The translations under genes were made by a program, and so were the position numbers. From Lama glama (lineage: Eukaryota), in assembly GCA_028534125.1 (NCBI GenBank), contig CM052816.1, positions 42,782,001-42,846,000 on the forward strand: a stretch of DNA of 64,000 nt, in the 5' to 3' direction. The notes beneath the pieces are model-generated. The model saw only the letters and a program-made list of their open reading frames with translations, had not been told where the DNA came from and did not search any database. This document shows, in pieces, positions 1-64,000 of the stretch. Positions within the stretch are counted from its first letter, which is position 1; every line of letters begins with the position of its first letter.

Positions 1-350
1 AACAACTCATCAGACACCATCAAGGACTCACAAATACCTATTTTATGGTTCATAGTAATAATAATTGTTATAATATTCTATATTCTGTAATTTCAGAGGA
101 ACAGAGCTTTATACATGGTATTTGTTTCCATCCTTTTTAATACTTCCATTAATTTGTTAGAAGTTGGTAAGAATGAGGTCTTGATAATCATTTTGAAAAT
201 ATATAATTCTATACTGATAGATATTTTATTTTAAAATAGAGTGCATTCTTTAAAAGTATCTAAAAGTCAGTAATTATTAACTTCATTTAAAATGCAAAAT
301 TAATCATGATCTTTTAACATATTTTTATATAGCTCTAGAACATGATTTTC

Positions 351-649
351 TTATTTTTGTTCAAATTTTTTTGGATCAGAGTGGGCTTTAAGCCACAGAT
401 CGATGGCACTTTCATACTTCCTCGGTTCTTTCAGCCAGTCCTGATGCCACCTAAGGTTTGCTATGACATTTGAATAGTTTTCCCCTATACTTTGTTTCCA
501 CTTGATAAACTCCTCTTTATTGTATTGGTGAACAGAAGCAGAAACCTTAGGGTAGTTTATAATTGAACGAAGCTTCTGATCCAAAGAATATGTAACTTCA
601 GGAAATTTTGTAGCAATATTTGTTAGTTCATCTGGATCTGAGGAAAGAT
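351..649 (-). CDS. ARSK: ARSK coding exon 8 (last): (D)LSSDPDELTNIATKFPEVTYSLDQKLRSIINYPK...HSDPKKFEQK*
   Basis: Acceptor tttcag at 651-650, TAA at 353-351; translation matches the arylsulfatase K C-terminus; phase fits exon 7. Confidence 0.96.
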
Positions 650-2412
650 CTGAAAGAAAAAAAAAATTGAATAGCTGTCAAATAGTAACCTGCTAGAAAT
701 TTTTTTTTAGAATGTCATTATTCTGTGACAGATAATGTATTATAATTTATTTTTATTTTCAGTTCTTTTTAGTGTAGTAAGATAAAGGACGGTATAAATG
801 GAGAAATAATATACCAAAAGTTAAACACCTTTTTAAATGTATGTTCAAATTATTTTCCTTCTTACCATTCATCCTGCTATCCCCACCCCCCCTTTTTTTT
901 CTTATCTATTCTTAGATGGCAGAAACAGTCAAACTAGTGAGCTGGCTTAGGCCCAGTTCTTCCTACTTTTGATGCCTTGCTTGCTTTGACATGAAAAAAA
1001 AAAAAGGAATGCTTAAATTGTCCCATTTCAACAGCCCCAAACATTCCAGCTGTAGGAATTCTTTACATAGTCAAGTTGTGTTCTTGCAACTTTACTTACT
1101 CTGAGGGTTTTTTTAAAATATATTAACATCTTATGTTTAGTTTTTGAAAATTACATTCATCAATACTGTCTGAGCAAATGAGCATGGAAGTAAAAACTCT
1201 CAATTACTACCACTGAGGAAATAATGATAAATATTTTATAGACACCTTTTTTACCTACAATGTAGGAAGACAGACAATATAACTAGGATGCCAATCTAAT
1301 TGGAAAAACGACAAATCAAAGATCTTATGACAATTTACTTAAGTCAGTAAATGAACCTTGCATCTTGAGGGTAAAACCCCTCCAGGTCTATTTGAGTGCA
1401 CTAGCCAGGAGACCCCTAAAGACATATATGATTTTGCTCAGTGACTTCAGATGCCCCCTCTTTAGGAAAGGGAAGTCAGTGAATAAACCCCAGAGAATAT
1501 AAGAAAGGCAGGCTTCTCCACTGATCTTTGACAGTCACATCTGCTTTTTGAAGAACATAACCAATGAACAAACAAGAGTTGCCCATTCCTCATCAGGATG
1601 AAAATTTAAGGACTGTCTTCTGAAGCTAAGAATCTCCTGCTCTTAGAGTTAAGGGTGGGAGGGGAGGTTAATCAGTTTGGCCTCTAAAGAATTATTTTGA
1701 ATTAATAATTTTGACATTTGTCAAAACTGGGAAAAAATTAGCAAAAAAGGAATATAAAATTAGATTTAGCACATACTTTATATGCAAAAAGGGGGCAAAG
1801 GATAAGTAGAACTTTAAGTCTAATAATAATGCTTAAAAATGAATTCATAGAGTAGTGAAGGCTTTTGTAGGGTGGAAGGAGCATGGATATTGGAGTCAGA
1901 CCTGAGTTGAAATCCCAGCCCTGCCACTTCTTAGCAGTGAGACCTTGTGCAGGTATCTGAATCCCTTTGAACCTTAGTCTTTTCTATAAAATGAGGATGA
2001 TGGTATCATCTTGTAGGGTTGGGGTGAACATTACATAATAAATGTAGCACGTCAGACTCCCTAACATAGAGGTGTTAATCCTCCAGAACAACTGAAACCA
2101 AGGTACAATGAGAGGATGTTGACTACTGATTGGGAAAGATAACCATGAGTGTTAGAAGACAGCTTGATCAGAAAAAACAGTGGTGTTTTTAATCTTGAGA
2201 CCCAGATTAAAAGTCTTAGGACACCTACTTTGGAATTCAGATGCTGATTTACAAAGTAGCTGCTCCTCACAAGGGCAACCTTTTGTAAACTCTCCTAGTA
2301 TGAGAAGCAGTAGATATTTATATATTTTATGATGATTACTGGCTCCCTTGAGCAAATGCTCTGTAAGTCAGCTCATTACACATAATACTAAACTTAAAAA
2401 ATATATCAACAA

Positions 2413-2595
2413 TAAACAACAAGTTTATAGTGTATAGAACAGGGAACTATATTCAATATCCTATAGTAACCTACAATGAAAAAGAATATGAAAATGAATA
2501 TATGTATGTACATGTATGAGTGAACTATTAAGCTTTACACCAGAAATTCACACAACATTGTAAACTGACTATACTTCAGTTAAAAAAATATATGT
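2413..2595 (+). mobile_element. 5'-truncated L1 3' end with 12-bp TSD
   Basis: L1 3'UTR motifs and A-rich tail; TSD atatatcaacaa at 2401-2412 and 2596-2607. Confidence 0.88.
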
Positions 2596-2613
2596 ATATA
2601 TCAACAAACTTAC

Positions 2614-2838
2614 CAAAGAGTTGAGGCAATACTGAAGCACCATCAGAGTAGGCTATATACTTCCATTGGTTAGTTCGAAGCATGTAGGTAGAAGCGTTCA
2701 CATTACATCCGTGGAATTGACTCAGAATCCAGGGCGGATGTAGGTTTTTGAATTTTTGTTCCTTCTTAAACATTTCTGATGACAGTGGCAACAGAGAGTA
2801 TCCACTCAGGTTCTGAGGCAGAGGAATTCCAGCAATAT
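2614..2838 (-). CDS. ARSK: ARSK coding exon 7 (225 nt): IAGIPLPQNLSGYSLLPLSSE...PQLF
   Basis: catag acceptor, G|GTAAGT donor; ORF-track peptide LHPPWILSQFHGCNVNASTYMLRTNQWKYIAYSDG. Confidence 0.97.
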
Positions 2839-3198
2839 CTATGTAACAAAAATAATACGATATTTTTTTAATGGCTCATTTTTTCATTAGTTGAACCTTG
2901 ATAAATGATATCATTAAAGGTCACAGAGACTAGGGACGGTATATGGATTTTGTAAATAGACTGCCTAGATCCAAGTCTATTTTGTAAATAGATTGCCTAG
3001 ACTCCATCAGACTTGTGACCTTGGGCATGTTATCAACCATTCTGAACCTCAGTTTCCTCATCTGTAAAAGGGGAATAATAATAATGCCTGTATTTCACAG
3101 GTTTATTTTAGTTTTAATATGACAATTTATGTAAAATTTTGAGAACAGTGCCTGACACATCAGAAATGCTCAACAAATATTAGTTAATATCATCAGTG

Positions 3199-3757
3199 CT
3201 TTATTTTTTTTAACATTTTTATTGATTTATAATCATTTTACAATGTTGTGTCAAATTCCAGTGTTCAGCACAATTTTTCAGTCATTCATGGACATATACA
3301 CACTCATTGTCACATTTTTTTCTCTGTGATTTATCATAACATTTTGTGTATATTTCCCTGTGCTATACAGTGTAATCTTGTTTATCTATTCTATAGTTTT
3401 GAAATCCCAGTCTAGCCCCTTCCCACCCTCTACCCCCCTGCTAACTACAAGTCTGTATTCTCTGTCCATGAGTCTATTTCTGTCCTGTATTTATGCTTTG
3501 TTTTTGTTTGTTTGTTTGTTTGTTTTTGTTTTTGTTTTTTAGATTCCACATATGAGCAATCTCATATGGTATTTTTCTTTCTCTTTCTGGCTTACTTCAC
3601 TTAGAATGACATTCTCCAGGAGCATCCATGTTGCTGCAAATGGCATTATGTTGTCGGTTTTTATGGCTGAGTAGTATTCCATTGTATAAATATACCACCT
3701 CTTCTTTATCCAGTCACCTGTTGATGGACATTTAGGCTGTTTCCATGTTTTGGCTAT
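3199..3757 (-). mobile_element. Young L1 3'UTR/ORF2 end, cut off by an assembly gap
   Basis: T-rich tail, then typical L1 antisense sequence (catccatgttgctgcaaatggcatt..., gttgatggacatttagg). Confidence 0.88.
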
Positions 3758-3857
3758 NNNNNNNNNNNNNNNNNNNNNNNNNNNNNNNNNNNNNNNNNNN
3801 NNNNNNNNNNNNNNNNNNNNNNNNNNNNNNNNNNNNNNNNNNNNNNNNNNNNNNNNN
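3758..3857. other. Assembly gap (100 N)
   Basis: Run of N. Confidence 0.99.
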
Positions 3858-4868
3858 GGATATTAATAAGACCTATGTAAGAAAGGGGTTTAGTATTTTT
3901 ATATGTTTGCAAACAATGGTTTAAATTAAATAGGTAAATTTATTGTAGATGTAAATTTATTGCTGAGGTGTATCATAAACCTTCAAGGGTGATTTATAGG
4001 ATGCCATGTGTCTCAGAGTTATTTGATGACAGAACTTCTTTTATACTCCTAAGTAGCACCTTGAGGGACTAGTCTTTTTCAGAACATACGTTGGGAAAGC
4101 CTGGATTAAACTGATTTAGAGAAAAATAATTTATTTTTTCTTTATCAAATATAGTCATATAAAACAGCATTAGTATGAGAAATATCTAACTTAAAAAGAG
4201 GTTATATTTTTAAAAATTACTTTTAAAGTATTTGTTTGGAACTCAAACTGTCTTTTCCTTATAGAAAAATTACCATGAATTATGGCTTGGTACTTGGGAC
4301 AGTTCCAAAATGAGTCTCTAAATGCCTCCCCCACAGCTTTTCTGGTTTCAATGTTCCATGTTTTTAGAAACATTAATTTAGAAATAATTAAATATCTCCA
4401 ATGAAAAATAGAAAGTAATATATCTGCAATGGTAGAAATTAAAGTTGAATAAAGAAATTTGAGGAAAAACAGATTAAAGGAGAATAAGGAAGTAGACAAG
4501 AACTCTGTAAATCTCCTGAAGGTATTTGTTTTTTACATATAACCTAATTAAAAAATACGTATCTTACATTTCCTTGGAAGGGGCATATTACCAGTACTAA
4601 TCTTCTGCCAACCAGTCATCACCAGGGACTTTTTTGAGAAAGAAGAAATGAAAGAACGAGTGAAAAAAGGAGAGAAAGAAAAATACTTCGGAGATAACTG
4701 GTTAAAACAAAAAAAGAGAAGGAGCAAAAATGTTAAAAAGATGATGTACATAAGGGAAGAAGACTGCCCAAGATGAAACTGAGCCGCCAGACAGTAGGCT
4801 CCTTACTGGAAGGTCGGCTGTTAGGAGACAGCGGGGAATAGGCTGGGCCAGGCTGGGCTGTGTGTCAG

Positions 4869-4882
4869 CCAGCAGAGGGCAC
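4869..4882 (+). promoter_or_regulatory. CTCF consensus motif CCAGCAGAGGGCAC
   Basis: Full match to CCASYAGRKGGCRS, inside a small GC/CpG-richer patch (about 4770-4970). Confidence 0.6.
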
Positions 4883-7108
4883 TGCCGGGAGGCTCAGGAA
4901 GGGAGAAAAGAGGATGTTGAAGATGGCTGGAAAGCAGGGACCAACTGGCACATGGCCATGACAGGGGAGTTCCTGTATTCAGCACTTTAATACACTTTAA
5001 TACTTAGAAATACCTTATTTCAGATCTATTCTTAGCTTAATTTTCCTAAAAAAGCTTATTAGACTAAGAATTTAAATAATTCTCTTGTTTTCCTATGAGA
5101 AGTCAGGATTAAACTCCCCAACTTGAAGGAAGGATTTGAATTTAGGCAGTCTGACTCCAGGATCTCTGAACTCTTTAGTACTACTCCGTAAGTCTTGTTT
5201 TACCGTAGTTATTAAACTTCACAATCATCTTCAGCTGAGAAAAACAAAATAGTCTATGTAGAATGACCCTCCCAACCCTTCACTAAGATCCTGTAACAAG
5301 GAGGGCTTTACAGTTCAAATCACTAGCAGTGAAGCATTCTTTTAAACACAACTGCATTTTTATACAATTACATTTTCACAATTCAAATTCTGGATTTATC
5401 CTTTATGTGAAAAGAAGGCAGACATTTTATAAAAAAAAAAGCCAACTATTAAATGAAAAAAAAATCACATGAAAATAAATTTGAAAGAGAAAGTCAAAAC
5501 AATTTTAATTTAAAAATGAGACTACTTTTATATCTAACTGAGCTAAAGGATGCTGATACTAGGTTATCAGGGAAGAAAATATTTCGGGGAGTCATTTTTA
5601 AAGAATGATCTCTGAAATACATAAAGATATCAACTTTAATAGTATAAAGATTTCCTATTCATAACAATGGCACTTTTTTGCCATTACAAGAAAATGATAA
5701 TGTGATAGTATACTATAAAGGACCTACAAAGATACACAGACTAAGAATACTCTTCCTGCTTAATGATAAAATAATCATTTTATAGAAAATAACCACATTT
5801 TTAAAATACCTTTAAAAAGCTATTTTTAAATTCAGACTTTTAAATAAAAGCATTGTACCATTTTAAAATTCAATGGACTCTTAATATAGTAAGGTGGGTT
5901 TATTAAAACAGGAATCTCAATGAGTTTTTCCTATTTAATATCTTTCTATTTAAGGTTTTTTGAGTCATCATCTTTTATATATTTTTAAGGTCCATAGAAT
6001 GGAAGGGAAGAGGCAGTCTGGCTTGAAGCTTTGATCTGAGAAATTTAATCTCATACTCTTTGTGTATAAATTGGATTCATACAAAACAATATAGCTATGG
6101 CTAAGCTAATAAAGAAAGGACCTTCAGAATTCTAAGAATAGATTATATTTTATATCTATTTTAAACTTCTAATTGGTTAGAAGAATCTCAAAATAAGAAG
6201 TCCTTTGTAGACACTTTATCAAAATCTGTAAGCATAGGTAAAATAGAATATACTGACCCACAGGTTCTAATTTTAGAATGAATCACTACTGAAAGTAGCT
6301 TTAAACTCTTCTGGTGTTGAGTACTTTCATTTTAAAAGGTTGAGGTAAACATCAGATTAAACATAGACCATCAGAATTATCTTTGCCTTGTCTGGTAAGG
6401 CTGTTCAGTAAGGCGACAGACTCAATTTATGCCTGTTAATCCTGGTGTCATTGGTATAGCATCCTTTTACTCTAAAAAATGTGCTAATTTGGAAAATAAA
6501 TTAGATAGATACCCTATCTCAATAAACAAAAAACTGTTTATATGGTTCTAAAGTCTACATTTTCTTTTCAATCATACATGGGGACACTTTCATGTGTCAT
6601 TTCACCTTTTCAAATAAAATTGACTTTACCCAATTCCTTACTACTAGAAATTCATACTGTTTCTGATTCTTTATCATAATAAATAATAAATATCCATGGA
6701 GATAAATCGTTGTGTGTATCTACAGGTTATTTTCTAAAATTGGAATTTTTCTAGGTCAAAATGTGTGCATATTTCTAAGTAATTTGGAACATAATGCCCA
6801 CATTTGCCTCCAGAAAATCTGTGCCAGTTTATACTCCCAGCAGCAGAATGAGGCCTATTTCCAATGTAAGCTTTTCTGCTTTTTAAAAATCTTTGCAAAC
6901 TCTATGTGTGAAAGAAAAATGGTATCTTCTTGTTTTAATATTTTTCTGACTACTGAATTTGAAGCTTAAAAATATCTTGGCCATTTGTGTGTCTTCTGTT
7001 GTGAATTGCTTATTTATATATTTGGTCAGTTTGTTAATAGGGTATTTCTCTTTCTCTTACAGATTTGTGAGAGCTCTATTAATAACCTTTTATTTGTAAA
7101 AAGGTTAA

Positions 7109-7551
7109 TTTAATTATTTTAATCTTATTTTTTTAAAACTTTTTTATTGAAGTATAGTTGATTTATAATGTTTCATTAGCTTCTGGTATACAGCATAGTG
7201 ATTCTGTTATATATATGTTCTTTCTCATTACAGATTACTGCAAGTCACTGAATACAGTTCCCTGTGCTATACAATAGAACCTTATTGTTTATCTATTCTG
7301 TACATAGTAGTGTGCATCTCTCAATACCAAACTCAATTTCTCTCTCCCTCCTCCCTTTGCCCTCTGGTGACCATAAATTAGTTTTCTCTGTCTGCAAGTC
7401 TTTTTCTGTTTTGTAAATAAGTTTATTTGTGTCATTTTTTTAGATTCCACATATAAGTGAGACCATATATTTGTCTTTCTCTGACTTACTTCACTTAGTA
7501 TAATAACCTCTAGGCCCATCCATGTTGCTGCAAATGACATTACTTCACTCC
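7109..7551 (-). mobile_element. 5'-truncated L1 with TSD, next to an older L1 remnant (about 6690-7090)
   Basis: TSD aaaaaggttaa at 7098-7108 and 7554-7564; ORF-track peptide FAATWMGLEVIILSEVSQ is the L1 ORF2 C-terminus. Confidence 0.88.
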
Positions 7552-9954
7552 AAAAAAAGGTTAACTTTAGATAAATAATGTTACAATGTTGTTTCCTGGC
7601 TCCAACATAAGGTTCCTGTTGAACTCTCCCCTCTAACCCTGCATCTTTCTCTTTCTATCTTACCTCTGGTTAACATCTGGTTAATAAGTGTTTCAGTGTT
7701 TTATATAAAGATCCATATATAGATACTCTCTTTACTGTCCTCCTCCAATCATATAAATGTAACTTCTTCCTTTTCATTATAAACATATTAATTATGAAAC
7801 ACATTAAGCCTTGAAGATGTTAGTTTCCAGTTGAGAATTGGAGAGACACTGATTTTTGACTTTACCTACTGTATTCTAGTTGGGCGGGTCTAATCAACAC
7901 ATGATCTAAAATGCTGTTAATAAAATATATTCTCCTAGGAAATGTGACTCAGAAGGAATCTATTAGCAGAAATCAGTCGAAGATAAAAACAAATAAAAAT
8001 CTATGTAGAACGATGAGTTTTAGGAAATTATAATAATTGACTAATTATAGGAAAAAAATCTACAATTTCAGAGAACCTACATAATTTTCAGAAGAGTGAG
8101 GAAGGAATGCAAAGGAGTTCCTGGGAATTTTTTTGTTTTGGCTTGAGAAATATTTATTGTCAAGTAACATAAACTAGGCAGGGGGTGGCAGGTGTCCCTT
8201 TAGGTGGATAAATGAAAATTCCCTCATTCCAAACAACTTTATTTAGTATTTTCTTATACAATCTGTTAAGACATATATATATTAGAAAATCTTCCAGTTT
8301 GCAGGTAACTTTTAACTCTTACGATGTATGAAATGGCAAGTAGTGATAATGGTGTATCAAGATTATAGAGAAGAAAATTTGCATTATAGCTGAATATAAA
8401 ATAATATTTAAAGAAAATGATTTAAACAGTGCTTATTAATCAACTAACCTATAAGGTGATAGAATTACTAAGAATAGTCTAGGACTCATTGCAGACAACT
8501 CTCTACAGAAACTGGACTATTTAGCGACTAGAGCCAAAAAGATAAACAAAATACCAAATATCACTAAGAAATATATTAAAGAAAAACTACGAAAGAATTA
8601 TCCCAACCTTAAGTAATCTTTTGCAGTTCTGGTCATTGTCCCTCAAGAAAGCAGAATAAGGATAAAAAGTTCAGCAAATTTGGAAATGGGGTGGGGAAGT
8701 TCTGTATGAGGAAAAACTAGTAAAGGAAACGGTAAAGAAATGCTACCAAAAAGAGAAGTGTATATTCATAAGACTACAAAGATGACAATAAGAGAGACAC
8801 ATAAATATACATAATTGCACATGCATTTCTTATAAAAACAGAAATGAGGAAAATAATAGGGGCTGCCTGGAAATTGATGGAGCCAGAAAGTGGCAGAGAG
8901 ATGACTCTGTGATAATTGCTTTGGGACAAAGGGGAACCAGCAAATGATGACTAAGAAACTGAAGAGATTAAAAATACACATCAGGCAAAAGAGCAATAAA
9001 GAAGTGTGCTCAAATATGCAGGTGATATGAAATAAAAGAGAAAAGGAGGGCACTGATCTAAATTAACTGTAAAGAAATTTAAGACCCTGGAATAGGCTTT
9101 AGTTAAATGAAGTGAAAGACTGGTATCAGGAAAAAGGAGATCAAAAGAACTTCCTTATTTTGCTAATTTCCAGATGTATGTTTGTGTCACATTTTAATAT
9201 ATATATTTTAAACATAACATATGCTGTGTTATCTTTTTCTTTCACCAAAATCTATTTATAAATTGATGGTAATTTTTTGCAATTGATGGTGCCTTAGAAT
9301 GTAGTATTTAGATGTTATTGACTTTAAGTGTTACTGAATTTAAAGTACTCTGCTAAAGTAGATAGACACTAACACTCTGTATAACTTCCTCCAAATTTAT
9401 GATGGCTTTATTCTAGTATCTTTAACAAAAATTGCTAACTATCCCTATCCAAATGTTGCTGTTCTAGGCCTATGGTTATGCTTATAGACATTAAGAAGCT
9501 TGTGAAACAAATATGACAGAAAAAATCTTAAGATTCTGAGGAGAAATATGTTCATAGCATCAACATTGAGGGACTTTTGTAGCATTGTAAAAAAAAATTA
9601 GTAGTTTCAAAGTGGATGGAATAATCCAGAAGTGAAATCCTCACATTTTAGGAGGTGGTTGTAGAGAACCAAGTGATATACAAATCCCATCTATAAAGTC
9701 ATGAACCTGAGTATCTTATGTGGCTTACTTTATTGTCATATGTTGGTTGTGAATCTTTCGAAGGAAAAAATGACTATAGTAAGTGAAGGCAAAAGGAACT
9801 TAGGAATAGTATCCTCATTTTTCAGATGTGAGTTTGACTCACGGTGGAATGAGTTGCTCAAGGTTATGAACAAGTCAGCAGGGTCTCTGACCATTTTGCC
9901 TACTCATTTTCCAGTGTTATTACAAATCAACATTTACAGAGTTGCATTACTTAC

Positions 9955-10179
9955 CAAGCATAGTAGGGTAGATATCCACAAGAGAAACCACATTTGACAC
10001 TTGCAGGTTGGCCTTAATTCCCGGTCCCATTATCAAGAGTGGCACATGGGCACTAGCTTCGTACATACTCATTTTATAAAACTGACGATGTTCCATGGCC
10101 AGCTCTCCATGGTCTGAGGCATATATGACAATAGTTTTCCGAAGAAGATCTAACTGACGAAGGGCCAAAATAACTTCAC
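9955..10179 (-). CDS. ARSK: ARSK coding exon 6 (225 nt): EVILALRQLDLLRKTIVIYASDHGELAMEHRQFYKMSMYEAS...IYPTML
   Basis: tatag acceptor, G|GTAAGT donor; contains the sulfatase metal-binding SDHG motif. Confidence 0.97.
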
Positions 10180-11434
10180 CTATAATATAAGTCAAGATCA
10201 ATCTTAATTAGCTTTCAGCTCCTGTTTTATTCTATCGCAGTAAGTTCAGACCCTACAAGAGTTTGTCAGGATGCTTCTTAACATCTGAGTGTTATCTACT
10301 GCTCTTAAGCAACTTTGCGAGGTTTCCCGTGCCTGCTCCTCAGCTGATAGACTAGAGAGAGAAAGCAGAAAATACAATCCCCAAAGGTTAAGTTACTTTA
10401 TTTGGAGATCACGTTGACTTGCTTCCTATGTTCCTGTCAGAGAATGGGGAGAACATTACCCCAGTGACTCCAGTGAGAAATGGAAGACAAGCCTGGATGT
10501 GGGCACTGTGCACATCTCACGAAAGTACTGATATCACCGTTGACCCACAGTTGCTGCCCAGTGGGAGGGGATAAAAAGGGTAAGAACTCCTCCTCCCTGC
10601 TACCCTTTCTCTCAAATCACCAATCACCAGATATCATGCCCAGGAAGTTAGCTGAGGGTTATGGAAATCCCACCTTTGAAGAAGAGCTGGAAGCAATACA
10701 GATGGCATAGGAATATAATTGGCATGTTGTTGGACAGTACAATTCCTCTGACCAGTCCCTGTCTCTTAGTGTCATGAAACTTCCTCCTCGTTGTAATTAA
10801 GAGAACATAATAAGGCACAGTCCAAAGAGAAGAGTCATCTCTGTTTTGGCAGTTCCTGAATCTGGCCTACAGGGGTCTGTATGGTTACAAAAAAACCCAA
10901 AAAACAAAAAAAACCCACAAAACCCACAGGTGATTCTGAGCTCTGATCAGATCTGAGACCCACTGCTTATGGAGTTCAGACCATCAGAGTCTTTGACCCA
11001 GACAACTGTAATTGCTTCCTAAGTGGTTTTCTTGCCTCTGTTCCTCTTTTCCCTCCTAATATTCCCTGTACCACTCCGGTAGCTATCTCTCTGAAATATC
11101 TGATCAGGTCACATCCCAGCTGAAAAATTTCCCACAGCTTCCCACTGTCTAAGTCTTCAGAAAGTTCAGCACCTTCAGCTACCCCTAGACCTTTCCCAAT
11201 GCTAAACTACTTAGAACTCCCTGAACGAATAATAATTCATTTAGACTTTCTGTACATACTCTGCCTTCTATGTCTCTCTCCCACACTCTACATGGCACAT
11301 CCCCATTCTTCCTTTAGGACCCAGCTCAAGCATTACTCCCTGCTCCTCCAGGTAGAGCGATTCACTGTCCCCAAGACCCCTACAACTTCTTACTTCTTCA
11401 GTTACAACACCATGTTATAACTGCTAGTGCTTAG

Positions 11435-11810
11435 ACTCATTCAGTACGTGTTGACTGAGTTTTTCCTATATGCCAGGCACCACAGATGCAAAGCTAGGCA
11501 CGTAGGATGCAATGATGAATAAGAATGAATGTCCCTGCCCTCATGAAGCTCATATTCTTCAAGGGAAATGGACAGTAAACAATAGGCAAAATAATTAAAG
11601 ATTATGATGTAAACAAGCAAGGTGATAAAGGGTAGAGTCAGTAAGATGATGTGGCTGGTATACTAATTTAGAGTGGCTGGGAAGATATCCCTGAGGAGGT
11701 GATATCTGAGCTGACAGCTAAAGACTGAGAATAGTCAGCCCTGTAAAAAACGAAGGGAAGGGCATCTTAGGCAGAGGGAGCAGCAGATACAAAGGCCCTG
11801 AGGTGGGGTA
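11435..11810 (-). mobile_element. L2 LINE 3' fragment
   Basis: cattca...ctatatgccaggcac...ccctgccctcatgaagct...ctgagctga...aaaggccctgagg pattern; boundaries approximate. Confidence 0.65.
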
Positions 11811-13167
11811 AGAGGTTAGAGTGATTTTAATTAATGTTTGATTTCTTAATAATATTCAGCTTAGTACCACCAGTGTTCAACATAGTGGCTGAAAGCTAGC
11901 AAATACAGTGAACAGTAATAAATACTATTGAGTAACCAGTACAGTGTCAATTTAACAAACGGATACAGTCTATTCCATAAACTTTGTAACATGAAGTAAG
12001 TGGCTGCATTTTTTTTCTCTGAAGAGACTTCAAGAGGTATTCCTACACTTCCTGCAGCAATATTTTATATATATAATATATCACTTTAAGGATGAATGGA
12101 TAGCAGCAAACTTTCAAAAATGATTTCCAGGGTGCAAATGGGTGACTATTTACTAACATTAGAAAATACTGAAATACCATTTGGTATTTGTATGGATTTA
12201 GGATTGAAGAAATTCACTTAAAATCTTATTTGCATTTAAGATTGCATAGCTGGAAAGTCCTTAGGACTTTTAATACATATTATACTTGCAATATTATAAA
12301 TAGTTTATTCATATGACTTTTTTGCTGTCTGCTTTATACTTTTCTATTTTTGCCCAATGAATGCTTTTTAAGAAATAGCCATTTACTTGTTCACTCCCAA
12401 GGTTTACTTTGTTCAGAAGTGCTACCCACACTCCACTAATGTAATTATGCCCTGCTCCAAAGTGCAGCAAAATAAATGATACAGTTTTATGAAAATAATT
12501 TGTTATAAAAATGGGTATTTTTAAAAACCAGGATTTGTCCACATCTGAACTTGAAATTGCCATAAGTCTTCCAGTGAACAGGCAAAACACTTTCCTGACC
12601 ATTATCTTATGGATGCAGGTTTGGCTTTGAGCTGAACTAGGAAAAGAGATTCAGCATAATTCTGGACCAGAATGTACGTGGGAAAATGGATTTCAGCTTT
12701 AGTTAAGCCTTGCTCTAAATGGCTAGGAACAATGGATTTGTTTGCAGTGATTACAAGTCTGGGAGAAGACACAAGATTCTACATCTAATCTTGTCTCATC
12801 TCCCAGAACCCAAATTGCCTTAAAATTAACTGTGTTTGGCTAAATATTAATTCCTGATTAAAGCCCATAAAACATTTTGTTTCAAGCTGATGATAGTTTT
12901 CTATGACCCTTTATATATGAACAAATCTAAGGATCTTTTAATTTATGAATAAGATAGAAAATTTTTATTCTACTATTAATTAATGCAAATTATCCAACTT
13001 TTATATGTGCCAAGAGTCTTATAATTCTAAACCTGACAGATCTCAGCAACTACTGTGAGAAATTATCTGAGGATGTTCATACAAGTCACCAACCAGCATG
13101 ATCACAGTTTGTTGGAAAAATATTATACTTTTTCTTCACGTAGTTGCTTTTTAATGATACCACTTAC

Positions 13168-13339
13168 CAAGCATAGCATCTGTCTCAGCACACATAGCAT
13201 AATAAAATGCTCTAATATTCTTAATTTCTTTTTCTGTAAATTTCCCAGTGCAGTTTTTTGTATAAGAAGAGTAATAATCTATAGGGTGCATTTCTGACAG
13301 AGGTGACCACTTTGGGATTTTGATGGCATCATAAGACAC
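13168..13339 (-). CDS. ARSK: ARSK coding exon 5 (172 nt): VSYDAIKIPKWSPLSEMHP...CAETDAML
   Basis: ttttag acceptor, G|GTAAGT donor; phases fit both neighbouring exons. Confidence 0.97.
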
Positions 13340-13791
13340 CTAAAAAGGAGAGAAAAACAAAGCTGTAATATTCCTCCCTTCCAACAAGTATGTTGTTTAA
13401 TTACTTAGGATAGTAGAAAATAATTGTTATGAATTAGCTAGAGAAAAAAGTAAATCAAATGCATAAATTAGGAACAAGCTGTCAATATTCCCAGTAACAA
13501 CAAAAGGTATATATCACTATCTGTATACATAGTGAGACAGTTGTGAAATTATTTTAAAAATTGAAAACATGAAAATGAAAATGAAATGTCAATGGAAAAA
13601 ATGAGCTACATTAGACAGTATTCTATTCCATGATAAGTATCTAAGTACTTTAACAGAGTTGTGTGATCAATTCAAAACTTCAGAGTCAATAACCTAAGAA
13701 TCTAGACTCCTTTTTTCCAGTAGTTCATTAGTAAAAATGCCAGTATCTAGTGAGGTAGCCAAATGTTTGTTAAGAACAAATACAACTTTTT

Positions 13792-13874
13792 TTAAAATTG
13801 AAGTGTAGATGATTTACAAAGTTGTATAATTTCTGGTGTACAGCATAGTGATTCAGGTATACATACATATGTAT
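13792..13874 (-). mobile_element. ~83-bp L1 3' tip with perfect 15-bp TSD
   Basis: TSD caaatacaacttttt at 13777-13791 and 13875-13889. Confidence 0.85.
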
Positions 13875-14209
13875 CAAATACAACTTTTTAATATGTATAA
13901 TGATTACAGTTTTGGTAAAAACAATTAAGACTAGACTTCAGTCATACATATCTTCTAGTCATGTATCTTCAAAAAATTCAAATGTCTACTTACTACTTAC
14001 TTAAAAATTATTTGACTCATTTCATTAGACTAGCACTGACTCCCAACAAGTTTTTCAAGGTAGAGCCAGTTGGAACTTTTTAAGAAGACATGAAGTATCT
14101 AAAACTTCAACACTGTTTCCTGTAAAGCAGGGTGCTTTACTACATAATGTATCTGGTTAGAGGTTTTAAAGTAAATTAAATTTGATTTAAGATGATACAT
14201 TTCAAAACA

Positions 14210-15754
14210 CAGGCAGCCCTGCTTTGCATGGTTCAGATACACATGAATATCAGTTTCCAAGGTTTAGTTAAATAACACCAGTTTCCCAACAACAGGGTTC
14301 AAACTTTAGTTACTGATAGCCAAAGTGTCAGAAAAGGAGACCTGATTGAAATAAAAATGTGTTTAATTTGGGGTTTGTTAGGACTGCCGCCTGAGAGAAA
14401 CAGACTTCAAGAAGCACTTCTCAGAGTTCTGCCAGAATTGGGGGGTGGGAAGGCTTATAAAGACAAAAACCTGCAAGGGCGCAGTTAGTCACATGAGTTG
14501 TTTATCAAGATTTAAAATTGGAGCTGACAAAAAGTGAGGAAGTGAAGACGCTTAGACTGGTTGGAGCCCGAAGTGGTTGCATAGTTACAAGGGGAGACCT
14601 TGAGACCCTAAGGTTGCAGCTGGCAGGTGTTTGTTCTGAATATGGCTGGTGGTGTGCCAGAACTGGGGTCTGGTACAGTTCAGAGAAAGTTCAAGTTCTT
14701 AGCAGTGCAGAGATGTGTCTGAGCCCAGGTCCTCAATGGCCATCCAACTCAATTTTCTGTGCCTGACTGTCATTATTCCATTACAATATCAATTTGTCAT
14801 CAGTACCAAGGTATATTAACCATGTGTTATTGCGTGAAGTACAGACTTTCACATTCATATGCTGCTAGTTATTTAGTCTCCAAATCGCTAGTAGGCTATA
14901 CATATGTACCACAATCAGTGATTAATCACATCATTTCTTTCAAAGTTTGTCAACGATTGGTCACTGCACATCTTTTATTCAGTCCATACACAGACTGCAA
15001 AGTGTATAAGTGTGCTGCCTCCTTGTCTCCCAGTGATAAATCCATGTGACATAAAAATGGATAATCAAAAGAGGAAATTGGTCAACAAAGGTGAATGAAT
15101 ATACAGTAAAGAAATAAAAAGTGGTAATCCTGGAAGAGAAATTCGAATTAAACATTAACTGGAGTTATAGAAGAAATAGCTGACCTGGGAACGCTGACAG
15201 TGCCACAGTTTGACACACTCAAGGTACATAGCCAGAGGCACTCAGTAAAAACACACTCGTTGATATAAACGAAGAAGGTCCTCGGGGAAGTGGCACTAGC
15301 AAAACTTCACATTAAAGGAAATCTGAGAAGAATATCATGACATTCAAAATGCAAAGGATAATGTATTGGAAGGTGACCCAAATTTAGAAAGAAATGTGAC
15401 AATCCGCCAAGACAGAGAGAAGATGCTTGCTCTGTATCTTAAGTTACACAGTGAGAAGGCAAGCACTGTTCAAACTACTCTTAATTTGTTTTTCTACAAA
15501 AAACCAAAACATTTTAATTCTCAGTGTTTCTAGTGTCTTCAATTACAGTGCATTAAATAAATCTTTGTTTTACTGTTTTGTCATTTCCTTATACATTTAT
15601 AACCCCAAAGAAGAGTTTCTCATGTTTTGACAAATGTTTTTAGAGTCTTAGAAAAATGGTCATTTTCCCAATTGATTTTTAAGATCTCTTTATATGATTT
15701 CAGCTTGCATCGTCATTTTTACGATCCTGAACCATGCAAAGTGAGGACTGCCTG
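14210..15754. mobile_element. Tc1/mariner (Tigger-type) non-autonomous DNA transposon, interrupted by a solo LTR
   Basis: Terminal inverted repeats caggcagccctgctttgcatggttcag ... ctgaaccatgcaaagtgaggactgcctg. Confidence 0.8.
14314..14780 (-). mobile_element. Solo ERV LTR nested in the Tigger
   Basis: TG...CA ends; 4-bp TSD ttac at 14310-14313 and 14781-14784 (typical of the ERV1 class); strand tentative. Confidence 0.7.
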
Positions 15755-16027
15755 CACTCCTCGGAGAATGTCTTTTAGTTTTTCTTTTTATAGACATACT
15801 ATATGTAAATATATTCAACTTAGAAGTAGGTTCTGAGTTTTAACACATTTTATTTTTGTAACATTGTCCCTTTAGTCTTTGTCAAGCAGTTGTTGGTCAA
15901 GTTTGATTGAACGAGAATATGCAATTTTCACATTTTTCTTTAAAAGTGATAATAAGCACTGAGCAAACAGTAATAACATACCGCTATAGTGCTAACTTCT
16001 CCTTTTGAGCACACACAGTGTACCTAC

Positions 16028-16310
16028 CTTTTTAAGCCAATAAAGAGATGTGTGAAATGTGGAAGATCCAAAATTTTCTCCTGAAGATGGTGAAGGATAC
16101 GGGTGTGGTAAATTTAATCCCAAGTATAGAACAAACGGTTGAGTGTAATTAATTCCTTCCTTTCTTAACCAGTTGACCGCTCTGTCTGTATTCTTCCAGT
16201 CCCTTTGCATTACTCTTACTTTCGTCTTTTTAGGGATAAGGTTAACCATAGGCCTGCCTTCTTGTCTGAGTAAGAAAGCAACATCTCTTGTCCAGGCTTC
16301 TACACGATTG
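16028..16310 (-). CDS. ARSK: ARSK coding exon 4 (283 nt): NRVEAWTRDVAFLLRQEGRPMVNL...LNLPHPYPSPSSGENFGSSTFHTSLYWLKK
   Basis: ccccctcag acceptor, AAG|GTAGGT donor; contains the PHPY sulfatase motif. Confidence 0.97.
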
Positions 16311-17514
16311 CTGAGGGGGCAAAAATACAGGTATATTGTAAGGTATTTTAAAAGTTAAAAAAAAAATCTGTCAATGCATAAATATGAGATTAATATGGAA
16401 AACAATTTTTAGACTTCAGACAGACTGCACTAGATTTCATTAAGTTACTGAGCATTGCAAATTCAAAAACCAAGAAAACCGAAAAAACCCAAAAAACATA
16501 CCAAGGATCAAATATTCATCTATGTTGTTTTTTTTAAACTTAGATTATTTAGGTTACTTTTTCTCATAACAAGATATTCAGTAAAATAAAAAAATTTCAG
16601 ATTCCTAGTATTTCTTGAATTTTCTAGCATTTTTTCTTTTTTTTCTATCAGAATAAGAGATAGTAGTTCTAACTAAAGACTGTAATTTCCTCCTATCACT
16701 AAATTTCTATATTTAATAATTCTTACCTCCCTTGTGTACCTCATGTGTTTTTTGAAGTCTCATGTTTTAAATTGTTTCCTGCTATATCTTTTCTCATTAT
16801 AAGAACAATTTTAACTGTGATTTAAGCTATCTAAGCTAATAGTGATGCAAATTTCTTTTCCATTATAAACTAGATATATTTTCTTTAGCTAATTTAAAAG
16901 CTAAATGATCAATTAAATTTCTCTAAATATTTTATCTCACTACTTGATAAGTAAGTAGTAGTACTACTACTTTTTCTCAATCAATATGTACGTATTTTAG
17001 CTGGCATAATTGTTTAGGAAGCAGTCTTGTACATTTCTAGGATGCTTTTTTTATTAAGTTTTGGTTGAGGCAAACACCTCTGAAGTGCCCTATCAATGAA
17101 AAAAAGAGCTTAAAATATTCAGATATCAACATAGAAATAAGGAATATTTTATATTAAAACAATACTCCACATAAGGGAAATTTCAAAGCCACACAAAATG
17201 ACCAATGGCTCATAGCTGAGCTAAATATAACTTTTATCTGCCTTTGAAGACAGGCAAAGAAATTCAAGCACCATAATAAAAATATAATTTTTATAGTAGA
17301 TATTCAATATAATTTGATAAAAAATGAAAACCAGAATTTGAGCAGAATTACATCTATCTAACAGATTCCAATTAGTTCTGTCCAGCAAATAGAAATCCCT
17401 GAAATAATAAGTTTTGTAAACTTTATCACACTATCAAAACAATCTAACAGTTTCTTAATCTTTTGTTTAAATCATTGCTGAACTCTCACTATATGTGGCT
17501 ATTCTTAGAGTTAC

Positions 17515-18170
17515 TGCAGAAGAGTGGAAAGTTTGGGGTTTATTACACCAGCAGTGTTTTTGTTATGTTAATAAGGTTATTTTGGGACCCCCAGCTAAGG
17601 ATGGGGGCTGGTTGCCAGTCCCAACCAAGAGATTAGAGGGTTGAAACTTTTGGTCCCACCTCCTGAACTCTAGGGAGGGAGGATGATGGAGAGGCGATGG
17701 GGCTTGAGTTCAATCACCAGGGGTCAAAGATTTAGTCAATCTTGCCTGTATATAAAACGCATACAGGAGAGGGCTGGGGAAGGGGAGGACAGTGGTGCGG
17801 GCTTGGAGTGGGCATGGAATCATCGCACCCTCTCCCCATGCATCTCTTCCATCTGGCTGTTCCTATGTCCTTTTATAATAATCTGGTAATGTAGTAGGTG
17901 AAGTTTTTCTCTGAGTTCTGTGAGCCACTGTAGCAAATTAATCATATTCAAGGAAGAGATCATGGGACCCTCTGATTTTATAATTGGTTGGTCAGAAGCA
18001 TAGATGACAACGTGGATTTATGATTTGTGTCTGAAGTTTGGGGGAGGGGCAGTCTTGTAGGACTAAGCTCTTAACCTGTGGAATTGAGTTAAACTGTAGG
18101 ACACCCAATTGGTGTCCAGAGAACTGGTAGTGTGTGGAAACTGCCCCACAGATTGGAATTGGGTGCAGAA
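17515..18170 (+). mobile_element. MER21-like LTR
   Basis: gggggctggttgccag...gattagagggttgaaactt, gagttcaatcacc and ctgagttctgtgagcc motifs; boundaries approximate. Confidence 0.65.
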
Positions 18171-18761
18171 CTCTAACTGGTGATCAGAACCTTTAGCCGG
18201 CTTTGATTAATTCAGGTATAGACTGTTGTCCTGATTATACTCAATTGACCTTAACGATGCAGTCATAAGTGAGTTTAGAACATCTCAAGGAAAGACTTCT
18301 TGCCCTGAAAGATGGTTGTATTGAACTCACAGTACCATCTTTTCCACAGCAATTAATAAGTGTGATTTAATTTAATCTTTCTGGTCAGATTATGCCCCCT
18401 CCCTTTTTAATTTCCTTATTCTGTGTTCATGAGATTCTTTTAACCCAGGTTGGTCTCCGTAAAGATAAAAAGGCTTAAATCAAGTTAATTTTGGTCTAGT
18501 CTTATCATTATGGCTAATTTCAAACTTAGCTTTATTTTTTGCCCTCTTACTAAATAACATGTGATTGCCCTTCTATGTTAGTGGCATCTTTTTTTGCCTA
18601 TTCATGAGTATGTGTGCTTTTGGCATGATTTTGATAACAGCTGGTATTCATGTAGAGGGTAATGAATGCTTTCAGCATTACTAGGGCAGCAGGGACAGGA
18701 TTATGGCTGAAGGTAAATGTTCCAGCCCAAGCCTTCTGGGCCCTTGTTAAGCACAAGAAAG

Positions 18762-18803
18762 CAGTAGACACAGTAGACACAGTAGACACAGTAGACACAG
18801 TAG
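18762..18803. repeat. Perfect tandem repeat (CAGTAGACA)x4.7
   Basis: Read directly from the sequence. Confidence 0.95.
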
Positions 18804-19819
18804 GCTGCTAACAGGAGCTGCTGTTCTCAGCTCAGAGAGTCCCTTTCCCCAGCCCAAAGTTCTCCTGGCTAGTAGCACTAATGAGGAAAACAGGGAAAGA
18901 GAATGTGAATATGTAACCTCATAACTGATGACAATTACTGTGACAGAAAGATAACTCTTAAAATTATACCCCTCTCTACTAACCAACCAACGTCTCCATT
19001 CCTTCTTAACCAGACCACACTGTTGCACCAGGAAATAATATCTTTTGACCATGTGCTTGAACTTACTTTGTCTTATTGTTCAAAGCGTTGTCTCTCCCTC
19101 CCTGCACCCCACCTCCCACCATTACTTGCTATAACCTCCTCCAAATATAAACTTCTAATTAATTGGTCACTGGATGTATTTTGAACAAATTTCTTTCCAT
19201 TCCATTTCCTTGTACTTTGTCTGGAATATTAAGAGTATAGTTTCAATCAGGACAATTGAAAAGGGTATTATTAAGGAGGAGAAACCCAAACTACCTGTGG
19301 TTTAGATACTTTATAATTCAACTGGCTCCTCTCATTATAAATTTACCCTGTTACTTGCAAATAGGCATGAACACACAATGCGTAGTTTCCTATATGCCAC
19401 CATTTCTCAAAGTGTGGCCCAGGGATCTCTGGGAGGTCCCCAAGAGGCTTTCAGTGGGTCCACGAGGTCAAAACTGTTGTCATACTAGTTTTTTCTTTTT
19501 TTTTTTTTCTTTGCCTTTTTCACTCTCAGGCTCTCATGAGTATACAGTGGAGGAGAGCACTCTAATGTAGCCTCAGGTGGGAGCTCAGGCGTGGAGAACA
19601 CCTTTGTCAAAGGAGGTTGTTTTCTATAAACTGAGAGAGGCTTCAATGTGTCATTTTGTGCTCCTCCAGTGGTCCAAGGTTTACTTTACCTCTTTGCAGA
19701 AATATAAGAGGGGCTTCTCTTTTCAAGAGATGTAGCAATAACCACATGTTTCTGATAAAGGTATTCACAATTGGTTACATGTTGTCCTACCTCCCTCTGT
19801 GGTCTTGTCCCTTATGTCT

Positions 19820-19980
19820 TTGCTGCTCCAAGAGTGGTCTACCGACCAGCAGCATCAGCATCACCTGGGAGCTTATTAAACATGCAGAATCTCAGGCCCC
19901 ATTTCAGACCCACTGAATCAACAAGGGCATTTTAAAAGATGCCCAGGTGATCTGCATGCTTATTAAATCTTGAGATGAAC
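19820..19980. mobile_element. MER5A-like hAT-Charlie element
   Basis: accagcagcatcagcatcacctgggagctt...gcagaatctcaggcccc...cccaggtgat. Confidence 0.75.
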
Positions 19981-20974
19981 TGCTCTACATAACAGTGTAA
20001 GACTTTTTATGCAAAAAACCCTTAGTTTTTAAATATGATAATCAAAATAGTTTCCATAGTAGCCCATGAATAGAAGAATTATTCTACCTTGGATCAATTC
20101 CAGAAAACAAATGCACTATCCAACAATCAGCAGTTTGATTAGTTCTTTTTAACAAAACCTCCTAATATAAATTGAAAATAAAACTATCCCATTACCAACT
20201 AATTATTACATAAATTTGTATATATGCCATTGCTGTGTGGGTTTTCTGGCCAATGTGCCAAATTCTACTGCTGCAGCATCGGATACAGCCAGTCCACAGG
20301 TGGCATAGGATTAATTTACACAGTAACAGTCACATCTGAAAAATATCACATGTTAAAATTGATGAGAACATAGTTTTCTTCCAAATGAATTAGGAACCTA
20401 GACTTAAACCTTCAGTTTGCTAAGATTCCAAAGATAATAAACTATCTCAGAATTTAAAGAGTTCCATGGAGATTGAGCTGTTTCTGTGTGTCACACACAT
20501 ACTCATTGTTCTTGATGGGATTTTAACAGCTAAATGTGTCTCCAGTAAGTCTCCTGCATGGAAAAATTACAATTCTGAATCACACCCTTGCAAATTTCAC
20601 TATCAGCATAACAAATTTGCTAAGAGAAAATAGAATCCATATTCATTCCCATTAAATGTTCTTCTCAAAATTGTGAGAAACACACATATCATTTTTTAAG
20701 GGATTCACAAGGCTGTCATCCCTTCATATATGATTACTTACAAAAAGAGTCTGTTTTAGTTGAATGAATAATACCAACTCTGGCAATTCAGGTTGGAACA
20801 TCACTTTTCAATATATATTATTTAAATGCTCAATATATGCATGTTTTCCAATTGATCAAGTGTATGAATTCCAACCATTTTCTATTTTTAGTGAAATAAT
20901 AGTAGCTGGTGCTCCTTAATCTTTTTCATAGAGCTATTCATAAATATGATAAAAATCATGGATTTTTTGCCACT

Positions 20975-21185
20975 AAACAATAATATTAAAACTATATAAT
21001 AATACTTATATAATATAATAATAAATAATATTGATATTATGCATTTTATCTTATAATGAAATAATAATATATTAATAATTATACTATTATATAGGTATTC
21101 TGTTATATATTTTATATTTTATGGTATTTATTATAAATATATTTATGCAACTATATATTGTTATCAAATTATATAATAGTAGATA
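20975..21185. repeat. AT-rich low-complexity tract
   Basis: Almost entirely A/T, degenerate TA/TAA units. Confidence 0.8.
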
Positions 21186-22265
21186 AATTTCAAACGAAAG
21201 TTTTGTTTTGGATGAGTGTTCGGGGGTACTCAGGGATTTCGTGGACTTCAGATTGTGAACTCCTACCTAGCCATTTTGTAGTCTGCTAGTGAGTTCATCA
21301 CTGTGGGAGAAACATTATTTATAACTCTGAATTCCTAGGTGACAGTGACTATAGCCTTTAACAGAATATTTCCTGCAGTTTGGGCTTACTTAAATAAAGG
21401 CAGCCTTTGGGATTACATTTAAAATGTAAGAAAAAATCTTCTCCTTTTTTGATGTCAAAGTAGTGAGTGTGATCTAAACCATTAGAGTTATAATCATAGC
21501 CAAACTATTTTATCACAATTGCTTTTTCCACAAAGTAGCAAATGGTCCTTTATTCTAAGAAGGGTTCTCTGCCTGAGTGGATATGAGGTGGTAGTATCAT
21601 TTTAGTAGCTAAGGAAGTCACCTCGAGTTCCAGCCCAGCCCCTCCCACCTCTTCTTTCTGCTCCGTTAGCTGAGTCGAGTGAAGGAAGAGCATTCTGCAC
21701 AAAAGGACTAGCTTGTGCAGTGGTCTGGAGGGATTAAAAGGCATGTTAAAGAAATTAAAGGTAGATGAAGTACATATTGAAGGAGAGAGTGGTACAAAAT
21801 AAGACTGGAGGTAGGCAGGGGCTAGGTTTTGTAGCATCTTATAAACCATGTTGTGGATTTGGGATTTTAGCCTACCTGCAGAATGATTTTAAGCAGGTAA
21901 GTCATTTGACCAGATGTATATTTTAAAAAAGATGACTCTGGCTGCCTATGGAAAATAGTTCAGATAGAAGAAAATAAGTTATAAGGTCATTTCAATAGAT
22001 TAGGCAAGAGATGACGGTAGGTTGGTGATGATGATAAGTGAATAAACTGGAGAAATATTTTAAAAGTAGAACTGACAACATTTGGTGATACATTAGATGG
22101 GTGGGGAAGAGATGTCAGGATCACTTCAGTGTTTTCAGTATTGATATCTTTTAGCTTTTGGAAGACAGAAAGGGAAAGAGATTTAACATTAACAAGAAGA
22201 GCAAGACTAATACTCAGATTATTCTAGATTTCATAGTAATATGTATCTGTTTACTCCAAACGCAC

Positions 22266-22715
22266 TGTATTAGTTTCCTAGAACTGCTGTAATAAATTAC
22301 CATAAACTGGGTGGCTTAAAACAACAAATTTATTCTCTCATGGTTCTGGAGGCTAGAAACTAGAGATCACAGTATCAGCAAGGCCATGCTCCCTCTGATG
22401 GCTCTAGAGAAGAATTCTTTCTGCCTTCTTCCTAGCTTCCGGTAACTCCCAGCAGTCTTTGCCATTTTTTGGCTTGTAGCTGTGATCACTCCAACCTCTG
22501 CTTCTGTCTTCACACTGCCTTCTCTCTGTGTCCATGTCCATTCCTCTTCTAGTAATCCCTGACACTAGTCAAGGGTTAGGGCTCGCTCTAAATCTAGGAT
22601 GATTCCATCTTGAACCCTTAGCTAATTACATCAGCAAACAGGATAATTCCAAGTAAGGTCATATTTGTAAGTTCCAGGTGGACATGAAGTTTTGGGGAAC
22701 ACTGTTCATCTCAAT
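22266..22715 (-). mobile_element. MLT1 (ERVL-MaLR) LTR
   Basis: tgtattagtttccta...aaattacca..aaactgggtggcttaaaacaaca...ttctggaggctagaa signature. Confidence 0.8.
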
Positions 22716-22859
22716 ATAGTGAACTTTATTTTTAATGAATTAGTTTTCTGGTTCTTACTATAATCATTAGCATCATCATAATCACTGTTATCATTACCAT
22801 AACCCTCAATTAGCACCTGTTAAGCAAGAGGTACTGCTCTAAGATCTTAATATGTATTT

Positions 22860-23406
22860 GTGTCAGGGGTCACAAGTATTGGGAGACCCCAAGATCACAC
22901 CCAAGTTCACTAGAAGGACTCCTGGGATGCAGCACAAAGTTGTACCCATAGTTATGATTGGTTACAGTGAAAGGACACAAAGCAAAATCAGCAAAAGGAA
23001 AAAGTACTTAAGGTGAGTCCACAGGAAACCAGATATGAGTTTCCAAGTGAGTCACAAAGGACACATTTAATCTGTCCAGCATCAAACTATGACAATATAT
23101 GTGAAGTGTTGTTTACCAGAGAATCTTATTAGAAATTCAGTACCCAAGTTGTTAATGGGGGCTAATCATGTAGGTACCCTCTGCCTAGCAAATACTAAAA
23201 GCCAGTCCCAGAAGGAAAGCAGTTGTTTAGCATGAACCACGTTGTACAAATACTCTAGGTACATCCTGAGTCACTTTTATCAGTTAGGGAATAAAGGGAA
23301 CACTCCTAAAATTCAAGTTCCCAGTGTCAGCCAAGGACCAACCTTGAAAGCAAACCTTTCTAAGGATAGCGGTCTCAAACCTGCTATGTTAGCTCTTTTC
23401 TGCACA
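22860..23406 (-). mobile_element. MER21C-like LTR inserted in a MIR
   Basis: Ends ...ctgctatgttagctcttttctgcaca, the reverse complement of the TGTGCAGAAAAGAG.TAACATAGCAGG start; MIR-like sequence on both sides. Confidence 0.7.
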
Positions 23407-23981
23407 TATTCTTTTTGTTTAATCTTCTCAACAAAGAATTTAAAGTTCAGTTAGTTTAGGTAATGTTCCCAAGATTATACTTATACACGTTAGTAGTACA
23501 CAGAGAAACTAGGATTCAAAAGTAGGCAATCTGATTCTTGATCTCTACTTTTATCCACTATGCTTGGTTGCCTAACTTTTGAGGACTTTTTTTTCCTTTT
23601 AAAAAAAGGAAAAAAAAGTTACAATAGACTCACATTGGCAAGAACTAACAAAAGCAATTAGGAAGAAGATTATAGTCTTTAGAACAAATTGTAAAGTCAG
23701 TTAAACAGTAGCCATTATATAAAAAAACTAAATCAAAATAAATCATGGGCTAAACAATTTTATAGACCTTTAATGTTTAAGAGGAACAAAATTACCAGCA
23801 CAGTAGTAATTTTAATATTTTAAGAAGATTAAAGAAAGCTAAAGATTGAGCCAAAATAACACAATTGAGGGATTAAGAGATTTACTTTTACCTGTGTGGA
23901 GAAATAAACAATCAAAAGGAGTACATGTATGTATTATAGCAGAGGGCTGCCTATTAGAATTCTTGTTATTTTCTTTTTTAC

Positions 23982-24141
23982 CTGATGGAGTGATGTCCTG
24001 AGGTATAGTCCAGTTTTCCAAATTTTTGTGTTCGGTAGCCATACTTCTCCATGACATCCATCCATGTTGTATAATTTGGATCTAGGCCCTTAAAGTTATT
24101 CCAGGATTCTGTTAAGTGAGTGAAAAGGCCACTCCACATTG
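23982..24141 (-). CDS. ARSK: ARSK coding exon 3 (160 nt): MWSGLFTHLTESWNNFKGLDPNYTTWMDVMEKYGYRTQKFGKLDYTSGHHSI
   Basis: ttttcccccag acceptor, AG|GTAAAA donor; read by hand because the ORF track shows another frame; GKLD motif. Confidence 0.96.
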
Positions 24142-24554
24142 CTGGGGGAAAACAATGGGGTTAGCGTAAAGCTTAAATATTTGTTTTAATGACTAGGACA
24201 ATTACACTCACAGAAGAGTCTACTAGTTTACAGCTCACATTCTGCAATAAGATATGTGCATTAGGTTTTTAATCTAACATTTTTGATGGTTACATCATTT
24301 TATCAAGGGAAAAACTGAAATGAGTTGCTATTTCCATTTTACAGGTGAGTCTCTAAGGCTTACGGTTAAGTTATTTAAAGTAAATACAGATGGAATTGAA
24401 TATAAACCCTGTCTGACTTGAGTCTTCTTTCAATGATAAAGATAATCATTTAGTATTTCTGGTTAATTTTCCAAGTTGGTCAAATGAAGTACAGCCCTTA
24501 TGTTCCAAAAATCCTCAAGGATTTTCATTATTTCTTGTCCTTGTACTGGCTTGC

Positions 24555-24584
24555 CACACACACACACACACACATACACACACA
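24555..24584. repeat. (CA)n microsatellite with one interruption
   Basis: Read directly from the sequence. Confidence 0.9.
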
Positions 24585-24689
24585 ACCCCCCCCAAGCCCC
24601 CCAAAACAGAACAAAACAAAACTTAAGTGTACTATGTCTTCTCTCCCATATTCTACAGCTATGATTGTTTATTCAGTAAATTTTTCTTC

Positions 24690-27310
24690 AATATTAACAG
24701 ACCTAAAGGGAGAAATAGACAGCAGTACAATAACACTAGAGGACTTCAATATCCTATTTTGAACAGTAGATAGATTTCCAGACAGAAAATAAGAAAACAC
24801 TGGACCAAACTTCATGTTAGACCAGATAGACTTAACAGGCATTTTCAGAACATTCCATCCAAAAGCAGCAGACTGTACAGTTTTCTCAAGTGCATATGGA
24901 ACATTCTCCAGGAAGATCATATGTTAGGCCACAAAACAAGTCTTAATAAATGTAAGAAGATTGCAATTATTTCAAGCATCTTTTCGAACCACAATGATAT
25001 GAAACTAGAAATCAATCACTAGAAGAAAACTGGAAAATTCAGAAATTTGTAGAGATTAAATAACATTAAATAACACAATGGGCCAAAGAAGAAATAAAAA
25101 AGAAAATCAAAAAATATCTTGAGACAAGTGAAAATGGAAATACAATATATCAAAACAAATGTCATGCAGAAAAAGCAGTTCTAAGAGAGAAGTTAATAGC
25201 TATAAATGGCTACATTAAGAAAAAAGAAATAGCTCAAAAAACAACCTAACTTTACATCTGGAGGAACTAGAGAAAAGAAGAACAAAGTCCAAAGTTAGTA
25301 GAAGAAAGGAAATAAAAAAGATCAGAGTGGGAATAAATGAAGTAGAGACTAAAAAGACAACAGAAGACATCAATAAAACTAAGAGTTGTTTTTTAAATAA
25401 TAAAATGGACAAATTCTTGGCTAGACTTTCCAAGAAAAAAAGAGAGGACTCAAATAAAGTTAGAAATTGAAGAGGAGATGTTACAACTGATACCACAGAA
25501 ACTTAAAGGATGATAAGAGACTACTGTGAACAATTACACCAACAAACTGGACAAATGGATAAATACCTAGAAATACAACCTACCAAGATTGAATCTTGAA
25601 GAAATAGAAAGTTTGAACAGACCAATTATTAGTAAGGAGATTGGATCAGTAGTCAGAAATCTCACAAAAAGAAATATCCATGACCAGATGGCTTCACTTG
25701 TGAATTCTATAAGACATTAAAAGCAGAATTAAAACCAATCCTTCTCAATCTCTTGCAAAAAATAGAAGATGAGGAAACACTTCCAAAGTCATTTTATGAG
25801 GTCAACATTACCCTGATACCAAAATGAGACAAGGACATTACAAGAAAAAAAATTACAGGCCAAGATCCTTGATAAGCATAGATAGAAAAACTCTCAACAA
25901 AATATTAGTAGACTTAATTTAACAATACACTGAAAGAATCATACATCATGATCAATTGAGACTTATTCCAGGGATGCAAAGATGGTTCAGGATCTGCATA
26001 TCAGTCCATGTGATATACCACATTAGCAAAATGAAGGACAAAAATATATGATCATCTCAATAGATACAGAAAAAGCATTTGACAAAATTTAACATCCATT
26101 CATAATAAAAACTCTTGACAAACTGGGTATAGAAGTAATATATACAAGTCTACAGCTAATATCATGGTCAATCGTAAAAAGCTAAAAGCTTTTCCTCTAA
26201 GATCAGCAACAAGACAAGGGTGCCCACTCTCACCACTCTTATTCAATATACTAATAGAAGTCCTAGCCTGAGTAGTAGGCAAGAAAAAGAAATAAAAGGC
26301 ATCCAAATCAGAAAAGAAGAAGTAAAATTGTCCCAATTTGCAGAGACATGGTATTATATATAGAACATCATAAAGATGTCACCAAAAAGCTGTTCAAACT
26401 AATCAATACATTCAGTTAAGTTGCAGGATATAAAATCAATATACAAAAATGAGCGGCATTTCTATATACTAAAGATGAACTATCAGAAAAAGGAATTACC
26501 AAAAAGTCTACAATTGCATCAAAAAGGGTAAAATACCTCGGAATAAATTTAACCAGGAAGGTGAAAGATCTGTACACTAAAAATTTTAGGACACTGATGA
26601 CAGAAATTGAAGAAGACACAAGTAAATGAAAAATAGAAAGCAAAGATGGGGAACTAGTCAGTGGCAGAGGTCTGATTACTTAGGTGTAGTAATCTAGAAT
26701 GTTGACTGAGACTCAGTGAAATATGTAATGAAGAGATACTGCATCTTAGTGTATTTGCTGTGTCTTGTCTGATTTGGCACCTTGTCTGCCTGTGTGCCTC
26801 TATACCTCAGTAGAAGCCTCCCTTCAGGGAGCCTCCTCTGGCTTGTTCAGATGGAGTTTGGAGTCAGGTACTTTTTTCACCTCAGAACTCCATACCTGTT
26901 TTCACTACATTGTTATAATTATTTCCCTAAAAGTCTGTTTCAAATTATGAAAACCTGGTCATCAGGAAGATAGCAGGTCCTTTTTGATTGCTGGTTGAAG
27001 ATGGCGTTTATCATTTGTTCAGCAGTTATGTTGGTGTTGGGGTCACAAAAGTTAACAAGGCCCCAGTGTTTGGAACTTAGCTTCAGTAGTTACCTCACTG
27101 TTGTTGGTTTTTTGGGAGGTGCCATTATGGGATAGGATAGAGCTTGTGCTGTATCATTGGTTAGATTGCTGGCAGTGTTATGTGGATGCATGTAAGCCTA
27201 ATTTGACTGTTCAACTCATGGGACTGTTCTTGTTTTCTCTAGAATATTTTGTATACCTTAAACTAATACAATTTTATATGTCAGTTATACCTCAGTAAAA
27301 CTAGAAAAAG
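24690..27310 (+). mobile_element. Degenerate L1: ORF2 EN/RT portion (24690-26633) + non-L1 insert (26634-27260) + L1 3' terminus (about 27249-27310)
   Basis: ORF2 motifs (gaggacttcaat, ccagatggcttcact, gaaaaagcatttgacaaaat, acaagacaagggtgcccactctcacc); terminal ttatatgtcagttatacctcagtaaaactagaaaaa. Confidence 0.85.
26634..27260 (+). repeat. Dispersed direct duplicate (copy A) of 43273-43886
   Basis: Collinear alignment by eye; exact block of at least 42 nt, 26901-26942 = 43527-43568. Confidence 0.93.
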
Positions 27311-28708
27311 TCCTTTTCCATTTCCCTTTTCTGTGTATACACATAGTAGGACTGAATCCTTTTCTCATCTAACAAAATGCTTTCTTATGACAAGTGGAAA
27401 GGGGGGGTTACCTGAGTTTGAATCCCAATGATGCTAGTTACTGAGTGACATTTGTTAAGTTATTTAACCTTTCAGTACTTTAGTTTTCAACTGCAAAATG
27501 GGGATAAGAACAGTATCTACTTTATGGCAATACGAGGATTACATAAATAAAGACACTTAGAATACTGCCAGGTACACAGTAAGAAAGCAATAAATGCTAG
27601 TTTGTATTACTATTATTCCTTCTCTTTGTTCAAACTCTACAAAATATGCCTCTTTCAGGAATAGTATCACCTAACATTTTTGAAAGCTTTTGGGTTCATT
27701 GAGCACTTTTAAATTCATTATTTCATTTGATACTGGGAAAACCCTGTGAGGAACACAGCACATATAGCATTCTATAGATAAGGAAACTGAGGGACTTGCT
27801 TGACATGGTCCATTGAGTCATCACCTCACCCTAGTCCACTGCTTATTCCACTTGCTCGATAAAGAATAAAAAATTACGAGAAGTGTTTTTTTTTTAAATA
27901 TACCTGGTCTTGATCACTGAAATATCACTTACAGTAGAAGTTAGGTTTCCTTTAATTATTGGTGATTATACAGTTAATGGTGCTGAAAATGTTGGTGAAA
28001 GAACTTGAGATTCAAATCACAGAGAATATGATGTGAGGAACTGATGGATAAAAGAAAATTGTTGGGTGCTATTTATGGGTTCCAAAGCAAACAATCATAA
28101 ATTAGAGGAAAAAGCAAACTGTCGAAGAACAGAATTTATAAAAATGTCAGTTTTCTCCCTATTTTTCAGTTAGTCGTGGCTTAATATTATGGACATTTTG
28201 CCACTAAAACTATGCCTATAATAAACGTGAACAATTGGATTTGGGATAGAAGTAAATTGAGACTGAAGAGAGAGAGAGAAGGTATGTAATCTGAAATAAT
28301 ACAGAAAAATCCAGAAACCTGATGTATGAGAAGTTCTAATTATTTTGCGATATACTCTGAAGTCCCCTCCCAACTCCCTGTCTCTTACTGAAAAATTTCC
28401 TTGGAAATAGAACTCTTCTTGGAAATATGAGCATTTCCTAATTTGCCTGGATAGTCAAAAGATTCTTAGTCACCCATCATAAGGAAATGAAACAGTAACA
28501 CATGAACTAAACACCATTTTAAGTGATAAAATTGCTACTCTTAAACTCTAGTACTCAATACAAACTAACAACACACACTACATATATTAAAATCTTTTTT
28601 ATTAGACGCCAAATATGACTTACTATGCTACATGGGAGTATAATCTTTTAAACTGTGAAAACATTTTCCACGTGGGGCTACTTCCAATAATATTAAGCAT
28701 GTTCATAC

Positions 28709-28838
28709 CTGCGCGTGATGGGCAACAAATTGGAGAGTTTGTATAGGCATTCAGAAAGGATGTGCCATGTGCTTTCATGAAGTTGATAAAAGGGAGTTTC
28801 ACTACCTGACTTCCTGGATAAAATGTTAGTCTTCCATC
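28709..28838 (-). CDS. ARSK: ARSK coding exon 2 (130 nt): DGRLTFYPGSQVVKLPFINFMKAHGTSFLNAYTNSPICCPSRA
   Basis: ttattccag acceptor, G|GTATGA donor; contains the catalytic formylglycine motif CxPSR. Confidence 0.97.
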
Positions 28839-29094
28839 CTGGAATAAAGAAATTTAATTAACATTGACTATATCACAAAAGAAGAAAATAATTTCCTTTG
28901 ATTTTAACCACAAAAGACTTCAGTATGATCCTAAGAATCCTTGAAAGTGAAAAAGTATAGAAAGTGTTATTAGTCTCTGGTTCATAATATTGCGAATTCA
29001 ATGTAGTGTGACACTTGGATTCATTTCAATATAGTAAATAAATGAAAGGATCTCCTGGAAAGTTCCTTTTGGGGGATGATGGACTGATCGAACC

Positions 29095-29820
29095 AATGTT
29101 TACTGAGTATTTGGTATCTGCAGGCACATGTGAAAGATCTGAGATAAAATGGTGAATAAAAACGGAATCCCTGGCCTCATGAAATTTACAGCCTCATTGC
29201 AGAGGCAAAAAAAAAAATCCTGATAAATGAACAATGGATAATTACAGCTTACTGGATATGTGCTTTGAAAAAAACCTAAGATACAGAATAACAAGGGACA
29301 TCTACTTTGATAGAGTGAACAGGGAAGGTTTCTCTTGGAAATGAGACCTAAAGAATGAGAAGGTTCCAGGCAAGCAAATAATTTAAGGGAGATACAAAGT
29401 TAGAGATACTTGCAGGACATAAGTGGAGATAACAGTTAGGCAGCTAGATAAATGAGCCTGAAGATCAGAAGAGATGTTTGGGTTGGAGATATGCATTTTG
29501 GAATTGAATTAGAAATTGAAGAATTCTCCTTGTGAAAGAACAGAAAGAGAAAAGAGAATGGTCTAGTCCTGGAGTTACAGCTATTATATGTATTCAATGT
29601 AATTGTAAATAAAGTACAGTTTAAAAATTGAGCCAATCCCAAATGCGGGATATACATAAACCTTTGAGATGTCTGAGATTTCCAAATGGATATACAAAGT
29701 AGGCTGCTGAATACAGAGAGGAATCTGGAGCTCAGGGAAGTCTATCCTGGTGAAATAAGTGTTTAACATATTCATGATATCAAAAACTGTAAGATTGAAT
29801 GAAACCATTTAGGGAGACAG
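29095..29820 (-). mobile_element. L2 LINE fragments
   Basis: tttactgagtat...ccctggcctcatgaaatttaca...agggaaggtttctct...ggagatatgcattttgga pattern; boundaries approximate. Confidence 0.6.
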
Positions 29821-30354
29821 TAAAAAGAGAGGGCATTTAAAAAATAAAAAGAGGCCCACTAATTGGCTTTATGTATAAAAGTGACCAAAATGACACCAAG
29901 TGCCTTAATTCCTGCATTCTGCTATTATTCTAGACTCTCATTGGTCCAGGCATTTTCCTCTTGGGCTGGATGAGCCTTTGGGTAGATATGGTTCTGTGAT
30001 CTGGATTGCTCCTTCTAGAACCATGACTTGGTAGTCAGTTCCTCATCCTTCTGGGACAGGGAAAACGAGTGAAATTTCGAGACATCATTCTGATGAAAGA
30101 ATGTTAACAGTAACTTTAACTGTCTGATCTATTATCACAGCAAAACTGTTCGGAGGATTCTTCTCAGATCTGTCCATCAGACTGAATGAGATCCTCGCTA
30201 GATTCTGTGGTATACAGCTTGAGCCCACCTCCCACTCCTGAAACCTCACCAAAACTATAAAAAGTGCAGATGCAGGGGTGGAAGAGGGGAGGCAGAGAAG
30301 ATGCTTATGCCCCTTAAGACCTAGGCAGAGGTGCTTATTTTCTCTTTTCAAAAC

Positions 30355-32550
30355 TGGGTTTATTAAGATATAATTCAGATATCATACAACTAACCCATTT
30401 AATGTGTACAATTCAATGGTTTTCAGTATATTCAGAGAGTTGTGCAACCATCACCACAATCGATTTTAGAACATTCTCATCCTCTCCCAAAGAAACCTTG
30501 TATTCCTTAGCCATCACTCACTGCTCCTCCCATTCCCCCAGACCCTAGGCAATTGCTGATCTTTCTGTCTCTACTTTCTGTCTCTATATATTTGCTTTCT
30601 CTGAACATTTCTTTTAAATGGACTTATATAACATGTGGTCCTTTGTGAGTAGCTAGCTCCTTTCACTTAGCATAATGACTTCTAGGTTCATAATACATTT
30701 CAGCATGTATCAGTACTGCATTTATTTTTATTGTTGAATAATATTACTGAATTTTATTTATCCATGTATCAGTTGATGGATATTTGGGTTGTTTCCACTT
30801 TTTGTTTTTTTGGCAGTATTAACATTCATGTACAAGTTTTTGTGTGGCCACAGGTTTTCATTTCTCTTGGATATATACCTCAAAGTGAAATTGCTGGATC
30901 ATATGGTAACTCATGTTTAACATTTCAGGAATTGCTAAGCTGTTTTCCAAAGTGGCTGCACCATTTTACATTCCCTTGAGTAGTGTATAAGTGTTGCAAT
31001 TCTCCTATATTCTTGCTGACTCTAGTTATTGTGTCTCTTTTATTATAGCCATCTTAGTGGGTGTGAACTGGTGTCTCATTGTGGTTTTGATTTGCATTTC
31101 CCTAATGATGAATGATGTTGAGTATCTTTTCATGTGCTTATTGGCCATTTATGTATCTTCTTTGAAGAACCATCTATTCAGATCTCTTGCCCATTTTTTA
31201 AATTGCCTAATCCAAGGTCACAAAGATTTGTACCTATGTTTTCTTCTAAGAATTATATAGTTTTAGCTTTTATGTTTGATTTATTGATTCATTTTGTTAC
31301 TTTTTGAAAATGGTGTGAGGCATTTTGCATATGGATAGTCAGTTTTCCCAGTGCTATTTGTTGAAAAGTCTATTCTTCCCTATTAAATGGTCTTTGCACC
31401 CTTATTGAAAAATCATTGACTATAAATGTGAGTTTATTTCTCTACTTTTAATTCTATTCCACTGATTTCTATGTCTGTCTGTACCTACGCCAGTAACACA
31501 CTTTCTTGATTACTGTAGTTTGTGGTAACTTTCAAAATTAGGAAGTGCAAGTCCTCCAATTTTGTTCTTCTTTTACAAGATTTTCTTGGGTATTCTGGGT
31601 CCCTTGAATTTCCATATTAATTTTAGGATGGGTTTTTCTACTTCTGCAAAACCGTCATAGGGATTTTTATAGAGATTGCATTGAATCTGTAGATCAATTT
31701 GGTGATTATTACTATATTAACAATATTAAATCTGATTCATAAGTGTAAATTATTTATTTAGATGTTCTTTAATTTCTTTCAACAATGTTTTGGAGTTTTC
31801 AGAGTATAAGAATTGAACTTCGTTGGTTAGATTTATTCCTACGTATTTCATTTTTTGATGCTATTTTAAATAGAATTGTTCATTTTACTTTCCATTTTTT
31901 CAGTAAACAAATGTATAAAAATACAATTGCTTTTTGTGATCTTTTATCCTACAGCCTTGCTAGACTAACTTACTAGTTCTAAAAGTTTTGTAGTGGATTC
32001 CCTACAATTTTCTTTATATAAAATTATGTTATCTGCAAATAGAGATACTTTTACTTTTTCCTTTCCAACCTAGGTGACTTTTATTTCATTTTCTTGTCTA
32101 ATTCTCTGGCAAGAACCTCCAGCACAACTGCTGGACAGACACAGTGAGATCAGATAGCCCTGTCTTGTTCCTGATCTGTAGGAGAAAACATTCAGTCCTT
32201 TATTGTTAAGCATAACATTAGCTCTGGCTTTTTTGCAGATGTTCTTTATCAGTTTGAAGAAATTCTCTTCTATTTCTACTTTGCTGAGTGCTTTTATCAT
32301 GAACGGTTACTGAATTCTGTTAAATGTTCTTTTTGCATCTATTGAAATGATCATGTATTTTTTGCCCTTTATTTAATGGATGTGTGGTGTATCACATCGG
32401 CTGATTTTCAAATATTAAGCCCAGCTTACATTTGAGGGTAAATCACACTTAGTTATGGTGTATAATCCTTTCTATATATTACTGAATTTGATTTGCTAGT
32501 TATTTTTTCAGGATCTGTTCCTCTATATCTATAAGAGATATTAGTCTGCA
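30355..32550 (-). mobile_element. Old L1 (L1MB-like) 3'UTR + ORF2 fragments in ARSK intron 1
   Basis: gtgtacaattcaatggttttcagtatattc...gttgtgcaaccatcaccac 3' end; antisense ORF2 remnants (ctcattgtggttttgatttgcatttcccta). Confidence 0.85.
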
Positions 32551-32654
32551 TAGAATATTTATGTATTTATATACACAAATATATAAAATATGTGTTCATA
32601 CCATACCAAAAAAATAAACCAAATATTTCAGTCATCTTTGGAAGTTTCTAGGAG

Positions 32655-32960
32655 TTGTGATGCAGCACCCAGATTCTCTTTTAGGAATGAAAGTTGCCTC
32701 TGCTGAAGAGTTGCCTTGCCCAAGGTGACGCCCCATCCTGGGAACTTTCCACAAATAATGGCCATCCAACATGAGGGTACAAAGGCCTGGCCCCTTCATC
32801 CCAAGTGTAAACAGTTCTGAAGCATCATTCCAATTTGACAACTACCTATAAGACCAGCTGAGGCCTCCAATGAGATAATGACAAAACTTGACTTCTCTCT
32901 GCAAAATCCTGCTTCCTTCCTTTCCCTTTGATCTCAGGAGCACTCCCTAATAAACCTCTT
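32655..32960 (+). mobile_element. LTR16-like ERVL LTR fragment
   Basis: ccttgcccaagg...aaaggcctggcccctt...cctgcttcctt...gagcactccctaataaac pattern. Confidence 0.6.
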
Positions 32961-33699
32961 TCTTGTTACTCTCCAATATTGCCTGGTCTCTAAGTTTAGT
33001 TAATCATAAAGATTACTTTAAGTAATATTCTTAACAAATCTATGGGTATTTCCAGATTATGTAATTTTAATCATCATTGGGTTAATCTATGAGGAAGACA
33101 ATACAACATAATGATTAAAAGCACTCTTTGGTGCCAGACATGCTTAACACCAACAATCTGTGTGACCACAGTAACATCCAGTCATAATAAATTAATATTA
33201 TAATTAGTATCCAAACATTCATTCAAGCAGTAGTTTTAATATTATGGATAATACTAAAAGTATCAGGTAATGTTGATAGTAGTATTCTGTTTAGTTTTTG
33301 GCTTGGGAAAGTTCCAAAAACTGTTCAAATTTGAGATTAAACACGAACACACATAGACACAGTTTATCTGGAATATGGGCAAGTTGATCAAATTATACTA
33401 ACTAATGAATATAAATCAGCACTAACAGGATTATCAGATACCCTGGTAATAAAAAGAACAGTGACCAATAGAAAGCTAATAGGCTTTTATATTGATACAC
33501 AATGTTATTTTACCCCCACAATCGAATCGACTGAAAGTTTATTAGTAAGATAATTTAGTTGGGCGAGGCCAGCAATTAAAGTAAATGTGCAGACACTAAT
33601 CGGAGTGCACCTTACTAAAGTATTGTTTTAAGTGTGTTATATGCGTTTCTACGTGGTGTACGTATGTGTGTACGGGGCCTCAAGACAAATTACAATTTT

Positions 33700-34700
33700 T
33701 ACTTTGCATCGGGGTAAAGCTTGTTTGAAAGCTCAGATTCTGCTCCCCAAAGCCTGCAGCACAGGAAGGGCTGAGGGCCGGTCGCGAGTGTGTAGCGGGG
33801 CATCCCCTCCCCTGCCTTTCGATACTTACGAAGGAATCGCTCACGACTAGCACCACGTTAGGCGCATCTGGCCAAGCTCCCCGCCTCTGCCCACCTGCCC
33901 CAGGAGCTGGTGCTGCCAGCGCCGAGGTTGCGACCACCGACACCCACAGCAGCAGCATCACCGGGATCCGTTCTGCGAGCCGGGCCGCTAGGCCCGCCCC
34001 CTCCCTCTAGGAACACCCTCCGGAGAAGAGGAGGGCGGGGATCGCACACACCGCAGTTTGGTTTCCTCAAAGCTCTTCACCCATGGAACTACAACTCCCA
34101 TTAGGCTCGGAGTGCGCACATGCGCACAGGAGGAATTCCTCTTCCTCAGCTCACAGTTAAGACCTTTTAATCAAATACCGAGCAAACTAAAACCCAGCTG
34201 CTTCCAGTCACGTGAGCGATGCCTGGGAAGTGCGCATGCGCTCTGACGCCAGACTTGGCGTTTGTAGAAGCATCTGTCCCAGGTGGGTGTTGGTCGCTGT
34301 CGCTTTTGCAGAAGTTGGAGCCGTTGTCATTTGAAATGGTACCTAGAGAGAGAAAGGGTCAGGGGCCGAGGCTGCTCGTTTTGCGCCAAGCAAGCGTGGC
34401 TGAGTGTTGGGGGAGTCCGTGAACTTGGCGATGATGAGGTGGCAGGGCGATTGTCGCTAAGTTGGATCGGGCTTTTCTTTGTAGGGCCTCCGGACCGCCT
34501 AAGGTGCGATGTGGATACTGTGTGGCCTCGCAAATACTTAACCCCCAGGGATATTTCTAGCCTGCCTTACCTTATTCCCCGCCTTGTCCGTGCAGTAAAG
34601 ATTTATTGTGCTTCGGTTGAGTGAGGAGCGGGGCCTAGTAAGAAAAGTTTCACCTTCTAGGTGGGAATAAGCTTAGGTGCACCTTGCCGCCAGAGTGCAA
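33700..34700. promoter_or_regulatory. CpG-island bidirectional promoter shared by ARSK (-) and SKIC3 (+)
   Basis: Only extended CpG-dense region in the window; GC box 33991-34000; ACTACAACTCCCA (ZNF143/THAP11-type) 34088-34100; GTGCGCACATGCGCAC 34112-34127 and TGCGCATGCGC 34231-34241 (NRF1-type); TCACGTGA 34208-34215; boundaries approximate. Confidence 0.9.
33830..33958 (-). CDS. ARSK: ARSK coding exon 1: signal peptide MLLLWVSVVATSALA...APNVVLVVSDSF
   Basis: ATG at 33958-33956, TTC|GTAAGT donor; hydrophobic leader followed by the PNVVLVVSDS sulfatase N-terminal strand. Confidence 0.96.
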
Positions 34701-34843
34701 AGGAGAGGCTGAGCGGGCTCTCACAGGAAGAAATGTTGGGCTGTGTGACGTGTTCTGTTAACTGACGTGGGTTCAGAATACCATTGTTTTGCTGCAATGG
34801 TTTTGAAAAATCACTGATCCTCTTGACTGTTGAACTCCTTTAG

Positions 34844-34909
34844 AGAAATCTGGAAGGAGCAGATTTCTGTGCCAGAGCCAAATTCTTGATTTCATTATCA
34901 TGGTTTCAG
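34844..34909 (+). other. SKIC3: Putative SKIC3 5'UTR exon (66 nt)
   Basis: ctcctttag acceptor and strong CAG|GTATGT donor downstream of the promoter; no transcript evidence available. Confidence 0.45.
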
Positions 34910-35049
34910 GTATGTAATTTGTGCATCACGTTAGTCGTTTTAGTATTTTGACAGGAAAAGGAGGATTTGTATTTATTTACATAAAATCAACTTTAAATAC
35001 TGATACCTGACGGGTTTTTTTTGCGTAATATAATTGTAATAAGGGACAG

Positions 35050-35275
35050 ACCTTATTTATTTAATACTCGCATGGGACTTACTATGTGCTGAGCATTATA
35101 CTAAGCATTTATTGAGCACCTACCGTGTGTCAGGTACTTACATGGAATATTTTCTGTAATCCTCACTTTCACCGTTTTTCAAATAGGAAAACTGAGGGTT
35201 AGACAGGTTAAATGACTTGTCCAAGGTTACACAGGAAGCCAGTCTGAGTATGACTTTAATTTGAGCCCTAACTCA
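35050..35275. mobile_element. MIR SINE remnant
   Basis: aaactgagg...ggttaaatgacttgtccaaggttacacag core; other MIRs at about 1870-2040, 3010-3190, 27410-27610 and 63110-63250. Confidence 0.7.
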
Positions 35276-38200
35276 TTGCAATGCTCTGTCTCTGATAAAC
35301 TGCAAAATGTCATGGCATTCTAGTGAACCTAATCTCTATTAGAGAAGAAGCAAAGTGAATCAGGCAGCATGCTAAAGATCTATGGGAGCATACAAGTATA
35401 TAAGCAATAGTCCCTGACCACAAGGAACTTACACTCTAGGGAAAAGAAGTGAAGTAATAGTACAGACTGAAAGGTAATACACAGGCTCCCTCATGAACAG
35501 GATATGTTTCAAATATCTGTGCTGAGTTAATTTGGAATGTAGAACACACTTGACCATAGAAACAATGTTGACTGACATTGAGATTTATGAAAAATATATT
35601 TAATTTCATCTGTGGCATAGTATTGATTTTATAAACTATTTACTCTCTATGGCCTTGTTTTCACAGAACGTGTATTTTGAGTTCTTGGTCAGGATGACAG
35701 GACACATCTTTTTCTTCTTCTCTCTCCCACTGAACAGTGTCAGTGGGAGCAGGTGCTGGAGTGGGTTGGGTCAAGATGGATATTTTAGGGCCCCAAACAC
35801 GTGGCACTGGAAGAATCTAAGAGGCTTCTAGATTTACTTCTCATCTGACATTCAGTTTGTCCTGTGATATTCCTGCCAAGTGGATTGTGCAGTCTGTGCT
35901 TTTTCATCTCCAGTGATGGGAAACACACTTCCTTTGAGCAGCCCATTCCATATTTGTACAGGTCAAATTATTAAAAGCTCTTCTTTTGAGCTGAAGTTAG
36001 TCTCCCTTTACTTTGGACTATTCATTAGTCCATCGAGCTTCACTTTTACATGAATAATCTCTCCTTTCGAAAAACCCTTCTCACCTTCCCCACCAATCCC
36101 CACCCCTCCACCCCAGGCCTTCCCTAGTTCCTTCAGGCAATTATCAGATAGTTTCAGGTTTGTTTGTTATTTGCTCATTCTTTCCTGGACATAAAGCATG
36201 TTTGCTCATCAGTAACTTACTGTGTCAGAAGAAGTACTTTTGAATTGTATGTGCACATCTCAATGTGTGTTGTTCATTTAATAACAGTATCAAAGTATAA
36301 AAAGTAACATGAGCTAATACTGAAAAAGGGATTCTTCCTTTCTCACTTTAGCGAATTGAGATTACTGCTTTTTGACTGTGGAGAAACTAAGAACTAAATA
36401 TTTTTGAGTAGGCTTTGGCAGCTGGAAGGTCATAGTACTGAGCAGGTGTTGGATATGTAAGGAACTCCAAAAATGTATTACCTTCACTTAGGTTTTTTTT
36501 GATCTGAAAGACATAGTGCATCTGTGTAGAACATAAAGCATCTGTTAAATTTCAGTTGAGTGGCTCAATCACTAAGTGCTTCAGTGATTCAGAGGAGTGG
36601 TTTCCTTTGCAGGCTTTAGTCTAGTATTCGTGTAATGACTGATTTGAAGAGGATTGTGTTTGATGATAGCCATCTTTGAGGAACATAGACCAGAAAGTTA
36701 CCTCTTGAGAGATCAAGGAAGAACTGGGAATTTTTAATGTGCAGAAAAAGCATATAATAACCATTGTAGGTTAAGAATGGGGAAAAAAGTAGTGAAGTTG
36801 GTTGAGAGGGTGGCAGGAGATAAAGAGAACGGAACTGGTAGATACTGTGTTCAGGTACTCCGTCCACATATGTGTCAGGTAAGGGATGTCATCCTCACTT
36901 TATTAACAAGGACGTAGGTTTGGAGGTGAAGGTGCCCAAGATCTGCGGAGACTTGATCCATCCGTCTTGACTTGGTGGATGGATATGGCTGAACGAAAGG
37001 GCTGACAAAATCTGGGGTGTTTTTTAAGAACAGAGTTGAAATGACTGAATAAATCAGTAAATCAGTAAAATCAGATTGGGTGGGGAGGATAATCACTTGT
37101 GGCTGGTTGGGGCCTTAAAGAAATGGAGAGTCAGGTTTTAACTTTTATTTGACTTCCTCACCCCTTGTTTAACTTTTATTTTATTTTCCTGAACTTTGTT
37201 GGGATCACAGTACTTTCTTTTCTTACCAGTAAGACCCCTTTCTGTGGAGCTAACCATTCTTTTTAAGTATGTATGTTTTAGGACAGTAAACTCACTTTTA
37301 TTTCTTGTCCTTCCCCACCTGTTTCACCTAAATTTTGTTCATTTCCTAGTTCTAAAGTAGCGTTTTTTTCCCCTTTAAAAAAAAAAACTTTATTCAGTTT
37401 TTCAAAACCACCTCCACTCTTTCCAGGAAGCATTCTAGATGAATTTTGTCTGACAGAATCCATTCCAGATTTGCCATCAAAAGATACTTAGATTTTGTAG
37501 TCATGTAGTATTTCAGATGGCTGTTCAGATTTTTCATATTTAAAAAACTTTGCTCTAATTTCATTAAGTTACAAACTAGTTGCATGATGTGGGTAACTTT
37601 TTTCATATTTATAATTCCTTATGTGGCTTAGAATAAGGTTCACCTTAGTGTAGTCAGGTTGCAAATTGGGAATAAAGAAGTGCCCTTAATTGCCCTATGT
37701 TCCAAGCAAAGCAGCATGGAAGTAGGTGATACTCTCTTCTGGCTCAGTTTTTTATACTGAAGTCAGTGTATTTTGAGTTTATGGAATTTTCCAAATCTTT
37801 CTGATTGCTTATGGAAGTTCCATTTATCACCTTGAAGCTACAGGAACACAGTATAGACCAATTCAGAAACTTGGAGATTAAGATTAGTGTCTCTTTGGGG
37901 GAAAAATGGTGAAAAATTGTATATAATTATTTCTTATGTTTTAAATTATGAATTATGAAAATTGGACCTGAATCTTATGTGTTGAATTCATTATGTTTTG
38001 GGTTATGTACATCATCTTTTTAATGTGCTTGTCTTATGTTTTACTTAATTTAGATGGATAAACATTTAAGGGACAATCTGTAACTCAGTTTAAAAAGAAG
38101 ATAGAGGTAGTGATAGTAGGTAAAAGGTAAATGTCTAGAATGGTAAATAATAGGTAATTGGAGTCTGCTTTTACTTAGTGATTGTAAGTACCAGTTCCTG

Positions 38201-39830
38201 TCAGAAGGAAGGTTTAATGGTGTAGGTCATCACACTGGATTAGAGGTCATCACACCAGATTAGAGATCATCACCAAGTACCTTCAGACTTTTGTCATTAG
38301 GTTTAAAGTTATCATATGTTGCTTTTCTGTAATTAACTTCCATTGTCATTATTGTTACTATTTTTTTATCAGTATTCTTTTAAATTTTACTTTGTGGATT
38401 CTTCGTATCTGCACAACTGAATGTAACTTAAGTTCCCATAGCTTTAGCTGGGGTGTGTAGACATATCAGTTCATCTGCCTGTATTTGTTAGTTCTGAGGC
38501 ATATCATTGTCTTTTGGCATGGTTGTCACTTTCTAACTTTTTTAAAGTGCAGTTGTTGCTACTTTTTATTCTTGATGTGTTGAATAAAAATCCTTTAGGT
38601 TGGTAGTAAAAAAAAAAACTTTCATTGAGTGAAAATGTGCAAAAGAAATGCTCTTATTTAAAAAAAAATCATTGAGCTTGCAGAGAAACAATGGGAGGAG
38701 AGGTATAAGGGAAAGTGTGTGGAGCTGTGAGAGACTCTTAAGGACACTTGTAAGAGAGCTAGATTTTTCTCTGGAGTGTCGGGAATGCTGGGAATAGAGG
38801 GAAGTATCCCAAGTAGACGAATGTGAGGTTATGTGGAATCATTGTGTGTAGTCGGGTTTTATACTCTTGTGAAGGAAATGGATTTGATGGTACCTAGTAG
38901 GCGCCCTGTAAAGCTCTGTTTAGAAAATGAGTGAATGAGCCTCTTCCTTCTCCATGCCACCTCCCCACAAAAGAGGAGGAAACTTTCAAGACTAGAAAGT
39001 GGTAGATTATTTTGTCTTTTTAAAAAATAATCTCCTGAAAGTGATATGTATGTGTATATATATGTATTTCAGGTGAAGAGAGAGGGCCTCAGTACTAGCT
39101 TGTTATGCTAAATGTGGAATCAAATGAAGAAGGAAAAGGAAGAGAAGGATAGAGGATTCCCTTGCAGCAAGAGTAGTTGTAATTACGTGTGGGGACACAT
39201 AGGGATATAGAAGGGGACTGAACGGTAGAATTGGTTACCAAGAGAAGAGTGGAGTTTGTCCACACGGTCTTTGCAGATTACCTACTTAGAAGCATTTGAC
39301 AGCTCTGTGTTTGCTACTCCATTGAAATCCAGACTTGTCTGTCTGATTTTGAGGGTCTTTTGCAATCTGGTGCTCTCCTTTGCCTACCCAGCCTAATTTT
39401 CTTCTCTTCTTCAGCAAGTCCCTTCTGTTCCACTCAGCCCAGTTTCCTCATTGTTTCCTACATGTGCCACGTTCATTTCTGTCTTCTGACTCTGCTGCAG
39501 TGCCTCTGACTGGAGTAACTTTCCTTCCTCCCGCCATTCTCAAATCCTTTCTCCTCCTAGTCGCTGTGGTTACTTCACACCACACTTCTTTTCTTCTCCG
39601 AGCTCCTATTGCACTCGAACCCAATCACACGCTAGATGATAGAAAACCTGGTGATCTTTGTCCTGGGAATCTTGCATTCTTCTGTTTGTTTTTGCTTAAT
39701 ATCTTGAAGCTGTTTTTATTCTTTTCTGATATGGATATCTCTTGATTTTTATTTCCCTTGATGTCTCTCTTTATCCCTTCCCATTGGTCCAGATTATTTG
39801 TCATCATCTTTGATGTTCTCTTCTTTTTAG

Positions 39831-39986
39831 TCTGCAGGTTTATCCACCAAAGATAACTTTGGTGTGAGAAACTTAATGTGAAATCAGCAAAGAAATTTAT
39901 TGCCTGCTCCAAACAAGATTTGTAGACTATTAAAAAAAAATCCTTCTGAAGTTTGCGTCTATAAATTTATGCCAAGATAATTTCAG
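39831..39986 (+). other. SKIC3: Putative SKIC3 5'UTR exon (alternative acceptor at 39838)
   Basis: Long pyrimidine tract gttctcttctttttag and CAG|GTAACA donor; unique sequence upstream of the ATG exon. Confidence 0.5.
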
Positions 39987-40799
39987 GTAACAGAGAAGTT
40001 TCTAAAAGAACACATGAAATATGTTGCTTTAATTGTATGACTGTTGTAACTGGGTAAAAAGTCACCTTTCTGCCTATTTAGGGAATCTCATTTTGGCTGC
40101 AAATAAATTGATATTATGATATCTTAGTTTTTATATTATTTGAATCTAAAATTCTTTAAGTCAAAAGGATTGTGTTTTAAAAAAATTCCCTAGCTTCTTG
40201 AATTTCTTTGATCTTGTACTTCTGCCTCAGCCTCTTTGGACATAAAGGATTGTCAGTATACCATGTCAGTGAGCCATCTTTTTGTCATTTTGCTGCCTTG
40301 AACATCAGCAGTCTATGATGACCTAGTGTTTACCTAGCTTTGTTTTACCTTCTTGAGGTTAGAGTTCAGTGGAGCTGGAAAAAAATACAAATGTTTCTTT
40401 TTCCAACACTGAGTTGTGATTGAATTTGACTTGTTTACTGGTAAAGCAGTATAAGTTGTGAGATCTTAAGAAATATTAGTTTATTTAAAATTAAATTAAT
40501 ATACTTAATTATAAAGAATACTGTATTACTGTAATCCTAAAGTAATCCTTATTGTGAGGAAAGTTAATATCCTAATTTATGTTTTATAGAAACTAACATT
40601 AAAACAGAATGCTTTCTTAAGCTCTTACATCATAGTTACTGAAATTTATCTGTATTAGTGTTTTTACTCTATGTCTTGGGCTTGCTCTGCCTGCTTTGTG
40701 TGGAATTGGATTGAGATTGGTGTGTGTTTGGGGTCTTGGTCCATAAGATCACATGTGTTTTAGTTTACTATATGGAGAGTAAGTATAATTCAAATACAA

Positions 40800-41185
40800 G
40801 TCAATTTCAACAAACATTTTTAGTATATTCAATCTGTCAGATACTAGATGCCGAGGATACAGCAGTTAACAACAAACAAAAATCCCTACCTGCATAGAAC
40901 TTACATTCTGGTGGAGTTGGGGAACAGAACACAAATCAAATAAATAAGTAAAATATATAATACTATATTAGATGATGATAAGTGCTTTGAAGAAAAATAA
41001 ATGCAATGTTAGGGAGGAGGTTAGGGAATATTGAGTGGTTGGGAGTGCAGAGAAGCAAGTGTTGAAATTTTAAATAATATGGCCAGGGAAGGTTTCACTG
41101 AGGAAGTGACTTGAGTAAATACCTGAAAAGATGAGAGAATAAGCTATGTTTATTTTAGGGGGAAAGAACATTCCATGTAGAAGAA
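40800..41185 (-). mobile_element. L2 3' fragment just upstream of the SKIC3 ATG exon
   Basis: ttcaacaaacattt...aaaatccctacctgcatagaacttacattct...ggccagggaagg..tcactgagga. Confidence 0.7.
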
Positions 41186-41211
41186 ATTATACATGCATTT
41201 TTCAGAGGTAA

Positions 41212-41433
<222 letters not shown>

Positions 41434-43272
41434 TAATTTGTAATATGTGACTCATTTACTGTCTGGGTATAACAGAAGTGCTCAGGCCATTTAGGAGAAC
41501 CATCAGAGTGAGATTCTTACTAGGACAGGCTACTTTTGCCTTTCTCTGTTTTGGTAACTTAATCAAAGACAAGTGCTCAAAACCTGAATGTCTCTTTGGT
41601 ATCTTTTGATGGGTTGTACCACGGAACACTGTTGTATCTTAATATCTTAATCCTTTAATGGTATGTTGACATTTTAATTCTCTTTGGTTTGTGGATGGGA
41701 GAATCAAGATTCTGAAGTTCCTTTATATGCTAATGGGAATGTTCTGGTTCAGAGGGAGAAGCTGGAGGTGCAGGAGGGATGCAGGCTAGTGGTGGGAGTG
41801 AAGTTCTTGGGAAGGTGAGTGGGATGGGACCCAGAGCTTGAGAGGAGGGGCTTTGATACTTTTTTCATCTTAACAGGAGGGAAGGTAGTTGGAGATTTAT
41901 AGCTGTCAGGTTTGTAGATTTGAGGGTGGGAAGATAAATGTTCCCCTCTGATGGCTTCTGTTTTCCTAGTGAAGTATAAGCTAAGGATGGAGGAGGAGTC
42001 GTATAGGAGGTTTGAGATGAAAGAAGATTGTGAGATTGTTATTATTCATAGTGGGAAAAGGAACTTACTAGTGAGGACTGGAAGGATTCCCAGGCTCTAA
42101 TGAATGTTCATTTGAAGTTTCCTGTTATTAAAGTGAAATCAGTGAACTCAGCTGTGTAGTTTCTTCCTTCATGTTCAACTTCTCAGGCTTGGAGGTGGGT
42201 GGGCAGGATGTAATTCAACTATGGATAGTAAGAAAGGTGAGGGGAAAGAGAGGCAAAGGAATGATGACAGTGATGGATCGTGGAGTCTAAGCTGGGAAAG
42301 GAGAGACAAGAATTGAGAAATGAGGTGATAGTGGAAGAGGGGGGTGAAGTAGGAAAAAATGGGCATAACAAGGTTAAAGAATTGTCCCCTTTACAGTAAC
42401 TGAACTGGGAGGATAGGGGTGGTGCATGTTGGAAATCCAGGGTTTGGATGGCTGAGTAGTGCCGAGGTTAAGTAGGTGGGAGACCTTGGTGTTCAGTGGG
42501 TCATCCACGTAAATATTAGAGTGATTACAGGGAATGAAGTGGAGAGGAAGGATACAGTATTTTCAGTGAGGAAAAGAGGACTTCCTAGAAGGTTGGTAGA
42601 TGGTAGCAACAAGAAGGATAGTATAGCTTGATGGCTCGACCTGGGATGGGATTTTCGAAGGAGGAGCAGAAGAAGGATGTAGGTGACAGTGTGAGCAAGG
42701 AGAACCCTTTCCTCACCTCCTGCTCCATGATGTGTGGGATGTACAAAAAAAGAAATCAGCTGCAGCATCTGAGATCCATAAGGGAATAGCCAAGTTTCTT
42801 TGAGGCAGAACTTGCGACAGTTAAAAGAAAGGTTAAAAATATAGAGGGAACGTGACTGGTCCAGATTGGAAGTTCTAGAGGTTACGATAAAAAGTTTAGG
42901 GCAGTGAGAGGGAGAGAATTGGGTAAGATTGGGGGAAATGCATAGCAGTATAGGATGAGAGTCTTAAGGGGTGAAGGGTGAAGGATGCCCTTGAGAGGTT
43001 AGGCTTCTAGTGGTGAGTGAGCCCAGGAGGGATGGAAGCTGTTACAGAACTGACTCTTACACAGAAGAGAGTGGGCAGTCTGTTCAAACTGGGTGAGAGA
43101 AGAAGGAGGTAGGGGAGGGGGAGGGACTGTTTTCTTCAGCACTGGGCTTATCTAACTAATACACAAAGGAGATTGCTTCTGTTATATATGCAGCAGCACC
43201 TCAGCAGTCTTCTTTCTGATTCAGATATGAATTCCACCAAGAAGCTTATAATTTATACTGGAGAGATTCAAC

Positions 43273-43886
43273 TAGAAAGCAAAGATGAGGAGTTAGTGGC
43301 AAATGTGTAATTACTTAGGTGTAGTAATGCAGAATGTTGATTGAACCTCAGTGATATTTTTATTGAAGAGATGGTGCATCTTAGTGTATTTGCCTTGTCT
43401 TGTCTTATCTGGCACCTTGTCTGCCCATGTGCCTCTATACCTCAGAGAGCCTCCTTTGGCTTGTGCAGATGGAGTTTGGAGTCAGGCACTTTTTTCTTTA
43501 TGTTATCCTAGAACTCCATATCTGCTTTCACTACATTGTTATAATTATTTCCCTAAAAGTCTGTTTCAGATTCTGAAAACCTGGTCATTAGGCAGATAGC
43601 AGGTCCTTACTGATTGCTGGTTGACGATGGCATATGTTATTTGTTCAGCAGTTATGTTGGTGTTGGGGTCACAAGTGTTAATAAGGCCCCAGTGTTGGGA
43701 GCTTAGCTTTGGTAGTTATCTCATTGTTGTTGGTTTTTTGGGAGTTAGCATTATGGGATATGATGGAATTTGTAAGATATATTGGTGACAGATTGCTAGA
43801 AGCATTACGTGGATGCACATAAGCCTAATCTGACTGGCTCAACTCATGGAAATGTTCTCATTTTCTCTATAATATGTAAAACCTTA
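43273..43886 (+). repeat. Dispersed direct duplicate (copy B, SKIC3 intron; probable donor)
   Basis: See copy A; the ORF track independently shows shared peptides (RTPYL.SLHCYNYFPKSLFQI.KTWS). Confidence 0.93.
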
Positions 43887-44569
43887 CAAGCTAATTTCAT
43901 TTTAGCTACCAGTTTTGTTTTTCTTTCACTGGAACATCTTTGCTTTCTATTTCAAACTCTTTTACCTGAGCAAGTAGTAGTTACTTCTGAAAGAAATAAC
44001 TCTGCATATAATTTTTATTCTAGTTGACAGGTGTTGTTTAAATATTCATTGCCACTGTTTTTTTTTTAACGTATTTGGTACAGTCACATTGGAGTCAACC
44101 TACTTTCCTAGCCTATAATTTCAGTGAAAAATCTGTGTAACATGGGTAAATGTTATCATAGAGAAGGAAAATATGGGCGTTGGATGAGGTGAAATGATAT
44201 TGAAAGTGGTTTTGTGAGTGACTAGTAGCAGTGTGGCGTGGAGGCAGGTGGGTTGGTTGGGTGGTAAGAACAGTCTTATTGTTCTTTTTATATCCAGTGT
44301 TCTCACGAGGCAGAGGGAGGCATTTGGTAGAGGCATCAGGATTACTTTGGTAGCTTTTAAAAAATATGCCTCATATTTCAGATCCCTTACAATCACTGAT
44401 CCAGTCCAACTCCCTCTCTTCCTGAGGAAACTGAAGACCAGAGAGGTTAAGTGGTATTCTTAAGATTGCCCAGTTAGTGGCGGATCCAGATTTCCTGACT
44501 TTTAAGTAGGTGGTCTTTTTATTGTTGTTTGTACATTAGCTCCCAAAATTTAATGACCTTCTCTTTTAA

Positions 44570-44806
<237 letters not shown>

Positions 44807-45796
44807 TAGTAAGCATTTAAGCCTCCATTTACCCAACATAGGAAAAAAATTACATTTATTGATCTTCTAAACCTGGAAGTTAGTTTCAAAAAAAGTGATG
44901 CCAAGGATGCTTTTTATCACTGTTGAACATCCAATCCAGTGTCCACGTTACGACAGAAATTAAAACATGATCATATACATCTCCAACTGAATTATATGTG
45001 CATATGGGAGATATATCAAGAATATTCTTTATGCTTACCCAAGGGAAGAAGAAATGTATATTAATGTGCTTTTTAAAAAATTATACAAAATTTTGAAACT
45101 CTGTACCTTTGAGTACTAGTTAAAATCTTTTTTCTTATTTAATAGTCTGTGTGCTTTTTACTTGGCTTCTCCAGCTTTTTCATATTTAATAATTCTGTTT
45201 CATCTCAATCACATCTTAGAAACTGTGATTAATAGGAGGTAGTAGGCCTAGAGAACATGAGCCTGTTTGTCTCAGGTTCACATGAACCAGAACATGAGTC
45301 AGCATATCTGGTAACATATCTCTGGTGCCTGCTTTTATTATGTACTGACTGGTTTAGGATAGCTGATCTTCAGTTGAAGCAAAAATGACCGTTTCCACAG
45401 ACTACTTGGGTTTTTCTTGTTTGGCCATATAAAAGTAGTGTCACGTGGTAAAATCTTAGGGGTTAAGATTGCATAATAATTATTAAAAGGTATTTTTTAT
45501 TGTGAGACATTTCAAATATTTTCAAAAGTAAAGAGAATGGTAAAATGAACCCATCTGTGCTCATAACCCAGCCTCAGTGAAAATCCACTTGTGGCCAATA
45601 TTTTCCATCTATACTTTTTCCTATTCTCTCCTACTCATAGTTATTTGGAGGCAAATCCCAGACATATGCTTCCATCCACAAATTATAATAATCTCTACCA
45701 TAAATAATCTCTATTGGTTGTCACTTTATTTAGTAAAATAAATGTGAGCACACTAGATATTTTTGGAAGAATAATCTCTACTATTTTTTTTTTTAG

Positions 45797-45889
<93 letters not shown>

Positions 45890-46252
45890 TAATCAATATG
45901 TGGGGAGAAGCTAGTTTCTTTAAAAGCTTGAATTAGAATAAACTGATTAAAAATTATATAGAAGTAATCTGAACATTTACTGGGAACTGGGAATTACTTT
46001 TCTTTGAAAGTGTTACAGAATCTTTTGATTTTGGTTGAAACAGAGGCTTGACTAATTTGAGAACTTTGATACTATTTTCAGTCAATATAATGAAAAATAA
46101 CATTTCTTAAACCTTTTCTTTTTTATGAGAGGCTCATTTTATAAAATTTCACTGTAGTATGATAGAGAATATGTTCTAATTTAAAATAGTGCCTGACAGT
46201 ATTTGGGGATATGTAAATTTTTATGTCTAAAGTCCTCGTTTATTTTCATTAA

Positions 46253-46369
<117 letters not shown>

Positions 46370-46894
46370 TAATGATTTGCTGGGGTAGTAGATTTCTTAT
46401 AATAAAACCGTTATTAGAGGAAAGCTTTCATTTAGCTTAAGGAAAAATTTTTAAAAATTAATGTGTAGTATGTTATTAAAATAAATTATAGTGCTTTGAA
46501 AGCTGTAAATTGGAATTCAAATTTTAGATATCATAATGTCAAAAAGTTTTTGAAGCTGTGCAGAAGTAAATAAAATAAGTAAAAGTACCATCTGTAAAAT
46601 TTAGTGACCCATTTGTGGTATCTCCAGAACTGATGCTGTGAGTTATGAGGATGGGGGCATGTAGTCATTATTCCCAGTTATACTCTGCCATCTCAGCCAT
46701 GCTTCTAATATAAGGGCCAAGTGGATTTGTCCAATTATCTTACTGTTTATGGAGTTCATAATAGATGGAGTTCTGTGCTTTTTCTATTTTTACGTATTAG
46801 CAGATAAAAAATACTTTGATTTGCAGATTTTATATTTTTAATTGCATTTTAATAATTAAGATAAAGTAACCATTTTCAATTTCCTTCTTGATAG

Positions 46895-47035
46895 GTGGCC
46901 CGAACATGGCACAAATTGATAAAGACACGGCAGGAGGAAGGTGCAGACAACCAAGAGCTTCATCAGCTGTGGAGGAAATTGACTCAGTTGCTGGCTGAAA
47001 GCACTGAGGATCAGAATAATGAGACCCAGCAACTG
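46895..47035 (+). CDS. SKIC3: SKIC3 coding exon 5: [47 protein letters not shown]
   Basis: gatag acceptor, CTG|GTACTG donor, 141 nt. Confidence 0.95.
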
Positions 47036-47656
47036 GTACTGATGCATTTATTCCCCGCAGTTTGTGTCATGAAAATTGATTATTTAATTGAATTTGGAAA
47101 ATGGAAACATAATGATATAATATAGAAAAGTACTGTATATCAGACTAGATATTTTATAAATGGTCAGTTTTAAATTCATAGAGGTTCTTCCTTGTAAAGT
47201 CAGAATTGCAGTCTGCAGTCTCATACTAAGTCTGGACAGAGTGGAAATAGTATTCAGGGTATCAGAATTTTACTTCCTTGTATTCATAAGAATCCACAAT
47301 AAATCAGTTACTTAATCACTGTGAAAAAGAAACTATGAAAATGGCTTTTACAAAACTGCTGTAATTTCTAAAATGTTGTACCTTAAATGTATGTTTCTTT
47401 ATGTTTGTGAACTAGGAGTACTAAATTACTTTGGGGTTTAACAATTGAACTAGAATATTTTATTTAGAATGTTTGTATTTAGTAGAGTACTTATACCTAG
47501 AAATACTCCTTCTTAAGGTACACATTTTGAAGTAATTGAAAAGAATTTTTAAAAGACTATAAAAAAGCCCATTGGTTTTGAACCATAACTGGAAAATATT
47601 TTCATCATTCTATTTTTTTATATTTGTAAGCTTAAAAGTAAACTCAATTTCTCTGT

Positions 47657-47890
47657 ATTAAAGACCTAAATGTAAGACTGGATACTCTTAACACTTCTAG
47701 AGGATAACATAGGCAGAACACTCTGACATAAATTGCAGCAATATTTGTTTTTTAATCCATCTCCTATAGTAATGAAAAAAAAGCCAAAATAAGCAAATGG
47801 GACCTAATGAAGCTTAAAAGCTTTTGCACAGCAAAAGAAACCATAAACAAAATGAAAAGACAATCTGCAGAATGGGAGAAAATGTTTGCA
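47657..47890 (+). mobile_element. Isolated internal L1 ORF2 fragment (no 3' end, no poly(A))
   Basis: attaaagacctaaatgtaagac...aaaagcttttgcacagcaaaagaaacc...gaatgggagaaaatgtttgca. Confidence 0.85.
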
Positions 47891-49310
47891 TTCTTAGTAT
47901 TGTAAATAGCCACTTGATGTACACCTCTTAAATTGAGTGGAATTTTTAAACATAAGCAATTACAAGCTCTATATAGGATGGGAACCTCATTTCTTTGTAT
48001 GTTTGTTCATTTATTCACTCATTAATTTGTTCCTTTAGTCAGAAAATATTATGTCAGGCAGTGTCCTCAATGCTGGGGACGAAAGTGTGAGAATAAGATT
48101 TGCATTTGTTTGTGTATTGGTTTATCTGTGTATAGATTCAGTTGTGGAAAAAACTGAGCAGTGACAAAATTAGGTGATTTATTAACGTCTCTTAAATCAT
48201 GTCTTCATGTTGTGACTTCCTTATTTCCTTAAAACAGTATAAGTTACCAGAATATCAAACATATCAAAAAAGTAAAATGTGTTTTTAGATTACCTATATT
48301 ATACTTCTCTATGAAAGAGAATTAATTATATTTATCATTTTAAGATTTGACTTCTAAGTGTTAAAAATCAGATAAAAGGATTTTTTTTTGGAGGGGGGAA
48401 TTATTTTCACCTTGAATGCTAGTGATACTGCAGAATACTGCTTAATTTAAGTGTGTTAAAAAGTGTCATTTTTTCCATGTGGATTAATTTCATTACTTTT
48501 TTAAAAAACCCTCTGTGCTAGACTATTTAAGTTAGCTTCCTTTTTTTTTTTACAAGATCATTAATTTTATCAGAGTAGTAAAATTTTACTTATTCATGTA
48601 GGCTTTATACCATACTTTGCAAGGAAAGTTTGAGATAGTGATCTGTATTATGAGTTTTCATTATAAAGTCATGGAAATTCATTTTTAAAAATGTAGAACT
48701 TATGTAACCAAATGAATGATATTCTTTGAAGTGCATGCCTTGGATTCTAGTATTGCTGTTCTTGCTCAGGACACATTTAGAAGGCCTCCTTTGGGAATGT
48801 TGAATGTTCTTCAAAATCAGTTAATAATACTCTGTAAGAGAAATGATTTCATTATAGTTCAGCCATATCTCTGGTTTTCTTTTAGTAAAAGTATAACTTA
48901 ACTTCATAAAAAATTTTTTTGAGATTGAAGATTCGCTATCATGAAGATTTTCCAAAGAATGTGCTGGTGATTTCAGAAGAGATGTTTTAAAAGTGGTCTG
49001 AGCAGTGGCAGCTACATTGACGTACAAGACTATACCTCTCCATTACTTAGAAGGGAGCAGCAAGCACTTACAAGAATGTTTTGTCAATATTACTGGTTTA
49101 TAGTTATCCCCAATTAGTTCAGTGCAGCCTGCTGGCCAGTTGGAGTTAGGACATATTCCAAACTTCAATAAGCATTTTTTCCCCATTGAAATCGTCAGGG
49201 CTAGACAGTAAAACACATTTGCAGTTATTAGTTGAGGGTGTAGTTTGTATAAGTGACCTTTCTATGTTCAACTAGTTATTTTTGTCACTTAAGTTTGCTA
49301 CAGATGATAG

Positions 49311-49436
<126 letters not shown>

Positions 49437-49455
49437 TGATTTTAAACATCTGTAA

Positions 49456-49683
<228 letters not shown>

Positions 49684-51797
49684 TGAGAGTGATGTTGCTA
49701 TCAATCAAAAATTGTTTCAGTGCCTGCTGTGTTTAAGGTATTGTTTCAATATTTCTGGACCTAAAAGGAAGTACAGTGAGTCTTTGAGCCCATGAAAAGG
49801 CTAAGAAATATAGGAAAGTATAGTGATGCAGAGGAATTATGAGTTACTGAATTCATCATTGATCAGTGAAGTCTTTTTGAAGGTGGGAGTTGAAGTGGGT
49901 TTTGACTATTCCATAAAAATTAGATGAATAGTAGGAGGTGAAATATTCCACATGGCATAAGCAGAGGTATGAAACTAGGTGCAATTTTTGGGAATAGTAA
50001 AATAATTTTATTTGCTGTAGTGGAAAGAATAAGCTTTTGGTTAGTGGGTTGTACTGTATTACACAGGGAGATGAATGTCATACAAAGGATTTTGTGAAAG
50101 GTTAGCATTCTCTGTGTTCATGTTATGTGTCAATTTCACAAGTACATTGTTACAACTACTGTGATACGATAAAGTAATGAAGTTTGTGAATGAACTACTG
50201 TTGTATTAAACTAGAGCAGATTCAAGTCAGAGAGTGTGTCTTAGTGTGTGCTTCCTGCTCTTGCTTCTTTGTGTACTTTCTGTGGGGGAAAAGAGAGAAG
50301 TGATGACAGCTAGTGTGCTGGGAGTTGCCAAAATTTGTAGCTGTGGATGTCTTGTGTCTGTCAGTCAGTTTACAGGTTGTTGACCATATTGGCTTTCACA
50401 ACAGCCACTGTCTTTTTTGCCACTGTCTGTGCTGAGTAAGTGCTTTAAGAATAATTTGAATATCACTCCCGTCCATGCCTGTATTCACCTGAAATGAACA
50501 GAGTTCACAGAAGTCAGTCATTGGAATGGAAATAACAGTACCAGCACCCGTGTGGTAGTGCCTGTAAATTATTGCAGAGCTTTCGTAATCCATTTAAGTT
50601 TTTTCACTTGTTGCTAAATGAGTGTACTTGGGGGAATGATTTGTATATGAATGACCATTACATGTTTCGTCATTGGAAAATGGTTGAAAACTACTGCTAG
50701 AGATAACTGAGGGAAAATTCCTGTTATGAAAGTTTCATGGCACCTGTCTTGGCTCTCCCCACTCTCACTTTTCCTTTTAAGTCCAGCATGTACGTTTTTC
50801 TCCCTCGTGTCTGAATTGACACCCAGAACTCTTACCTTCAGTCTTGGATTTTTTTTACAGTGAGAAGTAAGTGGATCCCCTTTTCCTTACTCTAAGTGAG
50901 TTAAAGATAGACTTGCTAGAGCACTTTTCACTAACATGAGAAAAAACATTTAAGTGTTTTAGTAAGTTGATTTATGAAGTATAAAGTCTTAAACTAATAC
51001 AGTGTGCAGGATAGACTGTACAGAAGATAGACTAGATTGGGTAGACTAAGTGGTACTAGGAACAAATAAACTGGAGATATGATAGCAACAGAAGGTAACA
51101 GGTGAATGAAAAAAAAGGGGAGGAGATTTCTTAGAGGTGAAGGGAGGAAAAATCAATTTTCAGTTTCAGTTGTACTAATGTGGAATGATAGTTTGTATGA
51201 AAGGTAAGTTGTCCAGAGGGGATATTAATGGGCATTCAAAAGGAAATGCTCATCAGGATTTACAAACGAGAAATCAGTACTAAGGCTAGATGTATGGTTT
51301 GGAGATCATTTGCATGTAAGTGAAGGTGAATGTAGTGGACGATTTCAGAGGATGACTAAAGAGCAGAAAGGTGAAAACTGGCCCGTGGGCAGTGCTGGCT
51401 AGCTGGAAGGGAAAGGGAGGAAGAAAGGGAAGAGGAAAATGGAGAACAGAGGAGCAAAGAGGTCAGAGAGGAAGGTGGGGGACTTCAACCTGAAGCAACA
51501 CAGAAAGCAAAGGAAAGAGCATTTCAGAAAGTAGACCTGTCTTGACGGATTGAGCAACTAATTTTATGATTAGCAGGCCTTTAGTCAGGCTGTCTTTTTT
51601 GATCATAGTGATTGAATTGGAACTTGGGATACAATGATGGAAAAAGAATAGGAAGAAGTGCTTAGCAGATATGCAAAGAAGCAATTCAGGGACCGACTGA
51701 CTTCATTTAAGGGAGAGGATGAGAAGGGGATAGTAGGCTGTTAGAGGACAAAGTGAATTGCAGTAGTGTTGCTTGGCTGGAGAATTTCAAGAAGAAA

Positions 51798-51888
51798 GGT
51801 CTCCCATCCAAATACTAACCATGCCCAACCCTGCTTAGCTTCCAAATCAGACAAGATAAGGTGCATTTAGGGTGGAATGGCTGTATAG
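51798..51888 (-). pseudogene. 5S rRNA pseudogene, about nt 1-92, 3'-truncated
   Basis: ggtctcccatccaaatactaacc...ctgcttagcttcc...agggtggaatggctgta is the reverse complement of vertebrate 5S rRNA; many of the mismatches are CpG decay. Confidence 0.92.
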
Positions 51889-52041
51889 TACAGGGAACTA
51901 TGTTCAATATCTTGTAGAAACCTATAATGAAAAAGAATATGAACATGAATGTATATATATATATGTATGACTGAAACATTATGCTGTGCACTGGAAATTG
52001 ACACAACATTGTAAATTGACTATACTCAAAAAAAAAAAAAA
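51881..52041 (+). mobile_element. L1 3' terminal fragment with poly(A), fused to the 5S copy
   Basis: ctgtatagtacagggaact...acaacattgtaaattgactatactc followed by A14; same family as 2413-2595. Confidence 0.88.
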
Positions 52042-52698
52042 GAAATGGCTGGTTAACACTATGGATGTTGCACTGAGGTCAAGGAGGATGAGACATGCTA
52101 ACAGACTTTCAGTACAAGGAACATGCTTATGAATTTTTGTGCATGTGGTTTTTTTGTTTGTTTGTTTTAGCCTGATAGGAAGCGTAGTTCTAAATCACCC
52201 AGTTTCTTCCAATTTTAACATCAGACCCAATGTGATTCCCAAGGCAAATGAACTGATTTTCTTCATTGTATGGTCTCTGGTATCCATCCCTCCACCCCTT
52301 TTTCTGCTGTTACAATTGCTATTGAGAAATTGATGGCTAGTATTTCCTCTTTTCTCTCTTTTCCTTTTCAGCTGTAAATAGTTTGTGCCATTCCCTCATT
52401 CTTGAACTGCTCGCATGCTAATTGGCACAAGAGGATACTTTGACATTTCTTTTTGAAGACTGAATGCTTTCTTAATAGGCACATATATGCCTATAATGTG
52501 GATTTGTTGAGTGAACATGCCTGAATATTCCCCAAAGCCTATAAAATTATGGAAGAAAATGGATCAACAAATAGTCTGCAGAGTTTTGCCCATAAATTCA
52601 ATACTTGACCAAATGTTCTAATAAAGAGATAGCAAAGGGATTATCCTGACTGATTAGAGAGTGTGTTGGTTTATATGAAAAAAAAAGAAATCATTCTT

Positions 52699-53006
52699 TT
52701 TTGTGTGTCTGTGCTAAAGAGTGGCTGGTTTATTTATTTATTTTTTAATTTTTTAAACATTTTTTATTGCGTTATAGTTATTTTACAATGTTGTGTCAAA
52801 TTCCAGTGTAGAGCACAATTTTTCAGTGATACATGAACATACATATATTCACTGTCACATTTTTTTTTTCACTGTGAGCTACCACAAGATCTTGTATATA
52901 TTTCCCTGTGCTATACAGTATAATCTTGTTTATCTATTCTACATATGCCTTTCAGTATCTACAAATTTTGAAATCCCAGTCTGTCCCTTCCCTCCCTTCG
53001 CCCCCT
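52699..53006 (-). mobile_element. Young 5'-truncated L1 with 14-bp TSD and an extra 26-nt 3' tag
   Basis: Closely similar to 3199-3440; TSD aagaa(a/g)tcattctt at 52685-52698 and 53007-53020. Confidence 0.87.
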
Positions 53007-54897
53007 AAGAAGTCATTCTTAAAGAGGGTTTGGGGATGAATATTTTGCAGAATTGAAAGAAAGAGAGATCTATATCCTGGCAAAGGGTAGTGGACAGGTG
53101 GATAGTTACATGGATGGTACACTGAGGAAGACTTCTTTCCCTGCAGAAATGTTCGTTGTAAGGGTTTGTGGAATGGAGCAGTTTAGGCTTAGGTACTTTC
53201 TAGGGTGAAGCATTTTTCTGGGGTGGAAGTTTAATAGTTCATGCAGGACATTTGGAAGCTGTGCTTAATGATTTCTTTCTTTTCTTTTTATTGCCCCTTT
53301 AAGCCAGAGTATTAAGAACTTCTGAAAAATCTGTAAGTTCTCTTAAAGGCTGATCTATCCTCCCCCAGAGTACTTTAGTACCTGCAGAATTTGTTACTTC
53401 ACAGCAGTTAATCACTGGGTTCTTTTCCACTGGGGACAAATATATTTCATTTTCTTTTGCCCTCCTTTGCATGTTGAGGCTTGAAGATTCATTTTCAAAA
53501 TGACTTAGTTTATAAAGCTTTACATAACAAGTAATGAATAGCTTTCACAGTTGTCATCTGATGAAATGTTATTTCATGCTAAGTGACCTTTTGGGGTTTT
53601 TTTTTATTTTGCTTTATTGCTAAAATGCAGGAGGATAAGGAAGCTTGGTTCTTCAAATCCAAACAGAAAAGAGCTTAAGATTTTATGTTTTACAAATATT
53701 AGAAAATCCAGGTGAAAATAAAGAAATGAGTACACGCCATTTTTTTTCCCTGCCAAGCTAGCTTAATGTAAAAGAAAAATTCTGTAGCACTGGTTGGTTT
53801 CTTTGGGATGTCAGAAATAAATTAGTTATTTAAAAAATCTCTCACCTTTTTTATGATAAACTTTAGGAAACAGAATTCTTATAATCATTACTTAGCATCT
53901 ACTCTGAACCTTTTCAGAATATCTTTTATCAGCCCCAAGTCTACCTTGCCTTTTTAACAAATAAAAATAATATTGCCAAACTGTTCTAAAGTCACTAAAT
54001 CTGGAATCTTAGGATCTTTTCAATGTTAAAAGGGCAGATAAGTTAAATAAATTATTTTCTTTTCAAAAACAATGAAGTCTATTTCATTTCTGTTTTTATC
54101 CTCCACATTTATTTAGGTATATTTTCAACAAGAATTAGGATGGAGAAGAAATGGATTGAGAGTTGAAGGCTGAATATTCCCTGTCTTTTTACACAGGATG
54201 ACTAGTGTTGCTATTACTGTTAATGGTTTTAGGAAATACTATAGAGAAATCTTCTAAGTGCCCCGTGGTCATATGTAGAGACCAAGGCCTAAATCTCTTT
54301 TTGTTTCTGTAATTGTGCTCCCAGATGTTAGCAATTGTGCTCCCAATATATTAGAAAATTTGTGTTCATCCTAGGCCTTTTGGAAATTATTATCATGTGC
54401 CTATGCACACTTTGCTTACTTATATGCAGTTTTTAAGTGACCCTAAATGTGGATGATCATTGGAAAGGTGCGTGATTGGCTTTCCTTCTTTTCATACCAG
54501 GTATGTTTTCTGTAATAAGGGTAGTTTTTCTAGCCACACTGGTCTGTCATGAATTATGTTTCTATGGAGTAAGAGAGTTTTGACTCAGTTGGGTGGAAAT
54601 TAAAGGTAGAATTTTAATAGCCATTTTATTTTCTTTTTTCGAATGCTGAAGGTTTTTAATTTTTCATAGTAATTCTCAGCCATTATCTATTAATGGACTA
54701 AGCCTTTTGGGACATCTATTCTGAAAGATATTTTTAAAGGATGATTATATTTAGTGAATGTCTGCCATAGACAAGATCCCATACTATTCCTTACCCTTCA
54801 GAAATTACCATTTAGCTACAGAGTCAACAAAGGCAGGCATTTTTATGTTATAAAACTAGTAATACAGGTGGTATATGGTACTGGTAAATACAGTAGG

Positions 54898-55098
54898 CTG
54901 GTGGTTCTTAAAGTATGATCTCTGGACCAGTAGCATTAGTATCACCCAAGAACTTGTTAAAAATGCAAATTCTCAGATTTAATACCAGACCTACTGAATC
55001 AGAAACTTTGAGAGTGGGACTCAGCATTTTTATTTTCAGCATGTGTTTTAACAAGTGAACCAGGTTATTCTGCTGTCTAGATTTTCAGACAATTGCAC
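54898..55098. mobile_element. MER5A-like hAT-Charlie element
   Basis: gtggttcttaaagt...ggaccagtagcattagtatcacc...aaatgcaaattctcag...ccagacctactgaatcagaaact. Confidence 0.75.
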
Positions 55099-56477
55099 TG
55101 GATAGAAAGCGAGGGGAACCCCCAGTGGTTTGCATTTGGAGGATATGGGGTATATGGAACTAGAGATGTCTATTCTTGGAATTTATATTTATGGAAGTGA
55201 GAATGAGAACGTATTGACAGAAGGAAATTCATGTCTAGAAGCAGGCTCGTGTCTTTTTTTCCGGCTTATTAACCAAAGTAGTATTTCTTCCGATTTATTT
55301 TCGTATTCCACCAAATAGTATTGAAGTTTTAATTCTTTAGCCGTCATGAATTCTTCTAATTTTTGATGCTAACTTGGATTTCTACATTAATATATAAAAT
55401 ATTACCTAGGAAATATGTACTGGTGTATATCTGGTTTTGAAAAATTTGAAATATGTAACCTAAATGACATCATGCAAAGAATTCACCTTTGACATCTGTG
55501 ATTGAAACAGTGGTTCCATGTATGTGGTTTGGGATGATATGTTTTATATAGATATTAAAGCATCAGGTCTCTTTTTCAGATAAATTATTTTTATTTGTTC
55601 CCCTTATTTATTGTTTTAAGTTGTAGTCTGTCTCAGTTACTTTTTAAGAATCTTCCTATGTGATCAAACAATTTATTAAAGTGGTGAATGCTATTCACAG
55701 TTTTTTTCAAAACAGAAATCACATATTTTTATGCTTTTCTGGGAATAGGAATCGTGAGATTGACTGAGGTTGGAGAAAATGGAAATAAAACTTACCATAT
55801 TTTCTAAACCAAATATTTTTACCAGAGTAAATTCCACATAAATGTAGGCATTGGAGGATTATTATGTGAGCTTAACTGTTAACTTATATAGGAAAAAAAG
55901 TTTTGAAAGGATGCAGAAATGTGCTGCTGCACCTGTCAGCTTAAGAAGAATGTGACTAAGTCTTTGTATAGTGTCCTACCGAGTAGGCTGTCTTTTAATC
56001 CTAGGATGCTGGAGAAGTCCACTGCGTCTGGCATCTTGGCTGCCCCATCTCTAGCAGCACATTGTTCCCCAGGGAGAGAGACTGGCGAAGAGACTGTCAA
56101 TTCCTTCATCTAACAGCCAAAATTGTTACTGCTGAGTGGGAAGGGGAGAGCTGGTGGCAGGCAGTGGGCCCTGAGTCTTAGCCTGGTGGCAAGTCCCGGT
56201 AGGTTTCTTGTTTGAAACCCTTGAGTATGACTGCGGGTTCAGTTTACGCATACTGCTGTGGGTGAAGGGTTCTTACTTCCAGTATTTAAGAAGAGGAAGG
56301 AGCGTAATGTTCTTCATGAAATGTTAATATTTTCTACATTTGTTGGTCTATTTAAGTTTTGAACTCTTGGAATCAGGATGTGCAGATGTACATGTATGAC
56401 AGCCTTTGAGATTTCAGTATGTGGGCTTTGGCACATACTGGTGTATGTATGCTAATAACTTTTTCTTTTAATTCCAG

Positions 56478-56618
56478 GAAGTGTTACTGATGAGGGAGAA
56501 CAGTATTGTTATAGATTAGTGGAAATGGATTCAAAAAGTGGTCCAGGCCTCATTGGTTTAGGCATTAAAGCATTACAAGACAAAAAATACGAAGATGCTG
56601 TTAAGAACTTAACAGAAG
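56478..56618 (+). CDS. SKIC3: SKIC3 coding exon 8: [46 protein letters not shown]
   Basis: ttccag acceptor, G|GTAAGT donor, 141 nt, phase 1-1. Confidence 0.95.
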
Positions 56619-56894
56619 GTAAGTATAGAGTATGTAGCATATAACATGAAGTAGAGCTGTTACTCAGTCAGCAGGTGTTTATCTTTCGGTTTTTCTTTAA
56701 GGAATATATATTTAAGATAGGAGCAAAACAATGTACTTATACTTACTCTGGAGTCTGCTTAAGTTTGAATTTGCACTTGCCACTCACTAATTTCAAGACC
56801 TTAGAAAAGTTAAGCAAACTCTTTTTGTCTCAGTGCTTTCATTTGTCAAATAAGGATAATATCTCCATCTTCAGGAGGCTTTAACTTAGTCTTG

Positions 56895-57420
56895 TCAGGC
56901 ATGAGGTTTCCGGATGAACTTTCTTTTGAATTGAAATCTGAATGACAAATATATAAGCCTGGTGGTGGGAGGAGCATTGAAGGCCACAAGATGAAATAGC
57001 CTGAGGTGAGAGGAAAGCTGGGGTTCAGGGAACTCCTGGTACTTCAGCAAGATTTGAGAATGAGTATGGGAGAAAGAAGGGGCAATAATTGAGGCTGGAT
57101 AGAGGCCTTGCAAACCTCATTAAAGAGTTTGCATACTATCGAAAGCACAGCTGGGAACCAGTGGGAGGTTTTAAGCAGGGCAATTTCATAATCCCATTTG
57201 TGTTTTTAGAAATATTCTGGCTATAGTGTAGAGAATGAATTGGAGTGGCAAACGCTTGCAGTGATCTGGGACGAAGATGATGGAGGTCTGAACTGAAGTA
57301 GTGGTGGCAGAGAAATGGATTGGCTTATGGAATCAGTGTCACTTTGTGATTGATTAGACATGGGAGACAAGGGAGAGGGGAGGCATCTGATTTGGGGAGT
57401 AGATGGTGGTGCCATTTATC
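56895..57420 (-). mobile_element. L2 fragment ending about 50 nt before a SKIC3 exon
   Basis: ttttaagcaggg...gtgttttagaa...ctggct...gtggatggtggtgccattta-like motifs; boundaries approximate. Confidence 0.6.
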
Positions 57421-57469
57421 TAACTAGTAATGGAAACCTTGGATTTTGTGATTGCTGTTACCCCTTTAG

Positions 57470-57571
57470 GGTTACAGGAAAGCCCTCTCTGCACAACTGG
57501 ATGGTATCGTCTCGCAGAAGCCCAAGTCAAAATGCATAAACCTAAGGAAGCTATTCTTTCATGCAGTCAAG
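57470..57571 (+). CDS. SKIC3: SKIC3 coding exon 9: [33 protein letters not shown]
   Basis: cccctttag acceptor, G|GTATTC donor, 102 nt. Confidence 0.95.
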
Positions 57572-58411
57572 GTATTCTTGACATCTTTAAGGATGGTCGA
57601 CTCTGTTTCTTCTCAATTTCAAGGAGAAAGATAATGGTTTTAAAACCCAGATGCTATATTTTATATTTTAATTTGCCAACTAATTTAAATTTCATTGAGG
57701 AGGTTAAAAAGAAAAACTTCAAGTCTCTATGCATGCCCACTAGTATAGTTATTTTTAAATTGACAACAAGTTCTTATCAAAGGTTTCCTCTACTTGGAAT
57801 TTTGACAAAGTCGGTTTAGGCAAAGATGGTGATGCCCTGTCTTTGTAACAGGGAAGTTTTGGGTGTGTCCTTTGACCTTCACTCTAATGTAGATTCTTGA
57901 TTCCTCTAATGTAGATAATAGATACACAAGGGTATCCTGGAGCCTATTTGAATGTGTTCATGTAAGTCAGGTGCAGGGACAGGAAAACATAAAAAGTGAT
58001 TCACTGCTCTTGATGCAGCTGGTGGCCTTGAAACAGTTCACTGTGGTTCATCTTAATTCAGCTTCTTTCCCCTTCTATTATCCTTAATGTGCTATTTTTG
58101 TTAGGGATGCTTTGGCTAAGGCTTCACCTTTGTTATGTAGCAAAATATAGATAGCCATTGTTGTATTTCAGGATGTTCAGTTATGTTATGTGAAGATAGA
58201 GGTTTTAAATTTAGATCTATTCTATTTTAAATTCAGGTATTTCCATAAAGAGTTCAGGGAAGAATTTATATTTAGCTTTGAATTATTCCTCATGTGTATT
58301 GTTTTGGCAATATTGTATTCTTGCTATATCTGCAATTTGTTTTGTGTTACCCTTAAAAAGAAAAGTGAAGTGGTATGGCTGTCTTCATTCAGATGTCTTT
58401 AATTTTGTCAG

Positions 58412-58551
58412 GTCTGAAGAACATAGATAATCTTGGTGTGTCTGGTGGCAGTCTTCATCAGAAGAATCTTTGTCTTCATTTGAAAGCAGAGGCTTTGATT
58501 AAACTCTCAGATTATGAATCTTCAGAGGAAGCAATTCGTACTCTTGATCAG
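58412..58551 (+). CDS. SKIC3: SKIC3 coding exon 10: [46 protein letters not shown]
   Basis: tttgtcag acceptor, CAG|GTAGTC donor, 140 nt; cumulative CDS 1134 nt (378 aa). Confidence 0.95.
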
Positions 58552-59903
58552 GTAGTCTTATCATCAGATTTTCCCCTTTAACTTATTTAGCTGCCTGTCA
58601 GCCAGGCGTCAGCCACCCTCTCCTTACCATAAATATTTACTTACAAAAATTTTGTGTTAGAGGTGTGAATTCCCAACACCTGCACTTTTCTATATCATTC
58701 ACACAGTCGCAAACTCCTAAAGTTATTTGCCTCTTGGTTAAGTACTTAAAATTCTCTTTACATGATGCAGTTTCTTTCTTCAGTTCTTCCTCTTATTCTC
58801 CTTTTCTCTTTTTGCCCTCTTAGGTTATTACTACTTGTTTATTATTAATTTGAGATTCTAAATTTTTTCTTCCAGAAAATATTTCATTGATTATTGATAA
58901 GAATTATTAAAGATAGTAGTAGCTTCATGGTAGAAAATATTTCTTGTTTTATTCTTGTTTATTAAAACAAGATTATTATTATTTCTTGTTTATTAAAAAA
59001 CACTCAGAGGAAGATTGATATTTAAGAAGGAAACTGGTTTCTTACTATTTTTGGTTCAATTTGAAACTCCCTAATAAAAACGAATTAGTAAATTATGAAT
59101 TACAATAGCGTGGTGCCTTTAAAGATTTTTGTCAGATAAAGGCTGTTGTTTGTATAAAATTAAAATTATATCACTCAGTATATTGAAGGGTTTTGAATTT
59201 TTGTAAAAAAAATTGTTTTGTATATTTCAAAGGGCTTTGCATTTCATAGTATTTCCTTAAAATTAGAACAGTTGTCAGGATCCTTTAATTTCTTTCTACT
59301 TGTCTTCCACCAATAATGTGTGAATGCTTTGTAGAGGTCTCTCCAATGCTTTTTTTTTTTTTTTTTAACAAAAAACAAACCAAACCCCAAAAAAACAAAA
59401 TGAAAAGTTTCTTGAAGAACTGGTAGACTCCAGGTCTGAGACAGAAAATGTGCAAGGTGAGCCCAGAACATTTTATAATGTTGGAAAGCAAAGAAACTGT
59501 ATAAGGTTGTTAGAATTATGTCAGAAGGGCTGAGGAACAAGCAAGAATTAATTTTTTACAGGCTAAAGAGGAATAGTTTGAGCACTAATAACTGCCGTGG
59601 ATTAAGACATCATTTATGTTTAAATCCATGTGTTAGTGATGTTACAAAAAAAAAAAATCACGAAATATCCTCCATAAATTTTTGGAGGATGCTAAGGAAC
59701 CGATTGGAAAGAATCAAAGTATTTATCCTGCCTTTCTGTTATGAACTTTTCCTCAGAATACTCAAGTAGAAAATGAGAGGAGGGAAATTTTCTCTTTAAG
59801 TATCACATCAGATAAGGAAAGAAGGAATGAAAGAAAATCACCATTTTGCAATCCACAATGAATTAATAGATCTAGGCATTGGAGACCAATGGCTGCTAAC
59901 ATC

Positions 59904-60403
59904 NNNNNNNNNNNNNNNNNNNNNNNNNNNNNNNNNNNNNNNNNNNNNNNNNNNNNNNNNNNNNNNNNNNNNNNNNNNNNNNNNNNNNNNNNNNNNNNNN
60001 NNNNNNNNNNNNNNNNNNNNNNNNNNNNNNNNNNNNNNNNNNNNNNNNNNNNNNNNNNNNNNNNNNNNNNNNNNNNNNNNNNNNNNNNNNNNNNNNNNNN
60101 NNNNNNNNNNNNNNNNNNNNNNNNNNNNNNNNNNNNNNNNNNNNNNNNNNNNNNNNNNNNNNNNNNNNNNNNNNNNNNNNNNNNNNNNNNNNNNNNNNNN
60201 NNNNNNNNNNNNNNNNNNNNNNNNNNNNNNNNNNNNNNNNNNNNNNNNNNNNNNNNNNNNNNNNNNNNNNNNNNNNNNNNNNNNNNNNNNNNNNNNNNNN
60301 NNNNNNNNNNNNNNNNNNNNNNNNNNNNNNNNNNNNNNNNNNNNNNNNNNNNNNNNNNNNNNNNNNNNNNNNNNNNNNNNNNNNNNNNNNNNNNNNNNNN
60401 NNN
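59904..60403. other. Assembly gap (500 N) hiding several SKIC3 exons
   Basis: Run of N; flanking exon phases are incompatible. Confidence 0.97.
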
Positions 60404-60504
60404 TATGTACATTTTTTCTGTTTTAATTGTATATAGTAGTGAGGAAGATAAACTCTATACTTTTTGGAAGTAATTTATAAGAATTATACTGTTTCTTTTT
60501 TTAG

Positions 60505-60681
60505 GGCTCTGCAGCATCAAGCTGACGTGTCTTGCCTTTGGAAGCTAGTTGGGGATGCTTGTACCAGTCTCCATGCTGTCTCAACATCTAAAGTGAACGT
60601 TAATGTTCTAGGAATCCTTCTAGGTCAGAAAGAAGGAAAACAAGTACTAAAGAAAAATGAGCTCCTCCATCTTGGAGGAAG
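60505..60681 (+). CDS. SKIC3: SKIC3 internal exon after the gap: [59 protein letters not shown]
   Basis: T-run+ag acceptor, AG|GTAATT donor, 177 nt, phase 2-2. Confidence 0.94.
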
Positions 60682-60752
60682 GTAATTTACAAAGATTGCC
60701 AGTTAATGACATTCAAATTGAATTAGAATGTCATAACAAAACATAACATTGA

Positions 60753-60917
<165 letters not shown>

Positions 60918-61080
60918 TGATTTTGAAAAATTTTTATAAACTTTTTTAAAACTTACGGGCTTTTCTGAAAGATGTTTTTGATAAAGTAAATCTTGTAGTG
61001 TTTTTACATAAAACCATATTTCTCTTGATATAAATGCTGATATTCCAGGAAATAAAAATTTGTCTAATTTTACTTTTCAG

Positions 61081-61159
61081 TGTCTGAAAAAAGCCGTGAG
61101 ACTCGACAGTAGTAATCACTTATACTGGAATGCTCTTGGTGTAGTTTCATGTTATAGTG
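61081..61159 (+). CDS. SKIC3: SKIC3 exon: [26 protein letters not shown]
   Basis: ttttcag acceptor, G|GTAAGA donor, 79 nt; TPR-like. Confidence 0.94.
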
Positions 61160-61247
61160 GTAAGAATTGAGTAACACTTCAATATTTTTAGAAGATTGTC
61201 TATTTCAGTCAGTGAAGTTCAGTTTTATCAAAGTGTGTATTTTTCAG

Positions 61248-61309
61248 GTATTGAAAATTATGCCCTTGCTCAGCACTGTTTTATCAAGTCAATCCAGTCA
61301 GAACAAATT
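61248..61309 (+). CDS. SKIC3: SKIC3 exon: [20 protein letters not shown]
   Basis: ttttcag acceptor, ATT|GTGAGT donor, 62 nt. Confidence 0.94.
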
Positions 61310-61426
61310 GTGAGTGTTTCTGTGTGTCTTATCTATAAAAAAGAAGTTCAAAATTTAGTATTAATAATTTTCTGAGACTGCCTTATAGACAAGGGACCTA
61401 ATTTCGTATATGTGTGTGTTTTTTAG

Positions 61427-61483
61427 AATGCTGCTGCATGGACCAACTTGGGAGTGTTATACCTTGCAAGTGAAAAAATTGAG
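61427..61483 (+). CDS. SKIC3: SKIC3 exon: NAAAWTNLGVLYLASEKIE
   Basis: ttttag acceptor, GAG|GTGAAT donor, 57 nt; TPR helix A signature. Confidence 0.93.
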
Positions 61484-62927
61484 GTGAATATATCATCTGT
61501 TTTGTTGTATTAAAAGTAAAGAACATTTTCTATTTACGATCTCTTCATAATAGCTCAACTTCTTGTGGAGAAATACTTTGCACATTGTTAACTAGTATGC
61601 TCTCCAATTTGCTGCTCAGTGATTGATAACATTGTTTATTTTATTAAATAATGAATGTGTATGGTTTATTTTCCTGTCCTTGCCACAAGAAATTCCTGGT
61701 TTTGTAATTATGTTGGTTTTTCAATTAGACATTAAAACAATTCTACTGTGAATTATTTGGGTGTTTTTCTTTTTATATTCACATGTAAGAGGAGTCCCAT
61801 GTAGGCTGTGTTGGGGGTGGTATGATAAAATAAGGGCAATGATTAGTAATCTTTAGAAGCTGAAATTTAACCTCTGCTTGGGTGATTTAGATTTGACTTT
61901 AGCAGATATTAATCCCTGTACATGCCATGGTGTAATTTGTCATACTTGAACAGTTATATATTAGAGAATTGAAACTATAGTAACGGGGAGCATGTCTGTA
62001 GGTCATGTTTAGAAATTTCCACAAGTTTATAGATAATAGCACATCTGTACTGTTTTGTGTTTCAGTCAGTATATTGAATATCATCCTTTTAAAATAGCTT
62101 CAGTAATATTCTCAGGGATACCTGAGGTCACTGCAAAGATTGCTTTAGAAGACTGTAAATTCAATGAAGAAAAATACTGATTAGGATCTTAAAATATGTG
62201 AAAATATATTTTTGAAATGAAAACAAAGCCAGGTGTTAGTTAATAACTGTGAGTGTGGTTTTGTGGTAGCATGGCACAGTTACTGCCCATGAGCTTACTT
62301 TTTTATAAGAAAAACAAGTCTACTTCCTGCCACATGTAGGTGATTGGGAAAACAATATAAAGCAGCATATAATGGTAAGTTATTCTCTGTAGCAGAAAAA
62401 AAAAGCATGCAACTTAGTGTGTCCAAGGAGGGTATCTTGAAAGTTCCCCGACTGCTTAGCACAGGTTTATGTCGACCACTCCTTGTCACCCAGTAGCAGG
62501 TACGTGTCTCAGAACTCATTGTTAGTTGTTGTCTTCCCAGTTAAGCTCAAAGAGAAGGGAAAAGACACAGGTTTTCTCTAATTACTTCCATCAGACCTGT
62601 GGCTTACCAAATGGATAGGTCTTGGTTAAAAGGGCTGCAGACTATGAGTTAGAGTGCCTTTTCATTGAGGACCAGAATCCCTAAGCCTGTAAAGAAGCTG
62701 TCGTGCCCAGCACTGTTCCAGGACTGTGTAGCTGAAACATTGTTTTCAGCATTGCCGATTGTGCTTCAGCAGTGAAGGTTTAGGTTCATGCGTATTTACA
62801 GTGACAAATCTGACTGTCCTTATTCTTTTATTTTGTGCTTTTTAAATCTAAGCAATTTAATATTAAGTTTATAAAATGAGTTGATATGTGTTTTTTTTGT
62901 TTGTTTGTTTTTGCCTTTTTCCTCTAG

Positions 62928-63023
<96 letters not shown>

Positions 63024-64000
63024 TAACCTATGTTATAAATAACCTATTAATAGAAAGTGGTATAAATATCACGTTAGTATAAACAACGATGATAATAATG
63101 ATAACAGGTAACATTGGAGGGCTCACTTTGTGCCAGTCACTGTGCTAGGTTCTTTGTATGTGGAAAATTGAAGCTCAGAGATGCCAGGTATCACTTCCAG
63201 GATCATACAGCTTGTAATGATTAAGCTTTGATTTGAGAGGCTTTGAGCACCGTCAGTCTGACATTATTATGTTTAAAAAATAAACCCAGAACTCAGCATA
63301 CATTTGCTAAAAATAATGAACATTTACAGAGATAATTTTGATTACATTTTCTCATTTTCTGTAAAATCTTCATGTTTGATTTGGTACTTGTTTATGAGTG
63401 CCCACCCTCCTCCCCTACCCGCCACCCGCATAGTTTAGATTTTTGTACTGCCAAATAGGAATCAGGCTACTAGTCTGAGTCTGTCACTGACTGACTGTTT
63501 TACCTTAGCATACCACTGCTGGATTTCATTTTTCTCACCTGAAAAAGAAGGGGATTGGCCTGATTGGCCTCCAGGGTCTTCTGGTTGAGAAATGGTAATA
63601 AATTAGTAAGTGGTTGATTATTTCAGCTCAGAGAATAGTGGGAGCATTACCCATACTGAAAAATCATTAATCAGGGTTTAGATATCTTTTACTGTATTTT
63701 ACCTTGGGTCTAATTCTGATTAATTAGTAAAACAAGCAGAGTTGGAAAAAGCAAACTCTTACTCCCATCAACTGGTAGCATTGGGGCAGTGGCATTACTA
63801 CAGTAATCTCTATGTAAGTCTTTGGACCAAGGGGCCCCAAAATTTGCATTTCTAACTGCTCCCAAATGAGGAGGATGTTGCTGGTTCCAGGGACTTCACT
63901 CTGAGTAGCATGGCTATAGGTCAGTAGATCTTAGATGCTTATCAGAGTTACCTAAGTAATTTTGCCTTATTTTTCAATTATTTTTTATTCTCAAAGATAA

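What the first reader, a model, noticed from the sequence alone, without database searches (positions are those of the whole stretch)
24690..27310. L1 in ARSK intron 2 has captured a ~620-bp copy of the neighbouring SKIC3 intron in place of its 3' half
Seen: 26634-27260 aligns collinearly, on the same strand, with 43273-43886 in a SKIC3 intron 16.6 kb away. By eye identity is roughly 80-85%, with a few indels and an exact block of at least 42 nt. Copy A starts exactly where L1 ORF2 breaks off (...gaaattgaagaagacacaagtaaatgaaaaa|tagaaagc) and ends where an L1 3' terminus resumes (ttgtataccttaaactaatac...ttatatgtcagttatacctcagtaaaactagaaaaa). The right junction shows microhomology (donor tgtaaaacctta vs tgtatacctta). 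Established: L1 RT can switch templates, and templated insertions occur at repaired breaks. Inference: the L1, the insert and SKIC3 transcription all share + polarity. That fits an L1 -> nascent SKIC3 pre-mRNA -> L1 double template switch at a locus next to the donor gene. The alternative is post-insertion break repair that deleted about 2 kb of L1 and patched it from nearby DNA. The 600-bp direct repeats flank the shared promoter, so they are also a potential (diverged) substrate for a deletion disabling both genes.
Basis: partly seen in the sequence, partly recalled or inferred. Interest (0 to 1): 0.72.

Follow-up and report, generated by a model that had tools for sequence, protein, structure and literature searches.

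The report
Repair patch inside a dead L1
A roughly 610-base piece of a SKIC3 intron is duplicated 16.6 kb away inside an old jumping gene (L1), where about 1.8 kb of the L1 is missing; the copy is only about half as old as the L1, so it is most likely an ordinary DNA-repair patch added long after the L1 landed, with no sign of a function.

Summary
The duplication is real. Copy A (26634-27260) matches B (43273-43886) at 86.6% ungapped identity, with only these two hits genome-wide, and both copies appear in 4 of 4 public runs laid. A sits between an L1 ORF2 body and a matching L1 3' tail, replacing about 1.7-2.0 kb.

Capture during L1 insertion is not supported. The L1 has decayed 0.13 substitutions per site since insertion (95% 0.117-0.147), evenly over codon positions. 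Each copy has diverged only 0.074 (0.058-0.093). Equal age predicts 24% A/B differences; 13% are seen (P 2e-11). A frozen donor is rejected (P 6e-4).

Both junctions lie in short imperfect homology between L1 and donor (p about 0.017 and 0.012). I found no poly(A) at the insert and no target-site duplication. Best reading: a deletion with templated insertion, made by two template switches during break or fork repair in a dead L1. It works like the repair-mediated duplications of Pace et al. 2009, but falls outside their distance and deletion cut-offs. Earlier scan notes report similar patches on other DNA. An RNA template cannot be excluded, and no distant mammal could be compared. Low interest.

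The parts
24690..26632 (+). 5'-truncated, dead L1 body (ORF2, with many stops and frameshifts), antisense in ARSK intron 2
   Evidence: relatives continue upstream of 24690 and past 26632, the window does not; own branch about 0.13 per site
26634..27260 (+). Copy A, the inserted patch (acceptor); its last 15 or so bases overlap the L1 tail in a stretch of imperfect homology
   Evidence: 11 of 11 A-type letters between the two shared blocks appear in a separate contig in 4 of 4 runs
27245..27309 (+). Last 65 or so bases of an L1 3' end (L1MA9/L1MA10-like; the name is recalled, no Dfam search was possible)
   Evidence: (40 of 875 candidates scored, 86-92% identity); 12 of 20 extended body relatives carry a similar tail downstream
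43273..43886 (+). Copy B, the donor: unique sequence in the SKIC3 intron after the start-codon exon
   Evidence: lies between exons 41290-41379 and 44582-44725
43253..43292 (+). Donor left end, with short imperfect homology to the L1 sequence at the left break (donor TGGAGAGAT at 43259-43267, a relative's TGGAAAGAT)
   Evidence: mean score against 13 relatives reached by 1.65% of 8,254 windows
43857..43896 (+). Donor right end, with imperfect homology to the L1 3' tail (24 of 30 columns in the one alignment printed)
   Evidence: mean score against 16 tail copies reached by 1.22% of 8,254 windows
23982..24141 (-). ARSK exon 3 (context)
28709..28838 (-). ARSK exon 2, ending in CCPSRA (context)
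   Evidence: weak Sulfatase match E 0.013, below the curated cut-off
33830..33958 (-). ARSK first coding exon, inside a CpG-rich stretch (about 33600-34800) between the two head-to-head genes (context)
41290..41379 (+). SKIC3 start-codon exon, coding part (context)
44582..44725 (+). SKIC3 next coding exon (context)

Best explanation
A 610-base copy of SKIC3 intron sequence replaces about 1.8 kb inside an L1 and is about half as old as that L1, most likely because a break or stalled replication fork in the long-dead L1 was repaired by copying nearby DNA. Inferred steps: (1) an L1 inserted antisense in ARSK intron 2 and decayed; (2) in a germ cell a free 3' end inside the L1 paired through short imperfect homology with the SKIC3 intron 16.6 kb away; (3) about 610 bases were copied; (4) the new end re-annealed through a second short homology just before the L1 tail, skipping about 1.8 kb (SDSA or FoSTeS/MMBIR with two switches); (5) the allele became fixed and both copies have drifted since. 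Shown here: the anatomy, two copies only, the age gap and the junction homology. Inferred: the DNA template, a single event, and the pathway.
For: Age gap: median three-point branch of this L1 0.132, bootstrap 0.117-0.147, from 25 of 49 relatives; half the A/B distance is 0.074 (0.058-0.093); without CpG sites 0.124 against 0.072. 224 of 1,788 L1 sites carry private changes; equal age predicts p 0.244, observed 78 of 586 = 0.133, P 2e-11. Private L1 changes are even over codon positions (56/56/50, P 0.87; 12 of 16 windows framed), so they arose in dead DNA; the sister pair L068/L071 shows a third-position excess, so the test can see the opposite. The tree is star-like with no close sister to this L1. 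Donor not frozen: strong/weak polarity 29:38 against 39:23 expected, P 6e-4. No patchy conversion signal: mismatches are even over 8 bins, P 0.48. Homology at both ends. No poly(A) run or AATAAA/ATTAAA in the donor. Local repair patches inside old transposons are common in mammals (PMC2671141).
Against: No outgroup allele was seen: the runs found differ from this genome at 0-1 of 921 donor bases, so an intact L1 in a distant mammal is predicted, not observed. Only 40 of 11,541 and 40 of 7,871 L1 candidates were scored, so a closer L1 relative could be missing; the lowest single three-point values (0.098-0.109) lie just above the upper bound for A/B (0.093). Donor distance (16.6 kb) and deletion size (about 1.8 kb) exceed Pace's confident class, and among their interchromosomal cases 17 of 29 looked retrotransposed. 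Junction p-values come from windows chosen after seeing the alignment. The two L1 pieces are compatible with one element, but no target-site duplication proves it.
Confidence: 0.75

Rival explanations
1. Two steps: a repair-mediated duplication first went into the dead L1 with little loss, and a separate microhomology-mediated deletion removed the 1.8 kb (and perhaps one end of the insert) at another time.
For: It would bring the first event closer to the catalogued class, where deletions were 1-15 nt (PMC2671141 Table 1). Internal deletions are common in these L1s: 4 of the 12 relatives with a tail have it only 384-1,358 bases after the break point.
Against: It needs a second event ending exactly at or inside the insert. 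One event with two switches explains both homologous junctions more simply.
Confidence: 0.1
2. Later repair, but from RNA: a break in the dead L1 was patched with a reverse-transcribed piece of SKIC3 pre-mRNA (class 2 templated sequence insertion).
For: The donor lies in a transcribed intron close by. Class 2 insertions lack target duplications and poly(A), show microhomology, and were reduced by RT inhibitors in cell lines (PMC5110952). The age gap does not bear on template type.
Against: The experimental RNA-derived patches came from distant regions and were 73-414 bp long. A donor within 17 kb and homology at both ends are expected of DNA strand invasion (PMC2671141; PMC6902434). The insert holds no splice junction or poly(A).
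Confidence: 0.09
3. One reading: the L1 reverse transcriptase switched from L1 RNA to nascent SKIC3 pre-mRNA and back during insertion; the low A/B divergence would then need later whole-length gene conversion or strong constraint on the copies.
For: Same polarity of L1, insert and SKIC3. Double template switches are documented in a fungus and in mouse (PMC2104539), and same-orientation two-RNA insertions in cell models (PMC11702581).
Against: The age gap and rejection of a frozen donor. No target-site duplication. The tripartite chimeras I read about join three different abundant RNAs; L1-intron-L1 in register was not among them. The catalogued L1 chimeras carry the foreign part at the 5' end (PMC13174262).
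Confidence: 0.04
4. A and B are independent copies of an unrecognised repeat, or an assembly artefact.
For: The genome search skips common words, and the assembly holds mirrored contigs elsewhere.
Against: 2 of 2 candidates in both searches; no third hit in 0.5 Mb by nhmmer; 13% divergence rules out a collapsed or doubled read set; both forms are separate contigs in 4 of 4 runs.
Confidence: 0.02

Closest known systems
Repair-mediated duplications (Pace, Sen, Batzer, Feschotte 2009, PMC2671141; main text parts 1-4 of 8 and methods passages read)
   Same: An old transposon is interrupted by a sequence found at exactly one other place, on the same chromosome, with microhomology, a deletion and no poly(A). 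The length matches the top of their proximal range (maximum 619 bp). They found 824 in human, 202 in cow and 192 in dog.
   Different: The donor is 16.6 kb away (confident set under 5 kb; 58 of 1,136 were intrachromosomal and farther). The deletion is about 1.8 kb, whereas their filter allowed +/-30 bp in the consensus and inspected deletions were 1-15 nt, so their pipeline would have missed this one.
FoSTeS/MMBIR complex rearrangements with microhomeology (PMC2583991 and PMC6902434; passages read)
   Same: Two template switches give a deletion plus a templated insert from physically close DNA, with short perfect or imperfect matches at the joins (microhomeology at 51 of 159 PLP1 join-points).
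   Different: Those are recent disease alleles with known parents. This one is ancient and fixed, and its junction homology is read through about 13% later decay.
Class 2 templated sequence insertion polymorphisms (PMC5110952; parts 1-2 of 4 read)
   Same: A patch without target duplication or poly(A), with microhomology; intronic donors occur.
   Different: Their donors were distant, the patches shorter (73-414 bp in experiments), and an RNA template was proposed. Here the donor is local and the loss is large.
L1 chimeric insertions by template switching (PMC13174262 abstract, section 10 and part 1 of 2 of the discussion; PMC2104539 abstract and section 8; PMC11702581 passages)
   Same: Foreign sequence in the same orientation as an adjoining L1.
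   Different: They are defined by simultaneous arrival and flanking target duplications, with the foreign part usually 5' of the L1. Here the ages differ about 1.8-fold, no duplication is found, and the insert is internal.

Membership tests
Repair-mediated duplication (Pace 2009) | Insert of 50 bp or more interrupting one transposon, both pieces the same family and orientation | tested here: inconclusive
   Both pieces are + strand L1 in order, and 12 of 20 body relatives carry a similar tail; subfamily names could not be assigned
Repair-mediated duplication (Pace 2009) | Insert found at exactly one other place | tested here: met
Repair-mediated duplication (Pace 2009) | Microhomology, deletion or filler at junctions; no poly(A) | tested here: met
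Repair-mediated duplication (Pace 2009) | Donor within 5 kb (confident set) | tested here: not met
   16,639 bp
Repair-mediated duplication (Pace 2009) | Transposon pieces contiguous within 30 bp of consensus | tested here: not met
   About 1.7-2.0 kb missing; filter read
Repair-mediated duplication (Pace 2009) | Empty site in an outgroup | not testable with these tools
   Only near-identical genomes were reachable
Deletion with templated insertion (FoSTeS x2 / MMBIR / SDSA type) | Lost segment replaced by a copy of nearby sequence, donor intact | tested here: met
Deletion with templated insertion (FoSTeS x2 / MMBIR / SDSA type) | Microhomology or microhomeology at both joins | tested here: met
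   p 0.017 and 0.012 against 8,254 windows; windows chosen after the fact
Deletion with templated insertion (FoSTeS x2 / MMBIR / SDSA type) | DNA template and a single event | not testable with these tools
   Inference only
L1 chimeric insertion by RT template switch | Both parts arrive at the same time | tested here: not met
   0.13 against 0.074 per lineage
L1 chimeric insertion by RT template switch | Target-site duplication around the whole unit | tested here: inconclusive
   Best candidate no better than chance (0.56), but one would have decayed at this age
L1 chimeric insertion by RT template switch | Same orientation of the parts | tested here: met
NAHR substrate pair | Long perfect match (134-232 bp in mitotic assays, 300-500 bp in human meiosis) | tested here: not met
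   43 nt; thresholds, and an exception under 50 bp at alpha-globin repeats 5 kb apart, from PMC2583991

The most novel reading that the evidence does not exclude
A germline break in a dead L1 was mended with a reverse-transcribed piece of nascent pre-mRNA from the neighbouring head-to-head gene, annealed by short homology at both ends. That would be a fossil of RNA-templated repair in cis between the two sides of a shared promoter.
Probability: 0.09. Interest if true: 0.55.

Novelty: new member of a known kind. Interest (0 to 1): 0.14.

Why it matters
It matters little biologically: it is an old intronic scar with no open frame over 66 codons and no evidence of function. It has two modest uses. 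It shows that such patches can come from 17 kb away and replace kilobases, a form that the Pace et al. screen filtered out by design. It could also serve as a presence/absence marker for dating the lineage once distant mammals are compared. The A/B pair does bracket the shared ARSK/SKIC3 promoter, but is too diverged to be a serious deletion substrate.

Tried and rejected
Target-site duplication: no candidate better than chance. B as a dispersed repeat: no third hit; by eye I suspected an L2 remnant in B, and nhmmer gave no support. Frozen donor: rejected. Patchy gene conversion: no signal, and the 43-nt block is not unusual (P 0.13). Inflation of the L1 branch by changes made in an active parent element: no third-position excess. 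The missing L1 part lying elsewhere in the window or resembling A/B: only other, separate L1 fragments match, and A/B give no hit below E 0.05. The left L1 junction was not examined in reads of other animals. In one search no joints or loose ends were listed, but only B was laid, so this says nothing on an A-B deletion allele; contig depth there is no copy number and is not used as evidence. Subfamily age from papers: the passages found gave none. One paper on deletion breakpoints that I recalled is not held and is not used. No description of this locus turned up in the listings; most subscription journals are not searched. No supplements were read, and Pace's Table S1 could hold closer cases.

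Full report
OBSERVATION. The strongest off-diagonal match in a self-comparison of the window is 26631-27276 against 43270-43904, same strand. The core alignment has 522 matches, 81 mismatches and a longest exact block of 43 nt; K2P distance is 0.150. Searches of the own genome (2.35 Gb) with B and with A each gave 2 of 2 candidates, the two copies themselves. nhmmer against 0.5 Mb of fetched loci found no third copy. A lies between ARSK exons 2 and 3 on the opposite strand; B lies between the SKIC3 start exon and the next exon.

OTHER ANIMALS. 20 of 24 listed runs, from 9 studies and 6 organism labels, hold 0.79-0.96 of the sampled words of the A region; one may be the source of the assembly. 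Laying 4 runs on B showed in each a B-type and a second 130-base contig between the two blocks that A and B share. All 11 A/B differences in that interval appear in the second contig; one further letter in 2 of the 4 runs is not in this genome's A. So both copies are real. These animals differ from this genome at 0-1 of 921 donor bases, so they are no outgroup. The left L1 junction was not examined in reads.

L1 ANATOMY. Similarity to other L1 copies starts sharply at 24690, where relatives continue upstream, and stops at 26632, where they continue into the rest of ORF2. It resumes at 27245 for about 65 bases of 3' tail. Of 20 body relatives fetched with long flanks, 12 have a similar tail downstream, at 384-3,669 bases from the break point. 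I took the five at 1.70-1.98 kb; they are largely collinear with each other, which puts the lost part at about 1.7-2.0 kb. The two pieces are compatible with one element. The label L1MA9/10-like is recalled. No target-site duplication could be told from chance.

JUNCTIONS. I scored 40-base windows across the break in relatives (13 of 20 for the left, 16 of 29 tail loci for the right) against the donor ends and against 8,254 other windows. The donor ends were matched or beaten by 1.65% and 1.22% of windows. The windows were chosen after I saw the alignment, so this is supportive and not decisive. The donor has no poly(A) signal or A run at its end.

DATING, THE DECISIVE TEST. If the insert was captured when the L1 landed, A and B together should differ by twice the L1's own decay. 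I aligned the L1 body with the 25 of 49 loci that cover at least 1,350 bases in one piece. The median three-point branch to this L1 is 0.132 (bootstrap 0.117-0.147); half the A/B distance is 0.074 (0.058-0.093); masking CpG sites gives 0.124 against 0.072. Using this L1's own substitution spectrum, equal age predicts 24.4% A/B differences, and 13.3% (78 of 586) are seen, P 2e-11, an age ratio near 0.55.

LOOPHOLES. (a) The 78 differences happen to equal one lineage's worth of L1-age decay, so a donor frozen by selection would mimic the result. That model predicts 39 sites with A weak and B strong against 23 the other way; observed are 29 and 38 (P 6e-4), while equal drift fits (P 0.33). (b) The L1 branch could include changes made in an active parent. 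Its private changes fall 56/56/50 over codon positions, whereas the sister pair L068/L071 shows a third-position excess. (c) Later conversion between A and B: mismatches are evenly spread (P 0.48); one early whole-length conversion cannot be excluded. (d) Only the best 40 of about 11,500 and 7,900 L1 candidates were scored, so a closer relative may exist; the tree is star-like. At 2.2e-9 per year, the rate used in PMC2671141, the dates would be about 34 and 60 million years; that rate is not calibrated for this lineage.

MECHANISM. The best-supported reading is repair of a break or collapsed fork in the dead L1 by two template switches, out to the SKIC3 intron and back to the L1 tail, each through short imperfect homology. 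DNA as template is inferred from closeness and two-sided homology. A two-step history, or an RNA-derived patch, cannot be excluded. The shared + polarity carries little weight.

COMPARISON. Pace et al. found 1,136 transposons in the human genome interrupted by a sequence with one other copy, 824 with the donor within 5 kb and up to 619 bp long, and similar sets in cow and dog. This case works like those but fails two of their cut-offs, so I do not file it in their confident set. It fits the wider class of deletions with templated insertion and microhomeology. It fails the same-age criterion of L1 chimeric insertions. I was led to the Pace paper by two earlier scan notes on other genomes; my reading was fixed before that look-up, and I read the paper but did not check those loci.

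DELETION RISK. A crossover between A and B would delete 16.6 kb with ARSK exons 1-2, the CpG-rich region and the SKIC3 start exon. With 43 nt as the longest perfect match this should be very rare; PMC2583991 gives 134-232 bp for mitotic assays and 300-500 bp for human meiosis, with an exception under 50 bp at repeats 5 kb apart.

VERDICT. Real, well supported and ordinary: a new member of a known kind, somewhat unusual in donor distance and deletion size. Interest 0.14.

Noticed in passing
G000 contigs C105730 (L013/L014), C83510 (L038/L039), C86843 (L057/L058): Pairs of loci on the same contig are exact reverse complements over 3.1-3.7 kb. For C105730 the coordinates sum to contig length + 1, so the whole 785 kb contig looks mirrored, probably an assembly artefact that doubles hit counts. 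The pair L041/L042 on C2 is not such a mirror.
   Followed up: partly
window about 30350-32500, minus strand: A second, different L1 in ARSK intron 1, 64.6% identical to the first over 25992-26627, in the same sense as ARSK; its 3' end looks like an older type (recalled).
   Followed up: no
window 26807-26823: The 17 bases that A has and B lacks look like a short tandem duplication in A, or a deletion between short repeats in B.
   Followed up: no
window 20977-21125: Imperfect inverted repeat, 73% identical to its own reverse complement; possibly a small DNA transposon remnant.
   Followed up: no
window 2412-2597, 3200-3393, 7103-7292, 13780-13869, 51881-52038, 52727-52941: Copies of one short dispersed repeat, 67-85% alike; the same repeat sits inside the L1 of L072.
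   Followed up: no
window 47654-47890, 3518-3757, 7215-7550: Further short fragments that match L1 3' parts of fetched relatives.
   Followed up: no
L077 (G000:C5:49120600-49127900) near 2951-2970: An L1 relative that appears to have its own internal deletion starting within about 20 bases of the same ORF2 position as the window's break; one case of 20, may be chance.
   Followed up: no
window 3758-3857 and 59904-60403: Two assembly gaps (600 N in all), far from the finding.
   Followed up: no
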